From Antechinus flavipes (lineage: Eukaryota), in the NCBI RefSeq assembly GCF_016432865.1, contig NC_067400.1, positions 629,176,001-629,240,000 on the forward strand: DNA of 64,000 nucleotides. Reading direction: 5' to 3'. The first letter of the stretch is position 1; each line of letters starts with the position of its first letter. Of the stretch, positions 1-64,000 are shown piece after piece. The notes beneath the pieces were generated by a model that was not told where the DNA came from, did no database searches, and worked only from the letters and a program-made list of their open reading frames with translations. Both the position numbers and the translations under genes were made by a program.

Positions 1-731
1 TTCTCCAGAATCGTGCACAGCCCCACCCACAATGCACCAGTGTCCCGGTCCTCCCCACCCCCCCCAGGCCGGAAGGGACGGAGTCTTGGCTTGTGCAGAA
101 TCGGGTTTAGGTTTGGCAGAGCTGCACCAGCCGTGGGCCCGGCTCCTTCCCTGAGGGGCTGAAGCCCCGGCCGAGAGAAGCCAGGCGGGGGGTGGTCCCG
201 GCCCCTGCTCCAGCCGCCTCTGTGGCCCCGAAAGGAACTGCTCCCAATGGCCCATCTCAGCGGGGGCGCCTTCCCACTCTTGGGGCGGACGCGCCCGGCT
301 CCCAACGGCCGCAGGCCCGGTCCGGCCCCTCAGCCTGGCTCAGCCCGTTTGCCGGGGAGAGGGACGGCGCCGGGGGAGGGCTGGGCCCCGGACGGATGAG
401 CAGCCCCTCCCCAAACGCTCCGCAGCCCCCAGTGCAGAGGGAAGGCACGAAGGGAGGGGGGGGCTCTCGTAGAAAGGAGGACTCCAGTCACGGCTTGAAG
501 GGAGCCAGGGGACGGAGCAGGGCCAGAACCTCAGCCGTGAGGGAGCTGCAGAAAGGCCTGATGGGAAGGAAAGTCCCGCAGTGACTGCGGGCGGGGGGCC
601 CAGGCAGACACCCCGGAATGGGGGGGGGGCAACAGCCAACCTGGGGTCTAGGAAGGCGCTGGGGCAGCTGAGGGAGGGAGGAGCTGGGGGGAGAGGCCCG
701 GGAGCAGCCGCCAGAGGGCTCAGAGGATTAC

Positions 732-807
732 CTGGGGCGTCCAGGTCCTTCTCGGCTGCGCAAAGCGGGAACCGGGCTGTCAGTTCCCCGGCCTCCCTGC
801 GTCCCCG
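732..807 (-). repeat. Inverted dispersed copy of the SHISA7 intron 3/exon 4 junction (candidate 24-nt microexon 755-732)
   Basis: The reverse complement of 738-800 matches 14940-15004 with 1 substitution and two 1-nt C-run deletions. AG at 757-756, GT at 731-730. Confidence 0.9.
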
Positions 808-829
808 ACCACAGGGTGATAGTAAGACC

Positions 830-905
830 CGGGCTGACCCGGAGGCTGACCCAGAGACTGACCCGGAAGCTGACCCGGAGACTGACCCGGAGGCTGACCC
901 GGAGG
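830..905 (+). repeat. 12-nt tandem repeat (RCTGACCCRGAR), about 6 copies
   Basis: gctgacccggag/actgacccggag units seen directly. Confidence 0.9.
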
Positions 906-949
906 CCAGAAGAGGCGGGAGGGAGAGGATGAGTTCAGGTGGGACATTT

Positions 950-1050
950 TGAGGATGAATGAACATTGGGAGAAGTCTCAAAATACATTTTATTAAGATT
1001 CACTCTCAGTGCAAAGTGGATGCTGGGGAACCAAGGAGAAAAGCCCCCTT
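950..1050 (+). mobile_element. Degenerate L2-like 3' fragment
   Basis: cattttattaag...tgctggggaaccaagg resembles the recalled L2 3' end consensus; approximate bounds. Confidence 0.45.
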
Positions 1051-1445
1051 CTCAAGGAGCTGGGCATGGGGGGGCCGGCCCAGCAGAGCCAGCCCAGCGC
1101 GGGGGGGTTGGGAAGGCCCAGAGGTCCGGAGGCTACTTAAGGGGTGCCAAAGGAGAGGGCCCAGGCCAGAGGGGCACGGTGCCCGCGGGGGGCACCTTTC
1201 CCTGCCATCCCGAGCTGTATCCCCGCCCGCCCCAGGAAGTTTCTGGCCCGTTTGGCTTCCCCACCTCAGGGCCCCGGGGCAAGCCAGCCCTTCCCGGTGC
1301 CCACTGAGAAAACAGCAGGCCCCACGCTCCCTTCCCGCAGGCCACACCCAAGCTCCCTGCCCCCGGTCCGTGGCCCCTCAGACCCCTTCCCGGTTCCGCT
1401 CCAGCTCCTCAGTACGGGGGGTGGCTCGGCGGCCAGAGCCCCAGG

Positions 1446-1556
1446 CCTGGAGTCAGAAAGGCCCTCCCCGGGCAGGCCCTTTGCCTTCTCCTGCCTCAGT
1501 TTCCTCAGCGGTGAAAGGAGAGCGTCCCTAGCAAGGTCATTGTGGTAAAGTGCTCA
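1446..1556 (+). mobile_element. Degenerate MIR-like SINE
   Basis: ctggagtcagaaagg...ctcagtttcctc...taaagtgct core motifs. Confidence 0.55.
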
Positions 1557-1842
1557 GCGGGAGCCTGGCCCAGAGCGGGAGCCGCAAGCTTATTCTCTGC
1601 CTCTCCCACCCCCCACTTTCTCCCCGCCCCCCCGGAGCCAGTGACCCTCCGACAGCTGCACAAGCAGGGGTCCGGGCCCCGCCCTCTGACCTTGCTTTCC
1701 TCCCCGCCCAGCCCCCACAGAACCTCCAGCTTTCCTCTCCCGGACCCCATCCAAGGGCCGTCCCTGCCCGCAAGGAGCTTACAATGGGGGGGAGGGGGGA
1801 GGACCCGCCAGCATACACACACATATATATATCTCCATCCAG

Positions 1843-1922
1843 TGTGTGTGCACGCGTGTGTGTGTGTGTGTGTGTGTGTGTGCACGCGTGTGTGTGAGTG
1901 TGTGTGCACGCGTGTGTGCGCT
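1843..1922 (+). repeat. (GT)n microsatellite interrupted by GCACGC units; alternating purine-pyrimidine tract
   Basis: Seen directly. Confidence 0.9.
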
Positions 1923-2233
1923 GTACGTATAAGCACACACACAGATGTCTCCATCCAGGCAGTCGCAGTGGGGGGGATTCCTGGCGAACTGGGGGGTTCA
2001 AGTTGGAACTTAAAGGAAGCAGGAAGGTCTCCCCCCCCCACCCCCAGTGACAAAGGGAGTGGGATCCAGGCCCGGGGGCGGCCAGAGACACTCAGGGACC
2101 TCCCAGCAATCCCCGGCTACAGAGACCCACGGGGGAGAGCTGGGCCTCCGGCTCCGAGGCTGGGCTTCGGCCGCCCTCGAGCTAAGGCCCTCATCCCGCA
2201 GTGTGGGGGCCGGGGACGGCGAGGGGCTTCCCA

Positions 2234-2548
2234 TACATGACGTCATCTTCTCGGCTCAGCCCCCAGCCCTCGGCGACCCAGGCGTTCGGCCGCCCCAGCT
2301 CCAATTAAGAGCCCTTCACTTTGATTGCTGCAGTTGATCTCTGCGACTCCCCCCAGCCCCCGATTCCTCTTTGTGCCCATAATTGGCACTTCCGTGGCCT
2401 TTCTGCTCAGCGCCGGTCCAGTCTCCGAATCCCAGTCAGAGTTATGTACTAATTGGCTGGGGGCAGGGAAGGGAAATGCTGCCCCCCCCCTCTATATCAG
2501 CCCCACCCACCCCCAGGTCTGGATCAGGGAGCCAATTCTCCAAGGAAG
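2234..2548 (+). promoter_or_regulatory. Putative promoter plus non-coding first exon (CRE, two ATTGG boxes, TATA-like element, donor)
   Basis: ATGACGTCAT 2237-2246; TAATTGG with ATTGG at 2382 and 2452; TATAT 2493; AAG|GTACGG donor at 2549. Confidence 0.5.
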
Positions 2549-2574
2549 GTACGGACATGAGTTGCAGACCCCCA

Positions 2575-4850
2575 GCTGCTTCCCTCTCCCCCACGGCCAT
2601 ACCCTTCCCCGGGGCCCCATCCCTTCTGCTTCTCTCATCCCTTCTCTCCTCCATCCCTTCTCCCTTTATCTTCTCTGGCTTTTCTTCATCCCTTTCTCTG
2701 TCCCTAGCCTTTTCTCCACCCCCTCCCCATCCCTTCTGCTTCTCTCTCATTCCCTCTCACTTTCTCTTCCTCTTTTCTTTCATCCCTTTTTCTCATAGCC
2801 CCCAGCCTTTTCCCTCCCTCCCTGTCCTATCTCTTCTCTCTCATTCACTTCCATCCTCCTTCCCTTTCTTCTCTTTTCCATCATCCCTTTCCATCCTAGT
2901 CCCTAGACTTTTCCCTCCCTTCCTGTCCCACCCCTTCTCTCTTCCATGCCCTCTCTTTCTTTTCTATCTCCTCTTCTCCATCTTTTCTCATTCCTTTCTC
3001 TCCCATCCTTAGCCTTTTCCCTCCCTCCCCAATTCCCCTTTTCCTCTCCTCCATCTTTTCCCTTTCTTCTCGTCTCTTTTCCACCATCCCTTTTTATCCC
3101 AGTCACCAGTCTTTTCTCTCCCTTCCTGTTCCATCTTTCCTTCATCCCTTCTCTCCATCCTCTTTCCCTTTCTTCTCTTTTTCATCATCCCTTTCTTTCT
3201 CAGTCCCTAACCTTTTTTTTCCCCCATCTCTTTTGCTTTTCACCTCCTTCTTTCCTCCATCCCTTCTCCCTTTCTCTTCATCTTTTTTCTCATCCCTTTC
3301 TCTCCCAGTCCCTAGCCTTTTGTCTCCCTCCTCTTTCCTTCTGCTTTTCATCTCTTTCCTTTCTCCATTTCTTCTCCCCTTTTCCTCCTCTCTTTTCCTT
3401 CATCCCTTCCTCTCCATCCCATTGTTTTCTCTCCTCCACCCTTTCTCTCTTCCTTTCTATCTCCTTTCCCTTTCTCCGCTTTTCTTATTCCTTCCTCTCC
3501 CAGTCCCTAGCCCTTCCCCTCACTCCCCATTTTCCTTCCTCCTTTCCTCCATCTTCTTTCCCTTTCTGTTCTTTCCCCTCATCTATTTCTCTCCCAGTCC
3601 CCCCTTTTCTCTCCCCATCCCATCACCTTTTCTTATTACCCTCTCTCCTCTACTTCTCCTCTCTTCTATCCCCTTCTCTCCTCTATCCCCTCTCCCTCTC
3701 TCTATCTTTTCTCTCATCCATTTCTCTGTCCTTAGCCTTTTCTCTCCCTCCTCATCCCTTCTGCTTCTCTCATCCCCTTCTCTCTTCCATTCCCTCTCCT
3801 TTTCTCTCTCTCTCTTTTTCATCCCTTTCTCTCACAGTCCCCAGTCTTTTCCTTCTCTCATTCACTTTTCTCCTCCGCCCCTTCTTCCATTCCCCCTTTC
3901 TTTTCTATCTCCTCTCCCTTTCTCTTCTCTATCTTTTCTCATTCCTTTCTCTCCCCATCCCTAGCCTTTTCCCTCCATTCTCTCATTCCCTTCTCTTCTT
4001 CACCCTCTTCTCTCCTCCATCCTGTTTCCCTTCTTTTTCATTATCCCTTTCTCTCCCAGTCCCCAGCCTTTTCTCTCCCCCCATGTCCCATCTCTTCTCT
4101 CATACATTTTCTCCATTCCCTTTCTCCTTTTCCTTCATCCCTTCCTCTCCATCTCATTTTCTCTGTTTTCTCTCCTCCACCCTTTCTCTCTTCCTTTCTA
4201 TCTCCTTTCCCTTTCTCCGCTTTTCTTATTCCTTTCTCTTCCATCCCTAGCCTTTCCCCTCCCTCCCCATTTCTCTTCCTCCTTACCCTCTTCTCTCCTC
4301 TATCCTTTCCTTCTCTTTTCCCGCATCCCTATCCCAGTCCCTAGCCTTTTCCCTCCCTTCTCTTCTCTCCTCCATCCTGTTTCCCTTCTTTTTCATTATC
4401 CCTTTCTTTCCCAGTCCCTAACTTTTTCTTTTCCCCCTCATCCCTTCTGCTTCTCTCATCCTCTTCTCTCCTCCATCCCTTCTCCCTTTCTCTTCTCTCT
4501 TTTCCATCACCCCTTTCTATCCTAGTCCCTAGACTTTTCCCTTCCTTCCTGTCCCATCCCTTCCCATTCCTTTCTCTCCTCCATCCTCTTTCCTTTCTCC
4601 CCTTCTCTCATCCCTTTCTCTCCCAGCCCCCAGCCTTTTCCCTCCCCATCCCATCTCCTTCTCTCCCCTTCTCCTTTCTCCTCCACCTCTTCTCTCTATC
4701 CCCTTCTCTCCTCCATCCCCTCTTCCTTCTCTCTTTTCCTTGATCCCTTTCCCCCAGTCCCATTTTTACTCCTCCCAGCCCCCTTCTCTATTTGCTCATC
4801 CTCTTCTCTTTCAGTCCCACGTCTCCTCCCTTTCTTTCTCCTCCTACTCT
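2575..4850 (+). repeat. About 2.3 kb CT-rich degenerate satellite (polypyrimidine/polypurine tract)
   Basis: Very few G on the top strand; recurring cccagtccctagccttttc motif. Confidence 0.95.
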
Positions 4851-5097
4851 ATCCTTAACACTGGAGAACTGCAGTTCAGAGAGTTTGCAACATCAAAGCC
4901 ACCCCACCCCCATCCCTACCCATTTTCTAGAGGGAAAAGCTGAGGCCTAAAAAAGAGCAGGGGTTTGCCCAGAGCCAGACAATGTCTCCAGGGGCGGAGA
5001 GGGGCCTTCAGCTGGGGTCTCTGTGTGTGCTGGGGGGTGGAGGTGGGGGCAGAAGCCTGTTTCTCTTCCTTACCCCCTAGCGCCTGGAGGCAGGGCA

Positions 5098-5990
5098 ATG
5101 CATCCTGGCACGCCGGCGGCCTCCTGGCTCCCTGAGCCCGCACCCCAGGAGCTGTGCGCCTTCATGAGCGGGGTGGCTGCCCAGATCCTAAAGACCCTGC
5201 AGCCTCGGAAGACTCGGCCCCCCCGGAGAAAATCCACCCCGCGGAGATTCCCCTACAGTCCTCCGTACAGGTGAGAACTGGACCAAGGGCCCGCGGGGCA
5301 GCGGGGAGAGAAATGGGCGAGGTCAGAGACACGTCGAGTCAGATGAACAGGCCCGCGGAGGGGGGAAGAAACTGACCCTGAGAAGCAGGGACAGAAATAG
5401 AGACCAAGGGCCGGGCACAGCAAGGCACGGAGCCAGGCTCCGCGAGGATGGGGATGCGGAGGGGGCGGGACACGTGGGGCCACGGCATGGGGGAGGGGCG
5501 GTGCAGACCCCAGGCGGTGACCCAGCCCCTCCTCCCCGATCTACCCAGGAGTTCTGCCCACTGCCAGGACGCCACCCAACGGTGGGCCCGGGAGGGCCCA
5601 GGCCCCCAGGCCAGGCCCCGGCTCCCACGGCCGCCCTCCCCCTTCCTTGGGGTGGCCCAGGCCCTGGCGGCCCCCGAGAGTCCGGGCCCGGGGCTGGCCC
5701 TGAGTGCCTGGGATCTGCAGAGCCCGACGCACGAGCTGGCGGAGATCGTCCCTTTGGGCCCCGGGCCTTCCCTTCTTCCTGCAGTTACCGAAGACTCCTC
5801 CGGGTTTGTCCAGCTGCCCCCCGACCCCTCTGAGCCGCCGCTAGTGACTCTCCCCCCAATGATCGCAGATACCCAGGACCCAGGACCGTGCCCCACTATG
5901 GCCCGGGGGTCTCGGAAAGGGCCCCTGGCTGTGGGGACGTGGGTCCCGTCCTGCGGGAGCCCGGAGCTCTCCCGCCCCCTCCTCTGCTAG
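5098..5990 (+). CDS. C19orf85: C19orf85 ortholog, 204 aa, 2 coding exons (5098-5270, 5549-5990)
   Basis: MHPG...QELCAFMSGVAAQILKTLQPRKTRPP, ATQR and PPSPFLGVA match recalled human C19orf85. Phase-2 GT/AG junction gives 615 nt. Position next to ISOC2 is syntenic. AATAAA at 6054. Confidence 0.8.
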
Positions 5991-6429
5991 CTGCCCCCCG
6001 GGGGGGGGCGCTCCCTCCCGCCCCCAGCCCGGAGCCCGGCTCAGCAGGTGTTAAATAAATGCTAGCACCGAACGGACTCGAGTCTTTTCTTCGGGCGTTC
6101 AGGCCCCGCTTCCGCGCGCGCACGCGCAGATATGCTGCAGGCACTAGAGAAGGGGGGCGGGGACCATTCTGCCAGGTAGTTCTGCCGTGACCACACCTCG
6201 AGACTCCTCATTGGTCCACGGGACAGCGGACGGGCCGGGTTGGGGCTCCAGCCCCGGCCTCGGCCGGACAATAAGCCCCGTAACCTTGGCTCTCATGTCC
6301 CGCCTGCCTGCCGGCTCCCTCCAGCAGATCTCTCCACCTACGGCCAGGTAAGGGTCAGAGGTTAGCGGACCTGGTCTCTTTTCCTCGGACTTTTCTGTTT
6401 GACCCCGCCTCTCCCAGGATTTCAGGTTT

Positions 6430-6623
6430 CTAATTGGTGAAGCGGGATCTCCAGCTAACCAATAGAAGCGCCAAAGGCGGGACATAGAAGCGCCTTACCC
6501 CGAGCCCAGTGGGCCCTTAAGCACCGATTGGCTCTTCTGGCCCCGCCTACGCTCCGATTGGCCCCCTGCGCCGGGGGCGGGACGTCTCGTATTTCAGAGG
6601 AAATCGCGAAGGTCGAGGAGGCA
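6430..6623 (+). promoter_or_regulatory. ISOC2 CpG promoter with several CCAAT boxes and a non-coding exon 1 ending at 6623
   Basis: ATTGG/CCAAT near 6434, 6459, 6527 and 6556; GC boxes; GCA|GTGAGT donor at 6624; acceptor at 6787. Confidence 0.7.
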
Positions 6624-6789
6624 GTGAGTAACCGGTGTTGCTGATTTCGGACCCCGGGGGCTGGGGCCAAGTGGGCAAGGGGCTCCGCTTCGAGTCCCGG
6701 GCCCCACCTCGCCTTCCCTCTCTACAGAGCGGGGTCCGGAGCGGTCCGGGGCGGCACGGCTCCCAGCCTCCTGTGACCCCTCCCCAGCG

Positions 6790-8984
6790 ATGGCCGCAGC
6801 CCGCCCGGCCCTGGGCCGCGTGCTGCCCGGCTCCTCCATCCTCTTCCTGTGCGACATGCAGGAGAAATTCCGAGGCGTCATCTCCTTCTTCCCTCAGATC
6901 GTGGCCGTGTCCGCCCGCATGCTCCAGGTGCGGGCCCCGCCCCAGCTCTCTACCTGCCTGGCCAGGTTCTGGTACCACCTGAGCCCCCCCCCCCCCCGCA
7001 GGTATCTGGTACCACCTGAGCTCCCCAGGTGTCTAGTAAAATCTGACCCCTCAAGTGTCTGGTACCACCTGGCCTCCCAGGTGTCACCCTGACACCCCTA
7101 TTCCCACTCCCACCCCCCTGTCTAGTGAAATCTGACCCCTCGTGTGTCTGGTACCACCTGACCCCCCACCCCCGCAGGTATCTGGTACCACCTGAGCTCC
7201 CCAGGTGTCTAGTACAACCTGACCCCTCAAGTGTCTGGTACCACCTGAGCCCCCCAGGTATCTAGTACGTGACCCCTCAGGTGTCTGGTACCACTGGAGC
7301 CTCCCAGGTGTCTGGTACTGCCTGACCCCACACCCCACCCCCACTCCCATCCCCACCCCCACCGTCTAGTAAAATCTGACCCCCTCAGATGTCTGGTACT
7401 ACCTGATACCCCCAGGTGTCTGGTACTACCCGAGTCCCTCCAAATAATTGGTACCTGAGCCCCCCAGGTGTCTAGTACAACTGAACCCCTCAGGTGTCTG
7501 GTACTACTTGGGCCCCTCCAAATAACTGGTACCTGAGCCCCCCAGGTGCCTGGTACCACCTGGCCCCCCTCTAACTGTTTTATCCTCACCTACCCCCCCA
7601 CTGTCATTCCCACCTGACTCCCCCTCCAGGTGTCTCGTCCCCACTTGACCCCCCACTTGTCCCCTGACCGCAGGTGGCCCGCGTGCTGGACATCCCCGTG
7701 ATGCTGACAGAACAGTACCCCGAGGGCCTTGGTCCCACAGTGCCAGAGCTGGGGGCCCAGGGCATCCGAGCCGTGCCCAAGACGACCTTCAGCATGGTGG
7801 TGCCCGAGGTGGAGCGGCTGATGAAGGCCAAGCCGGGCCTGAAGTCGGTGCTGCTGTGCGGCATCGAGGCCCAAGCCTGTATCATGGTAGGCCCCCCCAC
7901 CCCCCCCCCATGTCAGGTAGACCCTTGGGGTCGGCCCTGACCTCTGACCACTCCGCAGAGCACAGCCCTGGACCTGCTGGAGAGAGGCCTGGACGTGCAC
8001 GTGGTGGCCGACGCCTGCTCCTCCCGAAGGTCAGTGAGCCGGTGCGGAGGGGCCCAGATCTGGGGGGCACTTGTGCAAAGAAGTAAATGAGGGAGTGGAC
8101 TGTACCACCTGGCCCCCGGGTGGAGGGGAGGCCCCAGCGCGGCCGGAGCCCACTCCCCTTTGGACTGAACCAGCAGGCAGCCAGAAGAGGGAGGAGAGGT
8201 CCGGCTTCATCCCCCAACAGAAGTAAGCTCTGGTCCCGGGGTTACTGCTGTCAGTGTCACAGGCCTGCGCAGGATCCGCACCTTGTCCCTTCCTTGGCTC
8301 CCTCACAGAAGTCTGGACCTTCTAGCAGCACTCCCCTCCCCCAACCCGGGGCTCCTGGCCGTCAGCCCTCTCCTCCCCAAACCCATGTCGTTTGCCTCCC
8401 CCGGCCTAGCACTGTGCCCGGTACACAGCTGGAGCCTAATGGGTGTTGCTGTAATTCTGAGAGATCGGTCATCCAGCCACACTCCCGCCCCCATTTCCGA
8501 GAGCGAGGCCGGAGCCCAGGTCACCCAGCCCAGAGCCACCCCATCTCCCACCGTGGGGGAGGTGAGAGAGATCTCCAGGCGCTGTCACCCCACCCCCACC
8601 TCACTTCCTCTTCCAGTCAGGTGGATCGGTTGCTGGCTTTGTCCAGATGCGCCAGAGCGGGGTCTTCCTCACCACCAGCGAGTGCCTCATACTGCAGCTG
8701 GTGGGCGATTCTGCCCATCCCCGCTTCAAGGAGGTAACTCTCCCCCAGGCACTGGGCTCCCCTCCCCTCCCTCCTTGGGCCTGCAGCTCCCTCCCCCAAT
8801 CCTGCGCTCGGCCCCGGGGGTTTATTCCTCCACTCTTCCTCTTCCTCTCTCTAGCCCACTCCTCCTGTCTCCACTTCTCCCCACTTCTTCCTCTTCCCTC
8901 CAGGTGCAGAGATTCATTAGGGAGCCAGCCCCCGATAGCGGCCTCCTCGGCTTGTTCCAGGGCCAGAGCCCCCTCCTCAGCTGA
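6790..8984 (+). CDS. ISOC2: Isochorismatase domain-containing 2; coding exons 6790-6927, 7674-7886, 7959-8029, 8617-8733, 8904-8984; 1-nt deletion near 8646 in exon 5
   Basis: [69 protein letters not shown] and [15 protein letters not shown] match ISOC2. Exon 5 is 117 nt where 118 is needed to keep frame. AATAAA at 9250. Confidence 0.95.
6960..7635 (+). repeat. ISOC2 intron 2 minisatellite (about 26-30 nt units, gtgtctggtaccacctgagccccccag)
   Basis: Seen directly; many GGTACC and CAGGT motifs. Confidence 0.95.
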
Positions 8985-11796
8985 ACACCTTCAGACCCTC
9001 CCCCCCCCCAAACACACACACCGAGTCAGCCTGGGCTCCCCTCTCCTGGGGGCGAAGGGCTCAGTCCCGGGAGAGGGGAAAGCTTCCCACTTGAGACGGA
9101 CCCTCCCTCCCCACCCTCAGCGGAAAGCACCTGTCCCATTGGCCGACCACCTCCCTCTATGCAAATGTTCCTGGAGGAGAAGGAGAGGATTGGCTGAGCT
9201 CTAGAGGGGGCGGACTGGGGGGAGGTGACCCTCGAAGCCGAGTTCGGGGAATAAAAGCTTTCTTCCACATATGGACGAAACCATTCTTGATTACGGGAGG
9301 GGGCGCGGGGGAGGAAGGGGCCATTGGGAACTGGTGGGGGGGTCCTCAGAGATTTAGAGATGCTCAGAGACGAGAGACGCGTGGCGGCTATACCGAGATA
9401 CTTGGCGACAGGGAGGGGCAGGCAGGGGGCCGTCGGGGGCAGGACTGGGCGCGGAGGATAAGCCCGTCTGTCCCGAGATCCGGAAGCCCGACATCCGTAA
9501 AGCCAGGTGAGCTACAGAGAAAGGGGGAGGGGGGGCGAGTCCACAGCACGTCAGCTCCGGAGTCCAGGCGCCCATCGGCCCCCTTTGCCGCCGTCAGCGC
9601 CCCCCTCCCCAGAGACCCAGGCATCCGCGTTCCTAACGCCCCCAAGAGAGATCCAGACACCCGAACTCGATCTCCCCCCCCCCCGACAGACCCAGGCATC
9701 CGAGCTCCTAACCCCCGCCCCCTCAGAGACCCGGGCATCCCTTCTCCGCAATCTTGGTAGCCTTCAGGGGCTCGGAAGTCCCGGGGCGCAGCCTCCTGCC
9801 TCGGGCGGCCGCGTCAGGAATTCAGCCCCTTTGGGGGAACGTTGCTTTTCCCCCTCCAAGTTCTTCCTTTCTCGGGCCCCCGGGCCCCCTCATCCCCTCT
9901 CGCAGGTGGCGTGATCCCTGGTCTCCCTTCAAAGCCCCCCAGGCATCCTTGGTACCCAAGCCATATTCTCCTCCCGGGACTCGGGCAACCTGCTCTCTCC
10001 TTCCTACCCCGCTCCCCCGAGAGTCCTGACCTCAGCCCCCGCCGCAAGGACCCCGGAACCCTGGACCCCATACCTATGCAGAAGCCTGCCTCCCTCCCCA
10101 GGCCCGCGCTCCCATCTCCATGGCAACAGGAGTCTATTCTGCGCCTGGAACAACCCGCTTCTGCCGCAGCCGTGGCCCTCCCCCCCACTTTCCCCTTCCC
10201 GTCCCCCACCCCAGCTCCCGGAAGGGAAGGGGCTCTTTGAGTCTGTCTGCCATTGTCGCCCCCCTCCTCACGCCGAGCCCCCCCAGGCAGGGAGAAATGG
10301 AGGGGAGATGACAGGCCGGGGCTGAGGTGCCTAGAACAAAGAAAGACGATGGAGCCTGAGACGAAAGGACCCTAGCATAGGAAGGCACGCAGCCTGGGGG
10401 GGGTACTGGGGGGGGGCAATAAACGGGCGCTGCCCTGCTTCCTCCCGGCTCAGCCTGCAGCGGCCAGAACCCCGCCCCCACTCTGCTGCTCCAGGACCCT
10501 TCCGTCTGGCTGTCCAGAAGCCCACTCGTGTCCCCCCATGCCATGGCCAGCGGCTCCCGTCCTTTGCCCCTGCCGTTCCGAAGGCTTCCTTCTTCCCAAC
10601 CCTAAATCCTCCCCCGGAGCCCCTAGAATCTGCACAGAGCCACACACCCCCCAAGTGCCCCAGCTCCCACCTAGCCACCCACACACAGGCACACAGACGG
10701 GGCTCTGCCCCCCCCCCCACACACACACACAAAGATACACAGGGAGCGAGCTCGCACCGACACCGCTCACAACGCTCGGCCGCTTCCCTCCCTCACACGC
10801 TCCCCAGGCTGAAGCTGTGGGCAATTGGCAAAGCCGGGTAAGGAGGGGGGGCCGGAGCCCCCGCCCAGCCCCTGTCCGTCTCTGTGGCCCTGCTCCCAGC
10901 TGGGGGATGGGCAAGGGGGGCGTTGAATCTCTGCTTTGGCATAAGCAGGTGGAGGAGCGCAGACGGGGGCCAGCGGAGGAGACGGGGGCTAGGGGGCCAT
11001 TGGAGCTCTCCACCCAACACTCCCGGGAAGCCCGGGCCGGTGGCAGGGGGCCAAGAGCTCGCGGGTGAGAGCGGCCTGGCCCTGCCCCTCCCTCCCCTGC
11101 CTCGCCTCCCCCTCCATCCCCGGCTTCGTTTCCCTCGCTGTTTCTAAGTGTCTCCCACATCTCAGTCTGCGTCGTCTCCTTTGTCTGCCCCTCTCGGCTC
11201 TCCTGCTTCTCACTCTGGGGCCGGGAGGTGGCCGCCTCTCCCGGCTGAGGCTAGTGGGGGCCCGGGGGACAGATGTGGCCGCCACTCTCTGTAGCCGCCC
11301 CCACCAAAGACCACCGGAGGCTAAGGGGGAGCAGAAGGAAGGGGGTCCGTCTGCCGGCCGGGGACTTTGGGGGAGGGGGATTCTGTGTGTGTCCGGGGCC
11401 CCGTTTGGGGGAGGGGGCACCCCACCCCCGCTGTGACTTGGGCGGCCGGAGCTGTGCCCAGGTGTTTCTGGGGATTGTGATTGCGGTGGCTGGGGGTGGG
11501 GGATGGGTTCCTGCCTGTGGGAACCAAGTGTGCACCTGTGTATGCGGATGCGTCTGTCACTGCGTGTGCGCGCGTGAGTGTGAGCGCGCGTGTGCGTGTG
11601 CCGCGGGACCGGAGAGCTCCCGTCCGGGAGGGGAAGTGCGGCGGCCACAAGTAGTGTCTGGCCTGCAGCCGGGCCCCCGGGGCGCGGAGGAGGCGCGCGG
11701 CCGTCGGGCCGGACCGCGCTGCCGGGGGCAGAGCGTGGCCGGGGCCGCCGGCGGTGTCTGTCAGCGTCTGGGGGGGGCTGGCTGCCTGGGTGGGTG

Positions 11797-15642
<3,846 letters not shown>

Positions 15643-18126
15643 GGGCCCGAAGCTGGCCCTCCCGGAGGCGCCCACCGCGCGAGGCCCGGCCAGGCTGCCC
15701 GGCCGCCGGGGGCCGCGGGGGCCTCGCCTCTGGGGCTCCGCCCCGGCCAGCGCGTCCCTTCTGCGCCACGAGCTCCAGAGGCTCCGGGCCTTCCTGGACC
15801 TCGCCCCCGCCACTCTCCCCTTGTCCCCGGTGATCGCCTTCTCGTGACATCACTGCCAAAGCCTTCGCCCCTTCCACGTGTTCCTCTCCCCCCGACGGCG
15901 TCTCCGGAGGCCCCCTCCCGACTCACCCCGAGGCTCCTGGGTGTCCCGAGGTGCTAGAGGCTCCCCCCCCCGCTGCTAGCCCCCTCGCCCACGGCGCCCC
16001 CTCCCGGGCACGTGGCCCTCCACGCGGCCATCGGCAGATCTCCGCCCCTCCCTGCTCCACCACGCCCATCTCTGCGACGCCACCCGGGCCGCCCGGGCTC
16101 CTTCCCTGCGGAGCGTTCTCCTGGGGGTTCCGACCCTCTTGGGAGGCGACCCGGGAGCAGCGGGGGTCAGCAGGAGACTGGCCACGCCCCGCTGCGTTCC
16201 CGCCGGGCCCTTCCGTGGTGTCATTTCCCAGAGGCCCCTCCCCGCTCCCGTTCCTTCCTGGGATTTGGGCCTGAGGACTCCCACCGCCCCCCGAGAGTGT
16301 GAACTCGCTGCCATCGCACGGGGGCGTTGGGGGAGCCTGGCCCTTAGCCCAGCCCTCTGGGCCCCGGCTCAGGCCTCTCCCCCTCGGCCGTCCGGCCTTC
16401 CTCCCTCCGGGTCCTCCTCAGAGGAGCCAGGGAAGGCGGCAGCTGGAGCCCCCGATGGCCGGCCATCTCGTCCAGCCCCGGCCGCCACCTCCCGCCCGAT
16501 GAGGGCGCTCGCAGCCTCTTCTCGAAGCCTCCAGGGAGCGACCCGCGCGTCTCTTGGGCTTGGGGGCAGCTCTCGTCGGGGACTTCTTCGCGGGATCGGG
16601 GCCCACTCAGCATCTTTGCAGGCCCCGCCACCCCAGCTCCGGCCTCGGGGCAAATGGAAGAAATCTCGTTCGTTCTGAGACAGCCCCCCGTTCCCCACCC
16701 CCTGTCCCCCCCCAGCCTCCCCGCTCAAGTCACGCTGTCCTCTCAAAGGACGTCTCCCGGTGGCCCCGGGCTGTCCTGGCTGATCCGGGTCCTCCTTGCC
16801 CGGGGGCTCCCAGAACCGCGCCCAGCCTTGTGGGCGCGCCCTGACCAGGCAGCGAGCAGCCGGACTCGCCTCGCCTTCCCGCAGCCCCGGGGGCTCCCCA
16901 CCCGGCAGCCTGACGGAGGCGGCTTCCTCGGCCCGGGGCCGGCCTGAGGGTCTGGGTCCCCGGGGCGTCCTCCTGCGCCTCGGGCCCCCGGCTTGAAGGC
17001 CCCCGCCCCCAGCCTGGGGGCCTCCCCTGGGACGGGCGGTCGCTTCCTTCCTGCCGGTCCCCGGGGCCCGTGTCGCGCCTCCCTCCGGTGACCGGTGTCG
17101 CCGCTGCTGTCCGGACGGCTGCCTCGATGACGTCGCCTCCTCGGGGACCCTCCCCCCCAGCGGATGTCACTGCTCACGGGCCTGGCCGAGAGTGACCCGG
17201 CCCCCCGGCGGGTGGGGCGGCTCGTGTCTGCCTGCGGGGGCGCTTCCTCCCCGCCGAGGATGTCCTGGCCTCCCTCGGAGATTCCTGCTCCGGGGGCTTG
17301 GGGAGCGGCCCCTTCTCCGTGAAATCACTGCCTCTTTGCCCTCACTGCCGTGAGCTCTGCCCCCTCTGACTGCCTCGACCTCCGGCCCCCCCTCCCGGAC
17401 TCGGGCTTCCCCTTTGGGGCTGGGGGTGGGCAGAGGGAAGCCTGGAGGAGCCGGCAGGGGCTGAGACCATTCTTAAGGCATCTCCCCTTCCCCTCCCCCA
17501 GGGAGCCTTTCTGGTGTTTGGGGGCTCCCCCATTCCCCACGCACAACTCATCCTCCCCTTGTACATAGCCATGATTTGGGGGTGCCTATACCCCAACACT
17601 AAAGGGCTAAACCCTCCCCAGCCCCAGGGCAAGGTGGGGGGCTCCTCTCCCCGACCGTCCCCAGCCCTCCCCCCAATGCCTGCACTTCTGCCCTCAGCTC
17701 CAGCTGCACCTTAGTGGTGAGACCAGGCCCTTGGCAGGGCGGGGGAGGAGCCGGCGCTGCCCGGCAGGACTCCTTTGTGCGAGGCCCCCGGGCCCACGCC
17801 CCACAGCCCACTCCATGGGGCCTCCCAGCCTTCCCCACTCCAGAACTCTCTCTTCCGTTTGTCCCCCACCCCCATTCTGCTCCCTCCCTTTGTTTCCCTC
17901 TCAAGGACCCAGGTGGGCACTAGCCCATCTGCCCGGGGTGCCCGCGCCCCCTTGATGATTATAAGCCATAATGGGAAAAGGCCAGGGCAGGGGGGGAGGG
18001 GGGATGGAGCGGGACAGGCTTTGGGAGCAGAGCAAAGCTGCAGGAATCCAGCCTCTCCCACCCCAGGACACTTTGGACCTTTTCTGTTCTGGAATTGCTG
18101 GGGTGGAGGAGGGAGGAGGGAGCACT

Positions 18127-18267
18127 CCGTGGGAGAGGACGCCCCAGCCCTCGCCCCGTGGGAGAGCAGCTCCAGCCCTCGCCCCGTGGGAGAGCAGCTC
18201 CAGCCCTCGCCCCGTGGGAGAGCAGCTCCAGCCCTCGCCCCGTGGGAGAGCAGCTCCAGCCCTCGCC
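18127..18267 (+). repeat. 28-nt perfect tandem repeat, about 4.5 copies, in the SHISA7 3' UTR
   Basis: ccagccctcgccccgtgggagagcagct starts at 18144, 18172, 18200, 18228 and 18256 (partial). Confidence 0.95.
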
Positions 18268-18324
18268 TCTCCCTCTCTGCTCTCCGCCTGAGTGAAGCCA
18301 GAGTTGTATCTTTGAGATTTTTGG

Positions 18325-18330
18325 AATAAA
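18325..18330 (+). terminator. Likely SHISA7 polyadenylation signal
   Basis: AATAAA followed by GT/T-rich caggtgtttttcctg. Confidence 0.65.
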
Positions 18331-18469
18331 CAGGTGTTTTCCTGCTTCCTGTTTCAGGAGGCTCTGTTTTTACTGACCATGGGAGCTCTGGTGCTAGGGA
18401 AAGTCTGACCCTTCTCCAGCATATGGAGGGTCTCTGGTGTGCGACTTCTGCCTCTGACCCACTCATGCC

Positions 18470-18840
18470 CCGCTAACTCCATCTCAGCCCTCCATCCCGG
18501 CCCCCTCATCCTGGCCCCGTCTCAGCCTCCATCCCGCCCCCTCATCCTGGCCCCGTCTCAGCCCTCCATCCTGATCCCTTCTTGGCCCCCCATCCCAGCC
18601 CCATCTCGGCCCCATCTGGGCCCCCCCCCATCCCGCCCTGTCCTGGTCCCGTCTCAGCCCTCCATCCCGGCCCCCTCATCCTGGCCCCGTCTCAGCCCTC
18701 CATCTTGATCCCTTCTTGGCCCCCCCATCCCAGCCCCATCTGGGCCCCCCCCCCCATCCCGGCCCTGTCCTGGTCCCGTCTCAGCCCTCCATCCCGGCCC
18801 CGTCTCAGCCCCTCTGTCCCCACTCTGTCTCGGCCCCTCC
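18470..18840 (+). repeat. C-rich minisatellite (ccccgtctcagccctccatcc units)
   Basis: Seen directly. Confidence 0.9.
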
Positions 18841-20190
18841 ATCTCATTTGCTCCATCTGGGAAAGGAGGGCTTGGACCACATGATTTCTGAGAACCCGAG
18901 GAAACCCTCCCGTAAAGCTCCATAAACCCGAAGGCGAGCAGCTCTGCTGGAGGAGCCAGAGTACTCGCTGAGCACGGGGAGCCCGGGAGCGCCTCCGAGC
19001 CGTGCGGACTTCCCTTAAGCAGATGGTCCCGGAGGATGTTCTCTGGCCCACTTTAAGCACATGCGTAGGACGGCCGGGGCTGTCCCCAGGCACCCCATCC
19101 CAGGTCCTTCGGAAGATCCCTGCTCGGTGCAATAAGTTACGCGTGGCCAGGAGCCGCTCCAGCTGCCCCCCCGGGGGAGGAGAGCTAGGGCCGCTGTTCT
19201 CCATCCCCCAGACACCCCCGTGGTGAATCTGTCTTTGCTTGGGGAGCCTCCAGCTCCCGGAGGTTGCCCCCGCCTGTGTTTATAAGGAACGCTTCAACCT
19301 GTAAAGAGTTTGCCAACTATTGGCCAGAGAAACCGAGACAGAGTCAGGAGCCACAGCCCCCTCCGGGATCCCCTTGGGTACAACGCAAGCCCTGCCCTGA
19401 GCCCCCCCAGCCTCTCTCACTGCCTGAGGTCATTCTGCACATGGCTCCGAGTCTCTGAGGGCCGCTAGGTGGGGCAGTGGACAGAGTTCTGGCTCTGCAG
19501 CGGGGAAGGCTGCCCTTCCTGAATCCCAACCCGACCTCACACACACTGTGCAACTCCGGGCAGGTCGTTTAAGCCCATTTGCCACAGTTTCCTCACCCGT
19601 CAAACGAGCCGGAGAAGGAGACCGAACCACTCCAGTATCTTTGCCGGGTAACCCTAAGGGGCTCCCTAAGGCTTCCACGGGACTGAACCACACGAGGCTG
19701 TTTCTGCCCCTCTCCCGACTCCTGCTCTGCCCCCCCCTCCCCAAACACGTTCCGAGCACGGCCCCTGCCCTCCAGAAAGTCAGTCTGGGAGCAGGAAGAG
19801 GGCGGGCACAGGTGACCCTCATGCAAGGGAAGCAAGGTAACCGCGACAGGTAACGGCGACGAATGACCGCCCAGAGCGACACACACTGAGCAAATGGCGG
19901 AGCCAAGTGGATGGAGGAGGGTGTGATATGGGACGATTTCTTTCGGGATCCTGGACGTTATCAGAGCAAGGAAGGAGGCGCTAAAAACCACGATCCCCCC
20001 CACTGAGTACCGGGAAGGACACGGTCGGGTGGCCAGAAGTAAAACACCGGCGGCTCATTCCCTTCCTAAACTGAGAGACGCCGAGCCCTTCCCCGGACTA
20101 TGGCATGCAAAGGTTGTCCTGAAACGGAGCGTCACCGTGGACAGAACTGTTCCCCGGCCATCGCCCCGATCCCTCAGAACTTAGAAACAA

Positions 20191-20310
20191 GGGGCGGCCG
20201 GGTGGCCGGCCCCGAAGTCAGGAGGACCCGAGTGCAAATCCCGCCTCAGACACTTAATACCTCCTAGCTGTGGGAACCGGGGCGAGTCACTTAACTCCCA
20301 TTGTCTGCCC
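20191..20310 (+). mobile_element. Marsupial tRNA-derived SINE, GC-shifted
   Basis: ggggcggccgggtgg...gtcaggaggacccgagtgcaaatcccgcctcagacactt...gagtcacttaac. Confidence 0.75.
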
Positions 20311-20494
20311 CTAAAATATAAAAAAGAACAAGGTCCCAGCCATACTGAACACAGTGCAAGTGGCGCTTACCGGTTAGATCTGGGCCCACTGTGAGTCTGC
20401 AGCTGTCCATGGTGAGCCCACCCGCAGAGGCAGCCGCCAGTCGTCGCCGGAGGAGCATCAGAGTAGCGTTTCTTAAGCATTTTAAGGGTTATTA

Positions 20495-20900
20495 GGTGGG
20501 TTATGTGGCTCACGTCATTTGTACATCACAAGTCGGTGATGGGGGTCCTATTGTTTCCATTTTACAGGTGAGGAGACGAAGCTTTGAGAGAGTAAATGGT
20601 CAAGGTGATACAGCCAGTAAGTCGCTGAGGCTGGATGATGATGATGATGATGAAGAACACGCACAAGGCCTCTGTTATGTATCAGACACTATGCTAAGGG
20701 CTTTGTTACTATTAGTCCTGTGAAGTGGCTGCTATTAATATCCCAATTAGCAGATAAAGGGACAGAGGCCACGGGAGGTCACACGGACAGTCTCTGGGGT
20801 CAGCCTCCCGGGGCCAGATCCCGAGGAAAGCCGGTTACTGAGGTGGCACAGTAGGAAGCGTTCTCTGAGAACCCGAGGCACGCGCTCCCACAAATATAAC
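20495..20900 (-). mobile_element. MIR-family fragments, antisense
   Basis: ccattttacaggtgaggagac and gcagataaagggacagaggcc motifs; approximate bounds. Confidence 0.6.
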
Positions 20901-21929
20901 CCACGGGGAGAGTGCTCGCGGTCACACGCAGAACGGCACATCGGGGGGCGCGTGGCTGGGGCCCATGTGGAGGTTCGACTTTTGGCCAAGGGGATGCTGG
21001 GGGAAGAAGGAAGTCAGGAGCCACAATTTGTTAAAAGCGTGCCGCGTTCCCGGCGCTGTGCTCGGTGCCGTGCGGGGAATACAGATGGAAGCAAAGGGAA
21101 AGCCCATCCTGCCCTCAAAGAGCGGGATTCACAAAGGGGAGCCTAAGTGGGGGTGGCTGCGAAGGGAGAGGAGGCTCACGGGCCTGAGCCCCTCCAAAAC
21201 GGAGGCCCGCCCAGCGGAGGATATTCCAGGAGAAGCAGGCCCTAAGTACGGTGGGATGCTCCGCCATGGCGGGGCCCCAGGGGGACAAAGGGGCGGAGAC
21301 GTGGGGAAGTCTAGAGCAGAACTGGGAGCCCGAGCACTCACCCGCTCGCGGACCTCTGGCAGTGAGCCGCCAGTCCCTCCCCGGACTCACAAAGGGGTGG
21401 CCGTCTCCAACCATCCTTCCCCTCCAAGAGGGAAGGAATTAACTCACAGCAGTGGAAGCCGGGTGTCAGCCCCGAGGGAAAAGACTGAGGCCGGGTCGTC
21501 TCCAGAGGCTGACAGCCTTAGAGCCGAAAAAGAAGGGGAGCGGGGGCTCCGGCTGCCTAGTGCCCTTCCGGGCCCCAGAGCAGCAGCTTTATCCCAGACG
21601 GAGCAGACCAGGCTCAGTCGCAAAATGCTGGAGAGCGGCCTTTGGCCACTGGGCAAGGTCCAGAGGATCATGCTCATTTCTGCCATATTCCCCAGGGAAC
21701 GACTGGATCTGGAAATGGCAATTGGCCAAAGGCAGAACCCCGGGGCATTAAAAAGAAAAAAAAAGCCATGAGAAAAAAACAAAACTAAACGAAGAAAACC
21801 AAGCCCCCAAATGCCTATGCTTTGATACGTATTCAGTGTCTGTATCTCTCTCACTGGATGACATGGCGTCTGCCCTCCCAAGTCTGTGGGATTGGCCTTG
21901 AATCAGTCCATTTGTGAGAAGCGCCAAGT

Positions 21930-23540
21930 CCACCCCAGGTGATCTTGTTGTTGCCATATACAGTCCTATTGGTTCTGCTCATTTTACTCAGCATTAGTTC
22001 ATGTTATTTCTCCAGGCCTCTCTGCTGACCATTGATAACAGGACAATAATACTCCATAACTTGTTCAGCCATTCTCCCACTGATGGGCATCCCCTCAGTT
22101 TCCAGTTTCTGGCCACTACAAACAGGGCCGCCACAAACATTTCTGCACATGGGGGTCCCTTTCCCTCCTTTAAGATCTCTTTGGGATATAAGTAGGAACA
22201 CTGCTGGGTCAAAGGGCATGCACAGTTTGATAGCCCTTTGGGCTTAGTTCCCACCGTCCTCTCTCTGGATGTGGATGGCTCTCTCCATCACGAGACTGTT
22301 GGAATCGGCCTGAATCATCTCATTGTTGAGAAGAGCCACGTCCACCAGAACTGCTCATCCTATAGTATTGTTGTCGAAGTATACAATGATCTCCTGGTGC
22401 TGCTCATTTCACTCAGCATCAGCTCATGTCAATCTCTGCAGGCCTCTCAGACATCTTCCTGCTGGTCATTTCTTGCAGAACAATAATATTCCCTAACATT
22501 CATGCACCATAACTGTGATAGGCCAGAAGTCCGAGCTTGAAACACAGGATTCTTACAAGGTACTAAGTCGGTGGAATTGATAGAGACGATAGTTATCTAA
22601 CTTAGCACGGTTCAGTAGGATCGATTTACTCCTACAAGATGTTATGGGCCAGAACTTGAAACAAGGGACTAAGTGGAACTGAGGAGACAGTGGTTAAATC
22701 TAGTTTAGCACTGATTTAATCCTACAACAAATAATGGTTTCCCAGTGATAGAATGATTGGAGTGTACTCAGTGTGGGGCATGTAAGCTAGAAGCCTCAGC
22801 CAGGGAGATTCAGAGACATTCGGAGAGAAGGCAAAGGACTGGTGGCAGGCGCTTGTGCTCGCAGAACCGAGGGGAGAAATTCAATTCCATCTTCGACCTT
22901 CCTGGTGACTGGCCTGGCCTCCTGCACTTCCCCACTAAGATGGAGGCCAGACTGAAAGGCTCTCCAGAAAGCCGCCCAGCATCAGGCAAAGAGATAATAA
23001 AGGATCTGGACTTTAAGAAAGCTAACCGGGCCCCAGGAAAGGAGACAAGACTTGGAAAGAGACAATAAAGGATTTGGATTTAACTCCTGGCTGCACTTGT
23101 GGTGATTACTGAACTGAAAGGAAGGCTGCCTCCAGAGACCCCAGGAGAACCGAAACAGAGAACTTTACACATAACTTATTAAGTTATTGTCCAACTGATG
23201 GGCATCCACTCAGTTTCCAGTTTCTTCCCACTAAGAAAAGGGCTGCCACAATGATTTTTGCACATGTGGGTCCCTTTCCCTCCTTTGACATCTCTTTGGA
23301 ATACAAGCCAAGTGGAAACACTGCTGGGTCAAAGGGTATGCACAGCTTGATAGCCCTTTGGGCATAGTTCCAAATCATTCTCCAGAATGGTTGGTCGGTT
23401 CACAATTCACCAACAATGCATCAGTGTCCCAGTTTTCCCACATCCCCTCCAACATTCCGCGTTATTTTTTCCTGTCATCTTAGCCCATCTGACAGGGGTG
23501 TAGTGGTATCTCAGAGTTGTCTTAATTTGCATTTCTCTGA
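21930..23540 (-). mobile_element. Antisense L1 3' fragment interrupted by a solo LTR
   Basis: gatgggcatcc.ctcagtttccag and ctgctgggtcaaagggt/catgcacag L1 motifs on both sides of the LTR. Confidence 0.8.
22514..23169 (+). mobile_element. Solo ERV LTR (TG...CA) with target-site duplication CATAAC
   Basis: cataac 22508-22513 | tgtgatagg...aactttaca | cataac 23170-23175; AATAAA near 23063; 5' part internally duplicated from 22640. Confidence 0.85.
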
Positions 23541-23559
23541 TCAATAGTGATTTAGTCAC

Positions 23560-24590
23560 TCATCATTTCTTATGGCACAATGATGCCGCATCACAAACAT
23601 GTACCACAACTTATTCAGTCAGTCCCGATCGATGGGCATCGACTTGATTCTTTGCCACCAGAAAAAGAGCTGCTATAAATATTTTCACAGATACAGGGTT
23701 TTCCCCCTTTTTATGATCTCTTTTCTACTTAAACATTGTAATAGTATGGTTGGATCAAAGAATATGCACAGTTTGGTTGCCCTTTGGACACCGTTGCAAA
23801 TCACTCCCCAGAATGACAACTTTCCCTCTTAATGGGTTTTATGGTTGTTCTTTCTATTATAGTGTTGTATTCATTGTGAGCTGAACAGAGAGAGTTGCAA
23901 ACCTTCCAAGACTGAACTGGGTTTATGTCAAATTTAGGATTCTGAGGCCTCAATTATATTTTTAATCCTTTTTTTAAATTAAAGCTTCTTTATTTTCAAA
24001 ACATATGCATGGATAATTCATCAACATTAACCCTTGCAAAACCTTGTGTTCCAAATTTTCCCCTCCTTCCTCCCATCCCCTCCCCCAGATGGCAAGTAAT
24101 CCAATATATGTTAAACATGTTAAAATAAATGTTAAATCCAATATAGGCATACATATTTATACCATTAGCTTGCTGCACAAGAGAAATCAGATCACAAAGG
24201 GAAAAAAGGAGAAAGAAAAGAAAATGCAAACGAACAACAAAAAGAGTGAAAATGCTATGTTGTGATTCACAGTCAGTTCTCACAGTCCTCCCTCTGGATG
24301 CAGAAGGCTCCCTCCCTCATAAGATCACTGGGACTGGCATCAATCATCTCATTATTGAGAAGAGCCACATCCTTCAGAATACATCCTCGTACAGTATTGT
24401 TGTTGCCGTGTATTTCGATCTCCTGGTCCTGCTCGTTTCCCTCAGCCTCAGTTCCTGTAAGTCTCTCCAGGCCTTTCTGAAGTCATCCTGCTGGTCGTTT
24501 CTTACCGAACAATCATATTCCATAATATTCCTATCCCATAACTCATTCAGCCATTCCCCAAATGATGGGCCTTCCCTCAGTTTCCAGCGT
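23560..24590 (-). mobile_element. Further antisense L1 3' fragments, including a dasyurid-like L1 3' UTR and poly-T end at about 23965
   Basis: tttttaaattaaagc...ttttcaaaacatatgcatggataatt...gttctcacagtcctccctctgg; family call from memory. Confidence 0.75.
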
Positions 24591-25241
24591 CTTGTGGGGC
24601 CTCAATTATGGAGAAAAGGGTAGAGTAGAGCTACATTTCAAAGAGCCCTAAATAGCAGGATAAGAAATTATTACTTCCCTAGGTAGGTGCCGGGAAAATT
24701 ACAGAAGACTTCGAGTTGACACGGAGCAAGATCAGAGGAGGTGTGTGAGGAACTGATTGTATCAGCTAGGGCTGGAATCTGTAGGCCTGAGTTCCAATCT
24801 AACATTTGTGAGATCCTGGGAAAGCTGCTATTCAAGGTTTGCCTCAGGTTCCACAACTGTAAAATGGGGTAATAACCCATCTCAAAGGGTTGTTGTGAGG
24901 ATTAAATAAAATATTCACCCGGAGTTTAGCATAGAGACTAGCATATAGTACATACTATATATATGTTTATCTTCTCTTTCCAATTGAATGATGTATTGGA
25001 ATAACAATTAGGAAGTTTTGCTCATGGTTGGAAAGAGATGACAAGGGTCTGAGCTGGGCCTGGAGCATGGTGATAGAAAGGAGAACGCTCAACATAAGAC
25101 ATATGTAGGTATGTGGACATTCCCACATGTACATGTATATCTAGTTATCTCTTTGTTTTTGTTTCTCTCTCTCTCTATATATATATATGTATGTGTATGT
25201 ATGTATATGTATATATATATGTATGTATGTATATATAACAG

Positions 25242-25679
25242 TGTAATAATATTCTCTTCTCTAAAATATAATGTTCTCTGGGAGCAGGTTTCTTGGGAGC
25301 TTCTGGAGGCAGCCTTAGTTTCAGTTCAGATCAATAATCACCCCAAAGGCAGCCAGCTGGGAAAAGGTCAGTCCTTTATTGTCTCTTCCAAATAGCCCCA
25401 TTAGCTTTCTTAGAGGCCCCCCTCTCTCTCTCCTTGGTTCCAAGAGCTCTTGCTGCTAGTCTCTTGCCTCTGCCAGCTTCCGCCTCTGGCTCTCTCCGAC
25501 TCCAAAGCCTCCAGCCCTTGCAAAAGGTGGACTATGGAATGAATCTGACTCCTCCTCCTCCGAGAGAGTGGATTTGTGGGAGCTGTGACTTGTGAATCTC
25601 CTCCCCCGAATCCTGACTTGCCAATCTCCCAGAGTGCCTAGCAATTCCAGTGACTTAGCACCTTGTAAGAATCATAACA
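25242..25679 (-). mobile_element. Solo LTR of the same family, antisense
   Basis: Reverse complement tgttatgattcttacaaggtgctaagtcactggaattg matches 22549-22580; aataaagg and aaggctgcctccaga shared; no clear TSD. Confidence 0.75.
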
Positions 25680-25689
25680 TCACGGAAAA

Positions 25690-26530
25690 GACCTTCCTAA
25701 GAATTGTCCGAGACCAGAACAGACGACTGCATCTTAATTAGCGGGGTCCTTTCCCGCTGGAGATCTTAAAATAAACGAGGACTTATTGGGAATGCTCTAC
25801 GGGAACTGTGAAAAGATTTTTGAAGCGAAATGTTCTGACGAAGACCTCGATTCTCACATTTATATAGAAAAAATCATTCCCCAAATGATAAATATTAAAA
25901 GATGGGATCTATACCCAAAGGGCCATAAACCCCCACACACTCTTTGAGCTAACAAACCCACTAACAGGCATGGATCGCAAATGAGATTTTTTTAAAGGGA
26001 AAAAATATGTACAAAAATATTTCTAGCCGCTCTTTCTTAGGGCAACGAATTGGAAACTGAGGGGCCCGTCACTTGGGGATAAACCGTGATAGGCGTTGAC
26101 CGTGTTTTATAAGAAATGATGAGCAGGATGCTCTCAGAAAAACCTGGAAAGTTCTCCCTGAGCTCATTTCAAGTGAAATGTATTTGGAACCAAATTATAG
26201 CAGTTGTGGGATGATCAGCTGTGAATGACTGCTATTCTCAGCAATATAATGATCCCAGAGTACTCTGAAGGACTTCTGATGAAAAGTGCTATTCACACCC
26301 GGAGAAAGAACTGATTATGTCTGAATACAGAGTGAAGCATCCTTCACCCCCCCACCCCCCCCTTAGATCATTTGAGGGTTTTAGAGAAATGTTTTGCATA
26401 ACTTCCCAGGTGCCTCCTCAATGGGGCAGGAAGGAAGGGAGAGAATCGGAAACTCCAAGTTTTAAAAACAAATGTTAAAAATTGTTCCACGTGTCGCTGA
26501 GGAAAATAAAGTATGAATATAAAAAAGGGA
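25690..26530 (+). mobile_element. Old L1 3' region, sense
   Basis: gatctatacccaaag...gaattggaaactgagggg...aaatgatgagcaggatg...aaaataaa; approximate bounds. Confidence 0.65.
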
Positions 26531-26731
26531 ATGATGGGACAGGAAATGATGGACAGACACTCGGGGGTCTTTTTCGTGAGCTGGGGTGACCAGGCCTTGG
26601 TGGCACCTGATTGGTTGAAGGGGCTTAGGGGGTATGTTTGCAAGAGACATGCTCGCTTGTCCCACTGACAGGATATCAAGAAGAGGGATAATTCCGATTT
26701 TTCGGGTGTAGAAAGGAAGCACTTAAAGCCC

Positions 26732-26880
26732 AGGGCAGCTAGTTGGCGCAGTGGATGGAGCCCCAGCCCGGAAGTCAGGAGGACCTGAGTTCAAATCTGA
26801 CCTCAGACACTTAACACTTCCTGGCTGTGTGACCCCGGGCGAGTCACTTCATCCCAACTGCCTCAGTTAAAAACAAAAAT
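26732..26880 (+). mobile_element. WSINE1-like marsupial SINE with A-rich tail
   Basis: gggcagctagttggcgcagtggatggagc...gtcaggaggacctgagttcaaatc...gtcacttcatccc..gcctcag + A tail; flanking cttaaagc on both sides. Confidence 0.85.
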
Positions 26881-28084
26881 CCTTAAAGCGCCATGAAAGT
26901 GTATGTTATCTGCCGGGTGAAGCTCGGATGGACCGTTGAACACTGTTTAAGGGAGGTGGTGGGGAAGCCCATGGTCAGCAGCGCCTCCATTTGAAGCTGC
27001 ACTGCAGGAGGACACAAGCGGTCCTTTCTGGCTCCGATGACGGCCGGGCCCGGGCTCTGGTAACGACTCCTGGCTCGGCTCATTTCAGAGACCATCCGGG
27101 CCCGACCCTTCTCAGAGGGGGAGGCCCTGGGCCATTTCTGGGGGCCCCGAGCTTTAGCGGGCACACAGCCCTGCCCACTGGGCCGGGAGGGGAGGGAGGT
27201 GCCGCTCGGAGCGGGCGGGCGGGTTCTCCGCTGTGCAGGAGGAAGGCAGCAGCTGGAGGGCGCTCGCCACCGCTGCCGCCCGGCTCCTTGTCCATTTTCC
27301 TTAAGGCGCTGGGAAGCGCGGCCCGCAAAGGCATCGCTTCCTGACGTAAAGCCGAGAAGCGGAGATGGAGGGGGGGCTAAGGCGGAGAGAGCCCAGGGAA
27401 GGGGGTTAGAGACCTCGGCCAGAGGTCCGGTGCGGCTGTTAGAGTGCAGTGCCCCCTGGCGGACGCACGTGAAGCACAGACCCTCGTCCGGGCTTTCCGA
27501 GACTGGGGAAGGCGGCCCTGGCGCCGCTCGCTTCCTCAAGGCAGCGCCCCCAGTGTCGTGAGAGGGAAGCACTCGCGGGGTCGCACCCACCCGGAAACTC
27601 ACCCAGCCGCTGCCCCCGCTGCCCTGGGCTCCTCCCTCCTTCTGATTGGACAGAATGAAGGCTTGGCCCGGAGACCGCCTCCCTCATCCTCCATTTAAGG
27701 GAGGGGGCTGGGGGCACCGAGATCTCCTCTTTGCTTACTCTCCCCGCCCCCTCCCCCGCATTCTGCTACCCACCGGTCTCAGCTCTTTCTGTATTAAAGT
27801 GGAGCTCTTTGAGGGCAGGGACTCCCGGTTACTCTTTGTATCCTCATCATCAGTGCTGAATACATGTTTATTGACTTATCCGTGTCTCCATATACCCTTT
27901 CAGTCTTGGTGCCTCCGCGTCTCTGAGCGTCTCTACCTATCTCGCTCCAGGTCTTTTCCTCAGTCTATCTTTCTGTCGGTCTCAGTGTCCCAGTGGCGCA
28001 GCGCTCCTCCCCCAGCATCTCTCCCCCAGCTGAGTCTCTGCCAGTGTCTCTGTCTCTCAGAACATCTGTGTGTCCCTCGATCTA

Positions 28085-28330
28085 GGTAATAACAGTCATG
28101 AGCATTGTAATAGTGACAGCATTTATACAGCCTTGATCGCCCTTTACAATTATTATCCCATTTGATCCTTACTACACTAGGATGGTTACATTTTATAGAT
28201 GAGGAGACAGGCAGACAGACGTTAAATGGCCCTTTGGGGTCATGCCGGTAGTTAATTGTCTGAAGTTGCATCCAATTGTGTCTGAGTTTCTCTCCGCCCC
28301 GTTGGTATGGAAAAGGGTAAACTGAGGCCT
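28085..28330 (-). mobile_element. MIR, antisense
   Basis: cattttatagatgaggagac...aaactgaggcc motifs. Confidence 0.6.
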
Positions 28331-28491
28331 GAACGATCTCCAGCACCGTCTTCATCTGACAAATGTGACTGAGGCCGCTGCTGATGGGAGTGGGGTCAGA
28401 GGCCCTAAAAGGCAATCCAGAATCCGGGTATGCAGGGTGACCTTTGACCTCTCGTCAATTTTATCTCTTCACCCCTTTAGCATCCCAGATC

Positions 28492-29169
28492 CAAGATGGC
28501 GGCTCTGCGCAGGCGAAGCCTCCCCTACCCCCCAACCCCGCAGTGGGCCACGGCGAAGTGGGGTAGCGCAGTCCCGGCTGTTGCCAGCCCGGATAGGCTC
28601 AGGCTTCATGGGGCCCGAGCACCGGATCGGCGTCCCGGACTCTCTCGATCTGCTCATTGGCCCAGCTGCCTGTCGCTCAGACGTTTCAAAACCCCGCCCC
28701 GCCCCTCGCTGCGACCGTTACTCGCGTAAACAACTCCTCCCTCTCTCGCGCACGCCCCCGAGCTACGGAGCGCGCGCACCCGAGACACCGCCCCTCTCTT
28801 CCCCGCAGGGGCCGCGTGACGGGCCGGGTTCAAACCGCCCAATCGGTGGCGCCCGCCCCCCCCCACCTTCGTGTTAATCAGCCCCTGCCTCCTCCCATCG
28901 ATTCCCGTTCCTCGCCCGGCTCTGGGCGTGCGTCGCCTTCCACTCTCTCATTGGCCTTCTATCTCCGGGAGGCCCCGGCTCCGCTCCTGGCCCTCGGCTC
29001 CCATTGGCCGATCCCATCCTTTCGGTCGGGGGATCGCGGTCCCAACGGGCGGCGGGCGCGCACGCGCGAGGCCTCGTCCGGGTGCGCGGGCGGGCGGGTG
29101 CACATACGCCGTGGAACGGACGTGCCCACGTCGTTGGTGCGGGGGGGGAGTGTCCCGGCGCATATAAAA
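28492..29169 (+). promoter_or_regulatory. UBE2S promoter: YY1, CHR-like elements, CCAAT boxes, TATA
   Basis: CAAGATGGCGGC 28492; TTCAAA 28685 and 28829; CCAAT/ATTGG near 28656, 28839, 28950 and 29003; TATAAAA 29163. Confidence 0.7.
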
Positions 29170-29465
29170 AGGCGTCGCTGCGCGCGCGGCGGGTTCAGTG
29201 CGGCGGGGCAGCCGAGGGGCGGGCGCGGCGGTCGCGGGAGCGGGCGCGGCGGCGGCGGAGGCGGCGGAGGCGACGCAGGACAGCGGGAGTAGGAGCGGCC
29301 CGCGGGGGCCGGGGCCGAGTAGGCGGCCTCGGCGAAAGAGAAGGAGGAATCGGAGCCCGGGCGCACCGGGCACGCGGGGGAGGCGGCCCCCTCCCCCGAC
29401 CCCCTAATCCCGGAGGTCGCCCCGAGGAGGGGGCTTGGGGGGAGCCGCCCCCGGGCCCCGGCGTC

Positions 29466-30912
29466 ATGGTGAGTTGGGCGGGGGTAGGCCTGGTGTCAGC
29501 CTGGTGTCCAGCCTGGAGGAGGTGGCCTTGGCCGGGACAGGGCCCAGCGGCGTTCAAGAGGCGGCGGTTCCGGGGACATCCCGGTGGGTGTCTTGGGGGG
29601 GGAGGGAAGATCCCGGCTCCCCCCCAGTGGATGAGCAGAATGAATGAGCCCCTGCTTGCGTGTGCGTATGTGCGCGTGCGCGCACGCGTGTCCGTGTCTA
29701 CATCTCTGGGTAGGGGGCAGCGCCGGGAGGGTCCCGGTGACCGCCCCCCATCTAATTCTCTTCCCTTCCCTTGACCCCCAGAACTCCAACGTGGAGAACC
29801 TGCCCCCCCACATCATCCGCCTGGTGTACAAGGAGGTCACGACGCTCACCTCGGACCCTCCCGATGGCATCAAGGTGTTTCCCAATGAGGAAGACGTCAC
29901 GGACCTGCAGGTCACCATCGAAGGCCCAGGTGAGCCCCGCTCCAACCCCCGCTGCGCCCCCCACCCCCCCCCCCACCCAGCTCACGAGTCTCCTCTCTCT
30001 CTGGCCAGAGGGTACCCCCTACGCGGGAGGCCTGTTCCGCATGAAGCTCCTCCTGGGCAAGGATTTCCCGGCAGCCCCCCCAAAGGGCTTCTTCCTCACC
30101 AAAATCTTCCACCCCAATGTGGGGGCCAACGGGGAGATCTGTGTCAACGTGCTCAAGAGAGACTGGACCGCCGAACTGGGCATCCGCCACGTGCTGCTGG
30201 TGAGTGCCGAGCCCCCCTGGGGGGAGCCTGTTCCCCCCCCCATCGTGTGAGGCTGCCCCCCAAGAGAGGGTGGAGGAGGGGGTGGCCAGTGGCACGAGGG
30301 GAGGGGCGGCCTCCTCGCCAAAGGGGAGATGGGGACCTCATGCCAGAGGCAGAGGACAGGGGGATCTAACAGTACCCACCTTCCCAGCTGGGGATGCCCC
30401 ACAATGACAGCTCCCATAGGGCCCTGCTTTCTCATCCCAAGGAGCATCATGGGATTTGTAGTCTGGCTCAGTCTGGAGTCCTCCCTTAGCCCTGCTCATC
30501 TCTCAGGCTGAGCTGTCAAGTTCTGTGAGGGGGAAGACTGGAAGCCCCTCCCCCTCAATGTGCCCTCTGCCCTGCCTAGACTATCAAGTGCCTTCTGATC
30601 CACCCGAACCCCGAGTCGGCGCTGAATGAGGAGGCCGGCCGCCTGCTTCTGGAGGACTACGAGGAGTATGCAGCTCGGGCCAGGCTGCTGACAGAGATCC
30701 ATGGCGGGGCCGGGGGCCCTGGGGCCCTGAGGGCAGCCAGGGGGGGCCCTGGCGGGGCAGAGGCCGGCCCAGCAGAGGCCGGGGCCTCCTCCTCCTCCCC
30801 ACCCGGCCCTGGGGCCGAAGGCCCCATGGCCAAGAAGCATGCAGGGGAGCGGGACAAGAAGCAGGCCGCCAAGAAGAAGACGGACAAGAAGCGGGCTCTG
30901 CGCAGGCTGTAG
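29466..30912 (+). CDS. UBE2S: Ubiquitin-conjugating enzyme E2 S, 224 aa; coding exons 29466-29468, 29782-29929, 30009-30199, 30580-30912
   Basis: [39 protein letters not shown] (active-site Cys) and C-terminal [12 protein letters not shown]. Total 675 nt. AATAAA at 31031. Confidence 0.98.
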
Positions 30913-32267
30913 GAGGGCCCCCCCATTGCGGGAGGGCGCGGGGAGGAGGGGCAGCTTTTGTATCTCACTAAGTTATTTAAATTATGGGGGGGAGGGGAGG
31001 GGATGGGAGGGGGGCTTGGTTTTTTTCTAAAATAAAGTTGAAAAAGCAGCTGAAGGTTCTGATGATTGAGGTTGAGAACCCTGCCCTCACGGGCTGGCCT
31101 GCTGGGGTGGACACGAGCATCCCTCGCGCCATCGTGGGCCAGAAGAACTCGTCGCCCGTTCCTAACCCTGATCCTGGAGCTTGGGCTGTGGGGCCGTGGG
31201 TTCTGCGCTAGGCCTCTTCCTCTGGCCAGGGCCACCTTCTGTCCCCCCAGTCCCAACCCCGAGTGCCGGGCTGGATGGCAACAAACGGGAAGAAAGGAAA
31301 CGTCCCACTGGCCAGGGGTGGGCTCGTGGGGAGCGGGGTGTCCTGGAGGGCATCTGGCAGCTTTGGCCTCCCGTCCACCGCAGCATCCTAGGGCCTCTTG
31401 GGCATCTAGAGAGAACTTGGTGGGGAGGACAGGGCCCTGGGCCAGGAGAGCCCTCAGCCCGGCTCTGCGCTTGGACAGCCAAGGCGGGAGGCTATGGCAC
31501 CGACAAGGTGGGACCTGCGAGTCCCACCTGAAAATGGACTCAAAAGCAAGGCAGAGACGGGGACATCTGGCCAGGAGCCCGCGGCAGGGGGACGGCCACC
31601 TCTGCATTGACCCTTCACCCTCTCCAGAGCTGTCCCAATTGAGCTCACCTCAAGTGTGCCCCTAATTTTGCTCCTCAGCTACATCTGCGCCTATCCTCGT
31701 GAAGAGCACTTTGACTTGGCCATCACCCCCAACACCGGCAGCTTCCTATTTTTGCCGTTTCGGGCCGATTTCCATCACGGCCCCAAGACCCAATTATTAT
31801 GTGAATTTTGCTCAGTCTATATCCTGACTCCAAAACCCAGTGATTGCCTATCACTTCCTATTAAACACAATCCCAAAATGGTTCAAAACCCGTCCATCCC
31901 TTGGGAGCCCCCAATCTCCAGCTTCCCCCCAGGTCTCAGTAAGGAAGCCCTTCCTCGGCTGTTTATTCGTTTAATGTCTCCAACTAGGGATATTTGAGAA
32001 TTCCTGAGAGCAGGGACACGGGGGCTTGCCCTATGCAAGCCCAATCGTGGCCCCATCACTGCCCATGTTCCCTAATGCACTGAACTCATCTGGGCCGAGT
32101 CCATTTTCACCCCCCCCCTGACCATCTTCAAGGTGATGGCCCCAGAACAGAGCTCTGCCCCAAAGGGCAGAGACCAGCTCCGGCCAAACAATGAGAAAGA
32201 TGCATCCAGTGGCCTTCCCTGCTCCCCTCCCCCGCTCCAGAGCAAAGGGCCCTCCATTAGCTCCCCC

Positions 32268-32750
32268 TTAGCAACAGAAATCACTCCACAGCAAACCCTA
32301 AGCAACGGGGGTCACTTTATACCAATCCCCTAGCAACAGAGTCCACTCCATAGCAACCCAGACAAAAGGTACCTTCCCATTGGTGGCAGCAGAGGCTCGC
32401 TTCCGGGGGCACCACTAGAGCCCCCCCTTATCTCCCCTGAATATTAACCCGCTACGGGTGGAAACTCGAAGGTGGGAGACAAATGACTTATGTGCCCAGA
32501 TCCAGGACTCATCTCCATCAGCTACCCCAAGACCAACTCTGTGAACCCCTCAAAAAGGCAAAGCCATCCCCCCAGCCCTAGTTTGGCCAGAACCCCTGGT
32601 CCTGCTTCCGGGTACCTCAATGATCCCCAAAGAGAAGACACCCAAGCCCCAGAACGTGAGGGGGCGGGGCCTCGGCAGGAGGATGGCTTAGCCATGGCAA
32701 CTCCAAATGAGTTTTTCCATGGCAACCGGAGGCAGGTGCTCCCTAGCAAC
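32268..32750 (+). promoter_or_regulatory. Cluster of 7 RFX-type half/full X-box sites
   Basis: RGCAAC-ending sites at 32268, 32299, 32331, 32351, 32691, 32715 and 32741. Confidence 0.5.
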
Positions 32751-33397
32751 CAGCAGCTGCCAGGAACCAGCAATCAGTGGAGAGCTGCTCCCTGACCCTT
32801 CTCAAACCTCCCCTGAGCCACAGGCTCCCTGAAAGGTGGACATCGGCCCCTAATGGCCTGAGGAGGATGAGGATGAAGGGCTAAGCCCCAGGGCCAGACT
32901 GGGGAATGGGGACACAACAGCAACAACGGTCAGGACTCCAGTAAGTGACCCGGGAAAGGCAGGGGCAGAGTCTTGACAATTTGGGGGAGCAGATTGTCCC
33001 CCTGTCTAAAAGATGGGCCAACTGCTCAGGGACCACTCAGCCCAGGCTAGAGGGAAGGGTGCCAGAATGCCCAAAAGGATGCTTCCTGGGGAGCGCCCAG
33101 CTCGCCTAGGGCCAGAGGGCCCACAGCCGCCTTGTTCCTCTCGAGGACTTGGTCAGGATCACACCTGACACTGGACCTGACCTGGGGTCCTCGCAGCTCC
33201 AGGGCTGGTGCTCTAACCACACCTCCCACCCCCAAAGTGACTCATTTCTGACTCCAGGACCAGAGGCCTTTGAGCATGGCCTGACCCCCTTCTCCCCCCC
33301 TGCTCCGACCCATCGTATATGAGCTTGGGCGAGGGAAAGAGGCGGCGGCACAGACTACAGAACAATGACTTTTATTAGCCCAAGGAGGCCGGACACC

Positions 33398-34516
<1,119 letters not shown>

Positions 34517-34795
34517 TCAGCGGGGATGAAAGAACACGGGCGGGGAGGGGGGAACCTCGGGCGGCGGGGCTGGGGGCGACAAGGAGTAAGGCCTCGGGGG
34601 GCGGGGGGGGGGGGAGGCCGCGGGCGCCGGAGCTGGGGGTCGGGCCAGGAGGGAAGGAGAGGCCCCGGAGACCTCGGGCGGCCGGGAGGGAGGAGGCGCG
34701 CCGGAGACCTCGGGCGGCGAGGGGGAGAGAGAGGTCCCGGAGCCCTCGGGCGGCGGCGTTCAGGAGCACGAGGAGAGAGCCGAGTCCGCCATTAC

Positions 34796-35016
34796 CTGCA
34801 CTCGCGGCGACTCCCGGAGACGGAAAAGGCTCTGCTGGGGGCGGGGCGGAGCCTTTAATAACTCTGCGCGTTTCCGCTTCCGCTTTCGCTCGGCCGGACT
34901 CGGGAAGATCCGGAATCTTTCGGCGGCCTCGCTCGGGCCCCGCCCCCGCCCGGCTCGCTCGGGCCCCGCCCCCGCCCGGCTCGCTCGGGCCCCGCCCCCC
35001 GCCCGGCTCGCTCGGG
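34796..35016 (-). promoter_or_regulatory. RPL28 non-coding exon 1 with 5' TOP, tandem ETS sites and triplicated GC-box unit
   Basis: CCTTTTCC 34829-34822; donor CAG|GTAATG at 34795; CGGAAGCGGAA 34882-34872; 26-nt repeat 34928-35016. Confidence 0.8.
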
Positions 35017-35351
35017 CATTTCCGGAGCCATTCGGCCGGGTCGGGGCCGAGGCCTGGGGCTCCGCCAAGCCTGCCGCGTGCGAGTGGCGAGCACGGCCGC
35101 TAGGTGGCGCACCCGGGCGTCTGGGCCGGAAGGCAGCTAGGCTCGCGTTCCAATCCTCGGTCACTTCTGGGCCTTCGGTTCCCAGCTGTAAACGTGCCCG
35201 CCCCCCTGCGGCCCGGGTCACGTGGCCAAGGCTGCCCCCAAAGCGCCAAGGAAATGCTTGCGGGTGCCTGGTTTTCAACTGAAGGACAAGAAGCACCTAC
35301 TGTGTGCCCAGGGCTGGGTTACATTGGGACTGGCTTTCCACCCTCGGTGCT

Positions 35352-36497
35352 AAGGCAGCCCCTCCCCCAGGCCGTACAAGGCAGCCCCCCCCCCAGGCCA
35401 TACAAGGCAGCCCCTCCCCCAGGCCATACAAGGCAGCCCCCTCCCCCAGGCCGTACAAGGCAGCCCCCCCCCAGGCCATACAAGGCAGCCCCCTCCCCCA
35501 GGCCATAGATGGCAGCCCCCCCCAGGCCATACATGGCAGCCCCCTCCCCCAGGCCATACAAGGCAGCCCCCCCCCCAGGCCATACAAGGCAGCCCCCCCC
35601 CCAGCCATACAAGGCAGCCCCCCCTCCCAGGCCATACAAGGCAGCCCCCTCCCCCAGGCCATACAAAGCAGCCCCCTCCCCCAAGCCATACACGGCAGCC
35701 CCCCTCCCAGGCCATATAAGGCAGCCCCCTCCCCCTAGGCCATACAAGGCAGCCCCCAGCCCCAGGCCATACAAGGCAGCCCCTCCCCCAGGCCATACAA
35801 GGTAGCCCCCTCCCCCAGGCCATACAAGGCAGCCCCCTCCCCCAGGCCATACAAGGCAGCCCCCTCCCCCAGGCCATACAAGGCAGCCCCTCCCCCTAGG
35901 CCATACAAGGCAGCCCCCTCCCCCAGGCCATACAAGGCAGCCCCCTCCCCCAGGCCATACAAGGCAGCCCCTCCCCCTAGGCCATACAAGGCAGCCCCCT
36001 CCCCCAGGCCATACAAGGCAGCCCCCCCCAGGCCATACAAGCAGCCCCCCCCCAGGCCATAGATGGCAGCCCCCTCCCCCAGGCAATACAAGGCAGCCCC
36101 CCCCCCCCCAGGCCATACAAGGCAGCCCCTCCCCCTAGGCCATACAAGCAGCCCCCCCCCCCCCAGGCCATACAAGGCAGCCCCTCCCCAGGCCATACAA
36201 GGCAGCCCCCTCCCCCAGCCATACAAGGCAGCCCCTCCCCCAGGCCATACAAGGCAGCCCCCAGCCCCAGGCCATACAGGCAGCCCCCTCCCCCAGGCCA
36301 TAGAGGCAGCCCCCCCCAGGCCATAGATGGCAGCCCCCCCCAGGCCATAGAGGCAGCCCCCCCCCAGGCCATACAAGGCAGCCCCTCCCCCTAGGCCATA
36401 CAAGGCAGCCCCCCCCAGGCAATACAAGGCAGCCCCCCCCAGGCCATAGAGGCAGCCCCCCCCAGGCAATACAAGGCAGCCCCCTTCCCCCAGGCCA
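35352..36497 (+). repeat. About 27-nt minisatellite, about 40 copies (ggccatacaaggcagccccctccccca)
   Basis: 27-nt period measured at 35821/35848/35875. Confidence 0.97.
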
Positions 36498-37620
36498 GGC
36501 TTGGACGGCTAAGAACTATTTTTTTAAAAGGGGCCTTACCCAGGGTCACTAAGGGAGGAACCGTCAGAGCTGGGAATTGACGGGAGTTGAAAAAAGGCCT
36601 TTTCCGGGCAATGCCCCCCTCCCCCCCCCCCCACTCCCCCCCAGCTTATTCAGCATCTCTGTGCAGGCCCCTTGGCCACCCAGAGAAACGTGAGGGGCTC
36701 CGGCCCCCGGATCTTGCTGCAGCCCCTTCGCCCTGAGCCTTGGTCCTGGGGCGCAGAGAGAGGAGGGCTCTCCAGCGTCACCCGGGGAGGCCATGGGGGG
36801 GGTCAGGTTCCAAGGCCGCCCCCTGGGGAGGTGACCCCGGCTGGGAGGCGGGAGGGGGGGTCGCACTTGGCTGCAGGGCGAGAGGAGCCCGGAAGTTCAT
36901 TGAGAGGGTGTGACCAAAGGCGCCCAGAGTCCAGGGTTCAGCGGCACAAAGGGCAGATTGCAGTGAGGTAGAAGGGGAGGATGCCAGTGCCGGCTCCCCG
37001 TGCACCAGCATTTATTAAGCACCTCCTGGATGCCGGGCGCGGTGCCGAGCCCTGACCGAGTGACCTTGGCCCGTCCCTCGCCCCTGGGCCCTGCTTTCTC
37101 CCAGTGACTGGGGGGGGAGGTCTCGGGCGCTCTCTCCCGCAGGCTCTGGGCCTTCTCTGCCTCAGTTTCTCCAGGCTGGCCCTGAGGACGCCAGGCGCTG
37201 CCTCGTGGGTGTGGGCAGCGCCCCCTCACCCAGGGCCGGCTTCTCGGGCGAGGACCCTCGGGCCCGGGGGCGGGGGACGCACTCCGTGCCTGCCCTGAGG
37301 GGGAGACCCCGTCCGGCTGGGCCCAGGGCCCCGGCGGCCCCTCAGGACCCCGGCTTCTTCCTGGGGCCGGAGCCAGAGGGAGCCCCTTGACCCCTTCGGG
37401 TCGCCCTTTCCCCTCTCTGGGAGCGGCCTGGGCTCAAGGCTCGGCTCCCCGACCTTTCCACCCTCCTCATTCTCGGGTAGCCGGGGCCCCTCACCCCGGG
37501 GCCGGGAAGATGGCGAGGGCTCCCGGCTCCCTCCTCCCCTAACCCCGCCCCTTGGGGCTCTCACCCCGGAACCTGTCGGACCGGTTTCCTCGGGGCTCCC
37601 CCTCTCCAGCGAGCCGGGCT

Positions 37621-38133
37621 ATGGCCGCCTCCTCTCCCTCCTCCCCGGGCCCCGGGCCCGCTTCGGCGGCCCCGGCCCCCGCCCCCCGGCCATCCCCGGC
37701 CTCCTCGGGCCTGGGCCGCTGCCGGGCAGCCCTGCTGCTGGCCGTGGGCCTGGACGTGGCGGGCATGGTGGCCCTGCTGACCGGCGTCTTCGCCCACCTC
37801 CAGGTGCAAGGGCGGGACTTCGGAGACCTGCTCATCTACTCCGGGGCCCTCATGGTCTTCCTCAGCCTGCTGGGCTGGATCTTCTGGTACACGGGCAACA
37901 TCGAGATCTCCCGCCAGGAGCTGGAGAGGGACTACGGCCGCAGGCCCGGCACCCTGGCCCGCCTGGCCCACAAGCTGTCCCGGCGCTGGTCCGCCCCGCC
38001 GGGCCCCGGGGCGGGGGCCGGGGGCCGGAGGGGGGGCCGGGGCGCCCCCAAGCAGCAGGCCCAGACGGCGCGCCGGGTACGCCTGCAGCTGACGCCCCTG
38101 GAGGCCCCGGCGGCGGGAGCGGGGACGGAGTGA
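37621..38133 (+). CDS. TMEM238: Transmembrane protein 238, 170 aa, single coding exon
   Basis: GLGRCRAALLLAVGLDVAGMVALLTGVFA...GDLLIYSGALMVFLSLLGWIFWYTGNIEISRQELERDY; donor at 38145 just after the stop; syntenic position. Confidence 0.93.
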   Translation: MAASSPSSPGPGPASAAPAPAPRPSPASSGLGRCRAALLLAVGLDVAGMVALLTGVFAHLQVQGRDFGDLLIYSGALMVFLSLLGWIFWYTGNIEISRQELERDYGRRPGTLARLAHKLSRRWSAPPGPGAGAGGRRGGRGAPKQQAQTARRVRLQLTPLEAPAAGAGTE

Positions 38134-39029
38134 CCCGGGCCCAGGTGAGAGGGCGGGGACCCTGCGCTCGGCTGCCGGCTCTCTTCCATCGCGCCCCCCC
38201 AGTCCTGAGGTGGAGGCCGCCACTTCTGCACTGTTACGGGGGGGCCTCGTCCCTCCGGGCCTCTGTCACCGGAGGACCACCCTCGGTCCCTTCCCCAGCC
38301 ACGCTGCCCTCTCAGGCTGGGCGGCCCCTTCGAGGAAATGGACCGTAAAGTGGGTCGCTCTTCCCCGGCCCCCCCACAGCCGTTCACCCGAGCCCCGGCA
38401 CAGCACCCCCCACCTCCCGCCGCCTTCTCTCCCCTCTCCCCCACCTCCCCCCCCCCGCTTCCCCCACAGCCTCCATCCTCCTCTTTCCTTCTCCCTCCGT
38501 CCTTCCCAAAACTAAAGGGTGTTGGAGCGTCTGACCCGCCTCGTGCCCCCTCCCGAGTTACAGCGAGACCGGGGAGTCTCACCCCTGCCCCCTCCCGCCT
38601 CCAAAGGAGCCCGAGGCCTTTCGGGCCCGTTAGAAAGTTCCCAGAGACTCCACCTCCTCCCCAAGCACGGGACGGGGCCGCCCCCTCTGGGCCAAACGGG
38701 ACGGGCCCGAGCGCTCTGCCTCCCATGGGACCTTCGAACGCGCCAAGACATTTCTTAGGTTCCCCCCGTTCCTCCTTGCCGGTGTCCCGGTCACCGACGT
38801 TGGTCCCGCTCCTCTCGGAGCCCCCGATGGCGGAACTTGCCCAAGGGGGCAGGGCCGGGCTCTGGGCGGGTTGTTTTACTGTAGATCCGAACTGGACTTA
38901 AGTCTATTGAGACGCTCAGATCTGGCAGATCGCCGTCTCCCCAAAGAAAGGAAGGAGAGCGTGGCCTTGTATCCAAACCAAGGCCGCAAGACCATTGGCT
39001 GGGGGCCTGAAGGGATTTGTTCAGCTGAG

Positions 39030-39168
39030 AGTGCGTGCGTGTGTTTGTGTGTGTGTGCACGTGTGTGTGTGCGTATGTGCATGTGTGTTTGTGTGTTTGT
39101 ACGTGTGTGCATGTGTGCATTTGTGCGTGTGGGCATGTGTTTGTGCGTGCGTGTGTGTGTGTGTGTGA
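39030..39168 (+). repeat. Imperfect (GT)n tract
   Basis: Seen directly. Confidence 0.85.
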
Positions 39169-40669
39169 ATGCTGTGATTTCTTTGACCTCCATTCTCTTC
39201 CCTGACCCCCCTCCTACATCTGTCTCTTCCTCCACCTCTGCCATCCCCAGACACGTTGTTCTCTCTCCATTGCCCTTTTTCCTTCCCTTCTCTCCACTCT
39301 CCCCAGTCCCATTCTGTATCCCCTTTTCCCCCACCTCCCCCCCCCCATCTAGTGCCTGGCACTTGGCAGGGGCTTGATTTCTCCCCTTCTCCCCGGTTCC
39401 GTTTTCCCTCAGTCGCCACCTCCTTGGGGAGGGGGAGATGCCGAGGCGCAGCGCGTGCGCACCCCCCTGCTTCTTGGGGGACTTGGGGTAAGGGCTGACA
39501 GGCCGTTCTCTCTCCAGCAGGTGTCCTGCCCAGATCCGGATGGAGACAGAGACTGCCGTGGCCCCAGAGGCAAAGACGAGCCCCCTGTTCCTCAGACACA
39601 GTTCCCTGTCCCTGCCCCCTCCCTTCCTCCCATCCGCTGCCCTCTGGACAAACACTCCCCTCCTGACCGGGACTCCCACGTTTATCTTTGGGCAATGTTA
39701 GGAACCAGTTTAAGAACCCCGGGTGTGGGAGACCAACTTTCAGCACCAAGGAGACTTTGCCTTCCTTGGAGCCTCAAGGACCCCCCCCCCCCACTAATTG
39801 GACCTGGAGAGATGAAGGGCCAGATCTCCCCCCCCCCATTCCCTTTCCACTTCAGTCTCCTGTTGGTATCTAGGAATTCTGCCCCCCGGGAGCGAGGAAG
39901 CCAACCACGGCCTCCTCGCCTTCCTCCTGCCCTCGATTGCTTGTCCCCTTCAAGGTGGCCGAGGGAGACGATTGGCTCTCTAGTCACATGACCTAGGCCC
40001 AGATTCAGGCTCTGGCTTGTTCCGTGTGACTCTAGACAAATCCCTTGTTCCTCCGGGCTCCCCACGTGTGAAATGAGGGCATTGTATGTATAGATGCATA
40101 TATAACCTGTGACCCTCTCAGCTCTGAGTCTGTGGTCCGTGACCAAGAGACCGGGTACCATGGGAGTCCGTCTCTGTGCATCCCTGCAGTTATCCATCAA
40201 TCTCCATAGTGAAGGTGGATGCTGGGTAAGCTGAGGGGAACGCAAAGACCCAGAGATTTGGACATAACGGAGTTAAAACTGTTTAAAGAACAAGCGTGGG
40301 ACACTGGCCCAGATGGGATGGAGAATTCTCAAGCTTGAAATGAAGGAAAACGCCGTCTAAAGAGAGCCGTGGATGCACCGGAGCGCCCTGGAAGGACTCA
40401 AAACCGTAAGAAAGCGTGCGTCAGAGACTCAGAGCGTGTAACAAGCCGAATGTCAAAATGAGGCAGAGCCCTATAAAACTCCCAGGACAAAAGTGTTTAA
40501 TGATCTGAGGTTGCTGAGGGTGCTCGGTCAGTTATTTCAGGGGCATCTGACCCTTCCTGACCCCATTGGGGGGCTTCTGGGCGGAGAGACTGGGGCGGTT
40601 CACCATTTCCTTCTCCGGCTCATTTTACCGCTGACACAACTGAGGCAGACAGAGTGAAGGGAAGAGTCA

Positions 40670-40800
40670 CACGGCTAGCACGAGTCAGCTTGGCTTTGAA
40701 CCCACTCAGCTAATGTGTCTGAGGTTGGATTTGAACTGGGGAAGATGCGTCTTCCTGATCCCAGACGTGGCGCTCTCCACGGTACCACGGAGCTGCCTCT
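40670..40800 (-). mobile_element. MIR/MAR1-like SINE, antisense
   Basis: gtgtctgaggttggatttgaact...tcttcctgatcccagac...ctctccac..taccac..agctgcc. Confidence 0.7.
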
Positions 40801-42907
40801 AAGCAGCTGTACCGAGGCGGAGAGAAGAGCAAATGGAGCGCACTGCTCAGGGTCTCTGGGAGGGGTTTGCAGGAGTACACGGGGGATGGAAAGGTGAACA
40901 ATGACTCCTGCTTGGCTTTTTTCTTCTCTGCTTTCAGGCAGGAAAGGATAGGGCGAGGGGAGATCTCTGAGAACAGAAGAGAGCCTGCGGCTACTCTTGC
41001 TGTGAGCTCGGGTCCCCTCACAGGGCCGAAAGAAATCCCCTTTGGGGGGACAACGAGGTGGAGCAGAGGACAGAGCGCCAGCCCCGGAATTGGGGGTTCT
41101 CGTCTTCCTAAATTCAAATCCAGTCTCAGACACACACTAACCATGTGACTCTGGGCAAGTCACCTAACCCTTATTGCTCCCCCCACACACCCACACACAA
41201 GAGAAATTCTCTGTGTCCTGAAAACATTGGCCTCTTGATCCCAAAAGACTCAAAGGTGGCTAAGCTTGGAAACGGGCAGATGCCCCCAGGGCTTCCCAAA
41301 GACCCTTCAGAGTCTAGGCCAAGCCGAATAAAAGGCGCCCGAGGAACGAGTTCGAAGCGAGCCGCAGACTCCTTCCGGTTCCGGCGGGCACCCTGGGCTC
41401 CCCGGGGAGCAGCGCGGTGACGGCGAGCCTCTCGGGCTCTGCCGACTCGGCTGGCAAAACTACTGGGCCCACGTCCGTGGCTCGAGGAGGCAGCAGAGGA
41501 TGTCGGTTAAGTGTCACCCTCAGAAAAATGACTTCCCCTCCGCCCCGGGGGAAGGTGACGAAATGCCATTTAGCAGAATCTGACAAACACGTCCAAAGGA
41601 CGGCTCGTGGGGAATAAATCCAGGAGGCCCTCGCGGCCTAGGGGGGAGAGTTGTCCTTGGAGACGGGGGGCCTCCATGGCCAGACCTACCTGGTGGAGGC
41701 AAGCCCGGGCTTTCTGGTCCCAAGCTCTTAACCTCTTGGTGCCCTAGCGGCTCCTTGAAACTTTTAAGTTACAGGACAGTTCCCCATCTGCCTCAGAGGA
41801 GGAAGGTTCCTCATTGGTGATTTCCTTACACCAGGAAACCACAGGTCTAATTGGGAGAAGGGCAGGGGAGAAAGAAAAAGACTCATGGTCTTAGTGGACT
41901 ACAAACAAGACACTGGAAACTAGAACATAGAAACTAGAGCAATCTTAGGTCTCGGGGGGGGGGGGAGAGAGGCTTAATGTCCAGGACATTATGTATTATA
42001 TAATGTGTGTGTGTGTATAATTATAATAATGTATTAATAATAATTATAATAATATATACATATACATATATATGTACATATACATATACACACACACATA
42101 TATATAAAACATTATAATGTCCTTCCCTGGAGGGAGGCAAAGTTCTTGTTTGTGCGGGTCCTGATTAGATCAGCTATCTAGCTCCGCTCTTCCCAATGGA
42201 AGGTGCCTGGAAAGCCGATCCAGCAGTCCGGAGAAGGCCCCGGGGATGTTTGTCCCAGAGAAAAGGAGGCTAAATTCAAGGACCGGAAAGCTGCCGCAGG
42301 GAAGAGGGGTTAGCTTGGTTCTAGCTCCAGAAGGGAGAAGCCAAGCAGTGCCTGAAATTCCCAGCAGATTTCGGTTTCCTAAGGGGGGGGGGTTGCCCGA
42401 GAGTGAAATGAGCTGCCGCGGGAGGCAGGGAGCCCTCTCTCCCTAGGGAGCTTCAAGGGAGACTGGATGACCGCAGGGAGGTGAATTGCACACAGTATTC
42501 TTGTTCCAGCCTGGGACTGGTCGGCCCAGATGCCCGGAAGTCTCCTCGGAGCTCCGAGGAGCGTTTACTCAATGCTCACGGAGTCGTCCGTCAGTGCTCT
42601 CGGCCTTTCCCTGGGATTCCTTTGGCTCCGCTCCCCGGGGGAGTCCGGCCGCCCGCCCGGAAGGCTGCTCCCCGGAGTGATGGGGCTCGGGCAAGCACGG
42701 GGCACGGCTCCCGCTGCCTCCACGTCCTCCCTGGGAGATTTTCCCAGAGCCCCGGATCTGGCTGTGGCCAAAGGAAGACCCTCACCCCCTTTCCCCTCGG
42801 AGCCTTGCATCAGGCCCACAAGCACGGGCACACACCAGGTCGGGCTGAAAATGAAGGCAAGGGGGCTGTGAGCAAAGCTCTATTTTTTTCAAGTGGCCCG
42901 GTGCCCC

Positions 42908-45184
<2,277 letters not shown>

Positions 45185-45894
45185 GATGGCCCCGGGAGCC
45201 CTTAACTCGGGCTCCTCCTCCCCTGACCTCGAGGGGTCTCTGAGGAGCCTCCCCCGGTAACCCAAACAGCCCAGGCCGGCCCCGCCCCAGGCCCCAAGAG
45301 TCTAGAATGCTCCTGCAGGGGTGGGTCTCTCCATGACTACCAGTATCCCCGAGGGTGGGGCCCTGGGGGCTCGGGGCCCTGCTCGCCGCTGCCCTTCCTT
45401 CCCCGTCCCGTGCTTCCACGGGCCGTGCCCTGGCGCTAGCTCCCGGCCGCCCCCTCTCCGGATCTCCAGCCTCTTCCGAGTTCAGACCCAAAGCGACCTG
45501 AAGCCTCCCCCACCTCCGGACAGCTCCTAGCGGCTTTAGGAGATCGGCCCAGGGGCCATGAGAAGAAAGGGGGCCGGGCCAGGGCCTCAGAACCGGGAGC
45601 GAGGGGCAGAACCAGCATTTGGGCCTCCTAGGCCCACGGCTCTGTTCCCCGAGCACTCTCCTTCCTGAGAGGAAGGAGGGAAGCTCCTGAGGCCGGCACA
45701 GTGCCCGGCACAATAACCACTTGGTGATGGAGAGGGGCTCGGTGACCGCCTGGAATTTGGAGAAGAGGGGGGTGGGAGCAGGGCCAAGCATGGAGAGCGG
45801 GGTGCACGGCCTCTGAGGAGTTGGGGAGGGGGCCTCTGGACCCCTCGACCTGGAGCCAGACCCCCATGGTTGGGATATCTCAATGGGGGGGGGG

Positions 45895-47045
45895 TTGTAA
45901 ATGTGTGAGATGAGACAATGTGTGTGTGAGAGAGGAGTGTATATGAGAGTGTGTATGTGAGAGGCGTGTGTGTGAGTGTGAGAAGAGTATGTATGTGTGA
46001 GGTGAGTGTGAGAGGAATGGTGTGAGAAAAGTAGGTGTGATATGAGTGTATGTGAGGAGTGTATGTGTGTGTGTGTGTGAGAAGAGTGTATATGAGATGA
46101 GAATGTGTATGTGAGAGGAGTGTGTGTGAGTGTGAGAAGAGTGTGTATGTGTGAGGTGAGTGTGAGAGGAATGTGTGAGAAGAGTGTAGGTGTGAGATGA
46201 GTGTATATGTGAGGAGTGTGTGCATGAGTGTGGGAGGAGTGTATGTGTGAGATAAGTGTGAGAGGAATGGTGTGAGAAAAGTAGGTGTGATATAAGTGTA
46301 TGTGAGGAGTGTATGTGAGAAGAGTGTGTATGTGTGAGATTAGTGTATGTGTCTGAGATGACAGTGTATTTGAGTGTGTGAGATGAAGAGTGTGTATGTA
46401 TGAGATGAGAGAATGTGTGAGGAGTGTATGTGTGTGAGAAAAGTGTGTGTATGAGATTAGTGTATCTGAGATGACTGTATTTGAGTGTGTGAGATGAGTG
46501 TGAAATGTGAGTGTGTGTATGAGTGTGAGAAGAGTGAATGTGTGCATGTGAGTGTGTGAAATGAATGTGTATGTGTGGGAGAGAGGAATGTGTATGTTAA
46601 AATGAGTGGATGGATGACAGTGTGAGTTTGAATGTGTAAGTGTGAGGTAAGAAAGTGAGTGTGTGTGAGATGAGAGTGTGAGTTTGAATGTGTAAGTGTG
46701 AGGTAAGAGTGAGTTTGTGTGTGAGATGAGTGTGAGTTTGTGTGAATGTGTGAGTGTGAGGTAAGAAAGTGTGAGTTTGTGTGTGAGGTGAGTGTGAGTT
46801 TGTGTGAATGTGTGTGAGTGTGAGGTAAGAAAGTGTGAGTTTGTGTGTGAGGTGAGTGTGAGTTTGTGTGAATGTGTGTGAGTGTGAGGTAAGAAAGTGT
46901 GAGTTTGTGTGTGAGGTGAGTGTGAGTTTGTGTGAATGTGTGTGTGAGGTAAGAAAGTGTGAGTTTGTGTGTGAGGTGAGTGTGAGTTTGTGTGAATGTG
47001 TGTGAGTGTGAGGTAAGAAAGTGTGAGTTTGTGTGTGACATGAGT
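45895..47045 (+). repeat. About 1.15 kb TG/AG-rich satellite with a 64-nt higher-order unit in its 3' half
   Basis: gaggtaaga at 46822 and 46886 gives a 64-nt period. Confidence 0.93.
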
Positions 47046-48781
47046 GTGGGAGTGTAGGGAACCAGCATCCCCAGGGAAGAGAGGGCTGGATATACTAGAT
47101 GCTCCGTTCCCTGAGACAGGATGGGGGGGGGGAGGATGAAAGACCCTCTTTCCCTGAAGGGAGACATGGATGAGCCCTCAGGGTATTAAGGTCCCTGAGG
47201 GACCTGGGAGGATCGGGGTCCCTGACAGAGGCGGCTCAGGAATGGGGTTCTCCGGATGGGGGGTCCCCGATAGAGGAGGCTCAGGAATGGGGTGCTGGGG
47301 TCTCCGGATGGGGGGTCCCTGAGAAAGGAAGGGATGTGGGTGTGAGCGCGGCGGGCTGGGGTCCGGGCTCCCAAAGCGGCCGATGCGAGCCAATGAGGCG
47401 GCGGGAAGGCACCTGGCCCCGGGCAGAGCCAATGGGGAGGTGAGACTGCCGGTAACGGCCCCCGCCCCCAGCCCAGTAAACATGTGGGCTGAGGGGCCGG
47501 CGTCTCCGTCAGAGTTGCCACGGTCAGGTGGGAGGGGGGGGGGGCGGCCTCAGCCGTGGCCGCCGCTTCCTGTGTCAATAGCGGCGCGGGCCAACTTCCC
47601 ATTCCTGGGATTCTTTTCAGCTCAGTGAGGGGGTGGGGGGCGGGGGGCGGCTCCCTGTGGGGCCGGGCCCTCCGTCACCGGCCCACACCACTAATGACAG
47701 GCTGCCCCTGCCTCTGCGGCCGCCGGCCCGTCACCCTCTCCGCGGCCCAGACGGCCCCCCGCGGCCTCGGCCGGCAGACACCCCCCCCCCGGCCGCTGAG
47801 CTCACAGCCCACCCCACCTAGGGAGCCCCCCGGAGCCGCCCGCCCCTGGCCCCGGGGCCTCGGCTTCCTGCGCCGCCGGCTCGGCCTTCTCCCGGCCCAT
47901 CGCTCCCCCCGCGCCCGGCCTCGGCCTTCCTTGCTCCCTTTGATGCCCAAGGGCTTTCCCGGCCCCCCCTCGCGGGCCCCCCGGGACATCCCCCGAGAAA
48001 GGCCCGTGTCAGACTCGGCTTCCAGCCCCGGCTTGGGGACCCGACCCCAGCCCCTCAGACCCCCCCCCAAAGCGAGAGCTGAGGCGTCAGGTCCGGGTTA
48101 TGGCCGGCAAGATTCAGCAAACACACACTCTTGCCTCACACACATTCACACAAACATTCACACACTCACCTCACACACTCTCACACACACTCACACCTCA
48201 CACACACACTCTCCAATTTTCCCCTCTGTAAAATGGTCCCATAGGATTCCTTGCCAGGTAAGCATCCTTCTGGCGCCCTAGACTTTCCTAGGGCTAGGGC
48301 AGCCCCTCCCCCTCCTCCAGTGGAGGCCCAGGTCTCTGAACACAGCCCCTCCCCCCCAGAGGCCCCTGGTTCTCCCCCTCCCCAGACGCCCTTGGCTCCC
48401 CCCCAGGCCGGTGAATACCTCGGCCCCAGGAGGGCCCCAAGGGAACAAAGCCCCGGGGCCCCAAAGTCTGGAGATCTAGCCGAGGGGAAGGTCTGCTTGG
48501 AGCTGCTCTTCCCCTCCCCCAGTCAGTGAATCCCCCTGCCCCGGGCCTGACTCACTTTGACTACTGACCTGGGGTGGGGGTGGGGGGAATGACATCTACG
48601 TCAGAGCTGATGCGGCCTCTGGCCCCCCGCACTGAGTCACCCACCGGAAACTGCCCCCTGCGGGGTGGAGACCCGGAGGCTGGTGGTCAGAGCCGGCCCC
48701 CCCTGCCTCGGTTTCCCTTTGTAACTGGGAAGGTAGGGATGGATCACCTGACCTATGAGCTCATGCCCCACGCTGGGGTAT

Positions 48782-48791
48782 ATGACGTCAT
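48782..48791. promoter_or_regulatory. Full palindromic CRE
   Basis: ATGACGTCAT. Confidence 0.6.
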
Positions 48792-49119
48792 CTTCTCCAG
48801 GACCCCCCACAAGGGACCCCTCTTCCCCTCCCCCGTTCATCGGCAACTGGCAGGGGCAGCCAGAGCCCAGGCCCCGCACAGCCTGCCCCACTGGCGCCGC
48901 CGCTCTCAGCCTCTCTCCATCTGGCGCTCCGGCTGCTCCCCAGCTCGGGGTCTCCTTCCCTCTGGTGTCGGTTGCAGGCTCCCTGCCCCTTCCTGCAGCT
49001 ACCGGGTCCCTGCCTCAGTCTCCTCCCCCGCTTTCTCTTCTTTGGGCTCATCTCACTCTTTCACTTCCCAGCTTTGAGAGGTCACTCTTCTGTCGTGTGT
49101 CTCCCGGGGGTCCCTAGGA

Positions 49120-49555
49120 TTCTGTCCGTCTCCCTCCCCTCTTTCTCCCTCTTTCCCTCTTCCTCCCTCTCTCCCTCCCCTCCGTCTTTCTCCTTTCTCC
49201 TTTTTCCCTCTCCTCTTTCTCCTTCCTCCTTTTTCCTTCCCTCCCTCTCTCCTCCACCTCATCCCTCCCTGCCTCTCCCTCCCCCTTTCGCCCTCTCCCC
49301 TCCTTTATTCTTCCCTTTCTCCTTACTTCCTTCCCCTCCTTCCCTCCCCCTTTTTCCCTCCCTCCCTTTCTCTTTCACCCATCCCTCCTCTTTTACACAC
49401 ACATCCCACCCTTCTCCCTCTTCTCTCTCCCTTTCTCCTTCACTCCATCCCTCCTCTTTTACACACACATTCCCACCTTTCTCCCTCTTCTCTCTCCCTC
49501 CCTTTTTTCCTCCCCCGCCTTTCTCTCCCTCCCTCCCACTTTTCTCCTTTCCCTC
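49120..49555 (+). repeat. CT-rich low-complexity tract
   Basis: Seen directly. Confidence 0.9.
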
Positions 49556-49879
49556 CTCAGGGTTTTGGTCTCAGGGGCTGCCGGCTTGCTCTCATTAATC
49601 TGCCCATCTCTGCCCATCTCTAGGTACACTGAGGTCTTTCTCTCTCCCCATCTAGGGCCATAACCCTCTAAGTCTCCTTCGTTCCCTGTCTCCAGCTCAG
49701 TGGCTTTACACCTGGGTGGCTCAGTGGGTGGGTCTCTGGGCACCTGGTCTCCATATTGTCTCTGCACGGTCCTATGTGTGTGTCCTTGCCCATCTCTGGG
49801 CCTGCCAGTCCTGGGTAACTGAGCATCCTGGTGTCGGCCTTAGTTAACCTTTTCTTCCCTCTGGGTGTCTCACTTCAGT

Positions 49880-50245
49880 CTCTGTCCCCCACCAGGGCCT
49901 TCTGTCCCCCACCACAGCTCTCTGTCCCCCCCACCATCCCTTGTTCCCCACCATGGCCCCCTGTCCCCCACCATGGCCCCCTGTCCCCCACCAGAGCCCT
50001 CTGTCCCCCACCAGGGCCCTCTATCCCCCCTACCATCCCTTGTTCCCCACCACGGCCCCCTGTTCCTCACCAGAGCCCTCTGTCCCCCACCAGGGCCCCC
50101 TGTTCACCACCATGGCCAGCTGTCCCCCATCACGGCCCCCTGTTCCCCACCACGGCCCCCTGTTCCCCACCACCATCCCTTGTTCCCCACCAGGGCCCTC
50201 TGTCCCCAGCCAGGGCCCTCTGTCCGCCACCACGGCCGCCTGTCC
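49880..50245 (+). repeat. About 20-nt minisatellite upstream of IL11 (ctgtcccccaccagggccct)
   Basis: Seen directly. Confidence 0.93.
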
Positions 50246-50572
50246 CTGCGGGTCTCTGGGTGTCTGTGTGTGTCCCCCTCCCGTCCTGAGCCGCCCCAGC
50301 CCTCTTGGATCCGTTCCGTCTAATGTGTCTGGGCAGCTCCCTCCCTGCCATCCCCAGCTCCGAGTCTCCGGGTGCCCCGACGTGTGCCTTCCCACCGTTT
50401 TCCCCGGTGTCCTCACTGTCTCGGGCTTGGTGTGGTGGGAGGGAGGGAACGGGGATGAGCTCAGTGGGTCCCCTTCGGGCCCCCCGTGTCTCACAGCTCA
50501 GCCTCCCCCCTCTCCCCTCCTCCCCCCCTCCTTCCCAGGCCGGGCCGGGGCTGGGGCTGGGGCTGGGGAGAG

Positions 50573-50699
50573 TGAGTCAGGATGTGTCAGGCTCCCTCCC
50601 TCCCCCCTCCTTCCCTCCCCTCCCGAGCGGGCGGTGGCTGGGCCCTGGCCCCTGCCCCAGCCCCTACCCGGCTGAGCCTGGTCCCAGCCCCCTATATAA
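50573..50699 (+). promoter_or_regulatory. IL11 core promoter: tandem AP-1 sites and TATA box
   Basis: TGAGTCA 50573, TGTGTCA 50583, TATATAA 50693; same arrangement as the recalled mammalian IL11 promoter. Confidence 0.85.
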
Positions 50700-51006
50700 C
50701 CCCCCGGCCTCACTCACATACTCCTTTACTCCCCAACTCTCTCTCTCCCTCTCACTCCCTCTCTCCCTCTCTCCCTCTCCCAGTCTCTCCCTCTCTCTCT
50801 CTCACACACACAGGCAATCCAACCCAACACGCTGCCACATGCCTCCCCCCACCTTGATCTGGCCTGCCTGACCCCAGGTCCCCTGATACCAAAGTGAGGC
50901 TCCCTGGGCTGACCTGGCCTGGGAGGGGTTAAGACCAAGACACCCCCTCCCCCACCCGTCCCTGGGGACGGAGCCCGGAGCCCAGCCCCAGCCCGAGTGT
51001 GGGGAT

Positions 51007-53564
51007 ATGGACAGTAAGTTCCCTCGAGTTCATAGGGAGCGGGGCAGAGGGAGGGAGGAGGGAGGGACCCCGGGCCGAGGGGGAGCACACGGGGAGGGGG
51101 AGAGAGGCAGGCGGAGGGAGATGAATGAATGAGACAGGAGAAGGTGGGACCCGCAAGCTGCCAGGTAGGGCAAGGTGAAGGCAGTGGAGGGCCCAGAGCC
51201 GAAGGGGAGCCGCAGCCAGCCGGAGGGAGCACCGGGGAGCCCAGACACGGGGCGAGAGGGCCGGGGACAGGGAGCCACAGCCAGCCGGAGGGAGCACCGG
51301 GGAGAGAGGGAGCACCCGGGAGAGAGGGAGCACCCGGGAGCCCAGACCCGGGGCGAGAAGGCCAGGGAAAGAGGGAGCCAGGCAGTGAAGCGGAGGTGAC
51401 GAGCCCCCGAGAGAGCAGAGGCCCAGGAGAGCTGGGGACAAATGGTCAGGCAGCAGCAGAACGCAGACCCAAAGAGGCCCGGCCAGAAGGACCCAGAGAT
51501 AGAGCAAAGACACTCTGGGTGACAGGGAAAGGGGAGGAGATGGGAGGGGAAGGAGGCTGGGCTGTGGGGGAGCCTCTGATTGGCTACGTTGGGCATGAGG
51601 GGGTGGGGGTTCCCCCAGGGCTGAGCCTAGGGCTAGGGAGTGGGGTGGGGGGGAGAGTCTCGGCTTTGGTTTTCTTGCAGTCTCTCTCAGCTCTGTCCCT
51701 CTCACTCCTTAGATGTCCTTTCCCGATCCTATCTCGGGAGCTGTGCCCCTCTCACTTCCCAGGTCTCTCCCCAGTCCTGCCTCAGTGGCTCTGTCCCTTA
51801 CCTCTCCATTAGGCTGCCTTGTACCTGTTCACTTTTGCCCTAGCTCCGGGGCCTGGGTCTGTGTGGCCTTTGCACCTGCTTCTTGTTCTGGCCCAGGCTG
51901 GCCTTTCTNNNNNNNNNNNNNNNNNNNNNNNNNNNNNNNNNNNNNNNNNNNNNNNNNNNNNNNNNNNNNNNNNNNNNNNNNNNNNNNNNNNNNNNNNNNN
52001 NNNNNNNNNNNNNNNNNNNNNNNNNNNNNNNNNNNNNNNNNNNNNNNNNNNNNNNNNNNNNNNNNNNNNNNNNNNNNNNNNNNNNNNNNNNNNNNNNNNN
52101 NNNNNNNNNNNNNNNNNNNNNNNNNNNNNNNNNNNNNNNNNNNNNNNNNNNNNNNNNNNNNNNNNNNNNNNNNNNNNNNNNNNNNNNNNNNNNNNNGTCT
52201 CTCCCTATTCTCCCTACGTCCCCATGTCTCTGAGTTTCTGCTCCCGCTTCTCTTTGCCCCAGTGTCTGAATCCCCACGTTTCTGAGCTTCTCCTACGGAG
52301 TGTGGAGGCAGCTGAGCCCGCGCCTGGGGCTGTTGAGGGGGGCGGCGCCGGGCCGCTGCCCCCGCAGTCTGTGTCTAGAGCCCGGGCTGGGGGTGGGTGG
52401 GACTCGGGCAGAGACAGACACATACACAGAGACAGGGAGACAGGAATAATCTGAAACAGAGACACGGAGAGATCTTGCCCCCGACTGGATCTCCCCGCTG
52501 GTCCTGGACTCGGGGGGGGGGGGGCAGGGGTGTGGGTGTCTGCGGACTGGGGGGTGCGGGCGGCAGGTCGTGGCCTGCACCTCCCCCCTGCCCCCCACCC
52601 CTTAGGGCCGGGATTCCGGCGTCCGGGGGCGGAGGGAGACGCCCGGCCCGTCTGCTTGCCCCGGGCCGCGTCTGCTCTGCTGGGCGGGGCCCCTGCCTTC
52701 GAGGGAGGAGGGGAGGGAGCCTGATCCCCAGCCCGCCCCCTCAGGGCCCCAGCCTCCGCGGCCCCTCCGCCCGGCTGCGAGGTCCCAGGAGTCCCGGCCC
52801 CTCTCTCCCGAGCTCTGCCTTAGCCCGTCGCTCCCCGTGGCTGTTTCCTTCCCCCAGGTTTGTGCCGCGTAGTCCTGGCCGTGCTTAGCCTGTGGCCCAA
52901 CCGAGCTGGGGCCTCAGCACCCCCCGTGCCCCCCGGGTCTCCCCGCGGCGCCCCCGTCCCGGGCCCAGGGGAGTCCCGAGCTGAGCTGGACAGCGCCGTG
53001 CTCCTCACCCGGGGGCTCCTGAGAGAAACCCGGCAGCTAGCCGCTCAGCTGGTGAGACCCCGCCCCCTTCTCTTCTCTCCTCCCTCCTCCCCCCTCCCCA
53101 TCTGTGCTCGCCTAGGAAAGAAAGCAGCGGGCCCCCGGCACCCAGAGAGCTGGGGCGGGAGACAGAGACACCCAGAGACCAAGAGGTGGGTCAGCGAACG
53201 CAGAAAGGAGAAAGCCGAAGCAAGCTAGGAGGGGGGAGGGGGAGAGATCGGGAGGGAGGGAGGGACAGAGGGAGGGAGAGAAAAACTGAGAACGAGATTG
53301 ACAGACAGAGAAATTGAGAGATAGAGAAGAAAACAGAAACAGAGGAGAGGGGAGAGAGAAACAGGAGAGGGAGGGGGAGAGAGAAACAGGAGAAAAAAGG
53401 GGAGAGAAACAGGAGAAAAGGGAGAGAGAAACAGGAGAGAGAGAGAGGGGAGAGAGAAGAGAGAGAGGAGAGAACAGAAGAGAGAGAACAGAAGAGAGAA
53501 ACAGGAGAGAAACAGAGGAAAGAGAGGGGAGAGAGAAACAGGAGAGGGAGGGGGAGAGAGAAAC

Positions 53565-53626
<62 letters not shown>

Positions 53627-55314
53627 GCTTGAGGGTGGTATCCCAGGGACAGAGTTAGACAGAAACAGGTTGCCAAGGAAACACTCAAGGACGGAAAGGC
53701 AAACCGAGGTGGCCAGAGAGGGGGAGAGAGAGACAGACAGCAGAGGAGGATGGGAAGCCAGTGAGACACGCAGGTAGGTGAGATGCTCAGGAACAGAACC
53801 GGAGACCCCAGGGTGGCTGGCTGCTCGGTAGAGAAGGGGGGACAGGCTAAAAGCAAGGACAGAGAGGGATGAGAGGGTGCAGCAGACAGGGTGCTGGGGG
53901 ACAGACTGGGAAATTCAGACAGAAATGGAGGATGGATGGATGGAGCCATGGAAGAGACCAAGCTTTCCAGAGGGAGATGGGAGGCAGGATGCCAGTGGGA
54001 GATCAGACAGAAATGAAGGGAGGGTGGATGCAGCCATGGAAGAGACCAAGAGCCCCAGCTTTCCAGAGCCAGACGAGGAGGTGGGGTGGCAGTGGGAGAC
54101 AGACGCTCATTCTAAGTCAGGAGACGAGAGCAGCAACCTGAGGCAGGAGCCACGAGGGAGAGGGTCCTGAAGGATCCCCTCCTCATTTCCTTCCTCCCCC
54201 CCCCCCCACTCCTTGCAGAAAGCCAAGTTCCCAGCAGAGGGAGATCACAGCTTGGACTCCTTGCCCACCCCTGGGATGAGCTTTGGGGCCATGGGGGCCC
54301 TGCAGGTGAGCGAACGCTTGGGGCTGGGGGCGGCCACGGTGGTCGGGGCCGGGGGAAGGTCGGTGACCGCGTGTCCCCTCTGAAAGCTCCCCAGTGTGCT
54401 GACCCGCCTGCGGACCGACCTCCTCTGCTACCTTTGGCACGTCCACTGGCTCCGCCGAGCGGGGGGCCCAGCCCTTCGGAGCCTGGACCCGGAGCTGGGG
54501 GCCTTGCAAGTGCGGCTGGACCGACTGCTCAAGAGACTGCAAATCTTGGTAGGGCCCAGAGACCCCCGATGCGGCTTGAGGCAGAGGGAGACCCCAGAGA
54601 CTTGGCTCAGCCCAAGGCTCTGAGATTGTGCCCCACCCCCCAAGGACCCAGGCCTGAGATCATAAGGCCCAGAACTGGCCGAGACCCTGGGGGCCCTCAC
54701 GCCATAACCACTGGCCAACCCTGGCTCTCGAGGGCCAGAGAGAATACCTGCAAACACCTAACCCAGGCCTGGAGACCATGAACCTGGAGCCCCTAAAGCA
54801 CGGACCTGGAGACCCCCAGTCTGATCTTTGAGGCTCTAGCCCCCTCAGGCCTCTGGGTCTGAGATCCAGGACTTTCTCCAACCCAGGTCTCATAACTGGG
54901 AAGTTGGAACCTCGGAGGATACGAGGACACAAACCTAGAACCTCCCTTCCCCCCTCCCACAGACACACAGACCCAAGCCCTCTCATCCAAGCATGGGTCG
55001 AGTTCCTTCTACCGCAGGAGGTTCCAGGCATCCCTTACCCAGAACACAGGAAATGGGCTGAAACCAGAGCAGGGCATCCCCCCCCCGCCCCCTCCCCCCA
55101 CCCCGCGCCAGCTTGCTGACTTGTGTCCCTTCTTTTCTCACAGATGGCTCGTTTCTCCCTGCCTAAACCTCCACCGGAGGCCCCAAACCCGCCTCTGGCC
55201 CCACCAGGCTCAGCCTGGGGGGGGATCCAGGCAGCCCACGCTGTGCTGGGGGGGTTACATCTCACCCTGGACTGGGCCGTGAGGGGCCTGCTGCTGCTGA
55301 AAGCTCGGCTCTGA
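51007..55314 (+). CDS. IL11: Interleukin-11, 206 aa; exons 51007-51013, 52858-53051, 54219-54305, 54387-54548, 55144-55314
   Basis: LCRVVLAVLSLWP signal peptide; ELDSAVLLTRGLL, KFPAEGDHSLDSLPT, WGGIQAAHAVLGGLHLTLDWAVRGLLLLKARL. Total 621 nt. Confidence 0.96.
51909..52196. other. Assembly gap (288 N) in IL11 intron 1
   Basis: Run of N. Confidence 0.99.
53225..53620 (+). repeat. GA-rich tract ending in (GA)n in IL11 intron 2
   Basis: Seen directly. Confidence 0.93.
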
Positions 55315-55390
55315 CCTCCCCCAAGGGGAGAGAAGTTCGGGCTCCGGTGTGGGGCCGAGCCCTTGGCCCGCCTCCCTTAATACCCTTTTT

Positions 55391-55406
55391 AATTTATTTA
55401 TTTATT
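55391..55406 (+). promoter_or_regulatory. AU-rich element in the IL11 3' UTR
   Basis: Three overlapping ATTTA at 55392-55404; AATAAA at 55762. Confidence 0.75.
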
Positions 55407-55842
55407 GGGGGCTCAGAGAGCTGGGCCCGTGTGCTCTGGGCCCCCTCAGAGTAGTCCCCACCTCCCGCTGCCCCTTCCACCCCCGCCCCAACAGGACCTT
55501 GGACAGCAATGCTTTCTATTTATAGCTATTTATTGGGGGGAGCTGCTGGTCTGGATGCTGGGGCCCTCGACGGGCCCCCGAAGGGGGGGGCTCGGTGGCT
55601 GAGGGGACCCGGCCTCCCCTCCCTGCTCCCCTGTTGTCGCCCACCTCTAAGTTATTGAAATGGCCGCTCCTCCAGCCCCAGCCCTGACTCTGGGCCCTAT
55701 TTATTGTAGTTCTCTCTCCTTGTGTTTTGTACGAAAGAAATGTAAGAGATAAAGTTGGATCAATAAAAACGTATCTTCTCTCCAAGTCGAGGGACTGGTC
55801 CAGGGTGCTGTTCCTCGGGGCCTGGGGTGCTTGGGGGGGGTG

Positions 55843-56165
55843 GAGCAGATGTGGGGGAGGGGAGGCAGATGTGGGGGAGGGGGGAAGCAGATGTGGGGGA
55901 GGGGTGGGGCAGCTGTGGGGGAGGGGTGGGGCAGCTGTGGGGGAGGGGAGGCAGATGTGGGGGAGGACCAAAGTAGTGTGGGGGAGGGGCAAGCAGCTGT
56001 GGGGGAGGGGTGGGGCAGCTGTGGGGGAGGGGGGGGGAAGCAGATGTGGGGGAGGGTGGGGCAGATGTGGGGGAGGGTGAAACAGATGTGGGGGAGGGGA
56101 GGCAGATTGAGGAGGGATGAAGCAGGTGTGGGGGAGGGGCAAAGCAGATGTGGGGGAGGGGCGAA
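55843..56165 (+). repeat. About 19-nt G-rich minisatellite downstream of the IL11 poly(A) signal
   Basis: gcagatgtgggggagggg / gcagctgtgggggagggg units. Confidence 0.93.
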
Positions 56166-57626
56166 GCAACCGTGGGGGCCAGCTTCCCTGACCTCATTCT
56201 CTAGGCCTGACCCAAGGGCTCTTCAGGTTAACAACAAAGGGGCTTCAAGAGCTGTGAGGGGGAGCTGGGTGGGCAGGGATGAGTCCTTATTCCAGTCGCG
56301 GGGGAGGGGAGTCGGCCGTGGGCTGCAGCGTTCTCGGGGATGTCCCGACTCCGAATCCGGCACCCCTGACCTCCTAATGACCACTGCTCCGGCGGCCGAT
56401 TGGCTGGGGGAGGGGGGCCAGGTGGGCTCGGGCCGGTCCCCGGGGGGAGGAGAGGAAGGGGAGTCCGGGCTGGAGCTGAGGCGGAGCCGGTTGGGAGGCT
56501 GTGCCCAGGGGAGCTTCCCGGGACTCGGGACTCAGGAAGAGAGGGTCCCTGCCCCCAGGAGGGCGCTCACTCCCAAGCGCAGGCCTCAGGGACCTGGCTC
56601 AGCTTTGGGGGGCGAGTGGGCTCTGGGGTCCTATTTGAACTCAGAGGCTCCTTCCCGACTGCCGGCCCGCAGCCCCTAAACCTCTCCCCTCCCATGGGAA
56701 GGGAGCCTGGGTCCTCACGGAGCCTGAGCAGAGGGAGCTCCCTCGGGAGACATTCTGAAAGCCGGGGGGGGGGGGGGTGCCCTACAGCCTGGGTCTCTGG
56801 ACTCCGTTTTTAAGGAAGACCATCTCTTGGAGGCTTCCCTGCAAAGGAGAGGAGGAGGGAGCCTGAGGAGGCCCCAGGATCACTGTGACCAGCCCAGCTC
56901 CAACGACATTCATCCCTTGCCCCCGAACTCCAGAGGCCCCGAGGGCACCTCAGCCCCCCGAACTCCAGAGGCCCTGACAGCCCTGGGCCTCAGCCCCTCG
57001 GCCTGGAGTTCTGGGAGCCACGGTCCAAGCCCCCATTCCGCCGCCGGTGCCGCAGCCAGAATGGACAATGGAGTCCGGCACTGCCTCCTCCCCGGCCCTC
57101 GGGGCCAGACCTCCTGCCTCCCTCTCTCCCAGCACTGGCCCCTGTTGTAAGACACCCGCCCGGGGGCACCCAGCTTCAGCCCCGGAACATCTCCCTGCCT
57201 CCGGGCACGGGGAGTTCTCCTTCTTCCGCCCTCAGTGTCCCCGGTCTTGGTTCTGCCTCCTGGGCCCAGGTCCTGGTCAGAGTTTCAGCCCCACCGCCCC
57301 CGGGCTGCGACGCTCCCCGCATGTGCTCACCCTCAGCCCCGTCCTCCGCGCCCCTTGACCTCTCGTGGACGGGCCCCAGGGAATGCTGCCCCTCGGCTCC
57401 AGGCTGGGGCTGGGGCTGGGGCCCCTCCAAGTTCCTTGGGCTCCTGGCCTGTGAGGTCACAATCAGCCTCCTGCGGGTGAGCGCGGGTCCCGGTCCCACA
57501 GAGAGCCCCAGTGTGCTGGCCAGCCGGCCCTCCCAGAACGCCATGGACAGTCCCGCCCGCCCGCGGGGAGTACCCCGGCACCCCCCTGACGGAGGCCCCG
57601 CTTCCTGGGGCCCCGACCCTCCTTAG

Positions 57627-63902
<6,276 letters not shown>

Positions 63903-64000
63903 AAGCCCCCTCCAACAAAACCTCTCCCAGAGCCTTATCCTAACCATCTTGCAGAACTTTACCTATCGGTCCAGAACGGCTTCATCTTACCCATCTACAA

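Follow-up and report, generated by a model that had tools for sequence, protein, structure and literature searches.

Class 2 templated sequence insertions (class 2 TSIPs) show a signature comprised of a deletion, an inserted patch, and untemplated bases, with neither a target-site duplication nor poly(A) (PMC5110952), and they have been proposed to be RNA-derived, arising at repaired double-strand breaks (Onozawa et al.; PMC5110952). Templated inserts are also associated with other repair processes: an inverted templated insert is a signature of MMBIR, and the definition of the corresponding insertions (MMB-TI) places the template within 100 bp, with microhomology at both junctions (PMC8421209). 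Pol-theta end joining, in turn, produces deletions of 7-13 bp with templated inserts and shapes heritable indels (PMC4490562). Typical templates of both Pol-theta and MMBIR lie within ~100 bp (PMC8421209, PMC4490562).

The insertion considered here is found in a 64-kb stretch of marsupial DNA (hereafter the window, meaning the whole stretch that was analysed) and appears to be closest to the class 2 TSIPs. It shares with them a short patch matching unique sequence from elsewhere in the genome (68/72 identity, unique in the window), an insertion missing from the ancestral allele (as seen in three relatives), the lack of a target-site duplication, poly(A) tail, or cryptic poly(A) signal, a micro-deletion of ~14 nt with possible GG microhomology and 3-6 untemplated nt, and an inherited, germline origin. 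It differs in that its template is only 14 kb distant along the same chromosome, indicating DNA in cis as the template in place of the RNA proposed for TSIPs, and in that its patch of ~70 nt is at the short end. With the MMBIR/FoSTeS insertions (MMB-TI) it shares the inverted orientation (copy on the minus strand, source on the plus strand), the same-chromosome template, the replacement of few target bases, and the repetitive DNA adjoining the insertion; in contrast to these, the template is 14.1 kb off, and there is a possible microhomology of 2 nt at one junction with filler at the other. The combination of a small deletion (~14 nt here) with a templated insert is likewise shared with Pol-theta end joining, the inserts of which, however, copy sequence near the break and are usually much shorter (PMC4490562). 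Given that the distance of 14.1 kb fits no narrow definition, we file the event under the broad kind, as a probable templated repair patch.

A further comparison is with the exonisation of transposable elements (e.g., Alu) and pseudo-exon activation, in which splice signals arise in non-exonic sequence, resulting in a potential cassette exon. The present locus is similar in that new DNA brings or creates splice signals for a potential new cassette exon, but here the signals come from the working acceptor of a nearby gene and not from a repeat or a point mutation. Moreover, documented exonisations have transcripts showing their use, whereas the candidate described below is known from sequence alone.

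The inverted SHISA7 copy and its source

The source gene is recognisable from an ORF (12044-13213) that matches SHISA7 proteins, with that of Sarcophilus harrisii as the best match (97% identity). Its coding exons, located by tblastn with the Sarcophilus protein, show 96-100% identity per exon (Table 1), and the exon map drawn from that protein identifies the copied junction as that between intron 4 and the last coding exon, which starts at 14984. The source segment is conserved in Sarcophilus and Sminthopsis. Downstream of the copy, ISOC2 follows after 6 kb and the SHISA7 start codon after 11.4 kb, with the source acceptor at a distance of 14.1 kb.

Local alignment of the minus strand of 807-738 with the plus strand of SHISA7 14934-15004 yields 68 identical positions in 72 columns, the remaining columns being accounted for by an A/G mismatch, a 1-nt gap in each of two C-runs, and an A that is present in the copy only; with slipped ends the copy may span 736-810. 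For the shorter interval 738-800, the original prediction had given 62/63 identity plus two C-run indels, and the alignment returns the same count. The match is detected with E 3e-23 in an in-window blastn search using a 3-kb query and with E 7e-22 when the whole 64-kb window is compared with itself, a comparison in which this pair is the sole non-local match of at least 40 nt at 88% identity or above. Homology extending beyond the 70 nt was considered and rejected: the 190-nt flanks on each side are not significantly alike between the copy and source sites, and both score at the shuffle level (the observed score is reached by 11/300 shuffles for the upstream flanks and by 163/300 for the downstream ones). 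As the flanks are no more alike than shuffled sequence, the copy is therefore a discrete block.

Read on the minus strand, the CTGAC motif, the pyrimidine tract, the AG, and the start of the exon are all found within the copy where they had been predicted. Directly after the AG comes the exonic part, CCGAGAAGGACCTGGACG, followed by CCCCAG/GTAATC (the slash marking the potential splice site). The pyrimidine-rich tract is shortened in the copy by two C deletions, with CCC at two places where all three source orthologues have CCCC. The proposal that the copy is not part of a transposable element also held up, as it is a lineage-specific insertion with two copies in 64 kb, one of which is the conserved coding-exon junction. 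A dispersed repeat was rejected on the same count of only two copies, together with the finding that the loci of the relatives carry just the SHISA7 acceptor copy. An Rfam scan of the window matched no family.

Table 1. Coordinates of the insertion, its flanks, its source, and the neighbouring genes in the window
Feature	Position	Strand	Remarks
Conserved left flank, CAGAGGATTAC plus YTGG	721..735	+	marks orthologous site
Candidate donor GTAATC	726..731	-	pre-existing flank
Candidate 24-nt pseudo-exon, CCGAGAAGGACCTGGACGCCCCAG	732..755	-	sequence only
Inverted templated copy of the SHISA7 intron 4/last-exon junction	738..807	-	50 nt intron + 21 nt exon
Copied splice signals	756..783	-	CTGAC branch-point motif 783-779 (A at 780), pyrimidine-rich tract, AG 757-756
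Junction filler ACCACA	808..813	+	no template found
Conserved right flank, GGGTGATAG...	814..831	+	marks orthologous site
12-nt minisatellite GGCTGACCCGGA x 6.2	832..906	+	25 nt from insertion
ISOC2	6790..8984	+	next gene downstream of insertion
SHISA7 coding region	12242..15642	+	five coding exons
SHISA7 coding exons	12242-12931, 13535-13690, ~14222-14293, 14494-14643, 14984-15642	+	tblastn with Sarcophilus protein
Copy source	14934..15004	+	last 50 nt of SHISA7 intron 4 + first 21 nt of last coding exon (AEKDLDD...)

The orthologous site in other marsupials and the age of the copy

Using ISOC2 as the anchor for retrieving orthologous loci, we compared the 10 kb upstream of this gene in Sarcophilus (L003), Sminthopsis crassicaudata (L002), and Dromiciops (L004). 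The window shows 87-92% identity to the Sarcophilus locus (substitution divergence ~5-7%) and ~86% identity to that of Sminthopsis crassicaudata (~6.5-7.7%); these values put its lineage in Dasyurinae, nearer Sarcophilus than Sminthopsis. None of the three relatives (Sarcophilus, Sminthopsis, and Dromiciops) carries the copy at the orthologous site, which lies 6 kb ahead of ISOC2, and the sole match of the copy in each of these three loci is the species' own SHISA7 acceptor.

The site itself is delimited by two conserved flanks, each with a single occurrence in both dasyurid loci, namely CAGAGGATTAC (L003 3684; L002 4794) and GGGTGATAG (L003 3713; L002 4824), and both flanks are kept in Sarcophilus at L003 3684-3721 and in Sminthopsis at L002 4794-4832. 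The spacer between them in these two dasyurids is 18-19 nt long, reads TTGG followed by C or T, A or G, and TGGAGGCTTTGG, and is unrelated to the copy (TTGGCATGGAGGCTTTGG, 18 nt, in Sarcophilus; TTGGTGGTGGAGGCTTTGG, 19 nt, in Sminthopsis). In the window the spacer is 82 nt long and consists of CTGG, then GG, the copy, and ACCACA. Dromiciops aligns weakly at the site and has a related short spacer without the copy. Since the relatives keep the flanks with a short spacer that lacks the copy, the short spacer is the ancestral state, from which the window lineage lost ~14 nt and gained 78 nt (~70 of them the inverted SHISA7 copy) after its split from the Sarcophilus lineage. The emptiness of the site in three relatives strongly supports the central element of the original prediction, that a short templated duplication took an intact 3' splice site, and the dating by related marsupial genomes that it had proposed makes the insertion specific to the window lineage, after the Sarcophilus split. 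An old duplication with conserved cores was rejected, as the copy is missing from the orthologous sites and ancestral flank sequence extends as far as each junction.

The age of the copy can also be gauged by comparing it with the SHISA7 source in three species (that of the window, Sarcophilus, and Sminthopsis). The copy reads GGGGACGCAGG like the Sminthopsis source, and Sarcophilus also has ACGC, with the window's own source having a G at that A; 5' of CGCAGGG the copy has GGGGA, the same as the Sminthopsis source. Most simply, an earlier form of the source, before its change at this position, would have served as the template, although this 'ancestral A' argument depends on a single position, and the A would have another explanation if the copy were aligned with an internal deletion of 9-10 nt. 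Changes specific to the copy comprise a G>A (GGGGAACTGAC) and the two 1-nt C-run deletions, at all of which the three sources share the other state. The resulting 2 substitutions in ~70 nt (2.9%, with a very wide error), set against the ~5-7% divergence between the window and Sarcophilus, fit an insertion after the Sarcophilus split.

We also observed that the conserved reading frame of ISOC2 exon 5 (8600-8700) is broken by 1 nt in the window, where Sarcophilus reads straight through. Either 1 nt has truly been deleted or the assembly consensus is wrong here, and the break may account for the failure to find an ISOC2 protein of this species.

Junction anatomy and the probable route of repair

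Neither a target-site duplication nor poly(A) is seen at the junctions, GATTACCTGG/GG... on the left and ...CCCCG/ACCACA/GGGTGATAG on the right, and no flank is duplicated and no A-run is present at either. A class 1 TSIP or LINE-1 retrocopy was rejected, as the site has none of the features expected of one (a target-site duplication of 5 bp or more, poly(A), and a TTTT/A target). At the left junction (plus strand) the ancestral ...TTGG is followed by GGCGTCCAGG, the source in that orientation reading ...TAGGCGTCGTCCAGG; the copy may thus start at GGCGTC, with one GTC of the GTCGTC repeat skipped and the GG common to the target, such that the microhomology would be at most 2 nt (GG). At the right junction, ACCACA comes directly after the end of the copy (...CCTGCGTCCCCG); 3-6 nt are untemplated, and no second template for this filler (ACCACA / CTGGGG) was found within the window. 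Under the alternative alignment with a 9-10 nt internal deletion, the copy would be longer by GGTCGGG and the filler would be ACA only.

The minisatellite next to the insertion, GGCTGACCCGGA, is a possible fragile site. It is multi-copy in the window and in Sarcophilus too, with ~1.5 units in Sminthopsis, and has therefore expanded within Dasyurinae. SHISA7 intron 4 contains at 14851-14868 the sequence TCCGGGTCTCCTTCCGGG, a 16/18 match to two minisatellite units (minus strand of 832-906); this match is marginal (11/300 shuffles) and may be due to chance or may have helped bring both sites together. A role for it as the direct primer of the copying was excluded, because ancestral sequence lies between the minisatellite and the copy.

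We propose that a chromosome break or a stalled replication fork ~25 nt from the 12-nt minisatellite, 6 kb upstream of ISOC2, was repaired after the split from the Sarcophilus lineage with the loss of ~14 nt and the insertion of a 78-nt patch, ~70 nt of which would have been copied in inverted orientation from the SHISA7 intron 4/last-exon junction 14.1 kb off on the same chromosome. Most likely, a template switch led to synthesis on a DNA template, and the ends were then joined. An entire 3' splice site would, by chance, have been included in the patch and placed such that a GTAATC already present follows it after 24 nt, and the new junction would have converted CAA/GT to CAG/GT, giving a sequence-competent pseudo-exon on the minus strand. 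We consider it probable, with good confidence, that the copy is such a scar of one germline mutation, DNA-templated, and a functionally inert pseudo-exon. Against this explanation stand the distance of the template (14.1 kb), the minimal microhomology, and the fact that the copy is known from one assembly.

The last of these points raises the alternative that a chimeric read or a consensus error put an inverted SHISA7 fragment at 738-807. That the species is represented by a single assembly, that the same assembly has the 1-nt frame break in ISOC2 exon 5, and that both indels of the copy lie in C homopolymers would agree with such an artefact; given the ISOC2 frame break, the two C-run indels themselves could be consensus errors. 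The insert, however, replaces ~14 nt of ancestral sequence within collinear sequence, unlike assembly chimeras, and shows two substitutions relative to the assembly's own source, one of which is the ancestral state that the source has lost, suggesting that it was not taken from the present source sequence. The retained ancestral A and the replacement of ancestral bases within collinear sequence thus disfavour a chimera, and we regard an artefact as highly improbable. A somewhat less remote but still unlikely alternative is that the patch was made from RNA, with unspliced SHISA7 pre-mRNA or an antisense RNA being reverse-transcribed and captured at the break. It would be in keeping with the location of the fragment inside a transcribed gene and with the RNA derivation proposed for class 2 TSIPs, which have the same junction features (PMC5110952). 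Against it, a source only 14 kb off on the same chromosome is readily understood under copying from DNA in cis, and this nearness is why DNA in cis is favoured; mature mRNA, for its part, is excluded by the presence of an intron-exon junction within the piece. As SHISA7 is a neuronal gene, its pre-mRNA should moreover be scarce in the germline.

The candidate pseudo-exon and its transcriptional surroundings

The original prediction had described a 24-nt interval at 755-732 with a GT at 731-730, and the coordinates are as described. Its first 18-20 nt come from the SHISA7 exon and its last 4-6 nt are junction sequence, while the acceptor half is inherited from a site used in SHISA7. Sarcophilus and Sminthopsis read CAA/GTAATC where the window reads CAG/GTAATC, and only the G at -1 is new. 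With donors scored by an approximate position weight matrix, for which textbook frequencies were used, the candidate CAG/GTAATC reaches 3.0, with -0.3 for the ancestral CAA/GTAATC and 8.6 for the consensus; with the same approximate matrix the real SHISA7 and ISOC2 donors in the window score 0.0-4.7, a range within which the candidate falls. Because the donor lies in the local range and the acceptor derives from a used site, the pseudo-exon at 755-732 is sequence-competent by local standards. GT sites that score as well or better occur at 1.4-1.5 per kb per strand, and the chance expectation of such a donor within 50 nt of a random acceptor is ~7%.

ZNF628 had been suggested as the neighbouring host gene of a minus-strand transcript. 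This candidate did not survive, as neither the window nor the 10 kb preceding ISOC2 in Sarcophilus and Sminthopsis contains a C2H2 zinc-finger ORF. In the gene tables of these two species, which are for protein-coding genes, no minus-strand gene is called in the same 10 kb. A minus-strand ORF of 213 aa over the copy found no match in the protein collection searched, a result that says little either way. The CpG observed/expected ratio around the insertion is 0.48-0.56. Further away, a perfect palindromic CRE, TGACGTCA, is present at 2238 in the most CpG-rich 300 nt of the intergenic region; it is adjoined by 2293-2591, a segment with recurring TAATTGG motifs that shares 82% identity with Dromiciops, and 2100-2600 is probably a conserved regulatory element. 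A partly G-rich segment of 47 nt (1753-1799) matches Dromiciops (L004 6207-6253) at 94% identity, a value much higher than in its surroundings. The CRE and the conserved elements lie 1.5 kb from the copy, upstream on the minus strand, and the presence of these conserved non-coding elements and the CRE at that distance makes transcription possible.

Several other features of the region were observed in passing. A gene coding for 194-268 residues with no Pfam match is annotated immediately upstream of ISOC2 in the relatives (L003 8045-8883, L002 8459-9233, L004 7708-8853), corresponding roughly to 4800-5650 (plus strand) of the window, and may be the C19orf85 counterpart. Dromiciops additionally has a gene call for a 63-residue ACBP-domain protein (L004 800-991, minus strand) at a distance of 9 kb ahead of ISOC2, for which the dasyurid loci showed no equivalent. 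At 2615-4750 the window has a CT-rich, nearly CpG-free tandem array of 2.1 kb, the units of which repeat every ~101-111 nt and share ~70% identity; related arrays occur at ~49150-49520 and ~53330-53550, and 51909-52196 is a run of 288 N.

Two functional readings have to be set against inertness. If a minus-strand transcript, for instance a lncRNA or one with the far-upstream 5' UTR of a neighbouring gene, were to splice 755-732 as a lineage-specific microexon, this would be a case of exon birth, as the original prediction had suggested. The retention of the branch-point motif, tract, and AG of a used acceptor, a donor whose score of 3.0 is within the real local range and whose -1 G was created by the insertion, and the CRE at 2238 with the conserved 1753-1799 and 2293-2591 upstream on the minus strand are all consistent with it, as is the TGC just upstream of the AG, TGC-type motifs in this position being an accompaniment of neuronal microexons. 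An equally good donor, however, is found within 50 nt in ~7% of cases by chance, the pyrimidine tract, weak to begin with, is made shorter by the two C deletions, the CpG observed/expected ratio at the site is only 0.48-0.56, and Sarcophilus and Sminthopsis have no minus-strand protein-coding gene within 10 kb and no zinc-finger ORF. Furthermore, exons of 24 nt are poorly defined without dedicated enhancers. We hence consider exon birth very unlikely. The other reading turns to the plus strand, RNA of which over 738-807 might mask the SHISA7 last-exon acceptor in trans as an antisense regulator. While the complementarity of 68/72 covers the branch point, tract, and AG, and the C19orf85-like gene, ISOC2, and SHISA7 are all downstream on the plus strand, no gene is called upstream of the copy in the protein-coding tables of Sarcophilus or Sminthopsis, the copy shows no sign of selection, and trans-acting antisense is rarely effective at such stoichiometry; this makes it the least credible of the readings, and exceedingly improbable. 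Our best estimate is that the pseudo-exon is functionally inert, like most pseudo-exons, and inertness is favoured because chance donors are dense, no minus-strand coding gene is called, and the ORF has no protein match.

The duplication, then, is real and of an ordinary kind, with exon birth unlikely. Patches of this type can nevertheless move complete splice signals, which is a rarely discussed route to new exons; no literature joining 'exonization' and 'templated insertion' was found among the matches listed. If it is true that transcripts use the site, an exon would have been born through the transplantation of a splice site, with both the date of its origin and the ancestral allele being known, and this would be a directly testable case of the origin of an exon from a single mutation; only then would the event be important. 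The copy itself is a clean, dated natural example of a templated repair patch in a marsupial germline, for which a single 64-kb window reveals the source, target, ancestral allele, and junctions alike, and the insertion can serve both to illustrate such events and to mark the lineage phylogenetically.

What the first reader, a model, noticed from the sequence alone, without database searches (positions are those of the whole stretch)
8029..9204. ISOC2 exon 5 has a 1-nt deletion, with a built-in frame-restoring donor and an NMD-escaping alternative product
Seen: QVDRLLALS is followed by tcc-ag-atg, so the Arg codon lacks one base and exon 5 is 117 nt, not 118. Canonical splicing shifts the frame into a new tail that stops at TAG 9202-9204 in the last exon (279 aa, before AATAAA 9250). 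The alternative donor CA|GTGAGC at 8034 adds 4 nt and restores the frame (207 aa), with [11 protein letters not shown] replacing the [10 protein letters not shown] region. The other seven fully resolved genes in the window show no frameshift. Inference: either a sequencing error at AA, a recent loss-of-function allele, or a splice-compensated frameshift.
Basis: partly seen in the sequence, partly recalled or inferred. Interest (0 to 1): 0.72.

Follow-up and report, generated by a model that had tools for sequence, protein, structure and literature searches.

The report
Base missing from ISOC2 in assembly
The one-base gap that breaks the ISOC2 reading frame is in this assembled sequence, but other DNA and RNA from the same species and two relatives all carry the extra base and splice normally, so it is most likely an assembly error or a rare allele of the reference animal, not a splice-rescued frameshift.

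Summary
ISOC2 coding exon 8617-8733 is 117 nt, and the conserved frame breaks between G8646 and A8647 (tcc-ag|atg). Canonical splicing gives 279 codons ending at TAG 9202-9204. The +4 donor (8033^8617) gives 207.

Four public runs were laid on 7640-9300, and all four have one more base at this spot. A genome-sized run and a spliced RNA run of the best-matching organism (two samples) read TCCAGAATG. Two related organisms read TCCAGGATG. The spliced contigs join 8029^8617, not 8033^8617. The two window frames tile residues 142-151 and 152-180 of the 206-aa dasyurid ISOC2 proteins without a mismatch, so nothing downstream has decayed.

An earlier scan note names the genome as yellow-footed antechinus. 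That assembly was built from PacBio long reads with wtdbg2 and polished once with Pilon, and the missing base contracts AA to A.

- Consensus error: about 0.8.
- Real allele carried by the reference animal: about 0.17. Its own reads could not be identified, so this is not excluded.
- Splice compensation: about 0.02.

Other notes of this scan report one-base frameshifts elsewhere in this genome. Interest is low.

The parts
6790..6927 (+). ISOC2 coding exon 1 (ATG 6790-6792), 46 codons
   Evidence: 46/46 residues identical to Sminthopsis ISOC2 (P0001). The loose ends of the RNA contigs at 7671 read the end of this exon (table 7).
7674..7886 (+). ISOC2 coding exon 2, 71 codons, core of the isochorismatase domain
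   Evidence: PF00857, E 1.9e-05, profile positions 37-127; 68/71 identical to P0001 and 69/71 to P0123. The joint 7886^7959 is seen in RNA contigs X3 and X15.
7959..8029 (+). ISOC2 coding exon 3 (71 nt), ending ...tcc tcc cga ag|
   Evidence: PF00857, E 1.6e-05, profile positions 129-151; 23/23 identical.
8030..8035 (+). Canonical donor AAG|GTCAGT, the one actually used
   Evidence: table 5: the spliced contigs X3 (depth 200) and X15 skip 587 nt, which is 8029^8617.
8034..8039 (+).
   Evidence: Present in the sequence. No joint 8033^8617 appears in any laid contig. No difference is listed at 8030-8044 in organism B, whose exon is intact; 29 of that contig's 33 differences are listed.
8617..8733 (+). 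ISOC2 coding exon 4: 117 nt in the window, 118 nt in all four laid runs
   Evidence: In one search, tables 4 and 8, the X3 and X15 contigs over 8615-8731 show 0 other letters and 1 gap.
8645..8647 (+). Site of the missing base: ag|a, with the third base of Arg151 absent
   Evidence: table 4: 'A put in behind 8646' in X1 (15.2/15.2) and X3 (200.5/200.5); 'G put in behind 8645' in X5 (61.6/61.6) and X15 (32/32); the two frames tile ortholog residues 142-151 and 152-180.
8904..8984 (+). ISOC2 last coding exon, with the true stop TGA at 8982-8984
   Evidence: 26/26 identical to P0001 and P0123. The joint 8733^8904 is seen in X3 and X15.
9202..9204 (+). TAG reached only by the frameshifted reading of the window text
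   Evidence: first stop after 279 codons; ORF 8647..9204.
9250..9255 (+). AATAAA polyadenylation signal

Best explanation
ISOC2 here is an ordinary, intact, expressed five-coding-exon gene for a 206-aa isochorismatase-domain protein. The assembled sequence has lost one A from the dinucleotide AA in codon Arg151 (AGA ATG written as AGATG). This is most likely a residual single-base deletion in the long-read consensus that polishing did not repair. In the species the exon is 118 nt, the canonical donor at 8029 is used, and the frame runs to TGA 8982-8984. The '+4 donor' is simply the second GT of the intron start GTCAGTGAGC. The 279-aa and 207-aa products are consequences of the missing letter, not products of the animal.

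Shown: the extra base in all other data, canonical splicing, and perfect tiling of the orthologous protein.

Inferred: that the fault lies in the assembly rather than in the reference animal's own DNA.
For: table 4: all four runs have one more base at 8645/8646. X1 is a single contig covering the exons and introns of 7640-9300 at even depth, from a run whose contigs total about 3.1 Gb, so it is taken as DNA. X3 is a spliced contig of depth 200 from another sample. Both read +A. X5 and X15, two related organisms, read +G.

table 5: the spliced contigs join 8029^8617 (a 587-nt skip), not 8033^8617.

the window's two frames tile residues 142-151 and 152-180 of the 206-aa Sminthopsis and Sarcophilus proteins with 39/39 identities. 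The last exon is 26/26 identical. All eight members of the marsupial cluster read ...LALSRMRQSG.... Exon 4 shows 0 other letters against X3 and X15 (table 8), so there is no decay after the break.

the other two indels between the window and X1 (7899, 8338) lie in poly-C runs, and this one contracts AA to A, a homopolymer-type pattern.

From general knowledge, that route leaves residual 1-bp indels.

Unchecked leads: other notes of this scan report one-base frameshifts in conserved genes of the same genome, and one follow-up found 'one base missing from this assembly'.
Against: The run ids are coded, so none of the laid runs could be shown to come from the assembled individual.

X1 and X3 both differ from the window at 7768, 8523 and 9114. 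The window therefore carries a haplotype distinct from theirs, and a real deletion on that haplotype is possible.

Contigs drop rare variants, so a heterozygous deletion allele in X1 or X3 would go unseen.

Pilon polishing with 50x reads of the same animal should usually repair a plain consensus deletion, and a heterozygous real deletion would survive polishing.

Confidence: 0.8

Rival explanations
1. This is a real, rare one-base deletion allele carried by the assembled individual, probably heterozygous, and captured by the long-read haplotype. It would encode a 279-aa protein with a foreign C-terminal tail. Its stop lies in the last exon, so the transcript would escape nonsense-mediated decay. 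It would be a private loss-of-function variant and not a feature of the species.
For: The window haplotype differs from both other individuals of the same organism at three shared substitution sites (7768, 8523, 9114), so it is a distinct haplotype. The gap survived Pilon polishing with reads of the same animal, as a heterozygous variant would. Downstream codons are undecayed, which fits a very young allele as well as it fits an error.
Against: It is absent from every other data set laid: two samples of the same organism and two relatives. The prior for a frameshift in one particular, highly conserved gene is low; the C-terminal half is 100% identical among dasyurids. The AA to A contraction and the assembly route fit a consensus error. 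Other one-base frameshifts are reported across this genome (unchecked notes).
Confidence: 0.17
2. This is a splice-compensated frameshift. The deletion is real, and the gene is kept functional by moving the donor 4 nt downstream (8033^8617). The result is a 207-aa protein with [11 protein letters not shown] in place of [11 protein letters not shown].
For: The arithmetic is right: +4 and -1 restore the frame, and the first stop comes after 207 codons. GTGAGC is a plausible donor core.
Against: No contig shows the 8033^8617 joint. The RNA contigs of the same organism (depth 200) and of a relative use 8029^8617. No difference is listed across the GTCAGTGAGC donor in organism B, whose exon is intact, so it is not a response to the deletion. 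The +4 site scores far lower (3.7 against 8.4 bits, approximate matrix). The replaced segment [11 protein letters not shown] is invariant in all marsupial proteins examined. The species' exon is 118 nt, so the +4 donor would break the frame.
Confidence: 0.02
3. The extra base is added at the RNA level by editing or slippage, while the genomic DNA truly lacks it.
For: The RNA contigs X3 and X15 carry the extra base.
Against: X1 and X5 also carry it. Both are unspliced contigs that include the introns, from runs whose contigs add up to genome size (tables 1 and 8).
Confidence: 0.01

Closest known systems
Marsupial ISOC2 (isochorismatase domain-containing protein 2), 206 aa, e.g. Sminthopsis crassicaudata XP_074163366.1 (P0001) and Sarcophilus harrisii KAM9038587.1 (P0123)
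   Same: Same exon-by-exon protein: 202 of 205 whole codons identical to P0001. PF00857 matches on exons 2 and 3. Same C-terminus ...FQGQSPLLS.
   Different: The window text lacks the third base of codon 151. All other data for the organism have it.
Residual single-base indels in long-read (PacBio CLR / wtdbg2) assemblies polished once with short reads
   Same: A one-base deletion that contracts a homopolymer, in a G+C-rich stretch (64% GC). It is contradicted by short-read contigs of the same species. The assembly route is as described in PMC9290055.
   Different: The run is only two bases long (AA), shorter than the typical error-prone homopolymer. The reference animal's own reads were not identified.
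Tandem 4-nt donors (GTNNGT motifs) that give minor out-of-frame isoforms
   Same: The intron begins GTCAGTGAGC, with a second GT 4 nt downstream.
   Different: No use of the second GT is seen. With the true 118-nt exon its use would shift the frame.

Membership tests
ISOC2 / isochorismatase domain (Pfam PF00857) | Match to the isochorismatase domain profile | tested here: inconclusive
   exon 2 scores 25.3 bits and exon 3 scores 25.5 bits, against profile positions 37-127 and 129-151. Each exon alone falls just under the 27-bit gathering score. The exons were scanned singly because the joined model was not searched.
ISOC2 / isochorismatase domain (Pfam PF00857) | Orthology to named ISOC2 proteins over the full length | tested here: met
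   the best hits are marsupial ISOC2 proteins of 206 aa. All six exon pieces place collinearly at residues 1-46, 47-117, 118-140, 142-151, 152-180 and 181-206, with 202/205 identities to P0001.
Assembly consensus error | Independent sequence data of the same species carry the base | tested here: met
   table 4: +A behind 8646 in X1 (DNA-like) and X3 (RNA), which are two samples of organism A.
Assembly consensus error | The assembled individual's own reads carry the base | not testable with these tools
   The run ids and samples are coded. X1 may or may not be the reference animal.
Assembly consensus error | No decay of the reading frame beyond the break | tested here: met
   29/29 and 26/26 residues identical downstream; 0 other letters in exon 4 against X3 and X15.
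Assembly consensus error | Error-prone context and technology | tested here: met
   AA contracted to A. PacBio, wtdbg2 and one Pilon round, provided the species named in note s1-180311 is right.
Splice-compensated frameshift | The frameshift is present in the DNA of the population | tested here: not met
   absent from both samples of organism A and from organisms B and E.
Splice-compensated frameshift | The compensating junction 8033^8617 is present in RNA | tested here: not met
   table 5: only the 587-nt skip (8029^8617) appears. Contigs cannot exclude a rare isoform.
Splice-compensated frameshift | The compensating site arose with or after the frameshift | tested here: not met
   table 3: no difference is listed at 8030-8044 in X5 (29 of its contig's 33 differences are listed), and that organism has the intact 118-nt exon.

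The most novel reading that the evidence does not exclude
The reference animal really carries a young one-base deletion allele of ISOC2, probably heterozygous. Its transcript escapes nonsense-mediated decay and encodes a 279-aa protein with a foreign tail. A trace of +4 donor use might yield an in-frame 207-aa form.
Probability: 0.15. Interest if true: 0.2.

Novelty: not a real feature. Interest (0 to 1): 0.05.

Why it matters
It matters mainly for quality control. Taken at face value, the gap would produce a false ISOC2 pseudogene call, or a false 207-aa or 279-aa protein model, in this marsupial. It adds one checked case to the scan's list of one-base frameshifts in this assembly. Frameshifts in conserved genes of this genome should therefore be checked against reads before any biological reading. 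If it proved to be a real private allele, it would be an ordinary rare loss-of-function variant.

Tried and rejected
- Pfam scans of exon 4 in either frame and of exons 1 and 5 gave nothing. The pieces are too short, so the frame question was settled by tiling on orthologs instead.
- I looked up the two window ORFs that span the gap (8087-8734 and 8283-8981), hoping to find read-derived contigs with the same gap. Neither is on record, which says nothing either way.
- The word search found no protein of this assembly among candidates of 85-270 aa, and none in the marsupial cluster. How the public annotation treats the gene remains unknown. A second costly search for a 279-aa model was judged not worth it.
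- An acceptor 4 nt downstream (tcag|gtgg) was considered and rejected. It does not restore the frame (-4 and -1), and no such joint is seen.
- RNA-level insertion was rejected because the unspliced contigs carry the base.
- The joined spliced protein was not sent to any search tool. Exons were searched singly by reference. Only the lengths and first stops of the joined models were computed in a script.
The N run at 51909-52196 was left alone.

Full report
**What is in the window.** The region is a G+C-rich mammalian gene cluster. ISOC2 lies on the + strand. Pattern searches fixed its coding exons at 6790-6927, 7674-7886, 7959-8029, 8617-8733 and 8904-8984, all with GT..AG borders.

Translating 8618-8647 gives [10 protein letters not shown]. 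Translating 8647-8733 gives [29 protein letters not shown]. The two frames share base A8647, so exactly one base, the third of an Arg codon, is missing between G8646 and A8647. The exon is 117 nt.

Canonical joining gives 279 codons, ending at TAG 9202-9204. Moving the donor to 8033 gives 207 codons.

**What the protein should be.** Exons 2 and 3 match the isochorismatase domain PF00857 (25.3 and 25.5 bits, each exon alone just under the 27-bit cut-off). For the word search I used the stop-free stretch 6628-7089, scored on exon 1 only. It found marsupial ISOC2 proteins of 206 aa as best hits. The cluster of the best hit holds eight marsupial proteins. Seven are 206 aa; the koala entry is 290 aa and is flagged low quality.

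All eight read ...[22 protein letters not shown].... The window's pieces place collinearly on Sminthopsis (P0001) and Sarcophilus (P0123) at residues 1-46, 47-117, 118-140, 142-151, 152-180 and 181-206. Frame A ends at residue 151 and frame B begins at 152, with 39/39 and 26/26 identities around and after the break. Nothing downstream of the gap has decayed.

**The decisive test.** The look-up of sequencing runs listed 20 runs. Organism A holds 0.60-0.88 of the sampled words, organism B holds 0.38-0.43, and organisms C to E hold about 0.15-0.24. I laid X1 and X3 (organism A, two samples), X5 (organism B) and X15 (organism E, RNA) on 7640-9300.

- X1 gives one contig across the whole stretch, introns included, at even depth. 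Its run's contigs total about 3.1 Gb, so I take it as genomic DNA.
- X3 gives a spliced contig of depth 200.
- Table 4: X1 (15.2/15.2) and X3 (200.5/200.5) have an A put in behind 8646, reading TCCAGAATG.
- Table 4: X5 (61.6/61.6) and X15 (32/32) have a G put in behind 8645, reading TCCAGGATG.
- Apart from that gap, the X3 and X15 contigs show no other difference over exon 4 (table 8).
- Table 5: X3 skips 587 nt with GT..AG ends, which is 8029^8617. X15 shows the same joint with a synonymous CGA to CGG change just before it.
- No contig shows 8033^8617.

**The '+4 donor'.** The intron begins GTCAGTGAGC. A simple donor weight matrix scores the canonical AAG|GTCAGT at 8.4 bits and TCA|GTGAGC at 3.7 bits. 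The matrix was typed from general knowledge and is approximate. No difference from the window is listed at 8030-8044 in organism B, whose exon is intact; 29 of that contig's 33 differences are listed. So the second GT was there before, and independently of, any deletion. With the true 118-nt exon, using it would destroy the frame. It is a coincidence of sequence, not a compensation.

**Error or allele?** Earlier notes of this scan call the genome a dasyurid, specifically the yellow-footed antechinus. I could not verify the name directly because organisms are coded. The pattern of runs does fit the genome paper: a 2021 study with genome-sized runs of two samples plus small RNA runs.

That paper (PMC9290055) describes about 100x PacBio reads, corrected with Canu, assembled with wtdbg2 1.2.8 and polished once with Pilon using 50x BGISEQ reads of the same male. 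A second male was sequenced for demography only. From general knowledge, such assemblies keep residual one-base indels.

The three indels between the window and X1 are two poly-C length changes (7899, 8338) and this AA to A contraction. Other notes of the scan report one-base frameshifts in conserved genes of the same genome (TTC31, PIAS3, CRYBG1, ACP7 and others). One follow-up concluded that a base was missing from the assembly elsewhere. These notes are unchecked leads, not support.

Against a plain error:
- X1 and X3 both differ from the window at 7768, 8523 and 9114, so the window carries its own haplotype.
- Contigs hide minor alleles.
- A heterozygous real deletion would survive Pilon, whereas a simple consensus gap often would not.

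I therefore put the consensus error at about 0.8, a real private allele of the reference animal at about 0.17, and splice compensation at about 0.02.

**What led nowhere.** Exact look-ups of the two window ORFs that span the gap found nothing. No protein of this assembly appeared in the word search or in the cluster. The joined spliced model was not searched. Exons were searched one by one by reference, and only lengths and first stops of joined models were computed in a script.

**Verdict.** ISOC2 is intact and expressed in this species. The frameshift is a property of the assembled text, or at most of one animal's allele. This is not a real feature of biological interest, but it is a useful caution for other frameshift findings in this genome.

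Noticed in passing
window 6994-7085 and 7170-7569: ISOC2 intron 1 holds a degenerate minisatellite of 26-27-nt units (about CCCCCCAGGTGTCTGGTACCACCTGAG), some 15 copies at 64-69% matches.
   Followed up: partly
window about 8412-8489 (intron 8030-8616): One frame of this intron stretch reads [26 protein letters not shown]. It is 42% identical to the extra insert of the predicted 258-aa Monodelphis ISOC2 isoform X1 (P0010). It is a conserved intronic piece that the opossum model exonises. From memory it resembles a MIR-type SINE core; this was not tested.
   Followed up: partly
window 7899 and 8338: Poly-C runs differ in length by one base between the window and the DNA-like contig of X1. At 8338 the RNA-run contig X3 agrees with the window. 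These are either length polymorphisms or further consensus or contig errors.
   Followed up: no
window 9027 (3' UTR): The RNA contig of organism E has 24 extra bases behind 9027, and several small indels between 8989 and 9108 relative to the window.
   Followed up: no
window 8647-9204: The MRQSG frame stays open through intron 8734-8903 to TAG 9202-9204 (185-aa ORF). This is why the frameshifted reading runs on so far.
   Followed up: yes
window 9179-9220: One X3 contig shows a back-joint, 9220 to 9179, with CGGACT between. X3 depth also falls away after about 9208, ahead of the AATAAA at 9250. Unexplained; it may be a contig artefact near the transcript end.
   Followed up: no
   Followed up: no
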